Shown here one piece after another: positions 1 through 64,000 of a DNA stretch of 64,000 nt. A program made the translations under genes and the position numbers. Positions within the stretch are counted from its first letter, which is position 1, and the number at the start of each line of letters is the position of its first letter. Source of the DNA: a virus; the IMG/VR virus record IMGVR_UViG_3300027895_000070, positions 435 through 64,434 of that record, one strand, 5' to 3'. The notes below the pieces were generated by a model. That model was not told the origin of the DNA. It saw only the letters and a program-made list of their open reading frames with translations, and searched no databases.

Positions 1-405
1 ATTCATCGGCAATATTGCGCCTTCAAGGGCAATCGTATAGATGTACGCAGATGGGCTTCCGAGCGAATCTCGGCGATAGAAGGCGGCATATCCATAACGG
101 GAGTCCACCGACGAAACCGTGTCTCCGGAGATGTCCTGCGTAGCCTGCGGCGTGAGCGGAGAAACGATGGGAACCGTTCCGCGCAAGGTTGGTGGGAACA
201 TCGGCGAACAACCGGGCACATCGGCAACCGACTGGATTTTGGCAATTGCGTTATGAGCTAGTGCGTTCGCCTGCGTTTCATCGGAAACGGCCTTTGTCTC
301 GCGGATAGCTACGGGGAAGAGGGTGGCGATCATGATGAATCCGATGCCAAGAAGGATCACCGCGAATAGAACCTCGATGAAAGTAAAACCTTTTTTCCTT
401 GCCAT
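1..405 (-). CDS. Prepilin-type N-terminal cleavage/methylation domain protein (partial, runs off window start)
   Basis: Manual translation from ATG at 405: MARKKG|FTFIEVLFAMILLGIGFIMIATLFPVAIRET..., no stop to base 1. It has a class III signal (basic leader, G|F, E at +5, hydrophobic helix). Missing from the ORF track because it has no stop in the window. Confidence 0.8.
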   Translation of the reverse strand, partial: MARKKGFTFIEVLFAVILLGIGFIMIATLFPVAIRETKAVSDETQANALAHNAIAKIQSVADVPGCSPMFPPTLRGTVPIVSPLTPQATQDISGDTVSSVDSRYGYAAFYRRDSLGSPSAYIYTIALEGAILPMN

Positions 406-534
406 CGCATACCTCGCGGTTAAACTCCACCCTCAATCCATACCCAAAAGGAGCCACCTATGTAAAACAAGGCGTTAAACCAAGTGATGCCTGGAAACTG
501 TTCCGGTACTCGAAGTTCCAATTCTCGGCCCCGG

Positions 535-1767
535 CTATTTCGGTTGGGGCTGTTTCATTGGGGCGAAGATCAGATCGATTGCGGCATTCCATCCCCGGAC
601 AAATGAAGATGAGACGCCGCCCAATGGGTCGTTGATGGTATTAATCGCCGTTGCCAAATCCTCTTCCGTTGGCCTCATCACCCCCGGTGCGGTGGACGCG
701 GAGAGGGCGGAAGCGATTGCGGTTGCGATGGAATTGCGAAGGCCACCCATGCACCTCCGAATCTCATGGTGACTAATCTCGTGATTGAGTGGACTAAATG
801 TAATGCCGCGTCCATCTGAACTAACAAATCGAACCTCTGTTCCGCAACTATTCCCGATAGGTATGATCTTCTCCGCAATCTCCCTCGCGCGCGTCATCGC
901 GTCCGGCGAAGGCTGCGGCTGCAAGTAACTTGTGGGCCGGTCAGCCAACGCCTCTCGAATCTTGGTGATGCGAGTCAGGAACCAGTCATCCCGTTCATAG
1001 GACACATCAATTCTCTCAAAAGTCTCCGCCAAAAGCCGCTCGGCTTCCCCAATTGCATCCCAAACCGTCCGACCATTCGGCGTCTTGTCTGGCTGCGGCT
1101 GCCGGGAGGCGGCGTAGGCGCGGAGGGCGGAGGCGATTACCTTTTTTGTGGCCCAAGCAAGTTCTGTGCATGATTGTTTGGGGTGAACCAAAAAGGCGGC
1201 GGTAAAAATATCATGCTTTAGGTTAATCCATACTCCGTTTTGCTGCACAATCTCCTCGGCGAACCTCTCCTCCGCCCCGTCCGTCGTCGCGCCAGCAGCG
1301 GGAGAGGCGATAGAGCCACCAGTAAGTGTGACTGTCGCACCAATCGGCTCGCCGACGCATTCGCTCGGCTCTTTCCCCTCCCCCGCCGTCGCGGCTTGTG
1401 CGGGCAGGGGACGGCCTTGGGAATCGCAGCGGAACCAAATCGTATTACCGCGATCGGCGGCACAGGCAATCTCCTCAAAAGAAAAAGACGGATTATCATT
1501 TCTACCACCCCACGACGTGGCGAAATAGATTCCCGCTTCACTTAAAACGTAGTGCCCGTTGCCCTCGTCGCAATTCCATCGCCCGTAATACCACTCTCTC
1601 GGATGCCGACGCTTCCACTCCCCGCCTTCCGCCGGCGGTTGCTCGGCGTAGATGTCGAGGAGGAGGTCGAGAAGGATAATAAGATAATTGCGATTGGGTT
1701 GCGGATGCCCCATTTGGTCTCGGAGCGACTGAAGTCTTTCGCGGATTTGTTGGGGAGTGAGGGTCAT
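535..1767 (-). CDS. Hypothetical phage early protein, 410 aa, mosaic appearance
   Basis: Long ORF co-directional with neighbours, with Ala/Pro/Gln linkers; no family recognised. Confidence 0.7.
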   Translation of the reverse strand: MTLTPQQIRERLQSLRDQMGHPQPNRNYLIILLDLLLDIYAEQPPAEGGEWKRRHPREWYYGRWNCDEGNGHYVLSEAGIYFATSWGGRNDNPSFSFEEIACAADRGNTIWFRCDSQGRPLPAQAATAGEGKEPSECVGEPIGATVTLTGGSIASPAAGATTDGAEERFAEEIVQQNGVWINLKHDIFTAAFLVHPKQSCTELAWATKKVIASALRAYAASRQPQPDKTPNGRTVWDAIGEAERLLAETFERIDVSYERDDWFLTRITKIREALADRPTSYLQPQPSPDAMTRAREIAEKIIPIGNSCGTEVRFVSSDGRGITFSPLNHEISHHEIRRCMGGLRNSIATAIASALSASTAPGVMRPTEEDLATAINTINDPLGGVSSSFVRGWNAAIDLIFAPMKQPQPK

Positions 1768-1772
1768 TGGGA

Positions 1773-2018
1773 TTACCTCTGTTGGATGGCTCGGACGGAT
1801 ATCTGCTTGACGCCGCTGAGTGCGATGCCGCGACTTCCAGATCGTTTGCAGCTCAAATCCTTATCATCAGTCCCGGCATCCTGAAAAACCTGTCTAAGCC
1901 TTCCCGTCGCATCATCCGTAGCCTGCTTGATGATCTGTTGCATCGTCGTATCCTCGCTCCAACAACTGTCGCATTCGATCTGAAGTTCAACGACGCAAGT
2001 TGCCTTTACTGAGTTCAT
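1773..2018 (-). CDS. Hypothetical protein
   Basis: 81-aa ORF tightly packed in the leftward operon. Confidence 0.55.
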   Translation of the reverse strand: MNSVKATCVVELQIECDSCWSEDTTMQQIIKQATDDATGRLRQVFQDAGTDDKDLSCKRSGSRGIALSGVKQISVRAIQQR

Positions 2019-2021
2019 CTC

Positions 2022-2312
2022 TCATTTCCTTCCGCCCGCGCTGGGCGGCGTCAAATCACCAAACCTCGCTATCGGTGCAACAAAATCTCCCCACACAAAG
2101 CATTCCCGCCATTGCGTCTCGCGCACGCCATGGACGGATACGCTCAATGCCTCGTCAGCCATCGAATCATTTTCCCAATCAATGCTGTTGGCGTTGACCT
2201 GAACGATTTCCCATGTGTCCGATGGACACAATTCTGCCTTCTCAAAGGTGTCATCAGCGGGGATTCGCCACTTTGCCCAGTAATATCCCGGCTTGGTTGG
2301 AGTTTTGCTCAT
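2022..2312 (-). CDS. Hypothetical protein (PTKPGYYW N-terminal motif)
   Basis: 96-aa Trp-rich ORF; preceded by an AGGAG-like site. Confidence 0.65.
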   Translation of the reverse strand: MSKTPTKPGYYWAKWRIPADDTFEKAELCPSDTWEIVQVNANSIDWENDSMADEALSVSVHGVRETQWRECFVWGDFVAPIARFGDLTPPSAGGRK

Positions 2313-2478
2313 GTTCTTTTTCTCCTCGGCTTCGATAATTCGGAAAGCCGTTTTTGGGCTGCGTGATGAGCCTGACGTAGCGTTTCGCGCTTCTCACTAA
2401 GTCGAATCCATTCCTTGTGAACCTCTTCAAGTTCAGAGTCGATCAACCTGAATTCTCGTTCGGCTCGTTCCTTTGCTG

Positions 2479-2841
2479 TCATTCCCCACCTCGCCTTTCG
2501 GGGGCAGCGGGGAGGGGACGCCAGAGATCGGAATCAAACGCGAAAGGACCGCCAACGGATGACCATATATTCGACGGGTCCACTCCCGTTGTCGCCGGTC
2601 TATAAACGGCAACGCAAAGTCTTTCTACCATTTGTTTATTGGCGGGTTTCTCCTCCCCTAGCGTCCGCCACCGCTCTTCGTCGGGGAGGGCGAGGAAGGC
2701 GCGGACCTTTCGCATATGCTCATCCGCAACCGTATCCCAAGGGGGACGATCAGATTCTTTTAGCTTCTGGTCGGCAACGAAAAGCAACCACTCTATCGCC
2801 TCGCGCACGTCTTGGGGGAGAGAATTAGAGGCCACAATCAT
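2479..2841 (-). CDS. Hypothetical protein
   Basis: 120-aa ORF in the leftward block. Confidence 0.5.
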   Translation of the reverse strand: MIVASNSLPQDVREAIEWLLFVADQKLKESDRPPWDTVADEHMRKVRAFLALPDEERWRTLGEEKPANKQMVERLCVAVYRPATTGVDPSNIWSSVGGPFAFDSDLWRPLPAAPERRGGE

Positions 2842-2994
2842 CCTCGTCTTCCTGCTCTATCCGTCTATCCCCATCCTCCACCTGATCCCCGTCGCGAGGG
2901 GAATGCCTGTCCAGCAGCTTCCAATCGTCCCCGCTCTCCATCGCTGCTTGGTTCCGCTCCTCACGCTCGAAATCGGATTGGGATTTATCGTAGG

Positions 2995-3405
2995 TCATTG
3001 TCGCCCTCCATCCTCGGTTTGAAGAAAGGCGAGCGAATACGGCAATGCCTCAATGCTGGGGTCCATTTGCTTATGATCGATTCGACCATCCGCCTTTTCG
3101 TCCGCCACTTCGCTCCATAGAAGTTTTCGCGGCACGCCTGGATCAGGGCCAAGTGATGGCCACCAATTGGCGCGAATAGAAGCCGCGATACTCTTTTCAG
3201 CATCCGAACCGCCTTGCTCAACGAATCTCGCCATGTATTCGCGGCAAGCCAATAGCCCAGCACGGAAGAATACTTTGTGAATCGGATTGTGGGTGAGGAC
3301 AGCATTCAAATCGGGAACCATCCGATGCAACTCAGCCAAGTCCTCTGCGTCCCATTCCGTGTCAATCTTCTCGCTCATGACTTCTTCTCCTTTGCGTTTG
3401 ATCAC
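2995..3405 (-). CDS. Hypothetical protein
   Basis: 136-aa ORF overlapping the upstream gene by 4 bp; the start may be the internal MSEK. Confidence 0.6.
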   Translation of the reverse strand: MIKRKGEEVMSEKIDTEWDAEDLAELHRMVPDLNAVLTHNPIHKVFFRAGLLACREYMARFVEQGGSDAEKSIAASIRANWWPSLGPDPGVPRKLLWSEVADEKADGRIDHKQMDPSIEALPYSLAFLQTEDGGRQ

Positions 3406-3863
3406 TGCCGCGCCTCGATGATCTCACCACGGCCCTGACGCAACGATACGATTCCCCAAAATCCCTCGCGGACCATCGAGCCAGCTTGTTCGTATAGGGA
3501 GTTTGTTACGAGGCGATGAGCCGGGTGTGGAAGCTGTAACACGGGAAGTCGGTGGGCAATTTCTGTCACAACCTCAGCCGCCTGTCGCCCAAAAGTAACC
3601 ACACAATCCGGCTTAACCTCACGCAACACGCCACGAATATGGGCCTCGTCCGGCGCAACCACTGAATTGGGATTGTCGCCGACAATTGGCGTGGTGTTGT
3701 CGTAATGAATGGCGCAAGCCGCCGCGCCCTCAAACACACGAAGACGCTGGCCGCTTCGCGATTTAGCCAGCGCCTTAAGCCAAGATCGGCGAGGCCATGT
3801 GCCGCCTGCGTAAAGGGGACTCCACGCATTCTGCAAAAAACAGACTATCATTTTTGGTTTCAC
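3402..3863 (-). CDS. Uracil-DNA glycosylase-like superfamily protein (degenerate)
   Basis: PDCVVTFGRQA and LPHPA resemble the UDG-fold P..v..lG..A and HPS-like motifs. Confidence 0.5.
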   Translation of the reverse strand: MKPKMIVCFLQNAWSPLYAGGTWPRRSWLKALAKSRSGQRLRVFEGAAACAIHYDNTTPIVGDNPNSVVAPDEAHIRGVLREVKPDCVVTFGRQAAEVVTEIAHRLPVLQLPHPAHRLVTNSLYEQAGSMVREGFWGIVSLRQGRGEIIEARQ

Positions 3864-4039
3864 TTCTTCTCTTTCTTCCCCGCAGCCTCGCGGGCGGAAA
3901 TGGCCTCAGAAATAAGAATCCTCGCCATGTTTGATGTAGGGCGGGATTCCCTTTCGGCAAGCTCAATCAAATCGCCCCATGTTTCGGCGTCGAGCTTGAT
4001 GCCCAATACATCGCCATCTTTTTTGGTCGTGGTTGCCAT
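3860..4039 (-). CDS. Small ribbon-helix-helix (Arc/CopG-like) DNA-binding protein
   Basis: VLGIKLDAETWGDLIELAERESRPTSNMARILI fits the strand-helix-helix pattern. ATG at 4039 lies 7 nt after a -10 box. Confidence 0.65.
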   Translation of the reverse strand: MATTTKKDGDVLGIKLDAETWGDLIELAERESRPTSNMARILISEAISAREAAGKKEKK

Positions 4040-4045
4040 GTCCAT

Positions 4046-4119
4046 AGAGTATTGTCACGAATTCTAGTTGTCAACAATAAAATTTGGCTATTGACAATTT
4101 GGTTGTTTCCGATTATAAT
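4046..4119. promoter_or_regulatory. Back-to-back sigma70 promoters
   Basis: + strand: TTGACA(4091-4096)-17 bp-TATAAT(4114-4119), perfect consensus. - strand: TTGACA(4074-4069)-17 bp-TACTCT(4051-4046). Confidence 0.8.
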
Positions 4120-4161
4120 GCGGGCGTCGATTGGAATTGGCCAACCGACAGGGGCCGCTAA

Positions 4162-4467
4162 ATGCGGCAGGAGAATCAAATGGATAAGCTGGCAATTCAG
4201 CAGACCATAAAAGAGGCCATGGGATTGGCCGCGAGTAATCCCGGTCCAAACGGCGGTCGATACGTCGGTCGAAAATACAACAAGAAAACCCAGAAGGGCG
4301 AATACATCATCCTCGAAACCGACAATCCCGATGAGCTTCACGCGATGAAGGACTGGAAGTCGAACAAGCTTGATGTGTTCGCCCATGTGTTGCCGACAAA
4401 ATGCTATGGCATCGGATATGCCCGGAATTGGCTGAATCAGGACGGCACAGTCCATTTTGAGGATTAG
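4162..4467 (+). CDS. Hypothetical protein
   Basis: First ORF after the consensus promoter; AGGAG precedes ATG at 4180. Confidence 0.6.
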   Translation: MRQENQMDKLAIQQTIKEAMGLAASNPGPNGGRYVGRKYNKKTQKGEYIILETDNPDELHAMKDWKSNKLDVFAHVLPTKCYGIGYARNWLNQDGTVHFED

Positions 4468-4541
4468 CGGATTCTCCGCCATGCCGCCGCGAGTCGCCGC
4501 GTACAGCGGCCCGGCGGCGTGGCCTCTATGCTCTCCCCGTC

Positions 4542-4876
4542 GCCCCGGAAGCGGGCAAACAAAGGAACAAAATGGCAAAGCGAAAGAATATCAGCGGCGA
4601 AGATTTTACTGGACTCATCAAAGGGTGTGAAGATATAAGCGGATATTGCATCGGACTCGGTGATGATTTGAGCAAGTGCCGCGTTGATCATATCGAAAAT
4701 ATTCCTCAAATCATCCATCAACTTGTGTGTTCCTCTCGTGATCTGAACCAACTCGCATTAAAGCTGATGACTCGGCAGGACATCCAGGAAATGACCGAGA
4801 AGACGGCGAAAGCAGAACAAGCAATCGCGGCGTCGAAGGCGACTCTTTAGCAGCTTGCCCCGGAAGCGGGCAAACA
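4542..4876 (+). repeat. 20-bp exact direct repeat, two intergenic copies
   Basis: GCCCCGGAAGCGGGCAAACA at 4542-4561 and 4857-4876, each just before an AAGGAA ribosome-binding site. Confidence 0.9.
4572..4850 (+). CDS. Hypothetical protein
   Basis: 92-aa ORF with AAGGAA RBS, flanked by the direct repeats. Confidence 0.6.
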   Translation: MAKRKNISGEDFTGLIKGCEDISGYCIGLGDDLSKCRVDHIENIPQIIHQLVCSSRDLNQLALKLMTRQDIQEMTEKTAKAEQAIAASKATL

Positions 4877-4891
4877 CGAAAGGAAAAGAAG

Positions 4892-5431
4892 ATGCATCCC
4901 GAAGAAAACAACATCTACATCGTCGAGGGGGAGGTACAACTCCAAATTATTGCCGAATTTTTCAAGAAGGCCAAACAACTCCGCAGCGATCGCCTGAAGT
5001 GGTGCAAATCCCAAGGAACTCCGAATGCAATCACGCGGGGAGACGATATTGTTGGCCTACTTGCCAATCCGAGCGCGAAGATTGTCGAGGGTTGGAAGCG
5101 AACCGAAAAGCCCGATATGTGCTTTGCATCGCAGTGGTCTTGGATTCCCGATTCACGAACGCGACTTGGCAAATCGCTTCGCGAGCAAATGGAGGCATTG
5201 AAAAGCATAACCACGACGGATTTCGCGCACGCTATCGGAGCCGACAAGGTAGTTATCCGCTATTCGTGTGGAGCGGTTCGTTACATGACGGCACAGTGCT
5301 ATCAGGAGGGAAGCAACTGGATTCTGATATCTCCGAAGGACGAGAAAAAAGACGTTCCTCCGAAGTTAGCCGGATGCCGCCTTTTGAAGACGAGCGAATA
5401 TTACGCAATCAAGGAAGCATCCGCCGCTTAA
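4892..5431 (+). CDS. Hypothetical protein
   Basis: 179-aa ORF with RBS. Confidence 0.7.
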   Translation: MHPEENNIYIVEGEVQLQIIAEFFKKAKQLRSDRLKWCKSQGTPNAITRGDDIVGLLANPSAKIVEGWKRTEKPDMCFASQWSWIPDSRTRLGKSLREQMEALKSITTTDFAHAIGADKVVIRYSCGAVRYMTAQCYQEGSNWILISPKDEKKDVPPKLAGCRLLKTSEYYAIKEASAA

Positions 5432-5939
5432 CCTCCGCCGGCACAACGGCGGCCTCGAGCGGTAAACCCACTCGCGTTGATATGCCGGTTGAATTATTCA
5501 GAGAATTACTGGCGATTCAAAAGCTCGCCTCTGACACCTTGGTTTCAGCTGTTCGTGAATCCGCCATGCGCTGCGAGCAGGAGAAGAAGCATGACAGGAC
5601 GAAGCGTTTTCATTCGCCATGATCAGGCCCGTCGCCTTTGGTGGATGATGCAATCGTGCATCGACGAAGGACCAGCACCGCACACGTCGGACGCGCAAGC
5701 CGAAGCGGACGATAAATGGTATCGCAAACTACAGCGCAAATTCGATTGGGCAATGGAGGTTCACCAGCCTCCGTCCCACCGCTCCGGATCAAGCTCCTCT
5801 CCATCGGATCCCGATTCCTCGCCCATGATCAAAAACCACTCGTAATCATCCCTGAATCGCTTCCAGCCAGGATGCCCGTCTTCTGGGAGATTCGGGGGTT
5901 CGGGACTGGTCACGTCGATGTATATTGTGTTCATGCATC

Positions 5940-6875
5940 TTATATCGGTGCGAGGGGGATGAGACTTGAATTATTCTGCGTGGTTATCGCTTCCGGCTTC
6001 GGAGCGGAGAATAAGTCGAGTTGATCTTTGCTCGCCATTGTCTCGGCTCGCTGGCAATTGCGAATGGCCGCTTCGTAATAACTGTCCTTCAATTCGATGC
6101 CGATTCCCCGGCGTCCGAGCTTCAGAGCCATGTAGACTTCGCTGCCGATGCCACAAAATGGCGTGAGTATGATTTCGTCGGGATTACTATACATCCGAAT
6201 CAGCCGATTAATGACGCCAAGCTGAAGAGGGCAAATATGCTTTGTATCGGACGAATCCCGGCCTTCGGAGACGTTCAGAGTATCCGTCTGGCGGATATCT
6301 GTCCATGCCGCTTCGGCCCATTGAATCCAATCGTTGCGAGTTACTTGGGCTATACTATCGACCGGAACTGCGTTTGCACCGGGCTTGCTGAACAGAATAA
6401 TGTAATCGCCCATTGCTCCCCGGCACTGCGCCCTATCCGCTTCCAATCCCGCGAATTGCAGGCTTCTCGCCTTCGTGCGGATAGCTTGCGACTGGGGATC
6501 TTTAGTGATGAGCCAGTCGTATTCGTAGGTGAATCCGGCGCGTTGGCCAAGGCGGATCAGCAGCCCACGAAAATCGAACATGCCCAATTCTCCGCTCCGT
6601 TTGAGCCGCTTGATTTGCGAGCAATGCACCGCCATGACCCGGCCCGGCTTAATCAGTCTCAGGATGGATCGGTAGAAAAACGACAGGTGCAATTTCGCTT
6701 CTGATTTTAACTCCTCAGAATTACCGATATCGGCGACCATATTGGTGTATGCGAAGGTAGATGGGAACGGCGGCGAAAATACCGAGAAGTCGATCGAATT
6801 CTCCGGCATATTTCGCATTTCTGGGATGCAGTCGCCGTGAATGATTTTGAATCTTTCGGTGTCTTCAAGAAACAT
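5940..6875 (-). CDS. Amino-methyltransferase (N4-cytosine/N6-adenine, beta class)
   Basis: IHGDC, catalytic SPPF motif, and SAM-binding ILTPFCGIGSE in beta order. Probable start MFLEDT at 6875. Confidence 0.9.
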   Translation of the reverse strand: MFLEDTERFKIIHGDCIPEMRNMPENSIDFSVFSPPFPSTFAYTNMVADIGNSEELKSEAKLHLSFFYRSILRLIKPGRVMAVHCSQIKRLKRSGELGMFDFRGLLIRLGQRAGFTYEYDWLITKDPQSQAIRTKARSLQFAGLEADRAQCRGAMGDYIILFSKPGANAVPVDSIAQVTRNDWIQWAEAAWTDIRQTDTLNVSEGRDSSDTKHICPLQLGVINRLIRMYSNPDEIILTPFCGIGSEVYMALKLGRRGIGIELKDSYYEAAIRNCQRAETMASKDQLDLFSAPKPEAITTQNNSSLIPLAPI

Positions 6876-8379
6876 GGACTTCCTTTCCAAACGACATTCC
6901 AATCTCTCGGAATAGCCGCTCTTGTTCGATTGTATCCGATTCAATCATATGCTGTTTACGCAGCACGGTTTCAACCATCGGGCGCTCGATTGTCGTGATG
7001 GGGATATGGACGTGGAGGGGCCGCGAACTTCCAACGCGGTTGGCTCGTTTGACGCATTGGAATAATGTCTCGTAACTATCCTGCAATCCACTGAAGATCA
7101 TCCGTGAGCACTTTTGCAGGTTCAAGCCGAATCCGAGTACGTCTCCCTTGCTAATCAGCACCTTTCGTTGTCCAGATTTCCATTCGTCCAGCAATTGCAC
7201 TCGCTTTCCGAATGACGTATCTCCGCGAATGCTGGCGGCGTCGGGAAACATTTCTTCCATCCGGTCTTGCTCGTCATTGTAAATGCACCAGATGATCGTG
7301 GATTCGTCTGGCCAAGTAGCTACCATGCGACGAATGAATTCTGGCTTCTCAGTCTGGATTCTCGCGCCATTGTGTTTCCCCTTCGCCAATTGGCCCAGCT
7401 TGGACCGCTGGCCAATTCCGCCCGGCGTGTGATAGATGAGCGAGCCGGTGATATCCATTGCCAGATTCTTTTGCTCATCGGTCATTGGAACGTCGTCAAT
7501 ATGAACGTGGATTGGCGGGATTGTTCCGGCGTTATCTTTCCATCCATAGGTTGCGGGGTTGTTCAGGAAGACGCACCAATGCGAAAGAGACGTGTAGAAT
7601 GGCCGTAATGCGTGCGACTTTAATTCCCATCGATTTTGCGTCTGGCCGCGATTCACAAAGAATCGGGCGAGGAAGGAATTTACGGTCGGATACTGGTCGA
7701 GAAATACTGCCTGATTCGCATACTCGATTCGGTCGTTTGGTGCGGGCGTTCCCGTTGCGGACATTTTCCAATCTAGCCCCCTTCCTAATCGTAGGCAGAT
7801 TGCTGCCCACTTGCTGGCGAAGTTTTTCCAGCAACTTGTCTCATCGCAAATTAATGCCCCTAGCCGCCCTTGTGGCGTTTCGTCTTTCAAGGCTTCGTAA
7901 TTCGTGATGCCAATTCGTGATTCTCCGTTGGTCATCCACCATGCCAGATTCTTGGCCGACACCTGCTCAACTTTCATTTCTCCGCCGTAGAATCGGTCAA
8001 TCTCGGCAACGGTCTGTGGAACAACCATGGGCGGAGCGATCATCAAGGCAGACTTTCCCGGTGGAAGGCACTTGATGGCGTGATTGGTAAATTCCGTTTG
8101 CATGAACGTCTTGCCGTAACCGGGCGCAACGAACAGCGCGTATTTCTGTTTAGCAATCGCGATCTTGGAAATGTCCGCCTGATAATCGAACAGGCCCCTA
8201 TGGGGCATATAGTTTGTTTGTTCAACTTGTGAGGGTTCCAAGCCGATTAATCCCAAATACTCCTCCGGGATAACGGCGGTGCGGCCAACGAATTGAAAGC
8301 GGGGGAGTTTTTTGATTGCCAGAAATGTGACGTAATCGTTGGGATTCGACGGAGACAAGTTGATATGCGCGAGACTCAT
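6865..8379 (-). CDS. SF2 (SNF2-like) helicase
   Basis: APGYGKT (Walker A), LICDE (Walker B), ATGTP (motif III), GFGLNLQ and KRANRVG (motifs V/VI). Confidence 0.85.
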   Translation of the reverse strand: MSLAHINLSPSNPNDYVTFLAIKKLPRFQFVGRTAVIPEEYLGLIGLEPSQVEQTNYMPHRGLFDYQADISKIAIAKQKYALFVAPGYGKTFMQTEFTNHAIKCLPPGKSALMIAPPMVVPQTVAEIDRFYGGEMKVEQVSAKNLAWWMTNGESRIGITNYEALKDETPQGRLGALICDETSCWKNFASKWAAICLRLGRGLDWKMSATGTPAPNDRIEYANQAVFLDQYPTVNSFLARFFVNRGQTQNRWELKSHALRPFYTSLSHWCVFLNNPATYGWKDNAGTIPPIHVHIDDVPMTDEQKNLAMDITGSLIYHTPGGIGQRSKLGQLAKGKHNGARIQTEKPEFIRRMVATWPDESTIIWCIYNDEQDRMEEMFPDAASIRGDTSFGKRVQLLDEWKSGQRKVLISKGDVLGFGLNLQKCSRMIFSGLQDSYETLFQCVKRANRVGSSRPLHVHIPITTIERPMVETVLRKQHMIESDTIEQERLFREIGMSFGKEVHVS

Positions 8380-8485
8380 TTCGTTTTTCTTTCCTTCTTC
8401 GGTTTCGGGAGACCCTTTTGAATTCCCTTCACCTTTTTCCAATCTATCCTCTTCACGTCGATCCGGCGTGGCTTGCTCATATGCA

Positions 8486-9286
8486 TTATCGATTCGTCCA
8501 ACAAACCTCGACCATGCGCCGCTTAGAACTTCCGCTCGCCGCATTATTCGGAAGCTCGAATGCGTGTCGGTTCCAGCCTTTCAACGTCTCATTATATACG
8601 GGAGAATCGTAGCTACTGATAATCACTTGGCCCCTGCATTGCTTCGCCGTTTCCAAGAGGGCGGCGTGCTGCGGATCCGTCATTTCGAGGTTTCCATATT
8701 CTCCTGTCGAGGATCGCGATGAGTGCGGGTAAGGCGGATCAAGGTAATGACAAGTGCCAGGGCCGTCGTTTTCCTGAATCACCTTGATTGCATCGTGATT
8801 CAATATCAGGACGCGCCGCATTCGTATATAGACAGCTTCCAAGCCATCTACGGCTGTCCACCATGCACTTGCCTGTTCATTCATCCCCCGTCGTGTTCTG
8901 GATCGACTAACCGACGCGAATCCAGCCATGCGCCCCGCGAGCGATTGTCGGCAGAACACAAAGAACGAAACGGCGTCCTCGATTTTATCCTCGCGCGGCT
9001 GGCGAGAATCTTCCCACTCTTGTTCGGAAAAAGGAATGGCCTGTGTTTTTCGGATGAATTGCGAAAAAGAATCTGTCTCCTGTAGCACTCGCCAGAATCC
9101 GATTAGTCTGCCATTCAAATCATTGGCGACTTCGGAAACGCCTTCTGGATTCTTGGCCAGCATGACCGCTCCGCCGCCAAAGAACGGTTCGACATAGTGG
9201 ATGTGAGGCTGCATTAACGCGACGATCCTGCTCGCGATATAGTGTTTTCCACCATGCCATTTCAGGGGAGGGGTTAGGGCGCTCAC
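8486..9286 (-). CDS. dam: DNA adenine methyltransferase (Dam/D12 class)
   Basis: PLKWHGGK, YVEPFFGGGAV, NDLN and YLDPPY motifs. Confidence 0.9.
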   Translation of the reverse strand: MSALTPPLKWHGGKHYIASRIVALMQPHIHYVEPFFGGGAVMLAKNPEGVSEVANDLNGRLIGFWRVLQETDSFSQFIRKTQAIPFSEQEWEDSRQPREDKIEDAVSFFVFCRQSLAGRMAGFASVSRSRTRRGMNEQASAWWTAVDGLEAVYIRMRRVLILNHDAIKVIQENDGPGTCHYLDPPYPHSSRSSTGEYGNLEMTDPQHAALLETAKQCRGQVIISSYDSPVYNETLKGWNRHAFELPNNAASGSSKRRMVEVCWTNR

Positions 9287-9708
9287 AGTAAATCAACTCC
9301 TCCCTGAACCTCTCGCCTCACATACCATTCCCCGTCGCGCCGCCCGATCATGCGGAACAAAAAGCAGGGAAGCATGACGGAGGCCATTAAAAAACTTTTC
9401 CGGTCGCCTTCCCTCTCGAAACCTTTTGTCTCTCTCACCTGGATTGTCCCGTCTGCCATCTGCACGAGAAAATCAGGCTTATACGTCAGGCCGTCGGCGA
9501 TCATAATACGGATCGATTCGTATCCCCAGAATTTCACAAGTCCGCAGCGGATTTGCAAGTCCAATTCTGCCGCGTAGGCTTCCTCCAATTTCGACCGATA
9601 CCGCGACTTCGGAACGGCTGGTTTATCTGCCGGCGGCGCAAGGTTCTTCGGCAATGGGATGCCGCACTTGCGGTATTGCTGGATGATTTGTGCGTCGGTC
9701 AGATTCAT
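9283..9708 (-). CDS. PD-(D/E)XK nuclease, DUF1064-like
   Basis: YRSKLE...TYKPDF...RETKG pattern. Confidence 0.65.
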   Translation of the reverse strand: MNLTDAQIIQQYRKCGIPLPKNLAPPADKPAVPKSRYRSKLEEAYAAELDLQIRCGLVKFWGYESIRIMIADGLTYKPDFLVQMADGTIQVRETKGFEREGDRKSFLMASVMLPCFLFRMIGRRDGEWYVRREVQGGVDLL

Positions 9709-9838
9709 GATCCACCGCGTTTCGCTCGATCAAGGGCCTTCGCTAGTCGCGTGTTGTCGATCCTATATCTGCGGGCAATAAGAGCAAAAAGTAGTGCCAG
9801 CAACATTGCATCGAGAAATAGAATAGAGAGAAAAAGGA

Positions 9839-10171
9839 TCATTCCGCCTTCTCCCCGTCCAGTTTCGCCAGCGAATCGAGAATGCTGGCGGCGGGTTCCA
9901 TCGCCCGGCATTTTTCGTAAAAAGCGATGAGCTCAGGATCAATCTTATCGCCTCTCACGGATTCCTTCATCAGCCGCTTTTCGCCGCTGCGGATTTCCAT
10001 AATGAACTCGTGGCGATCTTTCGCGCCGCGGTTCTTCAGGATGATGGAGAAAGAATGGCCGTCGTGAGTGGCTTCCAACTTCCGGCTTTCTCCGGGCTTC
10101 CACTTCAACTTGTCCGCATCCGTCAACGCGACGAGCTTTTCGAGAATTCTGCTTCCAGATTCGGTGAACAT
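9839..10171 (-). CDS. Hypothetical protein
   Basis: 110-aa ORF, RBS upstream. Confidence 0.55.
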   Translation of the reverse strand: MFTESGSRILEKLVALTDADKLKWKPGESRKLEATHDGHSFSIILKNRGAKDRHEFIMEIRSGEKRLMKESVRGDKIDPELIAFYEKCRAMEPAASILDSLAKLDGEKAE

Positions 10172-10186
10172 TGGATTCCTTTCAAA

Positions 10187-10279
10187 AACCGCAAACCCCG
10201 CGCGACCGCAACGTAAACTCTTGCAAGCCGCGAACCGCCCGGAATGGAGTCGAGAGGCGGCTATGGACGGGGTGCGGTT
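10187..10279 (-). other. Intergenic multi-stem RNA structure / terminator candidate
   Basis: Outer arms AACCGCACCCCG and CGGGGTTTGCGGTT enclose inner hairpins; followed by a U-run on the - strand. Confidence 0.4.
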
Positions 10280-10288
10280 ATTTTGTTG

Positions 10289-10831
10289 CTATGATCCTAC
10301 CGCCGTTCCATCATCAATCCACGTGAATTGCGGTTGATTATCGACGGTCAGGTCGAAATGGGTTCCGCAACTGCAACAGAACGTCCCCGAATAAAACTTC
10401 GGATCGCGGGCGTAGGTCTCCGCCAATTTTTGTCCCATTGATGTAACGTGGCCGCATTTGACGTGCCGATAAGATCGGCGAACGGGCCGTACAAATCCCT
10501 TGGCCCGCTCTTGATCGCATAATACGACATATTCCTTTTGCATCCCTGTCGCGGGGTCGATTTCACGGTGATCTGGCGTCACTGGCGATCCATCGGTTAG
10601 TATTTGGCAAGAGCGGTCAACGGGAATTGCCTCGGCAGCCTTCCGCCGCTCCGCTTCCTGTTTCATCCTGATGTTGTTCGCGGCTTCAGATGCAGCAGAT
10701 AAAAGCAATTCGGCGACATGCCTCGCCTCGTCTGGCATGAATGAGAAGGGGGCATTATTGCGCACTTGGACCATCACGTCGTTTCGGTCGCTTACAAAAA
10801 CAGCGACATTTAATTTCGTCTCATCGCTCAT
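10289..10831 (-). CDS. Hypothetical phage protein with C-terminal Cys/His cluster
   Basis: HVKCGHVT...YSGTFCCSCGTHF suggests a zinc-binding domain. Confidence 0.7.
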   Translation of the reverse strand: MSDETKLNVAVFVSDRNDVMVQVRNNAPFSFMPDEARHVAELLLSAASEAANNIRMKQEAERRKAAEAIPVDRSCQILTDGSPVTPDHREIDPATGMQKEYVVLCDQERAKGFVRPVRRSYRHVKCGHVTSMGQKLAETYARDPKFYSGTFCCSCGTHFDLTVDNQPQFTWIDDGTAVGS

Positions 10832-11073
10832 GCTGGTAATCCGCCTTCCTGTTTGGCAAACCGTTCGCCTTCTTCCATGGATACGATTCTTAACTCGATC
10901 CCAGCCACCGTTTCCTTCATCGTGATCGCCACATTATCCGCGCCGAGCTTCATGACCTCATCCAGTGTGATGGTGGTCTGTTTGCCGGGAATTCGATTCA
11001 CGAGCATCGCGGCGATTTTGTGCCAATGATCGTGCATCTTGCTGGTCGTCGGGTGATTGGGGTTAAGTTCCAT
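10828..11073 (-). CDS. Hypothetical protein
   Basis: 81 aa, 4-bp overlap with the next gene. Confidence 0.6.
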   Translation of the reverse strand: MELNPNHPTTSKMHDHWHKIAAMLVNRIPGKQTTITLDEVMKLGADNVAITMKETVAGIELRIVSMEEGERFAKQEGGLPA

Positions 11074-11091
11074 AATTGTACTCCTAAAAAG

Positions 11092-11301
11092 CTATTCCGT
11101 TGCCATCAATCTCGCCTCAAACAAGTCCGCCTCTTCCGAGAACCACGCATCAATCCGATCCCTCGCAATCTGTGCGACCTCCGCCTTCGTCCTCCCCCAC
11201 TGCGTACAGGCGTGGTATCCGTTGAACTGCCAGTGTGCGCGGAAGCCGCTGCCGTCCATGCGGATGCTGATTTGGAAGGTGCGGTAGGTGAAGGAGGTCA
11301 T
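11092..11301 (-). CDS. Hypothetical protein
   Basis: 69 aa, 4-bp overlap with the upstream gene. Confidence 0.55.
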   Translation of the reverse strand: MTSFTYRTFQISIRMDGSGFRAHWQFNGYHACTQWGRTKAEVAQIARDRIDAWFSEEADLFEARLMATE

Positions 11302-11726
11302 AGCGGCACGAATTCCTGTAAAAGCTCATCGAACGTCGTGAATAGTTTGTCGCACATTAGGTACATCAAATCGGCTTCGATGGGTTCGATTTCAAGGATG
11401 TAGGTTTTTTTTCCAGCGCCAGCCGCCCATCCAAGTTCAAGATGGGCCGAACGCCCACACGGAAGCACGAGAACGCACGCCTCGCATTTGCGGAGCGCAT
11501 CCATATCGCTCTTGAATCCCGCTTGTGCAATAGGATGCTTCAACGCCTCACGATGCTCCTCCGGCGTCCATGCCATCCAATTCGGATCGATGGATTTCCA
11601 AGAAAAACCGTTGTCGTTTGGTCGGGGTTTTTTGAAGTCGTAAACCTCATAACCGACAGCGCGAAGCGTATGGACAACGTTTTGCTGCAAAATGTTTCGC
11701 CATGACGATGCCACATAAATTTTCAT
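11298..11726 (-). CDS. Nucleoside 2-deoxyribosyltransferase-like protein
   Basis: KIYVASSW, D-M-D-A-L..C-E and GRSAHLELGWA match the NDT/Rcl-type fold with catalytic Glu. Confidence 0.75.
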   Translation of the reverse strand: MKIYVASSWRNILQQNVVHTLRAVGYEVYDFKKPRPNDNGFSWKSIDPNWMAWTPEEHREALKHPIAQAGFKSDMDALRKCEACVLVLPCGRSAHLELGWAAGAGKKTYILEIEPIEADLMYLMCDKLFTTFDELLQEFVPL

Positions 11727-11779
11727 ATTCAACTCCACAATCCCCCGCCGTCGATCATCTCCCAAACGGGAAGCTTCGA

Positions 11780-12274
11780 TTAGAATGGTATATCCTGATC
11801 CGTAAATGTAGGAGCCTCCCCCGAAATCGGATCGGCCGCCTTTGGATTTGCGGTCTTAGGTGGCGCTGATTTTGGTTTCGGCGCAACCGATCCTTCTTCC
11901 AGTGGAATATAATCTGCAATCACGCTCTTTGGCGGATATCCATCCTTCTCCGGCTGGGTCCGCACCTTGCATTTTCCGCTCTTGCCGTCGCAATCGAATG
12001 AATCGAAATCGCCGGATTCGTAGCGGCTTCCAAGCCCGACCGCGTAGGCGAAGTGACGAATCTTGAAGGCCATCGCATCCACGGCTACGAGATAGTCGTA
12101 GATGATGATGCTGGTTCCTTCCCTGTCAAAAACCTCCAGCATCAATTTAATCATTTCGTTGCCGCTGGTTTTGCTCGTTTCGTCGGTGGCGGATTTGACC
12201 GTGAAGTCGCATTCGCCGGGGATGAGAAGTTTGGTTTGACTGACCTCTTTTTCGGTTTTCGGGGAAAATTTCAT
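11780..12274 (-). CDS. DUF669-like single-stranded DNA-binding protein
   Basis: LIPGECDF...GNEMIKLMLEV pattern; acidic C-terminal DIPF tail; follows an AAA ATPase gene. Confidence 0.7.
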   Translation of the reverse strand: MKFSPKTEKEVSQTKLLIPGECDFTVKSATDETSKTSGNEMIKLMLEVFDREGTSIIIYDYLVAVDAMAFKIRHFAYAVGLGSRYESGDFDSFDCDGKSGKCKVRTQPEKDGYPPKSVIADYIPLEEGSVAPKPKSAPPKTANPKAADPISGEAPTFTDQDIPF

Positions 12275-12287
12275 TTTGGTTTTCCTT

Positions 12288-13184
12288 TCAAGCTGATTTC
12301 GCTGCGTTTGCCGGAATTCGGCTGGTTAAAAAGTCGATACACTTCTGAATGGTTTCGGTGTCCATCTCGTCGAACGTTTCGACACCTGCCTTCTCTTTCC
12401 ATTTGTCGGTAATGTCCGTTCCGACGTGCATCAGATCGATCAGGGTGTTAAGGCGATTGACCTGTTCGCCCGTCGCCGGGATGATCGGCGTCGATTCTGA
12501 TTCGATCGCATCTTGACCATACAGCTTCGCGAAGCTCGGATAGGACCAGTCGAATGTTGATCCATCCTCGAATTCCTTGAGCCGTGTTTTTGTGACGCGG
12601 GCTTTGCGTGAGTTTCCCTGCTTCGTAATTTGCAATGCCAAATGCAATTCATATTCCAGTTTTTCCCATCCGTCGAACGTCTGCCCGGTAACCTCGCCTT
12701 TAGTCCATTGATCTTTCTGGTGGCAAATGAGGATGACATTCATATCGAGCTTGTCGATCCAGCGGACCAACTTCCGGGTCAGGGAAATTGCCTCTTTTTT
12801 CTCGATGCTAAACTCGACCTTTTTATTCGCCGCCAGCATCTTCTCTTCGGTATTGCCGATATGGGTTCCGAACAGCTTGCTAAAGCTATCGATCACCAGC
12901 GTTTTGTAGGGGTGTTTTGTGGTCGCCAGCGTAATAACTTCCTCAATTACCGCATTGAAATCGAGTGAACCGTCTTCGCGCCCGAAATACGCTCCACCAG
13001 CCTTCTTCAGTTTGTCGGTATAGTGTTCTAGGTCTGCTCCGCCCTCGGTATCGATGTAGTAGACCAGCGGGAAATCGATGGAATTCCAAGTCTTGCCGAC
13101 ACCGCTTTTCCCAAAGATGAGTATCTTTGGTCGGGATGGCTTTGCTGATTTTGGATCGCCTCCCTTAAGTTTTCGTTCTGCCAT
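12288..13184 (-). CDS. AAA_24-type ATPase (Sak4-like recombinase)
   Basis: KILIFGKSGVGKT, IDTEGG and TLVIDSFS; adjacent to the SSB-like gene. Confidence 0.85.
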   Translation of the reverse strand: MAERKLKGGDPKSAKPSRPKILIFGKSGVGKTWNSIDFPLVYYIDTEGGADLEHYTDKLKKAGGAYFGREDGSLDFNAVIEEVITLATTKHPYKTLVIDSFSKLFGTHIGNTEEKMLAANKKVEFSIEKKEAISLTRKLVRWIDKLDMNVILICHQKDQWTKGEVTGQTFDGWEKLEYELHLALQITKQGNSRKARVTKTRLKEFEDGSTFDWSYPSFAKLYGQDAIESESTPIIPATGEQVNRLNTLIDLMHVGTDITDKWKEKAGVETFDEMDTETIQKCIDFLTSRIPANAAKSA

Positions 13185-13514
13185 TTGCGTGTCTCCATTC
13201 CGGCTATCTTTTAATCGGGTCCGTCAATCGCGCCGGAGACGATTGGTATCCCGTGAATTTATTGTTTCATTTCTTCCCCCGCCGTCGAGGGAGAGGGGAG
13301 AGAAAGCGATTCGATTAATGCATTCAATTCTGCCCACAACTTGCGAACCGGCTTGCCGTTTTTCATGTGCTTTAAAAGCAGTGAGCGCTCCCGCATCTAT
13401 TTGTGCCTTCTGTATTTTGGTTGTATTTTTCCGGCGTCCGAATAATCTGATTGACAGCTTGCCGCACAAGCTCTGCCCCTCGCGGGCGGCAGATTTTCTT
13501 TTGGGTAAAGGTTT

Positions 13515-13697
13515 TCATTCGGATTCTCCGGAGAGCGATTTCTTGCAATCTTCGATGCTGTCAAACAAGTCGCCCTTGCTTTTTTGCGTGTAATACCTCC
13601 ATTTGTCGCCTTCTGACTTAATATGGCCGACCAAGCGGTTGTCCAGTTTTACAGCAATCGAAGTCGGGGAAATCGTTTTGTATGTGATCTCATTCAT
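13515..13697 (-). CDS. Hypothetical protein
   Basis: 60-aa ORF (MNEITYK...) with AAGG upstream. Confidence 0.5.
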   Translation of the reverse strand: MNEITYKTISPTSIAVKLDNRLVGHIKSEGDKWRYYTQKSKGDLFDSIEDCKKSLSGESE

Positions 13698-13728
13698 CGC
13701 CGCATTCCTTTCGCATTTAAACGGTTGT

Positions 13729-13890
13729 CTAGATCGGTATGATGACCGATGTTTTCCCGGATTTATCCGCGATCTTTTCGATACATTCGCGCGAACAAGC
13801 GGACTGAATTCCATCGTCGTCACTTCGTTCAAACCATTTACTCGGCTTGAACCAATTGCCGCATCCGTCGCATATGATTTCTGCTGCCAT
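13729..13890 (-). CDS. Small Cys-containing hypothetical protein
   Basis: Manual translation MAAEIICDGCG...SACSRECIEK; TAATG coupling with the HTH gene. Confidence 0.5.
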   Translation of the reverse strand: MAAEIICDGCGNWFKPSKWFERSDDDGIQSACSRECIEKIADKSGKTSVIIPI

Positions 13891-14078
13891 TATCGCTTCC
13901 TTTTCCTGCCGTCCGGGCGTCGCGTGGCGGCAATCACATCCGCCCTCTTAATGCAGTAGCTGTTCCCAATCCGCTCGGCAGGAAGTATTTTGCGGCGAAT
14001 CAGGTTCCCGACTTGCTGCCGGGTCCGATCCAAAATCTTCCCCGCCTCTTCCGTCGATAAAAGTTTGTGATTGTTCAC
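13890..14078 (-). CDS. Excisionase/MerR-like helix-turn-helix protein
   Basis: LLSTEEAGKILDRTRQQVGNLIRRKILPAERIGNSYCI; GTG at 14078 lies just after a -10 box. Confidence 0.75.
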   Translation of the reverse strand: MNNHKLLSTEEAGKILDRTRQQVGNLIRRKILPAERIGNSYCIKRADVIAATRRPDGRKRKR

Positions 14079-14086
14079 GCGAGAAT

Positions 14087-14158
14087 AGCTTAGCGGGGAA
14101 TTCTGTTGTGTCAAGCGGAAAATTTTCCGCTTGACACAAAGAAATTCCCCGCTAAGCT
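14087..14158. promoter_or_regulatory. 72-bp near-perfect inverted repeat forming two mirror-image divergent promoters
   Basis: Perfect 34-bp core TTGTGTCAAGCGGAAAA|TTTTCCGCTTGACACAA; each arm reads TTGACA-16 bp-TAAGCT outward. Confidence 0.85.
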
Positions 14159-14166
14159 GTTCCACA

Positions 14167-14376
14167 ATGAAAGCGAAAATCTGCGTTAGCGAATGGCGAA
14201 CAATAAAAGTTTGCCAAAGTCATCCCGGAAAGAACACATTTACGACGATCACGCAGACGGGAAAATATCATGCGCACGAAATGTCTTTTACCGAAAAGGA
14301 ATTGATGTGGCTTGTTCCGATACTCATATCGCGGACGAACGAATTGCGGGAATGGTTCGCGGAAAACAAACCATGA
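14167..14376 (+). CDS. Hypothetical protein
   Basis: ATG 8 nt after the -10 box; 4-bp overlap with the next gene. Confidence 0.55.
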   Translation: MKAKICVSEWRTIKVCQSHPGKNTFTTITQTGKYHAHEMSFTEKELMWLVPILISRTNELREWFAENKP

Positions 14377-14810
14377 TGACCTCTTGGGACGCAATCTCCC
14401 TCGCGAAGCAGGCGTATGGCCCGCAAGGCTCCGCTTGGACCGTCCGCCACGAGCCGAGAATCGCAAAGAATATCCCTACGCTGCTTCATATTTCGTTGGC
14501 GACTATTCCCGAGCGAGTCTTGCCGCGCTCGCTGCGGCGGAAGGGAAGAAAAAAGATGGCGATTAACTCTCTGCTTTCCGCGTTCGAATGTCCGCGTTGC
14601 AAGGGCGATACTGGCGATGACAATGACCGGCGAATCGCAATGATCGATTCGCGCCCATCGAAAAACAATACCATCCGCCGCCGTTTTCGATGCACCTGCG
14701 GATTCCGCTTCACGACGCGGGAGGTAATAAGCCTCAGTGTCGCGGATAAAGAATTCATCGCCTTCCGCAATAACTCGCGGCTGGCGGAAGCGGGAGATTA
14801 CGTCATATGA
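14373..14810 (+). CDS. Protein with NrdR-like N-terminal-type zinc ribbon
   Basis: CPRC...IDSRPSKNNTIRRRFRCTCGFRFTTRE matches the NrdR zinc-ribbon pattern; no ATP-cone follows. The start may be 14556. Confidence 0.6.
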   Translation: MMTSWDAISLAKQAYGPQGSAWTVRHEPRIAKNIPTLLHISLATIPERVLPRSLRRKGRKKMAINSLLSAFECPRCKGDTGDDNDRRIAMIDSRPSKNNTIRRRFRCTCGFRFTTREVISLSVADKEFIAFRNNSRLAEAGDYVI

Positions 14811-14947
14811 CAACGAATCTCACCGTTCTCGGCCTCGCGGCTATTCATGGGGACAAGGGCGGCGAAAATCCTTGGGTATTCGTTTACGAATTTATGAGGA
14901 CTAAATGACCCCCTCCCCCGACCCAATCCGAACAAGGAAACTCCGAT

Positions 14948-15316
14948 ATGAGCGAGCTCCTTTTTTCACATCTTCGAGAAATGAACCTGATACGCTCGGC
15001 GCGTTGGCACAAAGGCGGATTGGATGAATGGAGCGTCAACGATTGGCTCACGGCGTTTGCCGGCGAAGCCGGTGAGGCTTGCGATGCAGGCAAGAAACAT
15101 CGACGCATATTGAGTGGAATTCAGCAACACGGAAATACCCCGGCAGATTTGAACGATGCCGAAGAAAAAATCATGGACGAACTTGCGGATTCCGTCATTT
15201 ATGCCGATCTCACTGCGACTCGAATGGGGCGGTCTTTGGCCGATGCGATCATTCGCAAGTTCAACGCCATCAGCGAGCGAGAGGGATTTCCGGAAAGGCT
15301 TATCAGTGCCGGATAA
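14948..15316 (+). CDS. MazG-like nucleotide pyrophosphohydrolase
   Basis: AGEAGEACD...K and DELAD acidic motifs of the all-alpha NTP-PPase fold. Confidence 0.75.
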   Translation: MSELLFSHLREMNLIRSARWHKGGLDEWSVNDWLTAFAGEAGEACDAGKKHRRILSGIQQHGNTPADLNDAEEKIMDELADSVIYADLTATRMGRSLADAIIRKFNAISEREGFPERLISAG

Positions 15317-15345
15317 TGACCCAATCCGCTCCGCCGCGAGGTAAT

Positions 15346-15942
15346 ATGCGAGTCTTGATCGCCTGCGAATTTTCGGGAATTGTTCGCGACGAGTTCGCGA
15401 AACGCGGCCATGAAGCGTATTCGTGCGATCTTTTACCAAGCGAGCGATCCGGCAAGCACATCATCGGCAAATTTCAATCGGTGATTCAGGAGAGTTGGGA
15501 TTTCATCGGATTTCATTACGAATGCCGCGTAATGGCGAATTCGGGCGTCCAATGGCTTCACACAACTCCGGGCCGGTGGGACGAATTACGAGAAGCGGCG
15601 GACGTTTTCAATGTCACGCTTCGAGATTCGCGGCTAGGGTATTCGGAGAATAGTATAATGCACTGCCACGCAAAAAAGTTGATCGACCGCGAACAGGACC
15701 AAGTTGTGCAGCCGTGGCATTTCGGTGTGCCGCGATTCAAGGCGACGTGTTTGTGGCTGCGGAATATTCCGAGGCTTGCTCGCACGAACGTCCTGACACC
15801 GCCAGCCAAGGGAACAGAAGAGCACAAGCGGTGGTCTGCCGTTCATCGCTGCCCCCCGGGCAAGGATCGATGGAAAGAGCGTAGCCGGACCTTTGCGGGT
15901 GTTGCCATCGCAATGGCAGAACAGTGGGGTAATTATGCCTGA
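15346..15942 (+). CDS. Phage DNA cytosine methyltransferase-like protein
   Basis: MRVLIACEFSGIVRDEF...SCDLLP, QPWHFG, KATCLWL and RSRTFAGVAIAMAEQW, typical of short phage C5-MTase-like proteins. The catalytic PC motif is not evident. Confidence 0.65.
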   Translation: MRVLIACEFSGIVRDEFAKRGHEAYSCDLLPSERSGKHIIGKFQSVIQESWDFIGFHYECRVMANSGVQWLHTTPGRWDELREAADVFNVTLRDSRLGYSENSIMHCHAKKLIDREQDQVVQPWHFGVPRFKATCLWLRNIPRLARTNVLTPPAKGTEEHKRWSAVHRCPPGKDRWKERSRTFAGVAIAMAEQWGNYA

Positions 15943-15984
15943 AAATGATGCTATTCGCTCCGCCGCCTTCGACCTGCTGAAAGC

Positions 15985-16446
15985 GTGGGAACCATGACAA
16001 TCACCCATATCAATTCGATTCCTCCCCGTAATGGCATACATCCTTTGAGGGTTGAGGGGAACAAAGATAGCTATCTGGCTACGGCGTTCTTCGCTTGCGA
16101 TGGGAGAGTCGAGGAAATCGGAATCCGGCTCGATTTCGGAAAGGCAATTCTTTTCCCCCAAGACTTCATCGACAGCGAAATAACGATTTCGGACGATGAT
16201 CGACAATACTTTTTTGATCGGATCGCCGCTATCGTTAGCGGGAACAAGGCTGTCGATCCTGTTAGAAGGGCAGCGTTTGATTTGCTTGGAGCGTGGGATA
16301 GGTTCGACAACCTCGACACCGCGAAGGGCGTGGCGATGCCGATGGAATCCACCCGCCGCACCCGCGCCGAAGAAAGGTTCAAGCGGATCGTCCGCAAGGC
16401 GAGGGAGTTGGAAGAGGCGGCGAGGAAGAATGCGGATGTGAGTTGA
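15985..16446 (+). CDS. Hypothetical protein
   Basis: 153-aa ORF. Confidence 0.55.
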   Translation: MGTMTITHINSIPPRNGIHPLRVEGNKDSYLATAFFACDGRVEEIGIRLDFGKAILFPQDFIDSEITISDDDRQYFFDRIAAIVSGNKAVDPVRRAAFDLLGAWDRFDNLDTAKGVAMPMESTRRTRAEERFKRIVRKARELEEAARKNADVS

Positions 16447-16448
16447 AA

Positions 16449-17408
16449 ATGGAACACGCCAAACTTTGGAAGCGGATTTTGAATGAGGGATTAACGGTGG
16501 AAGCGTATGCCGTAGATTGTCCGGTCTTATTGGCAATTGCCCACATTTGTGAACAAAACAACATGGCGAACGCAATTCCTTATTTTGTGAATAGAATTGT
16601 CATGGCCCCCATTATCGTCGTTCCATGGCATTCTGATTTAGAGGGAGATGTCGAGAAAATTTCTCCAGCGGACCTGGAGAGGTTCACAATCGCATTGCCA
16701 TTCGACGAATTCTACATGGAATTTGTTCGCGGCAATCAGCATGAGGGTATGTATATTGCGGCGACCGATCAAGAAAATGAAGCGAGGCGGGTTCACGCCA
16801 TCGTCATACGAATCGTCAATGATCGCGTGTCGGCGCAATGCTTTTTTTCATTCCTCTTGGACAAAGGCGGAAAATATTGCGGCGACTATCGAATATCCAA
16901 GATGACTCGCGACGGTTTTTTGGCGGATAAGGAATTCGGTAATCCTGAAATATGCTCTGTGCAGGAGTATGCAATATTGAGGGAAAAGCTATTGAGGGCA
17001 GAGAGCGAACTTGACACCTCTCTTGAAAAGCTAACTGTTATTTTCGCCGGAGTGCTGCTGACCTGCCTTTCACTTCTATCGTGCAAAAACATTGAACTTT
17101 CGGCCAAGACTTTGGATGAAAAAACAATTCGTCGCGCAGCAAAACGCACTATGCGAGATGCCAGCTACTTCCGTTATCACACCTTGGTCGTGAAGCCGCC
17201 CGGGGCTAAATCCACTTCGCCCGGAGTTGAAATCGACGTGATGCCATTCCATAAATGCCGTGGTCACTTCGCGGAGTATGGCCCCGAATTCAATAAAGGA
17301 CTTTTGTTTGGAAAATACGCCGGACGGTTTTATATGAGTCCGTGCGTCAAAGGGAAAAAGGAACACGGGCGAGTTGAGAAGGATTACGAGCTTCCGAACG
17401 TGAGTTGA
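16449..17408 (+). CDS. Hypothetical protein, 319 aa
   Basis: Long AT-richer ORF; basic C-terminus with HKCRGHF...LFGKY. Confidence 0.75.
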   Translation: MEHAKLWKRILNEGLTVEAYAVDCPVLLAIAHICEQNNMANAIPYFVNRIVMAPIIVVPWHSDLEGDVEKISPADLERFTIALPFDEFYMEFVRGNQHEGMYIAATDQENEARRVHAIVIRIVNDRVSAQCFFSFLLDKGGKYCGDYRISKMTRDGFLADKEFGNPEICSVQEYAILREKLLRAESELDTSLEKLTVIFAGVLLTCLSLLSCKNIELSAKTLDEKTIRRAAKRTMRDASYFRYHTLVVKPPGAKSTSPGVEIDVMPFHKCRGHFAEYGPEFNKGLLFGKYAGRFYMSPCVKGKKEHGRVEKDYELPNVS

Positions 17409-17453
17409 CTTCCCCCGCCCCCGCGATAGTTTTTTCGCGAGTCTGCGTCGTCC

Positions 17454-17487
17454 TCCCGGCGGTCTGTTTGACGCCGGGATTTTATTT
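17454..17487 (+). terminator. Intrinsic terminator between convergent genes
   Basis: TCCCGGCG-10 nt-CGCCGGGA followed by TTTTATTT. Confidence 0.6.
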
Positions 17488-17610
17488 GGGGTTCGCCTTT
17501 GGTCTACCGCCTCGCTTGCCGTTGTCCGCGCTGGACTTCGCCTTGCGTTTGCTGGTATGGCTTCCCACCCAGCCCATCACTTTTTTAACCTCTTCGGCGG
17601 TCGGCTTCAT
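17482..17610 (-). CDS. Small basic protein (KAKSSADNGKRGGRP motif)
   Basis: Manual translation, 42 aa; similar basic motif to the ORF at 27193. Confidence 0.55.
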   Translation of the reverse strand: MKPTAEEVKKVMGWVGSHTSKRKAKSSADNGKRGGRPKANPK

Positions 17611-17619
17611 GATCTCACT

Positions 17620-18120
17620 TTAGCAAAGAATGGGAAGAGAAACCAATCGGAAAGCCCCATCGGCGAATTTTGCGAGGCCGAGATTCGTGCGATATTTTGT
17701 TTGGCCCTTGTCCCAAGTGACCATGACGCAACAGCCATCCCAAGTTGCGCGACTCATGTAGCGGACAGTTCCCGTCAACCTCTCCATGTGGAATAACCTA
17801 TTCTCGGTAATTACGTATCCACGTCCCTCGCAGTTTTTGCAGTCTTTTCGGCGGCCAAAATCGCATGACGTGCATCTACCGCGAGTTTCGGAGCGATCCT
17901 CTATTTCCAGCCAAATAGCAAATCTGGTACTCTCCGGAAAGAATTTATTAACGTGGGCGCGCCTAGCATTCTGTCGGTTCGCATGCGCGGCTTTCGCGGC
18001 TTTTTGTTTAGCCGTCAATTCGTCTGGTTGTGTCCATCCCGCGTTTGGACTCAGGTCAATAGCCGGTGTGTTGACGGGCATATACCAAGGCACGTTTCGA
18101 TTATGATATTTATCGGACAT
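17620..18120 (-). CDS. Hypothetical protein with CxxC pairs
   Basis: CTSC...CKNCEGRG zinc-finger-like segment; GGAGG RBS. Confidence 0.6.
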   Translation of the reverse strand: MSDKYHNRNVPWYMPVNTPAIDLSPNAGWTQPDELTAKQKAAKAAHANRQNARRAHVNKFFPESTRFAIWLEIEDRSETRGRCTSCDFGRRKDCKNCEGRGYVITENRLFHMERLTGTVRYMSRATWDGCCVMVTWDKGQTKYRTNLGLAKFADGAFRLVSLPILC

Positions 18121-18139
18121 CTTTCCTCCAAAAGGCAAA

Positions 18140-18169
18140 GGTAAAAGACGCGGAGGATTAGTCCGCGTC
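18140..18169 (-). terminator. Intrinsic terminator after the DUF932 gene
   Basis: GACGCGGA/TCCGCGTC 8-bp stem followed by TTTT on the - strand. Confidence 0.55.
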
Positions 18170-18195
18170 GAGAGGCTCGAAATTGTCGATCCGAC

Positions 18196-18975
18196 TTAGT
18201 TGCTGATGGCCACTTGTATATCTTCCGTCGCTTCGCTCCGCAGCGATTCAAGTCGGCTCACGACGCCGCAGGCCGAATCGAATACGCCATGTAGCTTGGC
18301 CGTCCGCATTGGCAACGCATTGCCCCACCGCTTGGCGACTTCCGTGAAGGCGTTAAACAAGCTCCAACCCGTACGCGGGCGGAAATCTTCATAGGTCGGC
18401 TCATGCCATTCCTTGGCCACATTGATGATGTCCGAAGCAGGGAACAGGCCATTGCGAGCTCCGTTGACGATCAGGTCGTGCGCGGAGCGGTCGTCAATCT
18501 CGAAACCCTTGTAAGCCTCGATCCGCTTGTGCTGGACCTGCCGGCTTTCCACCAGCGCCGCCGTCGCCTTGGCAACCAGCGCGGGTAAGTCCCGTTCAAT
18601 GTGCCGCGTGTGCCGGCGGCTGATCTGAATCTCGCCGGAGAAGGCCAGATTATCGCAGACGAAGACGCGGCTACCGAGCGAGATCGCGGCGGGAAACGTC
18701 TTGTCGTGCGAGTTGCGAAGGCCAAACACCAGATTGTAATCTGGCTGGTCGCCGCGAAGATCGAATAGGCCGAAGAACCGCTGGCCATCTTTCGCCAGGG
18801 CGTATTGCTGCTGGGCGATGACAAGGCCCATGTCCGCCATGGCTCCCGTGACCAGTTCGATCATGCGCTCGTGCGCGATGGGCTGGTAGCTGTCGGTGGC
18901 TTCCGGCATCTGAACGCGGCGAACTTCGTCGATTCCAACTTCGCTGCCGCCCGCATGAATCATGAAACTTTGCAT
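18196..18975 (-). CDS. DUF932-family protein
   Basis: SYQPIAH, GQRFFG, GLRNSHDK and RVFVCDNLAF motifs. Confidence 0.8.
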   Translation of the reverse strand: MQSFMIHAGGSEVGIDEVRRVQMPEATDSYQPIAHERMIELVTGAMADMGLVIAQQQYALAKDGQRFFGLFDLRGDQPDYNLVFGLRNSHDKTFPAAISLGSRVFVCDNLAFSGEIQISRRHTRHIERDLPALVAKATAALVESRQVQHKRIEAYKGFEIDDRSAHDLIVNGARNGLFPASDIINVAKEWHEPTYEDFRPRTGWSLFNAFTEVAKRWGNALPMRTAKLHGVFDSACGVVSRLESLRSEATEDIQVAISN

Positions 18976-19095
18976 ATGAGACTCCTGAAAAGTGGTAATC
19001 ACTATCGATTACGTTTCATATCCTATCTGATAGGTTTTAGTTGTCAAGGATAATTTGCAGAATAATTTTCGGAATTAACCTTGGGCCTTTCCCCG

Positions 19096-19123
19096 TTGAC
19101 ATTTCCGGGCCGCGAGATAAAGT
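19096..19123 (+). promoter_or_regulatory. sigma70 promoter P1
   Basis: TTGACA(19096-19101)-16 bp-TAAAGT(19118-19123). Confidence 0.65.
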
Positions 19124-19129
19124 GCAAGC

Positions 19130-19194
19130 TCAAGGCCGTAAGGCCAACCCCCCTTAATCTGCTCGGCGAGCCGTTGTGCTTTGCCGGGTTTTTT
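19130..19194 (+). ncRNA. Candidate ~65-nt small RNA
   Basis: Lies between P1 and a hairpin plus T6 terminator (19162-19194); contains a GGCC-GTAA-GGCC GNRA hairpin; no ORF. Confidence 0.45.
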
Positions 19195-19196
19195 AT

Positions 19197-19224
19197 TTGA
19201 CTTTGTAGGTTCGCGTTATAAAGT
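19197..19224 (+). promoter_or_regulatory. sigma70 promoter P2
   Basis: TTGACT(19197-19202)-16 bp-TAAAGT(19219-19224); same -10 as P1. Confidence 0.6.
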
Positions 19225-19281
19225 GCCGGCAGAGTAAAGCGCCGGGCCATTTCGATATTGAGCCTGCATAAATTTTGGAAC

Positions 19282-19351
19282 AGCCGTACCCCGTGTTCGC
19301 ACGCCCGCTGGCCTGCCGGACTTTACTCTAACGGGGTACGGCTTCTTTTTC
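19282..19351 (+). terminator. Leader terminator/attenuator upstream of the replication operon
   Basis: Perfect 13-bp stem AGCCGTACCCCGT/ACGGGGTACGGCT followed by TCTTTTTC, 15 nt before ATG 19366. Confidence 0.65.
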
Positions 19352-19365
19352 ACTTCGGAGCAAAT

Positions 19366-19794
19366 ATGCGAAGCGGATACACCGACGAATTAGATCAAAA
19401 GGAATTGGCGATGTGGCGAGGGCAAGTCGCCAGCGCCATTCGCGGCAAGCGGGGCCAAGCTTTACTCCGCGATTGCCTCGCCGCACTAGACGCGATGCCG
19501 CTTAAGCGGATTATTGCTGATGTACTCGTTGACGGGAAGGATGACGTGTGCCTGCTGGGTGCTGGCGGCAAAACGAGAAACATTCCTGACCTCGATAAGC
19601 TTGATCCCGAGGAGCACGCAACTCTCGGAAAATTATTCAACGTTGCGCCCTGCCTCATCCAGGAAATCGAGTGGGTCAACGATGAAAGAACCCGAGACAA
19701 ATGGGTCGGCGACAAACTTGTCGAACAGACGCCGGAAGAGCGGTTTGCGTCAGTTCGCCAATGGCTTGTGGAAAATATCAAGCCGGTAGAATAA
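19366..19794 (+). CDS. Conserved-looking phage hypothetical protein
   Basis: GGAG RBS; MRSGYTD...SAIRGKRGQALLRD...LDAMP. Confidence 0.7.
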   Translation: MRSGYTDELDQKELAMWRGQVASAIRGKRGQALLRDCLAALDAMPLKRIIADVLVDGKDDVCLLGAGGKTRNIPDLDKLDPEEHATLGKLFNVAPCLIQEIEWVNDERTRDKWVGDKLVEQTPEERFASVRQWLVENIKPVE

Positions 19795-20030
19795 TTCATA
19801 TCTTTTTCACGGGATTTATTTACTTGGCTCATCAAGCTCAATTCAACCTCGCGGGATTAAATTCACTGCCGCGGATCGAGTTCCAACGCAGTTGTTTTCA
19901 TAGACCCCAACTGGTTATTCCCCGGAATCCCCTTTACCTCCGGCGAATCGAAGTCGCTGGCCAGCGCCTAGATTGTGAATTTGATGAGCCAAACAAATCG
20001 ACCCTTTTTTCACTTCGGCGAAGGTGAATC

Positions 20031-20498
20031 ATGCCTGATAAGCCTGAAGACGGCGATTTAGTTCTCTACTTCGATGGTCTATGCGAACCTAAAAATCCTG
20101 GCGGAACGATGTGCGGAGCGTTCCTGTTGCACCGCCCCGACGGAGTGATGAGTGGGGTAGTGCATCGGCCTCCCGATCCCAGAAACACCAATAACCTCGC
20201 GGAATATCGAGCGCTCTACATCGGTTTGATTCGGGTCAAGAATTTGGGAGGGTGCAAGCAACTTATCATCCGTGGTGATTCTCAGTTAGTGATTCGGCAA
20301 TTGACCGGAGAATATGCCTGCAATTCTGAAAAGCTGATCCCCGCTCGCGCGTCGTGCCTCGAATTGCTCCGCGAGATTTGCACAAGCTGGGAAGCCCAAT
20401 GGATACCTCGCGAACAGAACACCGACGTCGACGCGATTTGCCGCGCCGAGTATTTCAAGCAGACCGGACATGTCGCACAGGATCGAAGCAGGAAATAG
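20031..20498 (+). CDS. rnhA: Ribonuclease HI
   Basis: YFDG, TNNLAEY, IRGDSQLV and REQNTDVD provide the D-E-D-D active-site pattern. Confidence 0.9.
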   Translation: MPDKPEDGDLVLYFDGLCEPKNPGGTMCGAFLLHRPDGVMSGVVHRPPDPRNTNNLAEYRALYIGLIRVKNLGGCKQLIIRGDSQLVIRQLTGEYACNSEKLIPARASCLELLREICTSWEAQWIPREQNTDVDAICRAEYFKQTGHVAQDRSRK

Positions 20499-20501
20499 GG
20501 C

Positions 20502-23141
20502 ATGGAAGCCGAACTTCCGCAAGATATGCTCTCGCACGCGCTGGCCTATGCTAAACGGGGCTGGCTCGTCCTGCCTCTCCACAATCCAATTCTCAGGCTG
20601 GACAAGTTGATTTGCTCATGTTCACTGGGGGATAAGTGTACATCTCCCGCCAAACACCCGCGAACCGAATCGGGGTTAAAAGACGCGACGATTGACGAGC
20701 TGCAAATCCGCCGCTGGTGGACGATGTGGCCGCAGGCGAATATCGGGCTGGCGACGGGTTTGGCCAGTGGAGTCATCGCGGTAGATATTGACGGCGTTTA
20801 TGGCCAGCAATCTTTGGAAGTGCTTCAACAGGAATATGGAACACTCCCAGAAACATTGCGTCAGCGGACGCCGCGAGAGGGGGGAGAGCATTATCTGTTC
20901 AAATTCGATCCACTTCATCCCGTTGCTAACACCCAGCCGCCAGGGCCGGTTCTAGGAGACAAGATCGATACGCGGGGTAACGGCGGATACATTGTCGTGG
21001 CCCCTTCTCGTGTGCCCAGCGGCAGGCAATACGAATGGCTCAACGATTTCGAGGTCGCGGAAATGCCGCGATGGATTTACGGGGTAATTGAGGCCAATCG
21101 GGACGCAAAAAAGAAACCAAAGGCGATTCCGCCGGCTGAAAGAACCGTGACGGAATCCGGACCTTATTGGCTGGGAAAAGCGCTGGCGATAGTCGGAGTA
21201 GGAAATCGAAATAACACCGGCTTTTGGTTGGCCTGCCAGTTGCGTGATGCCCGGCTTAGCGAATCGGAAGCCACGCCAATCATTCAGGATTTTTGCGCCC
21301 GTTGTCCGCGAGGCGACAAGGAATATTCTGTCGATGAAGCGATGGCCTCGTTGCGAGAGGCTTTTAGTCAATCCCCCCGCGAGCCGACGGATTTTGAGAA
21401 GCGGCGATTGGAGAGCAAAAAACGCGATCGAACTCGCGCCCCATCGACGCGAAAAAACGGCCATCCCGACGTTGAAACTGGGGATAACGGTCACCCCGAG
21501 GTGATCGAACCGCCTGAACACGCGCACCCCGGCGACGCGAGCGAAGAAGAAGACAATCGACCAGAAATCTTCGTGTCAACCGATGAGCATACTGTCGCGG
21601 ACGGAACGGTTGAGGCAATTGAGGGTGACCCAGAACTTTATCATCGTGCCGGCGCTTTGGTTCATGTTGTCAATGCGGCGGAACGGAGCAAACGGAAGGG
21701 AATTATCGGCGACCCCACGATTATAGAAGCTTCTCCCTTATGGGTACGCGAACGGATCAATCGACGGGCGAAGCTCATGCAGAAGATCAAAACAAAAGAG
21801 GGGTGGAAAGATGTTCGTACACACGTCCCAGTTTGGCTTCCAGGAATGATTCTGGCGCGGGGCGAGTGGCCGAATGTCCGTGGCCTTCGGGCAATTTCTG
21901 ATGCTCCGGTATTACGGGCAGATGGCTCACTGCATCAGATAGCAGGATACGATGAACAAACTGGAGTTTTGTACGTCCCATCCCAGGAATTTCCGGCTAT
22001 CGGCGAAGTTGATATGGACGATGCCTCAATCGCGGTGGATAAACTGTTGGAACTTGTTTCGGATTTCCCCTTTGAACTGTCGGAGCATCGATCCGCGTGG
22101 CTCGCCAGCCTTTTGACGCCACTGGCGAGGTTTGCGTTTGATGGGCCTTCCCCGGCATTTCTGACGGACGGCAACGTGCGGGGTTCCGGCAAAGGATTAT
22201 CGTGCCAAGTCGCCGCGCTTATCATCATGGGCCGCGAGATGCCGGTTAGCGGATATTCGGCTGATCCCGTGGAAATGGCGAAGAAAATCACGGCTATTGC
22301 GTTGGCTGGCCGGTCGATGGTGCTGCTCGATAACGTCACGGGAACATTCGGCAATGACGCGATTGATCGGGCATTGACGGCCACACGTTGGGAGGATCGG
22401 ATTCTAGGATATAGCGAGACGAAAGAGGTTCCGCTTTACACGACGTGGTACGCGACGGGGAACAACTTCACCATCGCCGCGGATGCGGCGCGTCGGGCTA
22501 TTCATATCCGGTTAGACTCACAAGAAGAACGACCAGAGGAGCGGAATAATTTCAAAATTCCCAAGATTCGTTCGCATATCCTGAAATCCCGTCCCCAATT
22601 ATTGTCGTATGCCCTGACGATTTTGATGGCTTATTTTCGCGCCGGTGCTCCCAAAAAGGAAAAACTGTCGGCCTTCGGATCATTCGAGGGATGGTCGGAT
22701 TTGATCCGCAACGCTTTGATTTGGATCGGACAAGTTGATCCATGCAATACGCGGGCGAATATGATGGAGCTATCTGATGAGACGGGAATTCAATTGCGGG
22801 ATTTAGTCAAGGCATGGGACCAATTTGACCATCACGGAATCGGCATGACCTGTGCCGATCTTATCAACCGTCTATACAACCCGCGATTGCGCTCCGAGGG
22901 GGATATCGACATTGCCATGCGGGCGGCGGTTGAGGCCATTACAAAGACAGGGCCAGGGAAGACGCCAACCGCCAGAATGATTGGTTCCAAATTAAAACAG
23001 TTTCGGCGGCGAGTAGTGGGAATTCTCAAATTCGATGTCGATCCCAAAAAAGACGACTCGGCGGGGGCAACTTGGAAGCTATTCCCAAAAACGTATGTGC
23101 CTGAAATTGCCGTTGAAGCGGACTCGACCATTCCAGATTGA
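20502..23141 (+). CDS. Bifunctional primase/polymerase (Prim-Pol) with PriCT domain and C-terminal ATPase/helicase-like domain
   Basis: YAKRGWLVLPL, KHP, ANIGLATG...AVDID, HYLF and DTRGNGGYIVVAPS; GNRNNTGF (PriCT); GSGKG and LLDNV in the C-terminal part. Confidence 0.9.
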   Translation: MEAELPQDMLSHALAYAKRGWLVLPLHNPILRLDKLICSCSLGDKCTSPAKHPRTESGLKDATIDELQIRRWWTMWPQANIGLATGLASGVIAVDIDGVYGQQSLEVLQQEYGTLPETLRQRTPREGGEHYLFKFDPLHPVANTQPPGPVLGDKIDTRGNGGYIVVAPSRVPSGRQYEWLNDFEVAEMPRWIYGVIEANRDAKKKPKAIPPAERTVTESGPYWLGKALAIVGVGNRNNTGFWLACQLRDARLSESEATPIIQDFCARCPRGDKEYSVDEAMASLREAFSQSPREPTDFEKRRLESKKRDRTRAPSTRKNGHPDVETGDNGHPEVIEPPEHAHPGDASEEEDNRPEIFVSTDEHTVADGTVEAIEGDPELYHRAGALVHVVNAAERSKRKGIIGDPTIIEASPLWVRERINRRAKLMQKIKTKEGWKDVRTHVPVWLPGMILARGEWPNVRGLRAISDAPVLRADGSLHQIAGYDEQTGVLYVPSQEFPAIGEVDMDDASIAVDKLLELVSDFPFELSEHRSAWLASLLTPLARFAFDGPSPAFLTDGNVRGSGKGLSCQVAALIIMGREMPVSGYSADPVEMAKKITAIALAGRSMVLLDNVTGTFGNDAIDRALTATRWEDRILGYSETKEVPLYTTWYATGNNFTIAADAARRAIHIRLDSQEERPEERNNFKIPKIRSHILKSRPQLLSYALTILMAYFRAGAPKKEKLSAFGSFEGWSDLIRNALIWIGQVDPCNTRANMMELSDETGIQLRDLVKAWDQFDHHGIGMTCADLINRLYNPRLRSEGDIDIAMRAAVEAITKTGPGKTPTARMIGSKLKQFRRRVVGILKFDVDPKKDDSAGATWKLFPKTYVPEIAVEADSTIPD

Positions 23142-23144
23142 GCA

Positions 23145-23497
23145 CAGAGTCACACATCCAAAAACACAGAGTCAGAACAGAGTCAGACATATGTGACTCT
23201 ATGGATGTGATAATAGATAAAGCAATTTCACAATATTCACAGAGTCACAGAGTCACGGCCACTTGACTCTGACTCTGCTAAAAACGGCGATTCTTATTCA
23301 AAAACACCATATCTATAGATTTAAATAACATATGACTCTGCCTTAAAAGTTGATTATTTGGTCATTCATATATGATTTACAGAGTCAACCCTTACTCTTC
23401 GCGTATAAGGAAGAAATGATAAAAGCGCCATAAGTCCTTATGCGCCGTACGGGAATTCCTAAAAGCTCTGGCGCACGGGAGGCTGACTCTGACTCTG
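23145..23497. other. Putative replication origin with CAGAGTCA iterons
   Basis: 11 exact CAGAGTCA/TGACTCTG octamers plus one 1-mismatch copy, in both orientations, around an AT-rich core just after the primase gene. Confidence 0.75.
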
Positions 23498-23635
23498 TTT
23501 TTCCCGCGATTTCCGAAAACCACATGTCGCAAATCCACGCGTCGCCACCGCCAAAATCCCGCCCCAAGGCACCTAACCCCACAAAATCGTCGCCGACGCT
23601 TGTAATGCGTTCCTAGGTGGGTTAGTGAGGCGTTT

Positions 23636-24007
23636 ATGAGTGACCTTGAAGGGGATAAAAACGTTTCCGTAATCGAGCGTGGAACGATTCCCGACAAGAT
23701 GACTCCGGCCTCTCACGACCGCTGGGGGCGGTTTGCGGTAGGCAACCAATTGAACAAGGGCAAGCCAGCCCCACATGCCCGGCGAATCGCCCTATTACGT
23801 GCGGTGCTGTTCAAGGCCGCAACGCCAGCAGACATGCTCGAAGCCTCCCGCAAGATGGTGGAGATGGCAAAGGAAGGCGACCGCGCGGCGTATGCGGAGA
23901 TTATGGACCGGACGGTCGGCAAAGCTGTTCCGAGCGACTTGGAATCGCGGATGCACGAGCTGGAGCAACTGGTGCGCCAGGTGCTGGGGAAATCGGGCGG
24001 GAACTAA
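23636..24007 (+). CDS. Hypothetical helical protein (GRFAVGN motif, DUF5681-like)
   Basis: RWGRFAVGN followed by amphipathic helices ending in DRTVGK. Confidence 0.6.
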   Translation: MSDLEGDKNVSVIERGTIPDKMTPASHDRWGRFAVGNQLNKGKPAPHARRIALLRAVLFKAATPADMLEASRKMVEMAKEGDRAAYAEIMDRTVGKAVPSDLESRMHELEQLVRQVLGKSGGN

Positions 24008-24240
24008 TCACCAACGTTTTTCGGGACGGCATATTGCATTGCTTGTGATGCCAACCCTAAGCATCGATCACGGTCATCTGCGGTTGTAGGTTTGCGCCCA
24101 TCAACCGCCAGTGCGATTACCGCTGTGAAGTCGTGGTGATCGGCCATCGGTCGCATCGCGAAAAACATCGTCTTCGATCTGCGGCGAAGCTCTTGCAGGA
24201 GATCATCCGTACTTACGTCTTCGAGGGGGTTATCGTTCAT
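24004..24240 (-). CDS. Hypothetical protein
   Basis: 78 aa with AAGG RBS. Confidence 0.55.
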   Translation of the reverse strand: MNDNPLEDVSTDDLLQELRRRSKTMFFAMRPMADHHDFTAVIALAVDGRKPTTADDRDRCLGLASQAMQYAVPKNVGD

Positions 24241-24268
24241 CTTTCACCTTTCGCCGCCGGAGGGCGGG

Positions 24269-24484
24269 TTAAAGTTCTGCTGCCACAAGCGCGATTGCCA
24301 AATGAGATATAACGGATTCAAGAACCGCGTATTGGCTGATGTCGTCAATGTGAGACACATGTTTCTTGAGAGCCTCTTGAATGCAGTCCGGAACTCCTGT
24401 CCCAACCCACATTCCCGCATTTGCATCGCGGGCGGCGTATTGTTTGCAGCATCGAATCACAAGTTCTCGGGGCATGCGTATCAT
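24269..24484 (-). CDS. Hypothetical protein
   Basis: 71 aa with AGGAG RBS. Confidence 0.5.
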   Translation of the reverse strand: MIRMPRELVIRCCKQYAARDANAGMWVGTGVPDCIQEALKKHVSHIDDISQYAVLESVISHLAIALVAAEL

Positions 24485-24522
24485 CTTCCTATCTCCTCTC
24501 CCCGCCGCGCCGGGCGGGAAGG

Positions 24523-24741
24523 CTAATATTGGTCAACTTCAACTACTCGCCACATAAATGATTGCCAACGCTCGCGAGTTGGCGGCATTGATGCGCGGAG
24601 CGTCACTTGTCTTTTTTCGTACCGCAACGAAATATTTGCGCTGTCCGTCTCGGTAAATGGAAAGCATTGATCGTAGCGCAGCATGTCGTAGGGGAACTGG
24701 CCGATGCCCTCAACGGTGATTTTGAAATACTTTTTGCTCAT
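24523..24741 (-). CDS. Hypothetical protein
   Basis: 72 aa; GQFPYDMLRYDQCFP. Confidence 0.65.
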   Translation of the reverse strand: MSKKYFKITVEGIGQFPYDMLRYDQCFPFTETDSANISLRYEKRQVTLRASMPPTRERWQSFMWRVVEVDQY

Positions 24742-24768
24742 CTGTCTCTCTTTCCCGCAGTGGGATGG

Positions 24769-25407
<639 letters not shown>

Positions 25408-25628
25408 GTTCTGTTCCTTACAATTGTTCCCCCGCGCTCCGGCCTGGCGGTGAAGGGGGTTAAGTTACTCGTCGGCGGCATTGTCATCGCTGTCTAGCGC
25501 GTCCAACTTCGTTTCGATCTCGTCTTTCAATTCTTCGAGAGATTCGCGAGTTGTGCTCCTACCGACACTCTGATCGGAAAAGAGCTTATCAATCGCGTCC
25601 TTCGCATCGTCCAAAAGTTCTTTGTGAT

Positions 25629-25907
25629 TCATGACCTCACCTCATGTTGTCCAAGATCCACGTGGTCCGAACCAGCGGCCATCGCGACCATCAAATCGCG
25701 GGCTTTACTCAAGCTTGGGCAGGCGACGTGGTATGATGATGGTTCGTGCATGACGATCCAGCGTTCATCGGCGTCAATGCCAGGCGATGGGTTTGCGTCC
25801 CTGTCATAGACAACGAAGTGTCCTGGTAGCTTCGGGTGGTTGCTTTTTCGCTCGGTCACATAACCAGCATTATGCATGTGCGGCTTGTGATTATTGGTCT
25901 TTTTCAT
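25629..25907 (-). CDS. Hypothetical protein
   Basis: 92-aa ORF. Confidence 0.6.
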   Translation of the reverse strand: MKKTNNHKPHMHNAGYVTERKSNHPKLPGHFVVYDRDANPSPGIDADERWIVMHEPSSYHVACPSLSKARDLMVAMAAGSDHVDLGQHEVRS

Positions 25908-26207
25908 CTCTTCATCTCCCGCCGCATCGCGGCTGTTAAGGACGGTACGAAAGTATCTCTAGCATTGGACGATGCGCGGTCAACTGGCACATGCAAGCTC
26001 CGATAGTAAGTCCTCGACCAATGCCATGGGGAATATATCTGCGCCCAAAGACTGTTCCGCAGTCTCCGCAGGCGTACGCAGTTCGTGTCTCGCCTTTGAC
26101 ACGAGGAATACTCCGGAGGATAGCTCTGGCCTTCGCCATAACGGCCTTAGTTTTTCTAAGCTTGTAGGACACGTTATTTCCTTCGCCGCATCGCGGCGCG
26201 TTGGGGG

Positions 26208-26444
26208 TTAGGCGAACGTTACAACATGGGCATCTGGATACGGCCCATAGAATGTTATATCTTTGGGATTCTCGACTAACGCCGCCCTGATGTAGTAACC
26301 GTGATCGCGGCAGGCCCACGAATCGGTAGGACCAGCGACAACTTCGATAACCTTTAGGGGAATAACGTGGAGCTTGATAATATCGCCAGCCCGCAGGTTT
26401 CCAACCAATTCAGTTCTCGTTGTTGATTTCATCTTTTTCTCCAT
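26208..26444 (-). CDS. Hypothetical protein
   Basis: 78-aa ORF. Confidence 0.5.
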   Translation of the reverse strand: MEKKMKSTTRTELVGNLRAGDIIKLHVIPLKVIEVVAGPTDSWACRDHGYYIRAALVENPKDITFYGPYPDAHVVTFA

Positions 26445-26504
26445 TTCCCGACGCCCAATTGCGTCGGCGAGGGAAGGGTAGCAAAGCAGCTTGGCTTAGT
26501 CAAG

Positions 26505-26741
26505 TCAAAAGGTAACGAGGGTTTCATTTTTCGAAATTTTCGGGCGAACGCGATGCCATTGCTTTGCAATCAACTCACCGTTTTCCCCATTAAGGCAGAC
26601 GAGGAATTTACATCGTAGGCCCCTGGGGAGACTCGACACGTTTCGAAGCTTGGATTCCATCGCCGGTGTATACTTTACAATACTGCTCATATCGCTTCTC
26701 CAAGAAAGTCTTCGTCTTTTGAATCGTTCGTTAGCGTTCAT
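26505..26741 (-). CDS. Hypothetical basic protein
   Basis: ATG lies 6 nt after a -10 box, i.e. apparently leaderless. Confidence 0.5.
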   Translation of the reverse strand: MNANERFKRRRLSWRSDMSSIVKYTPAMESKLRNVSSLPRGLRCKFLVCLNGENGELIAKQWHRVRPKISKNETLVTF

Positions 26742-26747
26742 GCCTAT

Positions 26748-26851
26748 ACTTTAACCCAACCAGCTTGGGATTGTCAATCATTGAATCGGAAAATTATCCA
26801 GACGACTCGAAATATTCTATGCTTGACATTCGATAGCCAAGCGGCTAGGGT
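26748..26851. promoter_or_regulatory. Divergent sigma70 promoter pair
   Basis: - strand: TTGACA(26777-26772)-18 bp-TAAAGT. + strand: TTGACA(26823-26828)-17 bp-TAGGGT. Confidence 0.6.
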
Positions 26852-26860
26852 ATTCTGACG

Positions 26861-27187
26861 ATGGATAACGTGAAGCGATTGCAAATCGAATTCACCGCTT
26901 GGGAAGCAATTCCCGACGGCGGTGGGTTGGCGGATGGAATCGACGCGATAATCTGTCCAGGCCGTCTGTCGGATTGCTTGAAAAAAGCCGTCACTCGAAC
27001 GAATGCCGCGATTCTTGCCGTCCGAAACGCTGGCGAACCGAATCCCTTCAGAGAATGGACGGACGACCAAATTGCAGGCGAAATACTCCGCAAGGTGTGG
27101 GAAAAACGCGGTCGATGCCAGAAGTGTGGCGGACAACGGTATCACACGCGACTTAGCGGATATAAGTGTTTTACATGCGACAGGTGA
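26861..27187 (+). CDS. Hypothetical protein with C-terminal zinc ribbon
   Basis: CQKC...CFTC. Confidence 0.6.
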   Translation: MDNVKRLQIEFTAWEAIPDGGGLADGIDAIICPGRLSDCLKKAVTRTNAAILAVRNAGEPNPFREWTDDQIAGEILRKVWEKRGRCQKCGGQRYHTRLSGYKCFTCDR

Positions 27188-27192
27188 AACAG

Positions 27193-27348
27193 ATGCACGA
27201 ATACGGAACCAACCAAGTAATAACGATCTCTAAGGAGATTCGTCGGGCGCTCGCCGCTGAGTATGGCTGCAAAGGCGGAAAATCCCGCTCCAAAGCCAAG
27301 ATCGCCGCCGCCCAGGCCAACGGCAGGAAGCGGAGGAAGAAGGCATGA
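27193..27348 (+). CDS. Small basic protein (KAKIAAAQANGRK motif)
   Basis: 51 aa, Lys/Arg-rich. Confidence 0.55.
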   Translation: MHEYGTNQVITISKEIRRALAAEYGCKGGKSRSKAKIAAAQANGRKRRKKA

Positions 27349-27373
27349 ACGAGAAAATGCTATTTGTCAGCTT

Positions 27374-27424
27374 TGCACAACGGAAGCCACTTGCACAACA
27401 GAAGTTGTGTCTGCACAACGGAAG
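27374..27424 (+). repeat. Three 13-bp direct repeats TGCACAACRGAAG
   Basis: Copies at 27374, 27392 and 27412 (spacing 18 and 20 bp). Confidence 0.85.
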
Positions 27425-27434
27425 GGGGGAGGAG

Positions 27435-28034
27435 CTACGGCTTGGGGCCAACATAGATGTCAATCGTTCCGAACGGGGGTTGATCTTCCAAGGGAATGCC
27501 CGCTCCCATCGAAGATGTTTGCACGCCAGCGTCGTCAAACGCCACATACAAACTGTGGAAGATCGGCATTCCGGTCCCCAATTTTATATCTGTCATAACA
27601 TCATCGCCGCTGGGTATGACAGCAACCCCGGGCGACAAAATTACCCGATCAAATATGCCAACCGACCCCTTCCAGCCACAATCATCGCGAAGGCAAGAAG
27701 CCAGTATTTGAGCGAATCCCAATCCCTCAAGATTATCTGCCGCTACGACAACGCGAAACCGCTGGCCGCGATATTTGGACAATTCCTGCCCAAGCGTTCG
27801 TCGCTCAAGCCAATTGAGAGTCCGAGGCGCACGGGTGGCGTATTCTCCCCACCCCGCAAGGCAAATTCCTATCACATCGAATACCACAACAATTGCGAGC
27901 AACCGATAGCTAAGCCGCTCCAATGGTTCTTTGGGATCTTTCTTGTGTTTTTTTCGATCCACCCACACGACGAGCGCAAGAAAGAAATTGCCAACCAACA
28001 GGATGAAGTAAGAAATGGTCGTCTGCCAGTTCAT
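27435..28034 (-). CDS. Membrane protein (2 TM) with alpha/beta C-terminal domain
   Basis: Two hydrophobic N-terminal segments; C-terminus ends IDIYVGPKP. Confidence 0.75.
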   Translation of the reverse strand: MNWQTTISYFILLVGNFFLALVVWVDRKKHKKDPKEPLERLSYRLLAIVVVFDVIGICLAGWGEYATRAPRTLNWLERRTLGQELSKYRGQRFRVVVAADNLEGLGFAQILASCLRDDCGWKGSVGIFDRVILSPGVAVIPSGDDVMTDIKLGTGMPIFHSLYVAFDDAGVQTSSMGAGIPLEDQPPFGTIDIYVGPKP

Positions 28035-28302
28035 TTATCGTCGCAGTGGAGGATAACGTCATGCTAATAGCCGCCCTCCTCTCTCAACTTGCGCTCGCAA
28101 TCGCACTGTTAATAATAAGGCGCAATCATTAGGCCAACATCTTACCCGCAAATGCAGCCAATTCGACAACATCTTCAGCATTCGAGACAATATCCAGTAT
28201 TCGGGAGCGGCGGAATAGCTATCCGCCGTGAGTCCGGGGCGGTGTTGTTGCCTCCAGCGGCAGCACCGCGCCGGGCCGACCCGATTACTGGAGAAACATT
28301 TC

Positions 28303-29700
28303 ATGCAGAAGCTCAGCGCCTTCCTGTTCAAGCTCATTGCATGGGTCGTAGGGATTTATTCGTGGTTCTACCTATGCGTGGAATCCCAGACTTCTCCCCG
28401 CGAAGCGGCATCTCGCGCCTTACAGTGGGAGCACACGAAGGTGACTAGATTCGAGGTCATTTCGTTACTTATTTTAGTAGCTTTCTTAGCTGTTGTTTCG
28501 TTTATAGAGCGAATTTGGAAGTTCATTTTTAAGGCCCCGATGCAACGACTTCTAAAGAAATTCGGGCCATATGGATTCGTGCGAGCCGAATGGGGCAAGG
28601 GCCTAGCGGCCAGAAAAGACCTTTGGACGGATTTTACGTTGGATGGACGCCACTTGGTTGAGACAGTGAAGCGGGAAATGTTTGAAGCGAAAAAAACGGG
28701 GGCGGTCATCCGCGCGAACTTCAGGGAACTCAATCTTCCCCAAATGTTTCCTGACAGTAAGTTCCTAAAGCTCACATTTCCGAATGGAAGGTATGTCGAG
28801 ATTAAAGAAGGTGACTCAATAGACTTCCCTGCGAATCTGACGGTCTATGCTGGCGATCCGAGCCGAGCGCTTACACCAGAACAAATAGCTACCCCTAAAC
28901 TGGAAAAACAGGAGCCGGAAGACCGCCCCATCATTCCGTCTATCGCTGGAGCGTGGAAAGACGCGGAAGGAGCAATCACGCGAATTACACAGGATGGCGA
29001 TAAGTGGACGGGGAAATGTTCGTATAAGCTGAAGGACGGCACACTCGTTGAATCCGAGATTTCCGGGACAATCGGACTAGATAGGAAAATTAGGGGAACT
29101 CTTTACCATACAAATTGCCCTCCTGATTGGGAGGTTAAACAGGATCACGAGAGCGAAGTATCGGAAGATGGAAATAAAATAAACGGTACGGCAATTTGGA
29201 AGGGTGGTGCTCGTAATTACACGTGGTCCAGAAACGTACAGACCGACTCTTCAGCGGTGTTTGTTCCCTCTGAAAAGCGCGTCTCCACACCCGAGAATTC
29301 GTACCGCATTCTTACAGATGCTCAACGGGCATCCATCAAAGATGCTCTTTCTGAATTCGCGCCACAACAATTCCAAGTATTGCAGGTGGGGTTTGGAGAC
29401 AATCAAGCCGCTCACTTCGCGCAGCTAATCCACAAATGCATGATTGACGATTGCGGCTGGTGCGGAGGTATAAGCTTGCACCTCGACGCGAGCGAACAGG
29501 GGATAAAAATCCATTCGGGTATCGGCGTAATGCTTAGCCAAGAAGATTCCAATCGGTCCGATAGAATGAGGGAGATACGAAAGCGAGCCATGAAGATATT
29601 TGCGATTGCGGGCATCCCCGTTTCTGACAGATTTGCAAAAGAAGCGATCCATCCGACGCCGGTCGGTATCGTGGAAATTGTTGTGGCGGCGAAGCCATAG
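28303..29700 (+). CDS. Membrane protein (2 TM) with multidomain soluble part
   Basis: Two N-terminal hydrophobic segments; C-terminal domain resembles that of 27435-28034 (DDCGW; ends VEIVVAAKP). Confidence 0.75.
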   Translation: MQKLSAFLFKLIAWVVGIYSWFYLCVESQTSPREAASRALQWEHTKVTRFEVISLLILVAFLAVVSFIERIWKFIFKAPMQRLLKKFGPYGFVRAEWGKGLAARKDLWTDFTLDGRHLVETVKREMFEAKKTGAVIRANFRELNLPQMFPDSKFLKLTFPNGRYVEIKEGDSIDFPANLTVYAGDPSRALTPEQIATPKLEKQEPEDRPIIPSIAGAWKDAEGAITRITQDGDKWTGKCSYKLKDGTLVESEISGTIGLDRKIRGTLYHTNCPPDWEVKQDHESEVSEDGNKINGTAIWKGGARNYTWSRNVQTDSSAVFVPSEKRVSTPENSYRILTDAQRASIKDALSEFAPQQFQVLQVGFGDNQAAHFAQLIHKCMIDDCGWCGGISLHLDASEQGIKIHSGIGVMLSQEDSNRSDRMREIRKRAMKIFAIAGIPVSDRFAKEAIHPTPVGIVEIVVAAKP

Positions 29701-29704
29701 GAGC

Positions 29705-29926
29705 CTAGCCAGAAAGACGCTCTAGAAATGCCACGGGCAAATTCAAATCCTCCAGTTCCCTTTTGGCATCCCGGCGTAGGCGTTGCCTTATCCAGCCGGA
29801 TAGGGGCAATCCCGCCGCTTCCGCTGCGGCACGGAATGCGTCTTTTTCGGACTTCTCGACGCGCATCTCAATCCACTCGGTTTTCACGGCATCCGGTTTT
29901 TTCTTCGGTCGTCCAGCTTTTGCCAT
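29705..29926 (-). CDS. Ribbon-helix-helix (DUF1778-like) regulator
   Basis: GRPKK, IEMRVEKSEKDAFRAAAEAAGLPLSGWIRQRL. Confidence 0.7.
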   Translation of the reverse strand: MAKAGRPKKKPDAVKTEWIEMRVEKSEKDAFRAAAEAAGLPLSGWIRQRLRRDAKRELEDLNLPVAFLERLSG

Positions 29927-29932
29927 ACGATA

Positions 29933-30002
29933 AGGGTACGGACAAAAATCGTATTCGTCAAGACATTTTATTCTTGACGGGGACGATTAATGTCCGTACA
30001 CT
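29933..30002. promoter_or_regulatory. Mirror-image divergent promoters
   Basis: Both arms read TCTTGACG-xxx-ACGATT-xx-TGTCCGTAC, giving TTGACG-17 bp-TACCCT (-) and TTGACG-17 bp-TACACT (+). ATGs lie 6-7 nt downstream. Confidence 0.75.
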
Positions 30003-30009
30003 CATATTC

Positions 30010-30513
30010 ATGGAAAACGGCAACCTTAATCTGTACACCGATGGGATCACGGCTGGCATTGATGCCCGCAAACAGCGCGGTTTGGAAATCGCAGCTATCG
30101 CTCGGATCGACAAACAGAATGGAATCTACCTTGTCCCGTCCGTCACCAATCCCCGTCCCACGAAATACAAGGTCGCATACAACGCGGAGCGTCCGACCTG
30201 TACTTGCGAAGATCACACGATCCGGGGTTGCCGTTGCAAGCACATTTACGCCGTCGAATACTACATCAAGCGCGAGCATCACGCCGATGGCTCAACCACG
30301 GTTACGGAAGCCGTCACCGTCACCAAAACCCGCAAGACGTATCCACAGAATTGGCCCGCGTACAATCAGGCCCAAACCACCGAAAAGGCCACGTTCCAAA
30401 AGCTGCTGGCCGATCTTTGCAAGAGCCTGCCGACGCCAGCGCAGACTGGAAGCGGCCAGAGCACTCGTGCGAATGGGCATTTGCGAGGTCGCGGAAGTAG
30501 ACGACGAGGATAA
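30010..30513 (+). pseudogene. SWIM zinc-finger protein, probable truncated transposase N-terminus
   Basis: CTCEDH...CKHIYAV (SWIM) then QNWPAYNQAQTTEK; the sequence loses coherence after ~30440 and has no DDE domain. Confidence 0.55.
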
Positions 30514-30529
30514 TCCCGACACTTCTCTC

Positions 30530-30559
30530 TTGACAAAGCGCAAACAGGATGGCTAAGTT
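30530..30559 (+). promoter_or_regulatory. Candidate promoter for the late operon
   Basis: TTGACA(30530-30535)-18 bp-TAAGTT. Confidence 0.5.
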
Positions 30560-30630
30560 ACGCGGGAACCTAGGGAAAGTTGTCCCAAAATCAATGTGGC
30601 TACCGCGTCGGCGGGTTGGGAAAAACGAGC

Positions 30631-31203
30631 ATGGAAGCAGCGGTCTTAGACGTTCCATCACGCATCACCCCAGATCAACTCACTGGCGATATCCGCCTGA
30701 TTCAAACCCGCTGGAAACAGGAACAAAACCTTTGCGGCGATCTGACTGATCAGGGATTTCAGTGCTATGTCCCCAAGCAGCGAATTAAGCGTTGGTATCC
30801 ACGATTAGCAGAGTGGCGAACATGGGAAGCGATCATCTTCCCGATGTACGTGTTTCTGGGGGACTGCGGACGCGAAGAGGCCGACGTTTTCTACGCGGTG
30901 GCGGACACGGGCCGAGCTTTGCGACAGCAGCGAATATCCGATCAATCGAGGCTTCGGGCCGATCTGCGGAACTTTGAAATTGTCTACGGTGCCGGCTTGG
31001 GCGACCGACTGCAAAGAGTGACGAACTTCCGACCTGGCGAGCGATGCCGGGTAATTGCCGGGCCGATGATGGGGCTTGAGGGGTACGTGGTTCGGGACGG
31101 GAAGAAATCTAAAATCGTGATTTCGCTAAGCTCGGTCAAAGACTTCGGCGTTGCTTCGGCTCGGCAGCTTGAGATTGATCGGGACTGCTTGGAGGAATAT
31201 TGA
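30631..31203 (+). CDS. NusG-family transcription antiterminator (RfaH/UpxY-like paralogue)
   Basis: NGN domain (TRWKQEQ...GFQCYVP...IFPMYVF) and KOW motif (GERCRVIAGPMMGLEGYV). Confidence 0.85.
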   Translation: MEAAVLDVPSRITPDQLTGDIRLIQTRWKQEQNLCGDLTDQGFQCYVPKQRIKRWYPRLAEWRTWEAIIFPMYVFLGDCGREEADVFYAVADTGRALRQQRISDQSRLRADLRNFEIVYGAGLGDRLQRVTNFRPGERCRVIAGPMMGLEGYVVRDGKKSKIVISLSSVKDFGVASARQLEIDRDCLEEY

Positions 31204-31484
31204 ACCGCAACATCGACTACTTCAAAACCCTTGAGCAACTCCCCCCGCTCGCCAAGCAAGTGCTCGGAACCCTTCGTCCGCCCGGCCATCGGGTGGATTT
31301 CGATGATATCGCGACGGAACTTGATACGACCGAAAGTCTCGTAGTCGGTGCATTGACGAGTTTGAAACGCGCTCAATATGGATTGCTGGTGGACTTGAAA
31401 CTCCGTCATGTATCCGTGCAAGCGGCGTCGTGGGCGCGTATCAGCCGTGACGCGGAGATCGTGCTGGAAACGATGGATGTGTGA
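31200..31484 (+). CDS. Hypothetical protein, possible winged HTH
   Basis: DFDDIATELDTTESLVVGALTSLKR; 4-bp overlaps on both sides. Confidence 0.55.
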   Translation: MNRNIDYFKTLEQLPPLAKQVLGTLRPPGHRVDFDDIATELDTTESLVVGALTSLKRAQYGLLVDLKLRHVSVQAASWARISRDAEIVLETMDV

Positions 31485-31738
31485 AAATGAACGGAGCATC
31501 AATGCTTGAGCTTATCGCACAGACCTCACAACCGACTCCAAGCCTCGCAACGCTGTATAAAGCATTGATCGGCGCGATGATCGGCGGTTTGATTGCTGTA
31601 GGCGTCGATCTGCACAGTTACGGCCAGTCTGCTCCGGGGGCCGCATGGAATTGGAAACTGACGGCGGCGCACGCTGGATACGGCATCATCGCCGGCGGAC
31701 TTGGCGCGATCGGCATCAGCATCACGGGCACAATTTAA
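31481..31738 (+). CDS. Small two-TM membrane protein (holin candidate)
   Basis: Two hydrophobic helices; position at the start of the late operon. Confidence 0.5.
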   Translation: MKMNGASMLELIAQTSQPTPSLATLYKALIGAMIGGLIAVGVDLHSYGQSAPGAAWNWKLTAAHAGYGIIAGGLGAIGISITGTI

Positions 31739-31746
31739 GGAACCTC

Positions 31747-32181
31747 ATGAAATTCAGAATATTTGGAATCGTGACGATGTTGATTGGGCTGGCGATTGCC
31801 AGTCTGAACGCGGGCTGCGCCTCGGCCCCGACTACGCAGGAATCCGCCGTCATCACGGGAATTTCGGAAGTCGGCGTCACCGTGGGCTATGACCTCGTTC
31901 GCGCCGAACTGATTAACGATTGGAACGCCAACAAAATCAGTCCGCAGACTTGGACGAACATCGTAGCACCGGCCTTGGCTACGGCTTCCGCCGACGTGGC
32001 GGCGTATGACGCGAATCCAACTTCGGCGACACTCTCCGCGAATATTCAACGTGACACCGCGGCACTGACTACCATCGCGGCCAACTACATCATCCAATCA
32101 TCGCCAACGGCGTCCTCGCCGCCCGTTATGCCGCCACCGGTCGCGGCAATCCCCATTCCCATCATCACGACACAGCCATGA
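31747..32181 (+). CDS. Lipoprotein
   Basis: MKFR + hydrophobic stretch + LNAG|C lipobox; Pro-rich C-terminus. Confidence 0.7.
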   Translation: MKFRIFGIVTMLIGLAIASLNAGCASAPTTQESAVITGISEVGVTVGYDLVRAELINDWNANKISPQTWTNIVAPALATASADVAAYDANPTSATLSANIQRDTAALTTIAANYIIQSSPTASSPPVMPPPVAAIPIPIITTQP

Positions 32182-32411
32182 GCGTTGCGACAATTGCATT
32201 GATTATCCAGTGCTTGCCCTACCTTGAATCACTGGGCGCGGATATCGTGACGCTGATTACGGACTTGATCCAGCACAACGATGATCCTGATGCCGATGAA
32301 GTAAGGGATATCAAGACGGCACTGGCGTCCGCAATCGCGGAGCAAGGCGAAATCGATCAGGAAATCGCACAGATCACGGCGGCGGCAAAAGCCAAATTGG
32401 CTGCTGGCTAA
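32178..32411 (+). CDS. Hypothetical helical protein
   Basis: 77 aa, 4-bp overlap. Confidence 0.65.
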   Translation: MSVATIALIIQCLPYLESLGADIVTLITDLIQHNDDPDADEVRDIKTALASAIAEQGEIDQEIAQITAAAKAKLAAG

Positions 32412-32416
32412 ATCGT

Positions 32417-32749
32417 ATGTTTCAACAGATCATCAATCGACTCGACCGTATCGAACAACTTTTGCAGACCTTAATTGGTCAGGAGAAATCAATCATGGCA
32501 TCCATCACCGATCTCGCCAACGAAGTCACCCAGGAAACGACGCTCGAAACAAGCTTGGAAACCCTTCTCAGCGGAATTCAGGCCCAACTCACTGCCGCGC
32601 TGGCCAATACCATCACTCCCGCTCAGCAGGCGGTCATTGATTCAACCTTCGCCCAGCTTCAAACCAACGTGACGACACTCACGACCGCCGTGGCCGCGAA
32701 TACGCCTGCCGCGCCGCCAGTCACCAGCACCGTCGCGCCGACGGCCTAA
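32417..32749 (+). CDS. Coiled-coil hypothetical protein
   Basis: Thr/Ala/Gln heptads; internal AGGAG-ATG start at ~32495. Confidence 0.65.
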   Translation: MFQQIINRLDRIEQLLQTLIGQEKSIMASITDLANEVTQETTLETSLETLLSGIQAQLTAALANTITPAQQAVIDSTFAQLQTNVTTLTTAVAANTPAAPPVTSTVAPTA

Positions 32750-32769
32750 CCGATTCCTATTCCCCCTTC

Positions 32770-32805
32770 CCCGCGCCGTCCCCGCAATGGCGGCGCGGGT
32801 TATTT
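32770..32805 (+). terminator. Intrinsic terminator within the late region
   Basis: CCCGCGCCGTC/GGCGGCGCGGG stem followed by TTATTT. Confidence 0.65.
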
Positions 32806-32821
32806 GAACTGAGGTTGCGCG

Positions 32822-33205
32822 ATGGCCGTTTACTGTAGGGGCCAAATAACTTGTCCAAGATGCCTAAGGGTCGGATCGCTTAGGGCTACCGAAGGAATTC
32901 CGGTTCGGACGCTCGCTCCGTGCCAGCAACACTTTTCTTGTGAATGCGGATATCGTGAATGGCTTCCGGTTTTTTACGACGAGCAAAAGTCAGTTATGAA
33001 AGATGTATTCGGTCAGGAATTGAACGCCGGGGATATCGTGATCGAGGTTTCCCGCGTCACGAAACAGCCTGACGATTCGATCCCCGCGTCGATCAATTAC
33101 CTCGACCGGCTGCCGCTGGGGATTATCCGCGCCAACCCCGGCGATGATACCCGTTTCCGCATCATCAAAGACGGCGACCGGGAGATTGTCGCGAGGCCAC
33201 GATGA
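32822..33205 (+). CDS. Hypothetical protein(s), N-terminal Cys cluster
   Basis: CPRC...CECG; may be two fused or adjacent ORFs. Confidence 0.45.
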   Translation: MAVYCRGQITCPRCLRVGSLRATEGIPVRTLAPCQQHFSCECGYREWLPVFYDEQKSVMKDVFGQELNAGDIVIEVSRVTKQPDDSIPASINYLDRLPLGIIRANPGDDTRFRIIKDGDREIVARPR

Positions 33206-33402
33206 AGGTGCGAAAAAGGAATTCAAAACGATTCGCTCGATCCTTGTTCATGCGTGCAGAGGATCGGTCTAGGCACAAGTCTGCGGTGGTTGAACGCCTC
33301 GAAAACGGAAATCCAAGGAAATGAAAATCCTAACCGCTTTTGCCCGCGTCACGGTAGCCGTCCGGGCTTAAGTTGAAACAGCCAATCGCGGGCTAAAACA
33401 AC

Positions 33403-33714
33403 ATGGATTGGAATGCCATCATCCTTGCCATTTGCGGAGTTGCTGGACTGTACATCCAATATCGGATGAATCTCCAAGCCAAGGCCGACCGCAAAGCGAA
33501 CACTGAAACCACGTCTGGAAAGCTCGAAACGATTCGCCTTGACGTGAACAGTAAAATGCAAGAGGCGATCAAAAAAATGGAGGAACTGGCTTTTTTAAAG
33601 GGGAAGCAGTCGGCAGTTGACGATGCTGCCGCACTGAAGATTACAGAAAAGGACGCGGCCACGATGGAAATCGGCAGGGCAGTTCAGGCAAAGGACGCCG
33701 AGATTCCTAAATAA
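33403..33714 (+). CDS. Single-TM membrane protein with coiled coil
   Basis: N-terminal hydrophobic helix. Confidence 0.65.
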   Translation: MDWNAIILAICGVAGLYIQYRMNLQAKADRKANTETTSGKLETIRLDVNSKMQEAIKKMEELAFLKGKQSAVDDAAALKITEKDAATMEIGRAVQAKDAEIPK

Positions 33715-33757
33715 TTTTCCGCGTGAGATGTTCGCGGCGATATCGTTAAAATGAATA

Positions 33758-34147
33758 ATGAGCAACGTCCCAGAAACTTCCGTTCGTCCAAAACCCATCG
33801 ATCTCAAACGGGCCGCTGTATCAGCAGCAAAGTGGATTGCGATCCTCAGCGGGTTCGTCGGCGGGGTTGTGACAGTTTTTGATGCGAAGGATCGGTATGA
33901 TGCTCGCGTTGCGAGCGAGACGGCGGATACGATCGAAAAAGGAAACGTCCAGAAACAACTAGGTACTCTTGCGGGATGGATGGAAAAGCTGGATAGCAGG
34001 CTCACGAAGGACGAAAACTGGATGAGCTACATGGCGGGTCATGACAACGTGCCGATGAGCACCAATCGCGATCATCACGCGCCGGAACCCACGACGGAAC
34101 CGAGCGGAGAATCACGGGTTGCAACGATCAAGGAAAATCAGCAGTAG
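33758..34147 (+). CDS. Single-TM membrane protein with coiled coil
   Basis: WIAILSGFVGGVVTVF segment. Confidence 0.65.
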   Translation: MSNVPETSVRPKPIDLKRAAVSAAKWIAILSGFVGGVVTVFDAKDRYDARVASETADTIEKGNVQKQLGTLAGWMEKLDSRLTKDENWMSYMAGHDNVPMSTNRDHHAPEPTTEPSGESRVATIKENQQ

Positions 34148-34323
34148 ACTTTGAAAGGCGAATTCTATGTCAGAAATTGTACCCCCAGGCAATTCTGGAT
34201 CGGGACTCATCACGGCGGCCCGTCAGTTTCTTTTCGGATTGTTTTTCGGGATGGGATTCTGTATCTCAGAGGCGATACTTCACTTCATTGCGGAGTTGAT
34301 TTCCAATCACACGGGACGCTGAC

Positions 34324-34476
34324 ATGAACTCCACCGCCCGAACCATCCTACTCGTCATTCTGATTCTCCTCTTGATCGGAGCATTGGGCGGCGGACTTCA
34401 CGGCTACTACTATGCGGGGTATGGCGGTGGCGGATTGCTGGTTCTGATTCTCGTTCTCGTACTTGTATTCGGATGA
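34324..34476 (+). CDS. DUF3309-like small membrane protein
   Basis: Manual translation TILLVILILLLIGALGGGLHGYYYAGYGGGGLLVLILVLVLVFG. Confidence 0.7.
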   Translation: MNSTARTILLVILILLLIGALGGGLHGYYYAGYGGGGLLVLILVLVLVFG

Positions 34477-34564
34477 GCAGTGACGCCAAGTTCCTTCTGT
34501 TTCTGGCCGCGTTGCTCCTCGTCTTTTGCGGCCTCGTTCTCTTGCTGGAATATTTGAGTTATCA

Positions 34565-34885
34565 ATGAGCGAGTTAACCAAGCACACGCCAAAACTCCAT
34601 GAGCGGAAGTACCCAGATTATTCGATTTGGATGTTTTGGTGTCCCGGATGCAAATGTGGACATAGCTATCACGTGCCCCGATGGAGTTTCGACCGAAACG
34701 TGGAGAATCCTACATTTCGCCCGTCGCTTCGACTTCAATGTAACGATACGGCAGATCGATCAATGCGAACCGTTTGCCATCTGCATATTACGAACGGAAG
34801 TATCGAATACTGCGGCGACTGTTCACACGAACTGAATGGCAAGACAATTCCGATGGAACCGTTCCCGGAGAATTACGGAACATGA
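34565..34885 (+). CDS. DUF6527-like protein
   Basis: FWCPGC...H...WSFDRNVENPTFRPS...CH..ITNGSIEYCGDCSHEL. Confidence 0.7.
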   Translation: MSELTKHTPKLHERKYPDYSIWMFWCPGCKCGHSYHVPRWSFDRNVENPTFRPSLRLQCNDTADRSMRTVCHLHITNGSIEYCGDCSHELNGKTIPMEPFPENYGT

Positions 34886-35271
34886 GAGAAATCACAACAC
34901 ACAAGCTCAATGGCCTAAACGAAGCATTGCAAGTCGGTACGATTGACGAACCTGGATCGGGCGGCGCGCATCATGAATATCTAGTGAAGATGCCCGATAA
35001 CACTACATTGCATCAATACGCGATTGATGATGGCAAGAGCCTCTTGATTCCGTTCCAGAAGGGGCCAATAGCCGAGAACGGAGTCAACGGCATCAGTAAC
35101 GAGCTTTTGCTTGCCGTAGTGATCGACCGCCTTCAAGGCTTCCAGTCCGGCGAGTTCAAGTGCCGCGAGAACGCAATCGCGCTGACCCATCTTGAAGACG
35201 CAATGCACTGGCTTCAGCACCGAACGCGCCAACGACTTGCGCGGGGTGTTGAAGGAACATCGAAGGTCTAA
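34882..35271 (+). CDS. tad1: Tad1-like anti-defence nucleotide sponge
   Basis: PGSGGAHHEY, FQKGP, RLQGFQSGEF.CRENA.ALTHLEDA..W...R..RGVEGT follow the Tad1 motif order as recalled. Confidence 0.8.
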   Translation: MREITTHKLNGLNEALQVGTIDEPGSGGAHHEYLVKMPDNTTLHQYAIDDGKSLLIPFQKGPIAENGVNGISNELLLAVVIDRLQGFQSGEFKCRENAIALTHLEDAMHWLQHRTRQRLARGVEGTSKV

Positions 35272-35286
35272 AGCCAAGACAAAATT

Positions 35287-37293
35287 ATGAAACCAATTCA
35301 TAAGGTTTTTATTTTCAACGGGATTGTCGCGGCACTTACTCTTGCAGCGATTTCGCAGACGATTCCGATTCCGCCTGGCGCAACGTCGATCACGTTCAAT
35401 ATCCCTACCACCTCCCCGACGCCGCCGGCAACCCTTCCAACTCAGCCAGTCACCCCGCCGGTTACACAGCCTTCGCCGCCCGTAGTGGTGACACCGCCAA
35501 CGACCGCGCCGACAAGCCAGCCGGCAGTCGCGGACAACACCAATGGATGGCTGCCGCGCTTTGCGGTCGATGGCGATGGACATCCCGATCTTGCCGGAAA
35601 GCTGATTCTCGACTCGTCTGGGCTGCCCGTCTCCCCAACTTGGCCGACATTGGATAGCACCACGTTTGCGACTACCGCGATCAAGGCTCGCGCCTGCGAT
35701 TCCGGCGGGATCAATCCGGAGCTGATGCCGGGATGGGGTGTTTCGTATGGCGACGGATCGCCGGAGGTGGCGATGCCGGGGACGCCGCATTACCACACAG
35801 CGGCTTGGGTCGATGCCAACGGCACAATGCATCCGGCATCGTCCACAACGATTTCAGCCGCAGTCAGCAGCACGAAAACCGGATGGATCAAGGTTTGGTT
35901 CGATGGGCTCATCAGTACCACATCCGCCGGTTTCACCAACATGACGATGCAGCCCACCGTCGGCACGCACTGTGGCGTGGAGGTTATCGGCGGCCTCGGT
36001 CAATGGTACGATTCCAGCAAAAATAACGGAATCCTGCCGATTGCGTACATCACGCCGAAATCCCAGATCAACATCCCCAGCCCGAACCACATTTGGTTTG
36101 ACGGATTTGAGACGGATGGAACCGGTGCCGATGGAGTGATGGTGGCTACGGTGGTGATGACCGCACCGGGGCCAAGCAACGCGGAAATCTATTTTCAGAA
36201 TTGGCACTCAAAAAATCACCAGAACGTCTTTCAATTCCAGTTCAGCGTTTATAACGGATCGACCTACACGAATCCCGCCTATCAGTTCCCCACGATCATG
36301 CTCTACAACTGCGATATGGAGGGCGGTTGGGGCGCTCGCGATCAGCTTTACATGGCCGGTGTTCGTGATGTGTGGGTGGTAAAATGCAAGTTCAAAGACT
36401 ATGACGCCGGCATCGTTTCGCTAGGTCAGCCGCCGCGTAATGGCGACGACACCGTTTGGAACGTGTACATTAATCCAACCGCTTACACCAACGACGCCAT
36501 CGGCGTGAACATCCCCGCCACGGTTCCAGAGCCGTGCAATCGATTCATCGGGGATTACATTGGCCCCAGCCTGGACGGATTGAAGGTCGTCGGCGGGGCT
36601 ATCGTCGCAAAATGCACGTTCGAGAATCCAGCCTATGGCCTCATGATCGCCATGTACAACCAGTGGGTATTCGGCAATGCCGTTGAAGGCGCTGGCCCCG
36701 TTTTCGATGCTCATATGGCGGCCACCAACGGCACAACGACTCAGCCGGCCGGAACGCCGGGGATTTCGCAATCGTTGGGATACACGGGCACGCAGACCAA
36801 CATGAAGGGAAATGAGCGTGGGCTTTGGTTCAACCCGGTGTGCGCGCAATATCTCGAAGTCTCCGGCAACGTCGTCTATGCCAAGAACTGGCCGACGCCG
36901 GATTACTTCTGGTGGTGCGACATCCAGCCGGGAGATCAGAATACGCAAGATCCCGCCGTCAACGGCAAGATGGATTGCATCGGAAATTATGTCGCCTGGG
37001 GACAGGGCAGCTTCAATAGCCCGCAGCAAATCCCCTGCCTGCCGAACGTCGATTTGACGCGCGGTGGGACCGAGACAATCAACTACGTCGGCAGCGCGCC
37101 GAATTATCTCTGGGGCGTCACGGGAGTCGGCGGCGTGATTGGAACGTTGCCGTCGGTAGTCAATCCAAGCTTCACGCTCGGATCGTTCATGGGGGCGACG
37201 GATAGCTTCACGGCGGATCAGTCGATGCCGTGGAATTTCGACTCGTCTACGATCAGCCCGGAGGCGCTAGCCGCGTTCACGGTAAAGAATTAG
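35287..37293 (+). CDS. Large protein with signal-peptide-like N-terminus, Pro/Thr linker and probable beta-helix body
   Basis: MKPIHK + hydrophobic stretch; PT-rich 30-80 aa; Gly/Asn/aromatic beta-rich remainder. Confidence 0.75.
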   Translation: MKPIHKVFIFNGIVAALTLAAISQTIPIPPGATSITFNIPTTSPTPPATLPTQPVTPPVTQPSPPVVVTPPTTAPTSQPAVADNTNGWLPRFAVDGDGHPDLAGKLILDSSGLPVSPTWPTLDSTTFATTAIKARACDSGGINPELMPGWGVSYGDGSPEVAMPGTPHYHTAAWVDANGTMHPASSTTISAAVSSTKTGWIKVWFDGLISTTSAGFTNMTMQPTVGTHCGVEVIGGLGQWYDSSKNNGILPIAYITPKSQINIPSPNHIWFDGFETDGTGADGVMVATVVMTAPGPSNAEIYFQNWHSKNHQNVFQFQFSVYNGSTYTNPAYQFPTIMLYNCDMEGGWGARDQLYMAGVRDVWVVKCKFKDYDAGIVSLGQPPRNGDDTVWNVYINPTAYTNDAIGVNIPATVPEPCNRFIGDYIGPSLDGLKVVGGAIVAKCTFENPAYGLMIAMYNQWVFGNAVEGAGPVFDAHMAATNGTTTQPAGTPGISQSLGYTGTQTNMKGNERGLWFNPVCAQYLEVSGNVVYAKNWPTPDYFWWCDIQPGDQNTQDPAVNGKMDCIGNYVAWGQGSFNSPQQIPCLPNVDLTRGGTETINYVGSAPNYLWGVTGVGGVIGTLPSVVNPSFTLGSFMGATDSFTADQSMPWNFDSSTISPEALAAFTVKN

Positions 37294-39168
37294 ATGCTGA
37301 TTCAATCCGGGAAACCCGTAGGCATCTACGCTGATTTCTGGGTATCTCCCAGTGGCAACGATCTATGGTCCGGCAGCGCATCAAGCCCTTGGCTTACGCC
37401 GTCTCACGCCGCCAGCTTTGTTGCCTCCCTCGGCAGGACGCAGGCGACCATCGGACTTCGCGGCGGGAGCTACTATCTGCCATCGGCTTTGGCTTTGACG
37501 AGTTTGCATAACGGCATCAATTGGGTAGGCAATCCTGGCGAAACCCCGATCCTTTCCGGCGGTCAAGTCGTGCCAGGATGGTCGCTATCGAGCGGATCGA
37601 TTTACGTCGCGTCCTTCGCGGCCAGCCTCGGCAAGCCCCGCGTTCTGTGGGATAGCCTCGGCAACCGATATTCCCGCTCCTCCACGACGATCAGCACCAG
37701 CGGGTGGGCGGCGACAAGTACGGGGTACACCGGGACAGTCCCGACCTACGCGAAACCGAGCGAGTTGGAATTCGTCGTCAACTATCAACCGCAAGCCGGT
37801 TGGTTTATCTCGCGGCTGGGCGTGACATCGATCAGCGGATCGACGATCACGATGCCGACTACGGCATACGGGAATTTGAAGGCGTGGATCGGACTACTGG
37901 GGTACAACTCGTTTCCCACGACGATTGAGAACGCGACGGAAATATTCACGGCCAACAATGCGGCGGGAACATTCTGGCAGGACACCACAAACAACCTGCT
38001 TTACCTCATCCCGGCAGCAGGCGTGACTGGTGCTCAAATCACCGGCGGAAGCGTGAAGATCATCGCCGGTCTGTTGAATCAGGTGATGACCGCCAACGGG
38101 CTTCAGAATTCCACGATCGCCGGAATCACCTTTTCGCATACGACCGCGCCGGAACCCGCCAGCACATCGGGATATGTTGGAATCGGCGGAGACTCCTATT
38201 GGACGGGCGGCGCGATTAGCAGCAACGCGGCGTTCTATCTCCCGAACAGCGGCCAAAAAAAGACGACGGCGGCAGTTCAATTGACGGGGTGCGATAACAT
38301 CGTCTTCAATAACAACACGGGCATCCATCTGGGTACGGCGGGCGCGGCGTTCGACGGAGCGGGAAACAATCTGGATATCTTCGCCAACGTTTTTGAGGAT
38401 GTTTCCGGCGAAGGCGTCTTCATCGGCGATCCGACGCAACAGACGCATGCCCTGACGATCCACAACGTCAATTTTCATTCCAACGTCGTGCATGATGTGG
38501 GCAAAGAGTTTTTCGACGCATCGGGCGTCCACCAGTATTGCGGCGACAACATCAGCATCAGCAACAACGAAGTTTACAACATTCCCTATCACGGGATTTC
38601 AGCTGGGCAGGCAGGTGGCTACAACTCAGTCATCACCTCGCCGGGATGGTTATATGGAGACGCGAATCGCAACATCAGCATCAACAGCAATCTAGTCTAT
38701 AACGTCGTCCTGCGGATGAATGACGGCGGCGGCATCTACCTGAACACAAACAACGCCGGCTCAGCGGTCAACGGCAACTACGTTTACAACGTGAACCCGA
38801 ACGCGGTGGGCTCGTTCACCCCCGCCTATTACCTCGACGATGGGGCGAGCGGCATCACATTGACAAACAACGTTGCGGCTCTCGTGGGGGGAATCTGGTG
38901 TTGTCAGATCAATGATAATGTGGGGCCGAACACGTTCAACGGCTTCATTACGGACTGGAATGGCGTGGTGACGAATCCCTACGGCAATGTGAATGGAACC
39001 GACACGCTGATGCATGTCACCCAGTCGAGCGGGAGCATTTGGAACGCGTTCTGGACGGCGAACGTCTACCAGAATATTTCGCAAGTCCGGACCGCAGCGG
39101 CGCAAGCTGCCGGCCTCGCGTTGAATGCCGGATTGGAACCACAATTTTCAGGATTGAAGGCCGCATAA
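37294..39168 (+). CDS. Right-handed parallel beta-helix (pectin lyase-like) protein
   Basis: WVSPSGNDLWSGS...LRGGSYYL N-terminus; repeated ISNNEVYN/INSNLVYN/VNGNYVYN stacks; DGGGIY. Confidence 0.85.
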   Translation: MLIQSGKPVGIYADFWVSPSGNDLWSGSASSPWLTPSHAASFVASLGRTQATIGLRGGSYYLPSALALTSLHNGINWVGNPGETPILSGGQVVPGWSLSSGSIYVASFAASLGKPRVLWDSLGNRYSRSSTTISTSGWAATSTGYTGTVPTYAKPSELEFVVNYQPQAGWFISRLGVTSISGSTITMPTTAYGNLKAWIGLLGYNSFPTTIENATEIFTANNAAGTFWQDTTNNLLYLIPAAGVTGAQITGGSVKIIAGLLNQVMTANGLQNSTIAGITFSHTTAPEPASTSGYVGIGGDSYWTGGAISSNAAFYLPNSGQKKTTAAVQLTGCDNIVFNNNTGIHLGTAGAAFDGAGNNLDIFANVFEDVSGEGVFIGDPTQQTHALTIHNVNFHSNVVHDVGKEFFDASGVHQYCGDNISISNNEVYNIPYHGISAGQAGGYNSVITSPGWLYGDANRNISINSNLVYNVVLRMNDGGGIYLNTNNAGSAVNGNYVYNVNPNAVGSFTPAYYLDDGASGITLTNNVAALVGGIWCCQINDNVGPNTFNGFITDWNGVVTNPYGNVNGTDTLMHVTQSSGSIWNAFWTANVYQNISQVRTAAAQAAGLALNAGLEPQFSGLKAA

Positions 39169-40869
39169 ATGGCAGCTTATGAGTCCTATGTAACTTCGCT
39201 GGGTCCGCCGATCCGAAATTATCGGCTCAGCGAAACCACGGGAACAACTGGCGCAAGCTCCATCGTCAATAGTGGTTCGGACGGCACGAGCAAGAATGGG
39301 ACTCCGATAGTTGCCGTCACGAGCGTTGCCGGGCCGCTCCAAGATGGCGACACAACGACCGCTCAGGTTTTTAATGGGACAACTCAGGCGATTAGCGCCG
39401 GAGCGATAGCGACTGCCAGCGCCGCCAGCTTAACCCTGAATTGCTGGGTGAAGTTCGGTGCGACCTCCCAATTTGCGATGCTCTTCGGAAACGCGCTTCC
39501 GTCAAGCGGCGGGGGTGCTGGGTTCTGGCAACAAAATGCCGCGTTCAACGGGGCCGGGACACACGTCTATCTATATACCAGCAGCACGTTAAGCGCTGGC
39601 TGGGCTGTGCCGGATACGACCAACTGGCACATGCTGACGGCGGTATTCAACGCCAGCGGCTATAGCTTTTATGCGGATGGCGCGCTGGTCACGAGCGGCG
39701 CATTTTCCTATCTCGCGGCGACCGGACAATCAATCATCATCGGCAACGCATCTGCCGCAGTTATTGCTGCCGTCACCGCGACACAGTTTTTCAATGGCGA
39801 TCTCGGCAACTGCGAAATCTACAATGGCGTGGCGCTCACCGCGTTGCAGGTTCAGAACTTATTCGATTACGGGAATGGAACACTAACTCCGACTCCGCCG
39901 TCCGCCCCGACAATCACGATTAATACAACGGCAGGGAACGATACAGTTTATGCAACCGCTCCAACGGCGGGAGCATTTCCGGTCGGTGGACAAGTCCTGT
40001 TTCAATCAATCAACGGTGCTTCGTATAGCGCCATTCAAACGGTCGCCACAACGGGGACGGTCGTTTATTCCGGCGTAGCAACGGCCAGAGCTGGCGGGCG
40101 CGATCAGTTTTATTCTGAGGCATATGACACGGAAAGTCCGGCGAATTTTGGATCGGCGTCGAATATCGTCTTCAGTGCCACGGCCTCGGTTGCGAATTCT
40201 GGGGGCGTTACCAATGTCGTGCTTCCTCCGATTGTCTATGGCTCAGCATATTCCGGAGACGCATCGCAAATCACGGTTCAAGTCACGCAGCCGAGCAATG
40301 GCGCGGTGCTCTATGGGACATACAACGGATCGAGCATTGCAGGAGCAGGCGCGACGACGGTCACGGAGCAAGCATCTGGAAGCGGTATTTATGGCGTCAC
40401 CGTTCCGATTTACAATTCGTGGGGCAATGTCATCATCACAGTTACGGGGCCGGCTGGAACAACGCCGCAATCATTCTCGACGAGTGCCGCTACGGCCTCG
40501 GGAGGCGGAATGACTCTAACCCCATTTGATTTGACGCCGACAGTAAGCTCCACGGCCTCCAACACGTCCGATATTGGCGCTCCGCTCACCAACAACAGCG
40601 GAACGATGCGGCTTACGGTTCTGGGCGTGTCCAACGGCACGATGTCTTGGACAATGCACTGCCGAGGCAAGGCCGGAGACATCGGAATAGTCGCGGCATC
40701 CAGCGTATCCTCGCGAACAACCGACGGTCAGACATTTCCCAACGGGATGCCTCCGAGCGGATCGGCGAATTATCAATTGCAGGGATTGCCGACGGGCTAC
40801 GCCTACTATTTCACGATTACGACAAGCAACGCATCGAGCGCGGCTTGCGAGCTATTCGGTGTGACGTGA
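39169..40869 (+). CDS. LamG-like jellyroll domain protein (virion-associated candidate)
   Basis: YRLSETTGT, TLNCWV, WHMLTAVF, FYADG and FFNGDLGNCEIYNGVALTA. Confidence 0.8.
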   Translation: MAAYESYVTSLGPPIRNYRLSETTGTTGASSIVNSGSDGTSKNGTPIVAVTSVAGPLQDGDTTTAQVFNGTTQAISAGAIATASAASLTLNCWVKFGATSQFAMLFGNALPSSGGGAGFWQQNAAFNGAGTHVYLYTSSTLSAGWAVPDTTNWHMLTAVFNASGYSFYADGALVTSGAFSYLAATGQSIIIGNASAAVIAAVTATQFFNGDLGNCEIYNGVALTALQVQNLFDYGNGTLTPTPPSAPTITINTTAGNDTVYATAPTAGAFPVGGQVLFQSINGASYSAIQTVATTGTVVYSGVATARAGGRDQFYSEAYDTESPANFGSASNIVFSATASVANSGGVTNVVLPPIVYGSAYSGDASQITVQVTQPSNGAVLYGTYNGSSIAGAGATTVTEQASGSGIYGVTVPIYNSWGNVIITVTGPAGTTPQSFSTSAATASGGGMTLTPFDLTPTVSSTASNTSDIGAPLTNNSGTMRLTVLGVSNGTMSWTMHCRGKAGDIGIVAASSVSSRTTDGQTFPNGMPPSGSANYQLQGLPTGYAYYFTITTSNASSAACELFGVT

Positions 40870-40870
40870 T

Positions 40871-41674
40871 ATGCCGACGATTTCCATCCCACTTTCCGGC
40901 GGAAGCCCCACCGCCGTTACGCTACTCAGCTTGCAGGATATTTTCGGTAATATTCCGTCCGGCGTCACGTTCCCAAGTTCTTTCACGCTGACGGGCGGTT
41001 CCTGGCAGTTTACGTTTGCTGGAAACAGCGCGACGTATAATTTCACGTACTCGGTCACAAACGCATCGCAGACCATCGGCCCATTCGCCGGGACGATTAC
41101 GCAGAACGCGGGATATCAGGGCAGGTACATCAATTCCACGTTGCTCACGACGTATCTGGGCAGCGTGAACGTGCAAATCCAAAGCGACGCGGACAGTACT
41201 GGCCAGCAGAATTCGCAGGCCATCCAGCAGTGCATCATGGCGGCGGAGGACGAATGCGACTCCACGGTATCGAACAGTCCAACCGGCCTGCAAGTGCCGA
41301 TTTCCTTCGGAACGAACCCGATTAACGCGAGCTTGCAATTGGCTCTTTATCAACTCGCGGGAACGGACCTCTACGATAAGCGGTTGCTCAGCAGCACGAC
41401 CAAGAAAATGCCGCCATGGGGAGATTTTCGGAAGCGGGCCGGCGACTGGCTCAAGATGGTCTGGTACGGAGATAGAATTCTGACAGGAGCCGTTTATAAT
41501 CCTCCGCAGACCGCACCGACCGGAGCGATTCAGACGGTCAACGCGGCTTCGCTGCCGATTGTCCCCAACGGCGCGAGTCCATGGCTTTCGTGGTGGCCGT
41601 ACTATGGTTTCTGGGGAGCATATGGGTGCGGGAATTCTTACTTTGGATGGGGGTATAGCTGGTTTAACGGGTAA
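40871..41674 (+). CDS. Head-tail adaptor-like protein (DUF1320/Mu gp36-like C-terminal domain)
   Basis: IQQCIMAAEDECDST...VPI...QLAGTDLY...KRAGDWLKMV pattern. Confidence 0.55.
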   Translation: MPTISIPLSGGSPTAVTLLSLQDIFGNIPSGVTFPSSFTLTGGSWQFTFAGNSATYNFTYSVTNASQTIGPFAGTITQNAGYQGRYINSTLLTTYLGSVNVQIQSDADSTGQQNSQAIQQCIMAAEDECDSTVSNSPTGLQVPISFGTNPINASLQLALYQLAGTDLYDKRLLSSTTKKMPPWGDFRKRAGDWLKMVWYGDRILTGAVYNPPQTAPTGAIQTVNAASLPIVPNGASPWLSWWPYYGFWGAYGCGNSYFGWGYSWFNG

Positions 41675-41726
41675 CGTTACTAGAGATATTATAAAGCGAA
41701 AAACTTGGCCACACATTTGAGATAAA

Positions 41727-42284
41727 ATGATAGGCGACGAACAAAATAAAACGCTGACTCGTGAAGAGCTTTTGGAACTCACCAATCGCGAGCGAGAGCT
41801 TAACCGAGAACTTTCTCCGGACGAGATAAAAGAGTTCCGCTTGGAGCGGCGAGCGGCATTGCAAGCCGCTTTTCTGGCTGCATATCGGCAGAGTGGCGTT
41901 ATCAGAACGGCTAGCGAGGCCGCCGGGGTTTCCCGCAAAGCTGCTCGATATTGGAAGGACGTTGATCCAACTTGGGCCGAACGCTTCGCCGAGGCGAACG
42001 AAGAGGCCATTGAGCGGTGGGAGGAAGAGGCGGTTCGTCGCGCGGTGGAAGGCGTGTGGAAATACAAATTCCACAAGGGGCAAATGATTATGATCCCCGA
42101 AAATCCAGACGATCCGAATAGCAAAATGGTTCCATATCGAGAACATGAATTCAGCGACAATCTTCTGATGTTCAAATTGAAAGCGGCGCGCCCGGAAAAA
42201 TATCGGGACAATTTGGACGTGACGACCGGCGGACAGCCGATCACAGTGAAGATTCTCCAAAATGTCAGCATGAGCGATCTGTGA
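41727..42284 (+). CDS. terS: Terminase small subunit
   Basis: HTH QAAFLAAYRQSGVIRTASEAAGVSR, EEEAVRRAVEG, SDNLLMFKLKA; overlaps terL by 4 bp. Confidence 0.75.
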   Translation: MIGDEQNKTLTREELLELTNRERELNRELSPDEIKEFRLERRAALQAAFLAAYRQSGVIRTASEAAGVSRKAARYWKDVDPTWAERFAEANEEAIERWEEEAVRRAVEGVWKYKFHKGQMIMIPENPDDPNSKMVPYREHEFSDNLLMFKLKAARPEKYRDNLDVTTGGQPITVKILQNVSMSDL

Positions 42285-44464
42285 ACGAGTATGTGATCGC
42301 GGAATTGAAATCTGGACAAGAGGGCGGATTCTCTCCACGCGGTGCGGCAAGGGAACTTTGGAAGACAAGAGATTTTGAAACGATTGTCTCTGGCCCTGCC
42401 GAATGTATCGCGGGGGAAACGATAATCGACGATCCGGTTAGCGGTATCGGTACAAGAATTGACAAGTTATGCCGCCTTGGAAAGAGGCCCATCGTGCAAA
42501 CGATGGATGGTCCTGTTTTGGCGGAAGTTCCGTTTCTGAAGGGACGCGATAGAATTTTCAGAGTTCGGTTTAATGATGGAACTGATTTTTGCGGAACACG
42601 ACAGCACTTCATTTTGACTGAGCTTGGCTGGCGGGGCGTCGGATCGCTGCAAGTTGGCGACCGCGTTCCCTCATCTTCTCGATCCCAGCGGGGGTGTGGC
42701 GAGGTTTTTTGCCAGCCAAAGTTTTCGCGAGGTGGCTCGCATTGTTTGCAAACAGTTGAAGATTGCTCGGATCGTTGTTTGAACAGTTATCGTCAAGATG
42801 ATGAACAACCTCTGTCGGGAGTAATCGGCGTCCAAGTTGTTTCTCCATCACAATCCGATGTTCGCGTACAAGCCCGTGACTGTCCGCATCCGGATGATCC
42901 GGAATCCAGAGTAAAACGTATCCGCTTTTGTCGATTCGGCGTCCGCCCTTCCAGCGAGCGTTTCCAGAACCAGAATTGGAATGTGGGACGTATCGAATAT
43001 TCTGAGAAATCAAAAACGCCTTCACATGCCGCTTGTTTGTACCAATTGCCCTCGCCATCGCGGACAGTGAAGTGCCGGTTTTGGCAAGGGTCCTCATGGG
43101 AAAATTCCGATTTGGTCCAGTGGAAACTTGTCGATTCGATAGAATTTGATCGGATAGATGACTTCTATGATTTGCGTGTTCCGGACAGCGAACACTACTC
43201 GGCACATGGCGTCTGGCATCACAATACGGGCAAAACATGGGGATGTCTGCAATACGCCGATGCCTTGCTTTGGAAATATCCGAACGCTCAAGGCGTCATG
43301 TGCCGAAAGGTATATTCGACGCTCGTGGGGACGGCGATACAAACCCTTAAAAGAATTTTGGGGCCAGATACGCCGGTTAAAACATACGGCGGCGAACATC
43401 CGCAGTGGTTCGATTACCCGAATGGTTCTCGGCTTTGGTTGGCAGGAATGGACAATCCCGGTAAGGCTCTTTCCAGTGAGCGGGATTTTGTTTACATCAA
43501 TCAGGCCGAAGAGCTTTCACTGAACGACTTTGAAATCCTGCTGACCCGTACAACGGGTCGCGGCGCGGTGATGCCTTATACGCGGGTCTTTGGCGACTGC
43601 AATCCCGGTCCTCCGCAGCATTGGCTAAAGCAGCGTTCGATATCCGGGCCGCTAAAGATGCTGGATTCGCATCACCGCGATAATCCGACGCTCTTCACGG
43701 AATCGGGAGAAATAACCCAGCAGGGCAAGCGGACGATGGGCATTTTGTCCAGCTTGACTGGCGCGAGAAGGCTTCGTTTATTGGAGGGAAAATGGTCGCA
43801 AGCGGAAGGATTGGTTTACGAGGGATTTGACGCCGAGAAGCACGTCATAACCCGAAAGAAATTTTCAGAAGTCTCGGTTCGACGATATGTATTCGGTATA
43901 GATTGGGGATATACGAATCCCGGAATCATTCAGGTGTGGGGGATCGACGGAGACGGCAGGGCTTATCTTACAAAGGAAATATTCCGCTCCAAGCGTACGC
44001 TCGATTGGTGGATTCTCAGGGCGAAGGAGTTGAATCAAGAATACCGTCCCGAACTCGTCGTATGCGATCCCGCCGAACCGGCGAACATCGAGGCGTTCTA
44101 TAATGCAAAGCTTCCCGTGATTGCGGGATTCAACGATATCTCGCCCGGCATTCAATGTGTGGCTCAGCGGCTTAAAGACGCGGGCGACAAAAAACCTCGA
44201 TTGTTCATGGTCGAGGACGCGAGAGAAGAAATTGACGAGGCATTGGTTGAGATGAAATTTCCAACCAGCACACGGGAAGAAATGGACGCCTACTCTTGGC
44301 CGAAGAGCGCTGATGGAAAGCCGATTAAAGAAGTCCCTATAGACAAAGACAACCATGGATGCGATGCAATGAGATATGTCATGGCCCAACTCGATGGATT
44401 GAACGGACGAATCGTTCAATTTGAAAGTGACTTTGACAGTTATATCGCGACGGCGAGAGGATAA
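42281..44464 (+). CDS. terL: Terminase large subunit, intein-containing
   Basis: Walker A GPAE|TGKT split by an intein; YINQAEE, GDCNP, GIDWG and HGCDAMRY nuclease motifs. Confidence 0.92.
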   Translation: MNEYVIAELKSGQEGGFSPRGAARELWKTRDFETIVSGPAECIAGETIIDDPVSGIGTRIDKLCRLGKRPIVQTMDGPVLAEVPFLKGRDRIFRVRFNDGTDFCGTRQHFILTELGWRGVGSLQVGDRVPSSSRSQRGCGEVFCQPKFSRGGSHCLQTVEDCSDRCLNSYRQDDEQPLSGVIGVQVVSPSQSDVRVQARDCPHPDDPESRVKRIRFCRFGVRPSSERFQNQNWNVGRIEYSEKSKTPSHAACLYQLPSPSRTVKCRFWQGSSWENSDLVQWKLVDSIEFDRIDDFYDLRVPDSEHYSAHGVWHHNTGKTWGCLQYADALLWKYPNAQGVMCRKVYSTLVGTAIQTLKRILGPDTPVKTYGGEHPQWFDYPNGSRLWLAGMDNPGKALSSERDFVYINQAEELSLNDFEILLTRTTGRGAVMPYTRVFGDCNPGPPQHWLKQRSISGPLKMLDSHHRDNPTLFTESGEITQQGKRTMGILSSLTGARRLRLLEGKWSQAEGLVYEGFDAEKHVITRKKFSEVSVRRYVFGIDWGYTNPGIIQVWGIDGDGRAYLTKEIFRSKRTLDWWILRAKELNQEYRPELVVCDPAEPANIEAFYNAKLPVIAGFNDISPGIQCVAQRLKDAGDKKPRLFMVEDAREEIDEALVEMKFPTSTREEMDAYSWPKSADGKPIKEVPIDKDNHGCDAMRYVMAQLDGLNGRIVQFESDFDSYIATARG
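42404..43225 (+). mobile_element. Intein (274 aa) in the terminase Walker A
   Basis: Starts CIAGET (block A); GTRQHFILTELGW (block B); FYDLRVPDSEHYSAHGVWHHN (blocks F/G); +1 residue Thr. Confidence 0.9.
42609..43097 (-). CDS. HNH homing endonuclease encoded antisense inside the intein
   Basis: N-terminal HTH, GNARWKGG, GYVLLW..DHP, REHRIVME..LGR.L...EVVHHLD...NND..NL (HNH_3 pattern). Confidence 0.85.
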   Translation of the reverse strand: MRTLAKTGTSLSAMARAIGTNKRHVKAFLISQNIRYVPHSNSGSGNARWKGGRRIDKSGYVLLWIPDHPDADSHGLVREHRIVMEKQLGRRLLPTEVVHHLDDNCSNNDPSNLQLFANNASHLAKTLAGKKPRHTPAGIEKMRERGRQLAAIRRPASQAQSK

Positions 44465-46071
44465 TGTCTCAATTCCCCGGCCCAGGCATCGGTTGCGTCG
44501 ATCAGTTCTTCGGCGGATGGGCGTTATGGCCCGGACTCGCGCCGTGGGGCGGTCCCTATACCGCTCTGACGATGGATCAAAAGGACCAGCCGGAACTCGG
44601 CAAGGTCAAGCCGAAAGACGCGACGGATCGGAATCAGCTTTCGTATTCCCCGAATTCCACTGGCGGATTGGGATACGGCGTATTTGGAGATATCGGGCAG
44701 GCGTCGGGCTACGATCCGAGTCCGCCCAGCAGTCCAGGTTTGTTCTGGTGGATTCGCAAAGACCCGATGGTGGTGATCGCATTCGGCGCAACGACCAAGC
44801 CGCTGAGCGGTGGAACTCGATCCGTTGAGATAGTCGATGATCGTGGCAACCCCGATCTGGCCAAGGAAATGAAAGAGTCGGCGGAAAAGGATTTGCTGCC
44901 GGTCATGGCGACCGGCTTGATTGCGGCTTGCGAGTGCCTGAATTTCGGCTTGTGGCTGCAAGAGGTGGTTTGGGACAAAAATAAAGAGGGGCGTATTGCT
45001 CCAGTCACCTTGGATTCCGTGCTGCCGGGCGAGGCCGTTTTGCATTGCGATCCACATCGCCACTTCGCGGGATTTGAGATTAACAATCAGTTTCGCGATA
45101 AGCGTTACGCTTGGCACTCCGTCAACCAGCCGCACATTCATCCGGTGCTCGGATATGCCCGGTTAGAGGCCGTGAAGTATCCGTGGTGGGGGAAACTCAA
45201 CACCAATCTCAACGCGAACAAGATCGAGGGAAAAGCCAGCGGCATCCAAATGCTTTTGGGTGTGCCGATGGGAAAGAGTTTCACGGATAGTTGGATCGAT
45301 TCGGCTGGCGTTCAACAATCGCGGGAAATTTGGCCAGCCGAACTTTGCCAACGAATGGTGAATCTCGGAGTGACGGGGGCGAGCGCGACCTATCCCCTCT
45401 ACGCCTTTAAGCAAGGGGATATCGCGGCAAATCCGGAGCTTGCGACAGTTCCGGGCATGAAGATAGACCGCTTCGATTGGGGCAACCAAGGTCCGATGCT
45501 GGAAGCGGAAAGAAGCCGTCTCGATCATTTGGACCAGCAGATCATGTATGCCTACGGGCGACCTCCCCGCGAGTCCACGGAAGGGCAGCACGGGACGAAG
45601 GCGGAGGCGGAATCGCACGCGGAGAACATCGGCATCCGAGACAGTGAAACCGTGCATCAGGAGCGATGCGATGAGTATTGGAATCAGGTTGGAATGGTCT
45701 GGCGTCGGGCAAATTACGGCGACGATGATAAGACGCCGGTATTGAGGATTGAAGCCGCGCCGCTGGCGGATGAACAGCAATCGTTCTTGCAAGAGGCGGT
45801 TATTTCCCTGCTTACGGATCGGATGACCGGGCCTGAATTTCTGGACCATATCGGGCAGCGGGATTTGCTTGGGAAGGTTGAAATGCCGATGGTCGATGAG
45901 GAGACGGCGAAAAAGAACAAGGCGGCTCGGATCGCTCAGCAGCAAAGCCAGAATCCACCCGGCGGTTCAGGCGATGTGCCTCCAAATGGCGACAATCCCG
46001 ATGTTGACCTGAACTCCATCCGCGCCCGTCTCAAAAAGCGTGCTGGGGTGAATGGAAATGGGCAGCATTAA
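44464..46071 (+). CDS. Portal protein (DUF935/Mu gp29-like)
   Basis: 535 aa directly after terL; FGLWLQEVVW and GTKAEAESH segments. Confidence 0.75.
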   Translation: MSQFPGPGIGCVDQFFGGWALWPGLAPWGGPYTALTMDQKDQPELGKVKPKDATDRNQLSYSPNSTGGLGYGVFGDIGQASGYDPSPPSSPGLFWWIRKDPMVVIAFGATTKPLSGGTRSVEIVDDRGNPDLAKEMKESAEKDLLPVMATGLIAACECLNFGLWLQEVVWDKNKEGRIAPVTLDSVLPGEAVLHCDPHRHFAGFEINNQFRDKRYAWHSVNQPHIHPVLGYARLEAVKYPWWGKLNTNLNANKIEGKASGIQMLLGVPMGKSFTDSWIDSAGVQQSREIWPAELCQRMVNLGVTGASATYPLYAFKQGDIAANPELATVPGMKIDRFDWGNQGPMLEAERSRLDHLDQQIMYAYGRPPRESTEGQHGTKAEAESHAENIGIRDSETVHQERCDEYWNQVGMVWRRANYGDDDKTPVLRIEAAPLADEQQSFLQEAVISLLTDRMTGPEFLDHIGQRDLLGKVEMPMVDEETAKKNKAARIAQQQSQNPPGGSGDVPPNGDNPDVDLNSIRARLKKRAGVNGNGQH

Positions 46072-46273
46072 ATGGTAAGGTATTGCCTATGACCTACGAA
46101 TATGAGCGTGGCAGAACCAATGATCCGCTGCTTCCGTTTCAAGATGATGGAAGCCGTGGATGCATTTGTCGTACCTGTGGGAAACATCCAGCCGCTTATC
46201 TCGATCAGTGTCAACAATGTCGGATGAAATCGACGCGCGAGGATGATCGAAAATTTTGCATGGAGGCAAGCAA

Positions 46274-46603
46274 GTGAAACTCCGTCCCATCCACGACTAC
46301 CTCGTTGTCCGTCCCGATGAACCCGAAAATAAAACTCCAAGCGGATTGCACCTGCCGAATCCGGCCAAGCAATCGCGGGGTGTAATTCTCGCCGCTGGTC
46401 CGGGAAATCGGCACGCAAAGACGGCTGCGGTCATTCCGATCCAAGTGAAAGCCGGGGATCGGGTCGTTTACCTCGAACATGTGGCCAAAGAAGTGGAGGT
46501 TGACGGCGAGAAATTAACCGTCATCACCGAACGCGATGTAATCGGGGTGATCGAAGGAACGGCGAGGGCTAAGAAGGCTTCGCAGGCGGTATACGCAGCA
46601 TGA
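46274..46603 (+). CDS. groES: Co-chaperonin GroES
   Basis: LRPIHDYLVV, KTPSGLHLP, VILAAGPG, VKAGDRV, EVEVDGEKL..ITERDVIGVI. Confidence 0.92.
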   Translation: MKLRPIHDYLVVRPDEPENKTPSGLHLPNPAKQSRGVILAAGPGNRHAKTAAVIPIQVKAGDRVVYLEHVAKEVEVDGEKLTVITERDVIGVIEGTARAKKASQAVYAA

Positions 46604-47028
46604 ATAACCAGATTCCCGAAACTCCCCTCATCAGTCTACCCGAAACAGAATACGAGCAAGTGCCGGCGCGCCGTCGCGGTACGAAACTGGTGATGGCATG
46701 GGTGGCGATTGATTCATCTGCGGAAAAAAACGGCGGGAAGAAAAAGGTTCTCGGTCCCCCCGGCAGTTTCAGCGGATCGGGCAATCTTGAATTTGTGGAC
46801 AATATGACGGGGCAAAAACAGATTGTCCCTGTCAACTTCCCCATCGCGAATTGTTCAAGCTTCGATGAAGCGTTTGGGGCGTTTGACGATGCGATGCAAT
46901 TACACGTCAAATTGCTCAACGCCCAGCAGCAGATGATGCAGCAGCAAGCGGTGGCGGCGCAAGCGGCACAGATGAGGAAATCGCAGATCGACAACGCAGT
47001 GCGGGGAATTGAGATCGCGAGGCGTTAA
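46600..47028 (+). CDS. Hypothetical protein
   Basis: 142 aa, coupled to both neighbours. Confidence 0.7.
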   Translation: MNNQIPETPLISLPETEYEQVPARRRGTKLVMAWVAIDSSAEKNGGKKKVLGPPGSFSGSGNLEFVDNMTGQKQIVPVNFPIANCSSFDEAFGAFDDAMQLHVKLLNAQQQMMQQQAVAAQAAQMRKSQIDNAVRGIEIARR

Positions 47029-47231
47029 TGGGATCACTTCAAGACACCTACGAAGTTGATCGGGATCACAGGTCGTTCGAGGTTTGCGTGGATGGTGTTG
47101 AGGTTCCGGCAGTCCAAGCAAATGCAAAAGAGGGATGGGCAATTATTGATTCTCAGCGACCAGATGGAACATATATTCCGAATGCCCAAAAGAAAGTTAC
47201 CGGGAAAGTAACGATTCAAAAGCGATATTGA
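47028..47231 (+). CDS. Hypothetical protein
   Basis: 67 aa, TAATG coupling. Confidence 0.55.
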   Translation: MGSLQDTYEVDRDHRSFEVCVDGVEVPAVQANAKEGWAIIDSQRPDGTYIPNAQKKVTGKVTIQKRY

Positions 47232-47291
47232 AATGGGGTTCTACGGAACGGCCATCCTCGATGATCGCCCGCTTCGAACAACGCGAACGCG

Positions 47292-48152
47292 ATGGACAGC
47301 GAAACCCAAACCGATCAGCCTGATATCGTGCCGCGAAAAAAGCGGAAAGAAAACGATCTTCTGGCTCTATGGGCGATCCACGAACCCGCCTACTCTGGCT
47401 TGCTCACTGGCGATGGATTTCGCTGGGACCCAGATACCCAAGATTACACCAGTGACACGGGGACGCGGTTAGGCCCGAATCAAATTCGCAGCCTCGCCAT
47501 TCACTTCGCAACCGCGTGCGAGCTTGACCTTGAACAGAACGCCGCGTTGCTCGTCAACGGGGACATCGACGCGGACGAGTGGCATCGGCGAGCGCAGCAG
47601 GAAGTAGACGATGAATATTTTCTCCTCGCCGCCTTGGGGGTGGGTGGAATCGACAATCTTCAAGACGATGATTACCAAACAATTGTCGGCAAGCTCACGA
47701 CGGACACGCAAATGGGGAGCGGGATTTTGGATGCTCAGGAACGTCTGCTTAATTTTCGGGATGAATTGACCGCACCCAAGCCGGCAGACGCATCACCCGA
47801 CGCGATGGGAGAAGCGGGGAGCGCGAAGCAAGTTATTAATCGGGCTGGGATGTATGCACATGGCGGGTACAGCATGTGGGCTAGCACCCAGCAAAATAGC
47901 TATCGAAGGCTTGCCCAGCAATTGCAATTAGAAATCGAGGAGAGAAATATTTTGGATGACGGGGCGATCCATTGTCGGCCCAGACCATTCACCTTTGGGT
48001 GTCCAGAGTTGACGGCTGTCGGATGGCAGAAAATCGGATCGCTTCCTCCCCCTGGTTCAGAACGATCCTGCGGTCCGAATTGCCGGTGTCATTTCGAGTA
48101 CAGGATATCGCATCCTGACGCGCAATCCACCGACGAGAGTGCTAGCAATTAA
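47292..48152 (+). CDS. Minor head/morphogenesis protein (SPP1 gp7/Mu gpF-like)
   Basis: C-terminal HC...CP...GSLPPPG..RSCGPNCRCHFEY; located between portal and protease. Confidence 0.6.
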   Translation: MDSETQTDQPDIVPRKKRKENDLLALWAIHEPAYSGLLTGDGFRWDPDTQDYTSDTGTRLGPNQIRSLAIHFATACELDLEQNAALLVNGDIDADEWHRRAQQEVDDEYFLLAALGVGGIDNLQDDDYQTIVGKLTTDTQMGSGILDAQERLLNFRDELTAPKPADASPDAMGEAGSAKQVINRAGMYAHGGYSMWASTQQNSYRRLAQQLQLEIEERNILDDGAIHCRPRPFTFGCPELTAVGWQKIGSLPPPGSERSCGPNCRCHFEYRISHPDAQSTDESASN

Positions 48153-48161
48153 AAAGCATAA

Positions 48162-48371
48162 TTGCATATCGTGTCGCACCCAAAGAATCCGAGACTGACG
48201 AAGCCGACGAATGAGGCGGCGGCAGAGATTGTCATGGACGCTATTCGCGAGGCTGGACTAGATCCACGAAAGGTCGGCAACGACGCAGGCGTCAGGTTGG
48301 CTTATCAGAAGTGGATTGACGGGGAGATTGATCGCAGTCAATTCGTCGAATCGATCCGAAACCTAAGATAA
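48162..48371 (+). CDS. Hypothetical protein
   Basis: 69 aa. Confidence 0.45.
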   Translation: MHIVSHPKNPRLTKPTNEAAAEIVMDAIREAGLDPRKVGNDAGVRLAYQKWIDGEIDRSQFVESIRNLR

Positions 48372-48481
48372 CTCTTACGAACTAGCGCGGCGTTTCATGA
48401 GGCATCCGTGTCGCCTTGGTGAAGCAATGGCGGGCCGTGCGTTAATCGGCCCGCAAATTTTACCTTCAAACTTTTACGGAT

Positions 48482-50239
48482 ATGGCCAAGCTCACAACCG
48501 AAGCTCGAAAGAAACTCGATAGCGATGTGTTCGCATTGCCGGATCGTCGATACCCGATTCCCGACGAAGCGCATGCCCGCAATGCCCTTGCGCGGGTTTC
48601 TCAGCATGGAACCACCGACGAAATCGCCAAAGTAAAAGCGAAAGTACGCAACAAATTTCCAGGTATCGATGTGGACGGAACCCATCCATCCGACGAAACG
48701 CTTTCGCTTCCCGATCCGAGTGATAACGATAGTCAGGAAGATTTTGTCGGTCGCTTCATGGGCGACGATTACGCTCAAGACGATTTCCCCGAACAAAAAC
48801 AACGCCTTGCCGTCGCCTATCAGAAGTGGCGAGACAAGCGCGGCATCGAACCAAAAAAGATGATGATTTGCCTTGGGCTGACCGAGGGCCAAGGGTATCG
48901 CGCCGACGCTTCCGATATAGCGGGACTTCCCACTGAAATTATGGGCCAGCCCGTTGAATATTGGTGGAAGGATGTTTTGCAACCTGGCACGTATATGAAA
49001 AAGGGCTGGCCGATGGCGCTTGCCGCCACCCCGGAGCTTATCCAGCAATTGAAGGGGACGGGGGACGGGATGTTGGATGCGAACGTGCCGATTCCGATCA
49101 ACACGGATCATTCCGATGCAGCCCGCGATGCGATGGGGAACATTCTGCGGTTCAAGATGAAGGACAGCCGCCTGATGGCGCTCCACCAACTTGTGGGGAA
49201 AGATGCCGTCGCAATCGCGGCTCGGAACAAAGTTTCCCCGACGATCGATCCAGACTTTATTGACGGAAAGGGACGGCATTGGGGAGAAGCAATCGTAAGT
49301 GTATCGCTGACCCCGCGTCCCGTCGTACCAGACCAAAACGGATTTGTTAAAGCCGCAAGCCTCGCGTCCGGGGCAAGTGTGCTCATGCTCTCACTCGCGG
49401 ACGAGCCACCTATCAGGAGATCAAATATGGCAGACATGGATATGCCGTGCTCACTCGCCACGATGGGCAGATTTGAGCATCACGTTAAGGGATTGTCTCA
49501 AGTTCCCATGCCGGATAAGGCCGAACATATCGCCAAAAACTTGGACGATGTTCACGGCGGACTCAAGAAACTCAGTGGCATGGGCGACGATTACAACCAC
49601 ACCGCCGCAATGTCCCTCATCGAAGGCAAGATGAAGGGCGGCGGCATGAAGTCGCTGTCGGCGGTCGTCGCCAACAAGGCGCGAAAGCTCCTCAGTCTCG
49701 CACCGGAGACGACCGAAGAGTCGTTGCCCGAGGTCATTGCTGACCGGGCGATGTCTTTGGCTTCGGAGATTTCGACCAAGGATCAGCAGATCAGCAAGCT
49801 TGCTGAAGAGGCGAAGAAAAAGGACGAAAAGATTCTCGAAATGTCCCAAGCCATGCCGCAAGACCAGCCGCCCGCGCTCGCGGCCCAATATTGTGCGGCT
49901 TGGAAGCGTTTTTGCGATGGATACATGCGGGAAGCAAAGGTTACGCAGCCCGAAGTTGCGGCATTCGAGAGCCTCTTTGGCGTCAAAGCCAACAAGGTTC
50001 CCGGACTGGCTTTGTCTGCGGTGGAGGGCGGCGACCAGCTTATGTTCGCCGTCTTCAAGTGGGCGATGTCCCTCAGCGGCGTAGCTCCGGCGATCCAAAG
50101 AGGACTAGAGCGAGACCCAAACTATAAGCCGCTCGATGTTCAGCAGATGGCGGACAGCAAGGAATTGACCCGCGAAGAGTGGCGAAAGTGCGGCATCAAT
50201 AATCCCCCGGAACACTGGCTGAAACCGGTTGGCAAGTAA
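48482..50239 (+). CDS. Prohead protease/scaffold (Mu I-like) with N-terminal accessory domains
   Basis: VPIPINTDH, VSPTID, AIVSVSLTPRPVV (protease core); coiled-coil scaffold C-terminus. Confidence 0.7.
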   Translation: MAKLTTEARKKLDSDVFALPDRRYPIPDEAHARNALARVSQHGTTDEIAKVKAKVRNKFPGIDVDGTHPSDETLSLPDPSDNDSQEDFVGRFMGDDYAQDDFPEQKQRLAVAYQKWRDKRGIEPKKMMICLGLTEGQGYRADASDIAGLPTEIMGQPVEYWWKDVLQPGTYMKKGWPMALAATPELIQQLKGTGDGMLDANVPIPINTDHSDAARDAMGNILRFKMKDSRLMALHQLVGKDAVAIAARNKVSPTIDPDFIDGKGRHWGEAIVSVSLTPRPVVPDQNGFVKAASLASGASVLMLSLADEPPIRRSNMADMDMPCSLATMGRFEHHVKGLSQVPMPDKAEHIAKNLDDVHGGLKKLSGMGDDYNHTAAMSLIEGKMKGGGMKSLSAVVANKARKLLSLAPETTEESLPEVIADRAMSLASEISTKDQQISKLAEEAKKKDEKILEMSQAMPQDQPPALAAQYCAAWKRFCDGYMREAKVTQPEVAAFESLFGVKANKVPGLALSAVEGGDQLMFAVFKWAMSLSGVAPAIQRGLERDPNYKPLDVQQMADSKELTREEWRKCGINNPPEHWLKPVGK

Positions 50240-50270
50240 TTCAACACATCATCAACTCAGGAGATTTATC

Positions 50271-51383
50271 ATGGCAGTATTAGCTTGGCGTTCGGCTCCC
50301 GGCACAAATATTTTGCAGCCGGCGATGCCATCTGGTTTTCAGCGAATGGACCCGTGGGCGTTTGCTCCCAGCATCCAAATGAGCAGCGGTCAGGCCGTGG
50401 CCCGGCAGACGGCAAACGGACTCGGTTATCCGACGAACCGTGCGGCAACGGACGGCACACAAATCTTTGGCGGATTTCTGGCGATGAGCATCGCCACGGA
50501 TGCCAGCGGGTTCGTGTATATCGTCGCATCTGGTTCGTCCGCCGGATCGAACTATTACGTTCCGCTCGCGAGCAATGCCCCGGTCTGGACATCGGGCATC
50601 TTCGATCCCAATGATGTTTCCACGGGGTACACCACGGGAAGTCTGACGGCGGAAGTCGATACCGTTGTCATCGGCGGAACGTTGGGTGCAACCGATTCTT
50701 ACGCCATCGCCAGCAGCGTTGCGGGAGCGCAGGCGATTTATGCCGGTGGGAACACCAACACCAGCAGCGTGGCGACGGAATTGGGAGACATTTGGACTTC
50801 CAATCCGGTTCTCACCTCCGTTGCGACCGTCGCGGTGTCCAACAACACCATTACGATTACCGGAGCAAATCCAGGCTACGCTCTTGGGATTTCCGTTGGC
50901 AAGCAAAGCACTTCTGGAACCATCACGCTGGCCCAGACGACCGCCCCGGTCGCTCCCCAGACGGCGGAAGTGGATACGTGGACTCTTTCAGGAACCGCGC
51001 CCACGGCGAATACCGGAACGTTTACACTGACGATCACTTACCCTGGAAGTCCGCTTGGATACCTTGGCAATACGCTTGCCGTGACGGCGACAATGGGCGC
51101 TACCGGCACAATCGCGGCGGCGACTGCGCTTATCGCGGCGGCTTGGAATGCGAACCCACAAGCGGCGGCGTATGCCACGGCCACAAGCACCGCCACGACG
51201 GTCGTGTTGACGGCGGTGGTTTCTGGAAGCGCCATGAACGTGGCGATGACGACCAATACGTCCACCACGATCACAAAAACCGTCACAACTCCGGCGTTTG
51301 GCAGAAACATCACCGATATCCAAAACGCCGGACGGCCCGGCGCTTATGTCCTGCAATCAACCGGGTATTGGGCCATTCCCTGA
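50271..51383 (+). CDS. Head decoration-like protein with two inserted beta-rich repeats
   Basis: Position between protease and capsid; two AEVDT-starting repeats; AGGAG RBS. Confidence 0.55.
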   Translation: MAVLAWRSAPGTNILQPAMPSGFQRMDPWAFAPSIQMSSGQAVARQTANGLGYPTNRAATDGTQIFGGFLAMSIATDASGFVYIVASGSSAGSNYYVPLASNAPVWTSGIFDPNDVSTGYTTGSLTAEVDTVVIGGTLGATDSYAIASSVAGAQAIYAGGNTNTSSVATELGDIWTSNPVLTSVATVAVSNNTITITGANPGYALGISVGKQSTSGTITLAQTTAPVAPQTAEVDTWTLSGTAPTANTGTFTLTITYPGSPLGYLGNTLAVTATMGATGTIAAATALIAAAWNANPQAAAYATATSTATTVVLTAVVSGSAMNVAMTTNTSTTITKTVTTPAFGRNITDIQNAGRPGAYVLQSTGYWAIP

Positions 51384-51396
51384 TAGTCACGAAATT

Positions 51397-51451
51397 CCGG
51401 GCCGGGGTAGCTCCCCGTGTGTGCGGCTTAAGCCAGAGTCGCACCGCCCGG
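51397..51451 (+). other. Three-way-junction RNA structure upstream of the major capsid gene
   Basis: CCGGGC/GCCCGG closing stem with CGGGG/CCCCG and GTGCGGCT/AGTCGCAC hairpins. Confidence 0.5.
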
Positions 51452-51521
51452 TCAAACCTCACCATCTGGCATATCTCCGCACTGGCAGCGGGAAAACGAA
51501 AGAACATTCAGGAGATTCGTC

Positions 51522-52595
51522 ATGGCATACACCTTTGTATTTCCGTCCGCTGCCCAGATGGAAAAGATCGAAGCGGACCTTCCGGCCCGTGGAAAAGAAG
51601 GCCGTCTCGGCATTGAACTATTCCCCGTCGAAACGACCAGTACGCATAACGTGCGATGGTCGCAAGAAGACAACCCATACGGCCTCATGAAATTCCGTGG
51701 CTTGGACGGGAAGCCGTCGCGCGTGCTGATGCTCGGAGAAAACGTGTACGAATACGAGCCTGGCGTTTACGGCGAATATTCGATGATTAGCGAGACGGAA
51801 TTTACGAAGCGGTCAACATTCCAGAATCCGAGCGTGCCGATTCCCGTCGGCGATCTGGTCGAAAACCGGATGCGGCTGAACACCGAACGCATGTACAACC
51901 GCATGGAGTACAACGTTTGGGATTTGCTCATCAACGGAAGCTTGAACGTTCCGATGAACGGGCCGCAAGGCGTCACCGTCTATTCGGATGTCTACACGAT
52001 TCAGACGTTCACGGCGAATCCGACGTGGAACAACACAACCACGGCGACACCGATGGCCGATTTGCAGACCGTCCAGCAGAAGTACGTCGGGCACGGCGTG
52101 AACTTCGGCGCGGGCGCAAAGCTGTATGTGAATCAAAAGACCGCGTTCAATGTTATCACCAACACGAACGCCAATGACCTGTACGCCTTCCGCAACCAGT
52201 ATGGGGCGACGGTCATTAACGATCTGAAAGTCATCAATGATTTCTTTGCGGCACGAAATCTGCCGAGCATCGTTGTATACGATGAATTCTTCCAGACGAT
52301 CTTGCTGGCGGGTCCGAACGCCACGCCAACGACCTACAACGTCCAGAAGTACATCCCAGACCATCAGGCGATTTTGGTCGGACAGCGGAAGACGGGCGTT
52401 CCCCTCGGCAAGTGGTATCAGACCATCAATTCGGTCAATCCAGAGAAGGGCGGGGGTCCATACAGCGTCGTCAAGGACCTGTTCAATGGAATCAACGGAG
52501 CGAAGGAAATTCCCGGACGCATTGAAGTTCACAACGGCTTCAACGGCGGCTTGGGATTGCATTTTCCGTTAAGTGTGGTCTCGTTGACCGTGTAA
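51522..52595 (+). CDS. Major capsid protein (capsid E family)
   Basis: 357 aa after protease/decoration; RMEYNVWDLLINGSL, W..TTTATPMADL; strong AGGAG RBS. Confidence 0.8.
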   Translation: MAYTFVFPSAAQMEKIEADLPARGKEGRLGIELFPVETTSTHNVRWSQEDNPYGLMKFRGLDGKPSRVLMLGENVYEYEPGVYGEYSMISETEFTKRSTFQNPSVPIPVGDLVENRMRLNTERMYNRMEYNVWDLLINGSLNVPMNGPQGVTVYSDVYTIQTFTANPTWNNTTTATPMADLQTVQQKYVGHGVNFGAGAKLYVNQKTAFNVITNTNANDLYAFRNQYGATVINDLKVINDFFAARNLPSIVVYDEFFQTILLAGPNATPTTYNVQKYIPDHQAILVGQRKTGVPLGKWYQTINSVNPEKGGGPYSVVKDLFNGINGAKEIPGRIEVHNGFNGGLGLHFPLSVVSLTV

Positions 52596-52632
52596 TCACC
52601 GATAAGAAAATCCCTCACGCTCAGGAGTTTTA

Positions 52633-53130
52633 ATGATGCCAAACGCAACCCTCGAATCTTCCGCGAAGCCCTCGGCAAAGCGAAATCGCGTGTTCATCAC
52701 CAAAAAGGTTATGTCTGGATTCCCAAACGTCGGACATAAGTTTTCCGAAGAACAGTTCCGCCAGTTATTCTCGCTGAATACGACGGACGAAAATCACGCG
52801 AAGCGCATTCAAGAACAGGTTGACGCCGATTCGTACCACGATATCTGCCTGCAACGGCTTGAAGTGACGGACACCATCGAAGAAGCTCCGCCGGGGACGG
52901 AACCGGATGATATTCCGGCTTCCCCGCATAATCGGATCGGGCTTGGAAAAGGAAAAAACGCTTTTATTCAAGAAGCGATCAAGTCGATCGCGGAAGCGAA
53001 AGCCAAGCGGGCCGAGACAAGCAAGGCGGACCTCGCGGACTATATCGCGGGTCAGCAGCAAGGCGACGGAGGCCGCGCCGCGATTCCGGGAGAGGTGATT
53101 CCCGTCCGCCGCGCCGCCGGATCGAAGTAA
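52633..53130 (+). CDS. Hypothetical protein
   Basis: 165 aa, AGGAG RBS. Confidence 0.7.
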   Translation: MMPNATLESSAKPSAKRNRVFITKKVMSGFPNVGHKFSEEQFRQLFSLNTTDENHAKRIQEQVDADSYHDICLQRLEVTDTIEEAPPGTEPDDIPASPHNRIGLGKGKNAFIQEAIKSIAEAKAKRAETSKADLADYIAGQQQGDGGRAAIPGEVIPVRRAAGSK

Positions 53131-53131
53131 A

Positions 53132-53665
53132 ATGCCGCTCACGCAACCCGATCCGTTTACGCAGATACACTATGCGATCTGGAGAGTTTTGATTGCATAC
53201 CCCCCATGGGCCGAATTCGTTCCACAGGGATGTAGAATCAACTCGATTCCGTCAAATATTCCCAGCATCGGCGTAACGGGGATTAGTCATCTGCCCACCT
53301 TCGTAAAAGTCGGTGTTGATCCTGGTGACAGACCGGAAGTTCGGATATCCCAAAAGATGTATGGTAGGGATCAAAAAAATGACAACTCTATGATCCGAGC
53401 CTACAAGCAGGATTATCTTCTTCAGATGAGTACGACTGATCCAAATCTCAGTATCGTTCCGCAAAATTATCTGAAATATTTGACGGAAATCGCTCTGTTT
53501 AAGGCTAATTTTTCTCTGGGTCTTCCGGAGCTTGTCCGCAAAATGGACTACGCAGACGGCGCTGATATGCCGGTTGAAACAGAAGACGAAACGAAGTCTT
53601 GGGTTACGACTTTCGTGATCAACGTGCAATTTTACCTCAACAAGTCTTTTCTAAATTCTCTTTAA
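53132..53665 (+). CDS. Putative tail terminator / neck protein
   Basis: Position, length and DRPEVRI motif; inference from synteny. Confidence 0.45.
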   Translation: MPLTQPDPFTQIHYAIWRVLIAYPPWAEFVPQGCRINSIPSNIPSIGVTGISHLPTFVKVGVDPGDRPEVRISQKMYGRDQKNDNSMIRAYKQDYLLQMSTTDPNLSIVPQNYLKYLTEIALFKANFSLGLPELVRKMDYADGADMPVETEDETKSWVTTFVINVQFYLNKSFLNSL

Positions 53666-54189
53666 TGTCTTCCTTCCCCTCAATCTCCCTTTCTCTCTCG
53701 ATGACGCCCACAATCGATGTGAGCGCACCCATCGCCGCAATAGGCCGTCTCCTCGATTCGCTGTCGGATATGCAAGTCGGCCCGATGGCTCAATCCAATC
53801 TTGACGCGTCGGATATCTACCAGCAACAGGATGTGCGTGATCGGTTTGACGTGTACTCATTGGGAGGTGGCGATTGGGCAATCTTACGACCGAGAACGAT
53901 TCGCCAAAAACGCAACAGCTATGGAGCTAATCTAATTCTCGTTGAGAATGGGAATATGCGGAGAAGTTTGGATCGTGGCGATCCGAACCATTTCATACAG
54001 CCCACGTCCGATGGACTTCGCGAGGGAAGTATGGATGAAAAAATTGGGTATCACCAGAGCGGAACGAGCCGTATGCCGCAACGAAAAGTCTATCCCGATC
54101 CATCTCCATCCGTTGTCGATCAGATGGCCAACACTGCCGCGGTGGGATTAACGGAGGCGGCGAGAGAAGCGAGTTTTGAGGCCGCGTAA
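53665..54189 (+). CDS. Virion morphogenesis protein (Mu gpG-like)
   Basis: WAILRPRTIRQK...ILVENGNMRRSL...YHQSG.SRMPQR. Confidence 0.7.
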   Translation: MSSFPSISLSLSMTPTIDVSAPIAAIGRLLDSLSDMQVGPMAQSNLDASDIYQQQDVRDRFDVYSLGGGDWAILRPRTIRQKRNSYGANLILVENGNMRRSLDRGDPNHFIQPTSDGLREGSMDEKIGYHQSGTSRMPQRKVYPDPSPSVVDQMANTAAVGLTEAAREASFEAA

Positions 54190-54198
54190 CGGAGAATT

Positions 54199-54435
54199 AT
54201 GAAAATCACCTACAAAAACAAGCGAACGCACGATTTTAAAGACGCGACGTGGATCGACCGAAAAGGGAACGCCCTTCACATGATGAAAACAGTCGTTCAC
54301 GCGAATGGCGACCGCAAGGCAATTTGCGTCGGCGTCGTCAACTCGTCCGAAGTTGCCAACATCGAAGGCGAGACGCCCGAGACGCCCGCCGCGTCAACCC
54401 CGGAAGCACAAGTACCCGAACCAACCCTCCAATGA
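54199..54435 (+). CDS. Hypothetical protein
   Basis: 78 aa, GGAG RBS. Confidence 0.6.
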   Translation: MKITYKNKRTHDFKDATWIDRKGNALHMMKTVVHANGDRKAICVGVVNSSEVANIEGETPETPAASTPEAQVPEPTLQ

Positions 54436-54743
54436 CAAAACACACAGTTAGCGGACATTGCGACTTCCCCGAATGCGGCGAGACGTTTGAAACGGACGCC
54501 GAAGAACGGGACGTTGTAAGCGTGGAGGGTGTTGCACCGCATATCCAGAGATTCCCCGGCGCAATGCCGGATGGATGGCGGCACGTTCAGGTCCGCGAAG
54601 TCACTCGTAAGCATACCCACGGCGATTGGCTCGATTTGTGTCCTTCATGCGCGGCCAAGCTCGCGTGGATGCTTCCCAAGGAAGCGGCCCAAGATGGCCT
54701 GGAAGTGCGTCACGTCACGGGCATCGGTCCCATCGGCGAATAA
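54432..54743 (+). CDS. Hypothetical zinc-binding protein
   Basis: CDFPEC...DLCPSC. Confidence 0.6.
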   Translation: MTKHTVSGHCDFPECGETFETDAEERDVVSVEGVAPHIQRFPGAMPDGWRHVQVREVTRKHTHGDWLDLCPSCAAKLAWMLPKEAAQDGLEVRHVTGIGPIGE

Positions 54744-54764
54744 ACCAACACAGGAGTAATCCAA

Positions 54765-55277
54765 ATGGCCTACTCGAATGCAGGCTACAATATCAGCGTC
54801 AACGGATCGATTTCCCTCGTCAATGGGAACACGACCAACGTTATCACCACGAATTCCAGCCGATCCAACTCATTCACGATTGGCAGCGCGGCGGGAAATG
54901 TCGATCAGATTTACGACGCATCGGGTACGGTCGCGAGTTCCGGGAGCGCGACAACCATCGATCTGTCAACGGCCCTGAATACCGCTGGCGTTGCGCTCGG
55001 AATGCTTCACGCCGTCCTGCTTTTCTTCCAGAATCTTGACCCATCTAATACGTTGACAATCAAACCTGCCGTGAGCGATGGAGTAACCTGGCTTCCAAGT
55101 GCGGGTGTCGTTTGTCCGCCGGGTGCATTCTTTATGATTGGGGCCGACGCGATTCCCGGCGGCGCTGCGGTCGCTGGATTCGCCATTGTTGCCAGCACTT
55201 CGGATTCGATCACCATCGCAACGGGCGGCGGAACAAATGTGCCTTATAAACTAACAATCCAGGGCCGTGACGCCTAA
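54765..55277 (+). CDS. Structural protein (Ser/Thr/Gly beta-rich)
   Basis: 170 aa, AGGAG RBS, tail region. Confidence 0.65.
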   Translation: MAYSNAGYNISVNGSISLVNGNTTNVITTNSSRSNSFTIGSAAGNVDQIYDASGTVASSGSATTIDLSTALNTAGVALGMLHAVLLFFQNLDPSNTLTIKPAVSDGVTWLPSAGVVCPPGAFFMIGADAIPGGAAVAGFAIVASTSDSITIATGGGTNVPYKLTIQGRDA

Positions 55278-55305
55278 TCCAATTCCATAACTACGGAGTT
55301 CATCC

Positions 55306-55719
55306 ATGCCAGGAACATTCATCGCGGGAAATCGCGCCACTGCCGAACTAGTCGGAAACGAAATCCCCATCATTTCCGAAAACATCAAAGACAACTGCAA
55401 GCTCGTCCCGATCATCAACAGCATGACGCAGCAAAACACGCTGTACATTCCCACCTTCCGCAATGCGGATATCATGTTTGTTCTGGACGACAACACTTTC
55501 CAGCCGATCTATCTCTCGCCCTTTAGCATCCAATCCGGTTCGATCATAGCAGCGAAAATGTTTCTCGATCAGACGGGAAACGACACTCTCGATGGTCCAT
55601 ATTTCAACATCAGTTCGATGGTGGTAGCGACCGTTGAATTCAACGTCGTCATCAACGATAAGCTTGGCGTGCGGTTGACTGGCAAGGCAAGCGGAACATA
55701 CGTCTATCCGCTAACGTAA
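55306..55719 (+). CDS. Putative tail tube protein
   Basis: 137 aa just before the chaperone and tape-measure genes; inference from synteny. Confidence 0.5.
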   Translation: MPGTFIAGNRATAELVGNEIPIISENIKDNCKLVPIINSMTQQNTLYIPTFRNADIMFVLDDNTFQPIYLSPFSIQSGSIIAAKMFLDQTGNDTLDGPYFNISSMVVATVEFNVVINDKLGVRLTGKASGTYVYPLT

Positions 55720-55733
55720 TTTGAAAGGGAACC

Positions 55734-56279
55734 ATGGCAGATACGGATACGATCACCAGCGCTGGGCGAGCGGATATTATCGAAGGGAAGATGTTGCATC
55801 CCTTCTCAGCCCAAGCGTTGGGGACGGCGGCGGGATACTTCAGGCGGCAAGCGATTGAGGAGTACGCAACAATTGCGGCTGGACTTCGCGCTCAAAAGCC
55901 TCCCAAGATTTCCGAAGCGTCTATTGTGATGGAATTGATCGATAGCAAGACACGAAACGGGGATTTTAACGCGATCAGGGGCGGCTTTATTTCAGCGGCT
56001 TACGACTTTGCAAATCTTCCGTTTCTACTTTGGGTTTGCATTCAACAAAACGACAAGAAATTTACGCTGGTTGAGGCGTCGGCACTGATTGACGATGTGA
56101 CCAAATTCAAGATTCAAAACGGTATTCTTGAACTGATGCGAATACGCAAGCCAAGCGGATCGAATCCTCCTCCCGATTCAAAAAAAAACCAAAACGAATC
56201 GATCCCTTCGACCGAGACGCAATCGGCTACGACATCTCAAAACTCATCCGACTTGTCCGAACCCGTCGCGAGCGTTTGA
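55734..56279 (+). CDS. Tail assembly chaperone (G-like)
   Basis: Contains an A9 slippery run at 56180-56188; two genes before the tape measure. Confidence 0.7.
   Translation: MADTDTITSAGRADIIEGKMLHPFSAQALGTAAGYFRRQAIEEYATIAAGLRAQKPPKISEASIVMELIDSKTRNGDFNAIRGGFISAAYDFANLPFLLWVCIQQNDKKFTLVEASALIDDVTKFKIQNGILELMRIRKPSGSNPPPDSKKNQNESIPSTETQSATTSQNSSDLSEPVASV
56180..56189 (+). other. Programmed -1 ribosomal frameshift site
   Basis: TCA AAA AAA AAC; the -1 frame is open (KPKRIDPFDRDAIGYDISKLIRL...) into ORF 56276-56587. Confidence 0.75.
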
Positions 56280-56587
56280 AACTCCCAGCCTCGGACGTCG
56301 ATTCGATGAGCCTCGATCAGATGATAATCGAGCTTGGAGGGGGCGAGGAAGATCACAAAAACGAACTTATCGCCGCGAAGAAAACGAAACAGCAAGAGCA
56401 AACGGTTGCGCAAATGGAAGGCTTTTGCGATCTCTACAATCTCACCCACCTCGATCTGCTACGGATTCCTCCCGCCACACTCATCCGTCATTTTAGTAAA
56501 TACGTGAACGCACCCATCAAAAGCGGTGCGTTGCGTCCGTCTGTTGTCGCCTACCTCAAAGAACTTTACCCCGATCCAACATTATGA
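56276..56587 (+). CDS. Tail assembly chaperone, frameshift (T-like) portion
   Basis: In the -1 frame relative to the upstream ORF; weak TTG start. Confidence 0.7.
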   Translation: MKLPASDVDSMSLDQMIIELGGGEEDHKNELIAAKKTKQQEQTVAQMEGFCDLYNLTHLDLLRIPPATLIRHFSKYVNAPIKSGALRPSVVAYLKELYPDPTL

Positions 56588-58626
56588 GCCAAGCTACCGC
56601 CGGAGTTACGTTTGACCTGACGTGGCAGATAGAGCAATGGCGCGCCCAAGCTCAGGCGTTTCAAAGCGATCTGACGCAGATGGCGGAGCAAGCCCAGAAT
56701 ACGCCGATTAATATTCCGGTTACCATTGATATCGTTGGTTTGGAGAATCAAGTTGATGCCGCGATTGCGGAGATTGAGGCTACTCGAAGTATCAACATTC
56801 CCGTCAACGCGGGTTCTTTGCCGTGGTCACAAGGCGATTCAATTGATCTCGATCCAAATCAGATTCCCGGCGGCGTCGGTGGATTTACGGGCGGAGTATT
56901 CGGAAGGCCGTTTGTGACGCGAAATTGGACGGATTACAACCTCGCTGAAAGAAGTGGAGAACAGGAGTTTTCGGAGGGCGAATTGTCCCAACTGGCCGGC
57001 GGCACGGTAGAGGAGGAAGGAGAAGAGGGAGCGGCAGCGGCACGAGGCGCTGGAGGTGGCAGAGGATTAGGCGCGTTCATGGGTCTGATGCTCTTGCGCC
57101 GCGCCGTCTCCGAATATGATGAAAATTCCGCTCTGAATGCCAAGATAGACCAAACGGGTGGAACCGACGTTGGCGTTGCTGGCGGTGAAAGCCAAAACAC
57201 TAAGACGGCGAAGGAAGCTCTTGGTGCTTTGGAAACGGAAAAGAATTCGTTTAGCGGCGAGGCGATGCAATGGATTAACGATAATCCCTACAAATCATCA
57301 CTGATTGAAGGGCCGCTAGGTCCGCTTCTTCAATATACGGGCGCAAATCAATGGGTGGGAAAAGAACTTGGGGTTGACTTTGATTTCGACAAACGAGAGA
57401 GCGATTTGAAGTCGGCCCTTCAAAGCAGCGAACAAACTGACGAAAAACAAAAAAAAGTCGAACAAGAAAATAGAGCCGAAGATAGATTTCAAAAAGAAGC
57501 GGATTCCATCGGTGATCGCCCCGAAGTTGGGGCCAACAAGTACGATCAGGCTCGCGACGAAATCTCGTCAAAGTACGGCAAGCTCGGCGAGGCGTTGGTT
57601 GACGATTACGAAGCGACGCGTCAGACAGCCGAAGACTTAAATCGCTTCCGTGAAGCCTATCAGCAATTGGGGCAGGAGCGGTTCGCGGCGATGGCCAAGG
57701 TCACCGAAGCCGAACAAGCTCACGCCCAAGAGCTTGCGGATCGAGACAATATCGAGCGAGCACATTTAAGCGGAGATTCTTCCGCAGCGGCTAAAGCTGA
57801 ATTGCAATCTAGCGTCGATCAGGAATTTCAAAGCAGAGGCGGCGAAAGCAGCCCCGATGCCGTCAAGTGGCGACAGGGTATTGGCCAACAAATCATCACC
57901 CAAGGCTCCGCCGAAATCGACGAATCCCAGCGTTTCGGTCAACAGCAGGCGATCAGCGGATTGGAAGGCCAAGCACTGTCACAAGAGGCCCGCAATTCCG
58001 GCGATACCTTCGGAGCACAACAGACGGAGAACGATGCGCAGACGCGGCAAAGAGCGTTGGATATTCAAGAGAAGATCGACACGCTAGTTGAGAAATCAGG
58101 TAATAACCGTTCCGAAGATACTCAAAAGGAAATCGACGCACTTGAAACAGAACTCTCGCTAACCGAGCGAATCGGCGCGGAGCGGGATCAGGCAATAGGC
58201 AAAGCCCGCGCCCAGCATGAGGGAGATTTAGATACAGATATCAAGGCGACGGAGGCTCGCGCCCATGGCGGAGACAGACAGGCCGACCTTTACGAACTTG
58301 AAAACAAGATCAAAAAGGAAATTGCCGACGCCAGCCCGGAAGATCAAGCGAAGATGCGCCAGCTTGGCAGCGCACAAATCGATCAATTCCTACACGCCGA
58401 TTCGCATCCGTTCATGGGGAGCGAAGATCAGTATTTACAGCAACTGCAAATGGGGATTCTCAAGGGCGGCGCAAATGTCGATGCGCAGGCGAAGCAATTT
58501 CAGGATGATATCAACCACCCAAAGAAAACCGAGGATGCGGCGGACATGTTGCATAAGGCGGCGGAGGCCGTCGCGGAGGCGGCTAAGAAGTTCGCGGGGA
58601 TTTGGGTGATGGAGGCGATAGGATAA
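56584..58626 (+). CDS. Tape measure protein
   Basis: 680 aa, helical Ala/Glu/Gln-rich, after the frameshift chaperone. Confidence 0.7.
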   Translation: MSQATAGVTFDLTWQIEQWRAQAQAFQSDLTQMAEQAQNTPINIPVTIDIVGLENQVDAAIAEIEATRSINIPVNAGSLPWSQGDSIDLDPNQIPGGVGGFTGGVFGRPFVTRNWTDYNLAERSGEQEFSEGELSQLAGGTVEEEGEEGAAAARGAGGGRGLGAFMGLMLLRRAVSEYDENSALNAKIDQTGGTDVGVAGGESQNTKTAKEALGALETEKNSFSGEAMQWINDNPYKSSLIEGPLGPLLQYTGANQWVGKELGVDFDFDKRESDLKSALQSSEQTDEKQKKVEQENRAEDRFQKEADSIGDRPEVGANKYDQARDEISSKYGKLGEALVDDYEATRQTAEDLNRFREAYQQLGQERFAAMAKVTEAEQAHAQELADRDNIERAHLSGDSSAAAKAELQSSVDQEFQSRGGESSPDAVKWRQGIGQQIITQGSAEIDESQRFGQQQAISGLEGQALSQEARNSGDTFGAQQTENDAQTRQRALDIQEKIDTLVEKSGNNRSEDTQKEIDALETELSLTERIGAERDQAIGKARAQHEGDLDTDIKATEARAHGGDRQADLYELENKIKKEIADASPEDQAKMRQLGSAQIDQFLHADSHPFMGSEDQYLQQLQMGILKGGANVDAQAKQFQDDINHPKKTEDAADMLHKAAEAVAEAAKKFAGIWVMEAIG

Positions 58627-59477
58627 TGGCCGCAAGCAATATACCCCTCAGTACCGCAATCAGTATCGGCGGTCTGACGGCATGGGATGAAGGCTGGACC
58701 GAACACATTATCCGTCTCGGCACATCCACGGCTACTCGCCGCATACGCTGTTTTTGCAGCCAACGCGAACTCGTCACGGAATTCCTTTTAGCCGGATATG
58801 TGGTGCAGGGCGGACGTGTTGTTCAGAATCTCACGCAGTATCCAGACATTCCGTGGATGTATGTCGATGAGGTTGAGTCAAGTCCCGCCCCGGACGCGAT
58901 GGGAACAAGTGTAAGCCCGGCTGGCCAGTTTGCGGAAGAGTACGCGATTCTCAACGTCAAGTACAAAGCGTATCCATGGGCATCCGGCCAACAGGGATAT
59001 CTCACATTCCGATACGGTTCTGCGGTGCTAGCGTTGCCAAATGATGGAACGGGGAATACGGGTATTCTTTGGGGAAGCGATTCGACTCCGGTTCCCGCAT
59101 CGTCCGCCCCGGCGCTTCGCTACATGCTGGTGGGAATTTCTTGTCATCTTTTGAATCAGCCTCCCGTTGCAGACAGCACGATTCAAACGCTGATCGATAA
59201 CGTGAATAGCGATACATTCTTTGGATACGCGGCCGGGCAAGTGCGATTTCTCGGCTGCAACACGCAATTGTCGGCAAGTGGATACAATTCCTTGGGACAG
59301 GGATTTACCGAAAGTCAAACGTGGGAATTTGAGGCTCGGAGCTTTTCGTGGAACAAACTTTTGCGTCCCTCCCTTATGACGGGCGCGGTTTCGATGCTCG
59401 CCGCCCTGGACACGACCATCCCTCCCCAATTTGCAACAACGGCGTTTTCTCCACTGTTCCCATTGGGCGGAGCGTGA
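58626..59477 (+). CDS. Putative distal tail/tail-tip protein
   Basis: Immediately after the tape measure (TAATG coupling). Confidence 0.55.
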   Translation: MAASNIPLSTAISIGGLTAWDEGWTEHIIRLGTSTATRRIRCFCSQRELVTEFLLAGYVVQGGRVVQNLTQYPDIPWMYVDEVESSPAPDAMGTSVSPAGQFAEEYAILNVKYKAYPWASGQQGYLTFRYGSAVLALPNDGTGNTGILWGSDSTPVPASSAPALRYMLVGISCHLLNQPPVADSTIQTLIDNVNSDTFFGYAAGQVRFLGCNTQLSASGYNSLGQGFTESQTWEFEARSFSWNKLLRPSLMTGAVSMLAALDTTIPPQFATTAFSPLFPLGGA

Positions 59478-59480
59478 TCC

Positions 59481-59945
59481 GTGGGAAATTGGTTCAAGAC
59501 GAATTATCCCGATGGTATAGGAATTCCGACGGGGCGATGGATGAATGCTGTCGGTTCTTTTATGAACCGGCTTTGTGGCGGCTTCATTCAAGGCGATGGC
59601 ATCTACGTTCAAGTCCAGTCCAGCGCCAACGGCATAATCATTTCCGGAACGCAGCAAACGGCCACTGGTATAACCGTTAAATACGGTTCCCCCACCGCCA
59701 CCAACATGCAGTACAACGGCAACATCATGATCGGTACTCCCACCGGCTCCCCGCCCGCCGGCCTTACTGTCGGCCCCGCCTGCATCATCAACAACGAATT
59801 CGATCAAGGCTTAACCGGCATATGGCCCATCACATCGGGAACCTATGACACCAACGGCAGGCAAGTTGGCACAGCTACATCCGGCGGCATGGCCGTTCCC
59901 CTCATCTTCTGTCAAACCATCGCAACCGAAGATTGCGGAAGTTGA
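59481..59945 (+). CDS. Hypothetical tail-region protein
   Basis: 154 aa, GTG start. Confidence 0.6.
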   Translation: MGNWFKTNYPDGIGIPTGRWMNAVGSFMNRLCGGFIQGDGIYVQVQSSANGIIISGTQQTATGITVKYGSPTATNMQYNGNIMIGTPTGSPPAGLTVGPACIINNEFDQGLTGIWPITSGTYDTNGRQVGTATSGGMAVPLIFCQTIATEDCGS

Positions 59946-62056
59946 TCCTTCCTCATAACCAAATCCTCGACGGCACTGGACGCCCGGCATTATCCCAGCC
60001 CGTGCGCGTCTGGCGTCACCAACAACAACAGCAAAATCAGGCGGTAGGCGAGCTACTTCGCAATGCGAAGACGGGGAGATACTATCAGAACCCAACGACA
60101 GGAAAATTAAAACAGGCGACGGCGGAATCGGATTGTGACGATTGCTGTACGCCTTCGCCGTGCACGAACTGCGCAAGCTCAACTGGAATTCTACAACTTA
60201 CTTTGGCGGGAATATCGCAAGTCTCCTGGACGTGGACGGGAATCGGTTCAAGTCCAGTAAGCTTCTCGGGGGACTTTTCAGAATTAAATAATGGGTGGTC
60301 GCTAGAATTTTGTTATCAGAATCAAAACCAGTGCATGTACGGCGGCTGTTATTCTTCTCCGTTTGTCATCACATTTGATTCTCCGTCGTCGGGCGCGAAT
60401 TGTGGAGTCAACCAAACGCATCGCGCGGTGATAGTATGCAACCTTTCGTTTCGGGTATTACTGACGTTCCTGATGTCGCCATGCCGACTCAGTTTTGATA
60501 TTTTCGTTCAGATAACACCATACTTTTATCCCCAAGGCATGGGCAATCCCAGTGTGTGTTCCGCGAACAGTTACGGATGCACTGGATCACAGGGAGTTCC
60601 CGGACAGTTTTACAATTATCCTTTGTTTGTAGCCGATTCAGTTGTTCCAGATACCGAATTTTGCGGATATTGCAGTGGAACCGGAACAGGGACGGGAACT
60701 ATTCAACCGTCAATTTCGTTCGATAATACTCTCAGTAATTCTACTCTGGATTTCGACGCAACAACCACCCCATGGTTGACGGGAGACGGCTACGGTTGTT
60801 GTGCATTTGCGGGGGCACAGCCTGTTGGATACGGGGGAACGGGGACGCTGGAATTTATTCCGCAAACCGGGACGGGAACCGGCACAGGAACCGGCAGTTC
60901 TTCGCCGACAAATCCGTGGACTTGCTCCGAATGCAATCAACCTCTTTGCGAGTGCGTTACCGGGACGGGAACCGGCACAGGAACCGGCACAAGCCCGTCC
61001 TGCAATTGCGGATCAAGCACCCCATGCGACGACACGGAAACAACCGTCAGCGTCAACCTCGATGGTCTGAAAGCGTGCGATCCTGATTTTGTCAGCCTGA
61101 TAATTCCCCTGAAGCGTATCGCGGGCTGCCCCAACGCCGAGTGGTACGGCATCGGCTACTTCGGCAATGTCAATGTCACAATTAAGTACGTTGGCGGCTG
61201 CTACGAAATGACGGTGATCCACACGCCGCCCGGTCACGTCTACCAGCGGTTCTTCGGAACAGCAACTAGTCTCACAGGAAGTTATACATATTGCTCCGGA
61301 GACTGCACGACGCCGCCCGTGGTTACGTCGGGATGCTCGCTGGAAAACTGCTCGAATCAGTGCGGCGACTGCACGCAACTCGGCACAGTGTTTACTTTCA
61401 CCGCCGCAACCACCGGCCAAATGCGGCTCATCTTCAACGATCAGGTTGCCGGGTTCTGGAATAACAACGGCTCGTATACCGTCACGTTCACGGCTGGCGA
61501 CACGGGAACCTATACCTGCGATGCCCGCGCTGAAAATGGTTCTCCCGGACCAATGGTGACAGCGGGAACGGTTTATTCTGGGACAGCAACGGGACTATGC
61601 TGCGGCGCTCCATCGCCGCCATTCGCATGTTGTTGCACGGCGGATGGCGCGGCGTCTTGCCCCGGATGCTCTGTCGTCGGCGATCTGGTTTGCCCCAGCC
61701 TGACGGCTTATTCTCTCGTCGGCCAGATTTGTGACGCCCCCGGAACTTATTGTGACGGAATTTGCGATGACTCGCTGACGACGTTGACGGTCGATACATC
61801 TGCATTCAACGATGGCATCTGCGTATCCACGAGCACGGATACCGCGAACCAAACGAAAAATTGTTCATCCGGTTTCCCGCATGTGTCGTGGGCCGGAGCG
61901 GTCAGTACCATCCAGCTCAACAATACCTGCTACACGCTCACAATCACCTGCTCTGGCGGCGGACAGTGGATCGGCAATTGCTGTACGCCCACGGGAACCT
62001 ACTGCGAAACCTCCAACTCAACCGGGAAGTCCGTTGACACTGTATCTGTCGGATAA
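59933..62056 (+). CDS. Cysteine-rich tail-region protein with Gly-Thr linkers and a LecA-like module
   Basis: About 52 Cys in 707 aa by manual count; three GTGTGT tracts; exact start uncertain. Confidence 0.8.
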   Translation: MRKLILPHNQILDGTGRPALSQPVRVWRHQQQQQNQAVGELLRNAKTGRYYQNPTTGKLKQATAESDCDDCCTPSPCTNCASSTGILQLTLAGISQVSWTWTGIGSSPVSFSGDFSELNNGWSLEFCYQNQNQCMYGGCYSSPFVITFDSPSSGANCGVNQTHRAVIVCNLSFRVLLTFLMSPCRLSFDIFVQITPYFYPQGMGNPSVCSANSYGCTGSQGVPGQFYNYPLFVADSVVPDTEFCGYCSGTGTGTGTIQPSISFDNTLSNSTLDFDATTTPWLTGDGYGCCAFAGAQPVGYGGTGTLEFIPQTGTGTGTGTGSSSPTNPWTCSECNQPLCECVTGTGTGTGTGTSPSCNCGSSTPCDDTETTVSVNLDGLKACDPDFVSLIIPLKRIAGCPNAEWYGIGYFGNVNVTIKYVGGCYEMTVIHTPPGHVYQRFFGTATSLTGSYTYCSGDCTTPPVVTSGCSLENCSNQCGDCTQLGTVFTFTAATTGQMRLIFNDQVAGFWNNNGSYTVTFTAGDTGTYTCDARAENGSPGPMVTAGTVYSGTATGLCCGAPSPPFACCCTADGAASCPGCSVVGDLVCPSLTAYSLVGQICDAPGTYCDGICDDSLTTLTVDTSAFNDGICVSTSTDTANQTKNCSSGFPHVSWAGAVSTIQLNNTCYTLTITCSGGGQWIGNCCTPTGTYCETSNSTGKSVDTVSVG
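60866..60989 (+). repeat. 31-bp exact direct repeat encoding TGTGTGTGTG
   Basis: ACCGGGACGGGAACCGGCACAGGAACCGGCA at 60866-60896 and 60959-60989. Confidence 0.9.
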
Positions 62057-62627
62057 TCTCCAATCGCACAATCGCGTCAACTGCAAGCATTGGCAGGAGA
62101 TTCCCAACGCGAAGGGTGGCATCTGCGATAATCGAGAGGCGTGGAAGCACTTCAAATGGGACGGTCCACTGGCAATGCGGCCGGGGAAGTTGACATGCGT
62201 GAATTGCCCATTGCGAGAAGCATTCTCCCCCGATGAGCCGGTGATTCTCGGCGAGATCATGAGGGTCAAAAAAACTACGCCGGTTCCAGCCGCGCCGCGA
62301 ATAGATATCAAGGATTGGATGAAAAAGCACGGCCCGGAATTGTGGACGGATTTTCATCGAGAATTAGCGGTACTCGCGGCGGAAGAGGTGGAGCGGTGGT
62401 TAACGGCTTGGGAATCGCGGGTGACCTGCCGTGTGTGCGGGATGCACTGGCGGAAGATTCGCAAAGAGAATCCGCTGGATAATTCGAGTCCGATTGCGCG
62501 GTGCAAGTGGGGGTGGCGGGTGCATTTGATCGTGAGCAAGGAAAAAGAGGAGCCGACGCAGACGGGATTTACTTGGGAAAATGCAGTTGACTTATACGAA
62601 TACCCGATAGAATGGAAGCCATCATGA
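62034..62627 (+). CDS. Erv1/ALR-like sulfhydryl oxidase candidate
   Basis: GPELW..FH, CRVCGMHW, P.D.SS...KWGWRVH.IVS..K.EP; extra N-terminal CVNC. Start uncertain (TTG 62034 assumed). Confidence 0.65.
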   Translation: MTLYLSDNLQSHNRVNCKHWQEIPNAKGGICDNREAWKHFKWDGPLAMRPGKLTCVNCPLREAFSPDEPVILGEIMRVKKTTPVPAAPRIDIKDWMKKHGPELWTDFHRELAVLAAEEVERWLTAWESRVTCRVCGMHWRKIRKENPLDNSSPIARCKWGWRVHLIVSKEKEEPTQTGFTWENAVDLYEYPIEWKPS

Positions 62628-63061
62628 AACGCAGAACATTTCTCGGCGCGGCGTTGGCATCGATCACGTCTCTTGCCTTATCGAAACTTCCTAAGATTTC
62701 GGCTAAGCAGGTGAGGCCATCGTTTACCTTTATTGCTCCCACCACTGGCAAGATGAAGTCCCTGCCCAATCCTACAATGAAAATCGTTATGTTTGGTGGC
62801 CCGAAAAATATTAGCGGAGGATATTTCGGAAAGATAATCGAGCAGGGGTCTGTTTTCGACTGCCACATAGTAAACTCTCCCGATGAAAATCTAATCGGCA
62901 TCTGGCCAATCGCGGCAGGGACTTACGCACACGGGGTTAAAATCGGAATACATCCCGATGGCCTTCCGATTATCCTAACCCACTCGATTGCTTTCGCTGA
63001 CTGCGGAGGCGGTCTCGGTGCTGGAACTGACGGACCTTCTCTCCCCAATTCTTGTGGATGA
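62624..63061 (+). CDS. Protein with twin-arginine-like N-terminus
   Basis: MKRRTFLGAALASITSLAL matches the Tat RRxFL consensus. Confidence 0.6.
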   Translation: MKRRTFLGAALASITSLALSKLPKISAKQVRPSFTFIAPTTGKMKSLPNPTMKIVMFGGPKNISGGYFGKIIEQGSVFDCHIVNSPDENLIGIWPIAAGTYAHGVKIGIHPDGLPIILTHSIAFADCGGGLGAGTDGPSLPNSCG

Positions 63062-63065
63062 AATA

Positions 63066-63380
63066 ATGGATGAACCGATTCCGGCAACTCGATCAGAATA
63101 TTTAGCGAGATATTCTCCGTGGATTGGTACAACGAAATTTACTTGTATTGCCGAGTTTCCATGGGAAGAGGATCGCGTTCTCGAAATCAGAATCAAATCA
63201 ATAAATGACCTCGGCTTTCTGGTCGCCGAATATGTAGATGATCCCGATATCGACATTTCTTGGCAGTTCCATCCCAATGTCGTCTACGAGACTCGCGAAA
63301 AAGCACAGGAAATGCTAATCGTGAGACTTCGCGAATTTGAAGAACGGCGTAAACATTGCTGCGAAAATCCCCGTGGATGA
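63066..63380 (+). CDS. Hypothetical protein
   Basis: 104 aa. Confidence 0.55.
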   Translation: MDEPIPATRSEYLARYSPWIGTTKFTCIAEFPWEEDRVLEIRIKSINDLGFLVAEYVDDPDIDISWQFHPNVVYETREKAQEMLIVRLREFEERRKHCCENPRG

Positions 63381-64000
63381 TTTCGTTCCTACCGACATAA
63401 TTCTGAAATGGCGGTATTGCGTTGGCGATGCCATCGTCATTTCCGGCATCATTCGCGATTTACACCTCGCACATCCGGGGAAATATCGAACGGGGATTGT
63501 CACCGCTTGCCAAGATATTTTCTGGCACAATCCGTATATTGCGGCCAGCGTCGGTTATGGAAATCATAAACCAAATGGATTCCGCAAGGCCCAGATCATC
63601 AACGTGAACCTTTCCACGCCGCAATCGATTGAGGACGGATCATGGTATTTCGCTCGTGCATTCGCTCAGTCCATTTGCGATCAGCTTCACATCGAAATAC
63701 CGCAAACCCGTCCGCACGGTGATCTGTATTTAAGCGACGAAGAGTCCGCGATTGATCCATCGGCAATAACCGGAAGTTCTCGATATGCCCTTTTAGCAGC
63801 TTCTTACAAATCCGAATGCGGCGTGAAAAAGTGGCCGGGAAGTTACTGGCAGAAAGTCGCGGATGGTTTGATTAGGATGGGGATAACACCCGTTCAGATT
63901 GGCCATAAAGTTGAGGGGCAGCATATCGCTTGGCCGCTCCGCGGGGTCGTCAACCTACTCGGAAAAACCAGCTTGCGGCAACTGATGGTGCTTGCTCGGG
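63373..64000 (+). CDS. Glycosyltransferase family 9 (heptosyltransferase-like), partial
   Basis: Manual translation from GTG 63373: VGDAIVISGIIRDLHLAHPG...IFWHNPYI...VKKWPGSYWQKV...VQIG...VNLLGKTSLRQLM; open to the window end. Confidence 0.8.
   Translation, partial: MDDFVPTDIILKWRYCVGDAIVISGIIRDLHLAHPGKYRTGIVTACQDIFWHNPYIAASVGYGNHKPNGFRKAQIINVNLSTPQSIEDGSWYFARAFAQSICDQLHIEIPQTRPHGDLYLSDEESAIDPSAITGSSRYALLAASYKSECGVKKWPGSYWQKVADGLIRMGITPVQIGHKVEGQHIAWPLRGVVNLLGKTSLRQLMVLAR

Follow-up and report, generated by a model that had tools for sequence, protein, structure and literature searches.

The closest described systems are ASFV pB119L (PDB 3GWL) and vaccinia E10R, sulfhydryl oxidases encoded by nucleocytoplasmic large DNA viruses. 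They consist of an Erv core of about 100 residues with a single FAD-proximal CxxC, and their presumed task is to oxidize virion proteins to disulfides where assembly takes place in a reducing cytoplasm. To our knowledge, few natural substrates have been identified for viral Erv enzymes. Disulfides are also unexpected in the bacterial cytoplasm, where phage virions assemble. The concept of a shuttle CxxC has been described for Erv1/ALR, and mimivirus R596 employs a non-canonical shuttle disulfide (PMC3509050). Disulfide-cross-linked phage virions include a siphovirus with a gp39 tail tube, Agrobacterium phage Milano, Bacteroides phage PD491P1 and Q-beta (PMC13576161), and a 2026 paper states that no such disulfide machinery has been described for phages. 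Phage-encoded disulfide cross-linking of a tail protein was undescribed in the literature we searched, in agreement with the original prediction, whose author was aware of no such case in tailed phages.

The window analyzed here is a stretch of 64,000 nucleotides of viral DNA, and the only run containing it was a single soil DNA run. The presence of terminase small and large subunits, a major head protein and a tail module identifies the record as a tailed phage. The Erv-like gene lies within a same-strand block of tail genes and overlaps the Cys-rich tail gene before it, the two together closing the tail module (Table 1). Family searches returned no significant match for the 680-aa tape-measure-like protein and none for the 291-aa tail protein, but the equivalent long, cysteine-free protein of the related locus L033 matches the tape-measure family phrog_5062. 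A search for Erv-lacking relatives whose tail-tip Cys content could be compared found no relatives of the 154-aa and 291-aa tail proteins in IMG/VR, and the homologues it did recover sit on contigs no longer than 4.5 kb, which stop short of the informative genes. The C-terminal 52 residues of the 154-aa protein are 42% identical to part of the 149-aa product encoded just after Erv (E 8e-11), indicating that the two are paralogues. Two genes downstream of Erv is a GT9 gene, 41% identical to a syntenic GT9 of locus L002. A conserved small partner gene beside Erv was not found (the window's 130-aa ORF is unrelated to the 117-aa ORF of L002), and promoter or terminator signals did not rise above chance. 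Across the full 64.7 kb of the record, estimated to be 55% complete, thioredoxin and glutaredoxin models (PF00085, PF00462) gave nothing at E<=1; divergent adapters would escape such a search.

Table 1. Features of the distal tail region, in window coordinates
Feature	Position	Strand	Basis or context
Tape-measure-like protein, 680 aa, 0 Cys	56584..58626	+	Position, composition; begins distal tail module
Conserved 291-aa tail protein, distal-tail position	58602..59477	+	Homologues 55-98% identity; syntenic in L002, L005, L006
154-aa tail protein just upstream of Cys-rich gene	59481..59945	+	51% identity to the 155-aa product at the syntenic position in L002
Candidate tail-tip/receptor-binding protein, Cys-rich (52 Cys in 707 aa) and rich in T/G/S; signal peptide absent on inspection	59933..62056	+	Composition, homologues, adjacency
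Two 12-nt tandem-repeat arrays coding (Thr-Gly)n linkers	60865-60896, 60959-60991 (span 60865..60991)	+	Inside Cys-rich gene
Erv/ALR-fold sulfhydryl-oxidase homologue, 197 aa	62034..62627	+	Profile homology, predicted fold; 23-nt overlap with end of Cys-rich gene
N-terminal four-Cys module (C17, C31, C55xxC58) of Erv-like protein	62082..62207	+	Conserved in closest relatives
Erv catalytic core, residues 91-193, predicted four-helix bundle plus fifth helix	62304..62612	+	pLDDT 87-98; pB119L superposition
Active-site C132-R-V-C135	62427-62438	+	Inside Erv catalytic core
149-aa ORF, twin-arginine-like signal (KRRTFLGAALA...) read from sequence	62612..63061	+	C-terminal domain paralogous to 154-aa tail protein
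GT9 (heptosyltransferase-family) glycosyltransferase	63337..64000, continuing past window to record end	+	Pfam Glyco_transf_9, 48.7 bits, above cut-off

Translation of the Erv-like ORF bore out the motifs, the second CxxC and the overlap with a 707-aa gene of about 52 cysteines that had been read from the sequence originally, the exact figures being 23 nt and 52 Cys. The motifs are GPELWTDFH (residues 100-108), CRVCGMHW (132-139) and WGWRVHLIVSKEKEEP (159-174); the second CxxC is CVNC at residues 55-58, and C17 and C31 lie ahead of it. An in-frame ATG at 61812 would lengthen the product to 271 aa, but the TTG at 62034 is the likely start because relatives are 170-207 aa long and begin 1-17 nt ahead of the upstream gene's stop. 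Among the closest relatives C17 and C31 are invariant and C55 and C58 conserved, and across the family the N-terminal region contains 0, 4 or 6 cysteines (none in 20 of 58 members). AlphaFold2 gave pLDDT below 52 across this four-Cys region, which is a candidate for one or more shuttle disulfides or for a zinc site. In the Erv/ALR family a shuttle pair of cysteines on a flexible flank is a feature of the cellular enzymes and optional in the viral ones.

Compared singly with the Pfam Evr1_Alr model (PF04777), as the original prediction had proposed, the window protein scored 21.5 bits (E 3e-4), below the gathering cut-off of 27.6 bits; a six-frame search of the record gave 23.8 bits. The single-protein comparison thus fell short, but the same model succeeded through the relatives: an exhaustive phmmer search with the Erv-like protein recovered 68 representatives at E<1e-3, PF04777 matches 56 of the 58 relatives in the alignment (best E 1.2e-15), and those taken from loci score 37-58 bits. 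A profile of the clade matched PDB entries for ASFV pB119L (2.5e-19), ALR (3.9e-18), Erv1 (8e-18) and Erv2 (1.3e-15). The best Pfam and PDB matches of the single sequence were already Erv-family proteins (E 3e-4 and 0.018) and the family profile removes the doubt, so the resemblance goes beyond chance; judged by its sequence, ORF 62034-62627 is a genuine but divergent Erv/ALR homologue. No match came from a word-index homology search with the ORF or from a scan of IMG/VR with the single protein, a protein-atlas feature search gave no usable match, and neither the Erv proteins nor the Cys-rich protein matched any NCBIfam model. The 50,697 GenBank phage genome records contained no detectable member of the clade, their sole match being a giant virus labelled Mollyvirus Mo1-1. 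The locus scan for Erv relatives used a trimmed core alignment (A2), the full alignment (A1) being too divergent.

The family consensus is GPxLWxELH...PCGxCRxHW...WxxxxHNxVNxxLGKP, and five residues are invariant in the 58 aligned sequences (W104, H108, C132, C135 and H164), all of which the window copy keeps, along with H138, W139, W159 and V167. C132-R-V-C135 aligns with the CGEC of Erv2 and begins helix 3. Flavin contacts in this fold, we assume, are made by the tryptophan and histidine of helix 1, the histidine/aromatic pair after CxxC, the W....HNxVN motif and the lysine of GKP. Erv/ALR enzymes are homodimers that bind FAD and oxidize thiols, with O2 or cytochrome c as the acceptor. The caveat raised at the outset, that HNxVN is degenerate here (HLIVS), was real and somewhat understated: the copy deviates at the family-conserved positions G133R, R136G, N165L, N168S and K173E, and its branch in the tree of relatives is 1.52 long, against a median of 0.54. 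Leucine at 165 and serine at 168 are found in other members, while the closest relatives carry a canonical HNxVN. Because of K173E, G133R, R136G, the degenerate HNxVN and the long branch, activity is less certain for the window copy than for the family; it could be a weak FAD binder or have diverged functionally.

The Erv-like protein is predicted to adopt the Erv fold, a four-helix bundle plus a short fifth helix, with AlphaFold2 placing core helices at residues 92-113, 116-127, 133-145, 153-171 and 181-187 (pLDDT 87-98). The top 31 Foldseek matches of this model were all Erv, ALR or QSOX structures, with target TM scores of 0.74-0.82 for the best (Erv2p, pB119L). VIA-align superposed it on ASFV pB119L with Z 14.8 and an rmsd of 1.7 A over 98 residues, and scored 11.7-14.8 against 16 Erv/ALR entries versus at most 5.1 for unrelated chains. 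The confident prediction and its superposition on solved Erv enzymes favor the ERV fold on which the original proposal depended. Structural Z-scores run high for helical bundles.

The protein encoded immediately upstream contains 7.4% Cys, compared with 0-3.5% in the other 27 window ORFs checked. The gene caller used for the protein collection places the start at the TTG at 59942, which shortens the product to 704 aa and leaves it overlapping the stop of the gene before it through TTGA. A collection of 5.8 billion proteins contained only four homologues, the window's own protein included, and in these four 34 Cys columns are invariant, the totals are all even (52/52/46/44), and the non-conserved cysteines come and go in pairs, such as C557 with C567 and C568 with C576. 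The N-terminal 80 residues are conserved and hold a cluster, CxxCCx4CxxC (residues 68-80), that could be a metal site, as could the N-terminal four-Cys module of the Erv-like protein; only 6 of the 52 cysteines begin a CxxC. The Thr-Gly linkers are also present in homologues. The conserved C-terminal half is predicted to be all-beta, with a poor AlphaFold2 model (pLDDT 65, pTM 0.38) that found no credible match by Foldseek against the PDB or in an ESM-atlas shape search (TM <=0.35, multi-domain alignments). Pfam and PHROGs searches with the Cys-rich protein returned only sub-threshold noise.

The Erv clade, previously unstudied, occurs among Planctomycetota and Verrucomicrobiota in their tailed phages and prophages. 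The closest relatives of the window locus (L002, L005, L006 and L039) all encode a protein of 532-707 aa with 31-52 Cys that ends 1-17 nt past the Erv start. Co-occurrence with Cys-rich genes, which the original prediction had suggested surveying, extends well beyond these loci: the gene just upstream of Erv contains at least 3.9% Cys in 19 of 25 loci versus 10 of 239 background ORFs (Mann-Whitney p 5e-13, the loci being phylogenetically non-independent). Most of the upstream proteins of the 25 loci show no sequence relationship to one another, and together they form about 17 BLAST-unlinked groups. The cysteines cluster within 200 residues in L016 and in L007, where these residues are the final 200, and in L014 a Cys-rich domain, poly-Ser and Erv lie within one open frame. 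Four loci (L010, L031, L035 and L036) have no clearly Cys-rich neighbor. Records L023 and L024 are named as giant-virus MAGs, the former being left out of the statistic and the latter having no readable ORF. In L019, which is outside the 25 loci for want of a qualifying upstream ORF, Erv is fused to a type IIA topoisomerase, taken to indicate a giant-virus origin; there is no Cys-rich neighbor there, nor in L023 as far as it is readable. A prophage carrying this module is present twice in Verrucomicrobia bacterium LW23, a named strain with no MAG label. The Erv and Cys-rich pair is kept by related phages, which therefore probably introduce the cross-links of their tail protein themselves, within the host bacterium.

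Erv is also fused to glycosyltransferase domains (GT25, Mannosyl_trans3+GT34, GT9 or GT1/4) in L008, L025, L015, L017, L027 and P0049, a recurrent link that the original prediction had missed. None of ten downstream genes at other Erv loci has a GT domain, so the link is recurrent but not obligatory.

We consider it fairly probable that the Erv-like protein is a dedicated cytoplasmic, FAD-dependent sulfhydryl oxidase that folds the upstream 52-Cys tail-tip protein, with the GT9 gene probably modifying the same protein. FAD binding, oxidase activity, this choice of substrate and the disulfides themselves are each what we infer for the pair. Erv would share a late operon with the tail genes, its translation probably being coupled to that of the gene before it; the C132xxC135 disulfide beside the flavin would take electrons from substrate thiols, possibly via a flexible N-terminal C55xxC58 arm, and the flavin would then hand them to O2. 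Disulfides would thereby form in the tail protein ahead of assembly or while it proceeds, in the reducing cytoplasm of the bacterium, and, if GT9 modifies the protein too, an "extracellular-type" disulfide-bonded glycoprotein would be made inside the cell. A broader proposal, that tailed phages of Planctomycetota and Verrucomicrobiota possess a self-contained "secretory-pathway-like" module in which Erv, often GT-fused, builds a disulfide-knotted, glycosylated receptor-binding protein in the cytoplasm, is plausible, but we put it at somewhat under an even chance.

Other readings of the locus differ in what they ask of the Erv-like protein. That the ORF merely resembles Erv/ALR by chance is effectively refuted by the PF04777 matches of its relatives, the PDB matches of the family profile and the VIA-align scores; a single-sequence Pfam score under the gathering cut-off and the inflation of Z by helical bundles are set against a profile E of 2.5e-19, 56 of 58 relatives matching, Foldseek matches to Erv structures only, and Z 14.8 versus at most 5.1. 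The fold might instead have been kept and the flavin chemistry lost, at least in this phage, leaving a non-catalytic tail-assembly chaperone. The gene does follow the tail-tip gene directly, the position typical of such chaperones, and the five substitutions, long branch and sub-threshold Pfam score also favor a pseudo-enzyme, but the five residues invariant across 58 sequences are intact, as are H138, W139, W159 and V167, L165 and S168 are seen in other members, and the nearest relatives have a canonical HNxVN, and we regard this loss of activity as unlikely.

We would also give a rather low probability to the idea that the tail cysteines mainly bind metals, or oxidize spontaneously or by host Dsb after release, and that Erv and the glycosyltransferase serve other ends, such as altering host redox or the envelope (lysogenic conversion). 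Glycosyltransferases close to prophage tail genes are frequently conversion genes, CxxC-type clusters are found both at residues 68-80 of the tail protein and in the N-terminal four-Cys module of Erv, and the record yielded no redox partner. Against these points, Erv has stayed next to Cys-rich genes that are not homologous to one another, its start overlapping their stop, across deep divergence, L014 joins the two domains in a single frame, and few of the tail cysteines begin a CxxC while their gains and losses are paired. Inspection of the sequences found a signal peptide in neither Erv nor the tail protein, which makes Dsb access before lysis unlikely.

The reading of the pair as oxidase and substrate can be placed among known systems. 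ASFV pB119L ranks first in both the structural (Z 14.8, 1.7 A) and the profile (2.5e-19) comparison, and the presumed role is the same, but identity to pB119L is only about 19%, the host is bacterial and the virus a tailed phage, an extra N-terminal four-Cys region of about 90 aa is present, and the phage gene is tied to a single, particular Cys-rich tail gene. The poxvirus E10R-A2.5L-G4L and ASFV pB119L-pA151R pathways have a relay partner, whereas none was found in the phage record. With mitochondrial Erv1/ALR and fungal ER Erv2 the protein shares the motif order G..LW..LH, CxxC..HW, W....H..V, a helical-bundle fold and, as in Erv1/ALR, a possible shuttle CxxC on a flexible arm; it differs in having HLIVS for HNxVN and E for K in ..GKP, in lacking an organellar context, and in the absence of Mia40 or PDI equivalents. 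Mimivirus R596 (structural match Z 12.6) and baculovirus Ac92 likewise add lineage-specific domains to an Erv core, but the phage clade has added an N-terminal Cys module or, in relatives of the window protein, entire GT domains, and GT fusion of giant-virus or baculovirus Erv enzymes was unreported in the literature searched.

Like the tail-fibre assembly chaperones lambda Tfa and T4 gp38, Erv lies directly downstream of, and is presumably dedicated to, one tail protein, but it has no sequence or fold relation to them and its predicted activity is covalent (disulfide) rather than steric. Stabilization of structural proteins by disulfides, proposed here, is shared with Milano, PD491P1, Q-beta and the gp39 phages, which encode no oxidase. 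If the broader module proposal is correct, bacteriophages would have their first oxidative-folding machinery, and the Erv family, regarded as essentially eukaryotic and giant-viral, would have a deep bacterial-virus branch, reopening the question of the source from which giant viruses or eukaryotes acquired it. A phage Erv oxidase tied to one Cys-rich tail protein would supply a concrete enzyme-substrate pair for a viral Erv; it would explain how phages of soil and peat PVC bacteria can build very robust, Cys-knotted receptor-binding proteins, and would offer compact oxidases and oxidase-glycosyltransferase fusions for producing disulfide-bonded proteins in the bacterial cytoplasm. The principle that viruses bring their own disulfide pathway would also extend from giant eukaryotic viruses to phages.

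The virus record, 64.7 kb long and estimated to be 55% complete, comes from a soil metagenome. Because the window encodes both terminase subunits (small, phrog_4044, E 4.5e-31; large, phrog_5653, 1.9e-24), a major head protein (phrog_29; Pfam Phage_cap_E), and an 879-aa protein with an N-terminal Prim-Pol domain (E 3e-45), a candidate for the phage's replication primase-polymerase, the virus is, judged by its gene content, a tailed phage. The large terminase subunit matched terminase families in two stretches (residues 316-450 and 499-703), with a weak sub-threshold Intein_splicing match at residues 88-315 and 18 cysteines, and so may hold an intein. Downstream of the head genes lies an unbroken block of eight genes on the same strand, in which promoter- and terminator-like sites were no commoner than in shuffled sequence.

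Features of the window and of related loci (L numbers)
Feature	Coordinates	Strand	Product
Prim-Pol gene	20502-23141	+	879 aa
Large terminase subunit	42281-44464	+	
Block gene 1			Tape-measure-like protein, 680 aa, Cys-free
Block gene 2			291-aa protein
Block gene 3	59481-59945		154-aa tail protein
Block gene 4	59933-62056		Cys-rich protein, 707 aa
Block gene 5 (Erv ORF)	62034-62627	+	197-aa translation
Block gene 6	62612-63061	+	149-aa ORF
Block gene 7			130-aa ORF
Block gene 8	63337-64000		GT9 glycosyltransferase
Cys-rich/Erv frame	L014:4858-6282		
GT9 homologue from L002	L038:1168-2085		
DSPc gene	L039:10728-11141		
Reverse-strand gene	L040:3288-3923	-	211 aa

No N-terminal hydrophobic signal was seen by sequence inspection on the Cys-rich protein or on Erv, and both should therefore reside in the cytoplasm. 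The next ORF after Erv (149 aa) has an N-terminal twin-arginine-like signal, KRRTFLGAALASITSLALS, read from the sequence, and a C-terminal domain paralogous to the 154-aa tail protein (E 8e-11); we speculate that this exported tail-domain copy, encoded beside the candidate receptor-binding gene, might be a superinfection-exclusion or receptor-masking factor. In L039, which carries the gene most closely related to the Cys-rich gene, this position immediately after Erv is taken by a gene for a dual-specificity protein phosphatase (DSPc). In L040, a relative with 79% identity, the 285-aa and 154-aa-type tail genes are separated by a gene whose product has a hydrophobic C-terminal region and several zinc-ribbon-like CxxC pairs; this gene looks like a moron insertion.

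The motifs on which the original prediction of a sulfhydryl oxidase was built are all present in the translation of the Erv ORF: GPELWTDFH at residues 100-108, CRVCGMHW at 132-139, WGWRVHLIVSKEKEEP at 159-174, and a second CxxC (CVNC, 55-58), to which C17 and C31 can be added. Its start and the 3' end of the Cys-rich gene share 23 nt. Initiation further upstream in frame, at ATG 61812, would give a longer product but is unlikely, since relatives are 170-207 aa long and start 1-17 nt ahead of the upstream stop.

The single sequence fell just short of the threshold for Pfam Evr1_Alr (PF04777; 21.5 bits, E 3e-4, against 27.6 bits), and its sole PDB sequence matches were Erv2 (E 0.018) and Erv1 (E 0.14). 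An exhaustive phmmer search of 1.84 billion representatives returned 68 relatives at E<1e-3, and 56 of the 58 that were aligned matched PF04777 individually (best E 1.2e-15). The consensus of this alignment, GPxLWxELH ... PCGxCRxHW ... WxxxxHNxVNxxLGKP, is the textbook Erv pattern, with W104, H108, C132, C135 and H164 invariant, and its profile matches African swine fever virus (ASFV) pB119L at 2.5e-19 as well as human and rat ALR, yeast and plant Erv1, Erv2, QSOX and mimivirus R596. One family copy carries the NCBI annotation "Erv1/Alr family FAD-linked sulfhydryl oxidase". An AlphaFold2 model built from the same alignment has four long helices and a short fifth, with pLDDT 87-98 over residues 81-197, and its top 31 Foldseek matches in the PDB were Erv/ALR/QSOX without exception (target-normalised TM 0.74-0.82 for the top matches, Erv2p and pB119L). 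Superposition with VIA-align gave Z 14.8 against pB119L (rmsd 1.7 A, 98 residues) and 11.7-12.9 against Erv2, R596, Erv1 and ALR, compared with at most 5.1 for unrelated chains. Together, the relatives, the profile matches and the modelled superposition make Erv/ALR homology and the predicted fold secure; a chance likeness is effectively excluded.

Residues 1-90 were modelled with low confidence. C17, C31, C55 and C58 are kept in the closest relatives, and N-terminal cysteine counts of 0 (20 members), 4 (10) and 6 (11) occur across the family, with recurring spacings. A role as an electron shuttle is plausible, because cellular Erv enzymes and R596 use a di-cysteine in a flexible flank in this way (PMC3509050); the sequence fits a zinc-binding module equally well.

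The upstream gene is as cysteine-rich as originally described, with 52 cysteines in 707 aa (7.4%), compared with 0-3.5% in the other 27 ORFs checked and none in the head and tape-measure-like proteins. The protein collection's gene caller starts it at TTG 59942, in a TTGA overlap with the upstream stop. Only four homologues were found in a collection of 5.8 billion proteins, the window's own among them, and alignment of the four revealed 34 invariant cysteine columns, totals that are all even (52, 52, 46 and 44), and a variable middle between a conserved N-terminal 80 aa and a conserved C-terminal half. Within the conserved C-terminal half the non-universal cysteines come in pairs: C557 and C567 are both present in two sequences and both missing in two, C568 and C576 are both confined to the window protein, and two positional swaps leave the count unchanged. 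With four sequences, these paired gains and losses are only suggestive of disulfide partners. All homologues keep a compact cluster of five cysteines, CxxCCx4CxxC (residues 68-80), that resembles a metal site more than it does a set of disulfides; the L005 protein has a related cluster. Thr, Gly and Ser are abundant in the protein, 12-nt tandem repeats encode its (Thr-Gly)n linkers, and structure searches gave no credible match for its fold.

The pairing of the two genes is conserved. All four of the closest Erv relatives follow, with a start-stop overlap, a protein of 532-707 aa containing 31-52 cysteines (5.7-7.4%). A scan with the trimmed core alignment led to 17 IMG/VR and 13 bacterial-genome loci, of which 25 were counted after removal of duplicates and a giant-virus MAG, all of them having, no more than 400 nt upstream, a gene of 150 aa or longer. 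In this survey of the proposed co-occurrence, the upstream gene had at least 3.9% cysteine in 19 of 25 loci (median 4.9%, up to 12%), compared with 10 of 239 other ORFs of that minimum length in the same loci (median 1.2%; Mann-Whitney p = 5e-13, which overstates independence since the loci share ancestry). By BLAST, the upstream proteins form about 17 mutually dissimilar groups, so the pairing is not simply one cassette of two genes that has been conserved. In two apparent exceptions the cysteines are locally dense: 15 in the final 200 aa of a 1402-aa Phage-tail_3 protein (L007) and 14 in one 200-aa window (L016). In a poorly resolved Erv tree, loci with Cys-rich neighbours occur throughout and exceptions are scattered. 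A single open frame in L014 joins a Cys-rich domain (15 cysteines in 200 aa) through a long poly-Ser linker to a C-terminal Erv domain (43 bits to PF04777); it might represent a fusion of substrate and enzyme, or two genes lacking a stop between them.

Genome-borne copies occur in Planctomycetota (Tepidisphaeraceae, Tepidisphaerales, Phycisphaerae), in Verrucomicrobiaceae and Chthoniobacteraceae, and in Verrucomicrobia bacterium LW23. In LW23 a tape-measure protein (phrog_5062) and three small tail genes precede the Erv gene, and the module is present on two different contigs; it therefore looks like a prophage. The two copies (L033 and L034) are apparently identical, with the same ORF map and cysteine counts and an identical upstream protein. 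LW23 is a named strain with no MAG label and may offer an experimental handle.

Among relatives, Erv domains are also fused in single polypeptides to various glycosyltransferase families: GT25 (L008, L025), Mannosyl_trans3 plus GT34 (L015, L017), GT9 (L027) and GT1/GT4 (protein P0049). The window and L002 instead have a separate GT9 gene two genes 3' of Erv (41% mutual identity). The link is recurrent, not universal. That such fusions arose repeatedly and independently argues for a common target of the two enzymes, for which the Thr/Ser/Gly-rich, Cys-rich tail protein is the obvious candidate. The two GT9 proteins share a C-terminal cysteine cluster (..PCCN..GCWK.. / ..DCCK..GCWK..), so the transferase may itself bind metal.

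The window protein is an outlier in its own clade. The degeneracy of HNxVN noted at the outset is real (N165L, with N in 43 of 58 sequences; N168S, with N in 43 and S in 12) and extends to G133R (G in 48), R136G (R or K in 46) and K173E (K in 44). In a maximum-likelihood tree it clusters with L002, L005 and L006 (support 93/87 and 94/82), where its terminal branch measures 1.52 substitutions per column (median 0.54), and its nearest relatives (P0003, P0004 and the L039 protein) keep the canonical motif, so we rate the probable catalytic competence of the family above that of the window protein itself. This divergence would suit a non-catalytic Erv-fold chaperone, a reading opposed by the retention of every invariant residue in the window copy. 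Alternatively, the cysteines might bind metal, and Erv, together with the glycosyltransferase, might have another role, for example in manipulating the host's redox state or converting its envelope; against this stand the retained pairing with unrelated Cys-rich genes and the joining of Cys-rich and Erv domains in the L014 frame.

We infer instead a disulfide pathway in which cofactor binding, activity, substrate, disulfides and glycosylation would fit together as follows. Erv would be made late, alongside the tail-tip protein and probably in proportion to it. Its C132xxC135 disulfide would introduce disulfides into the tail protein, directly or via the N-terminal C55xxC58 arm; bound FAD would re-oxidise the C132/C135 pair, with O2 as the ultimate oxidant. 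The GT9 enzyme would glycosylate the Thr/Ser-rich linkers.

No member of the Erv clade was detectable among 50,697 GenBank phage records, and the literature searched yielded no description of a phage Erv, in agreement with the original prediction that none had been described in tailed phages. PF04777 in "Pirellula (Planctomycetes), Verrumicrobiaceae" (sic) appears as a taxonomic curiosity without context in PMC10598087. Virus-encoded cytoplasmic disulfide pathways and the Erv family are established in poxviruses, ASFV, mimivirus and baculoviruses (PMC3509050; PMC10598087). The novelty lies in the virus realm, the glycosyltransferase partner and a defined candidate substrate, while enzyme family and viral strategy are known.
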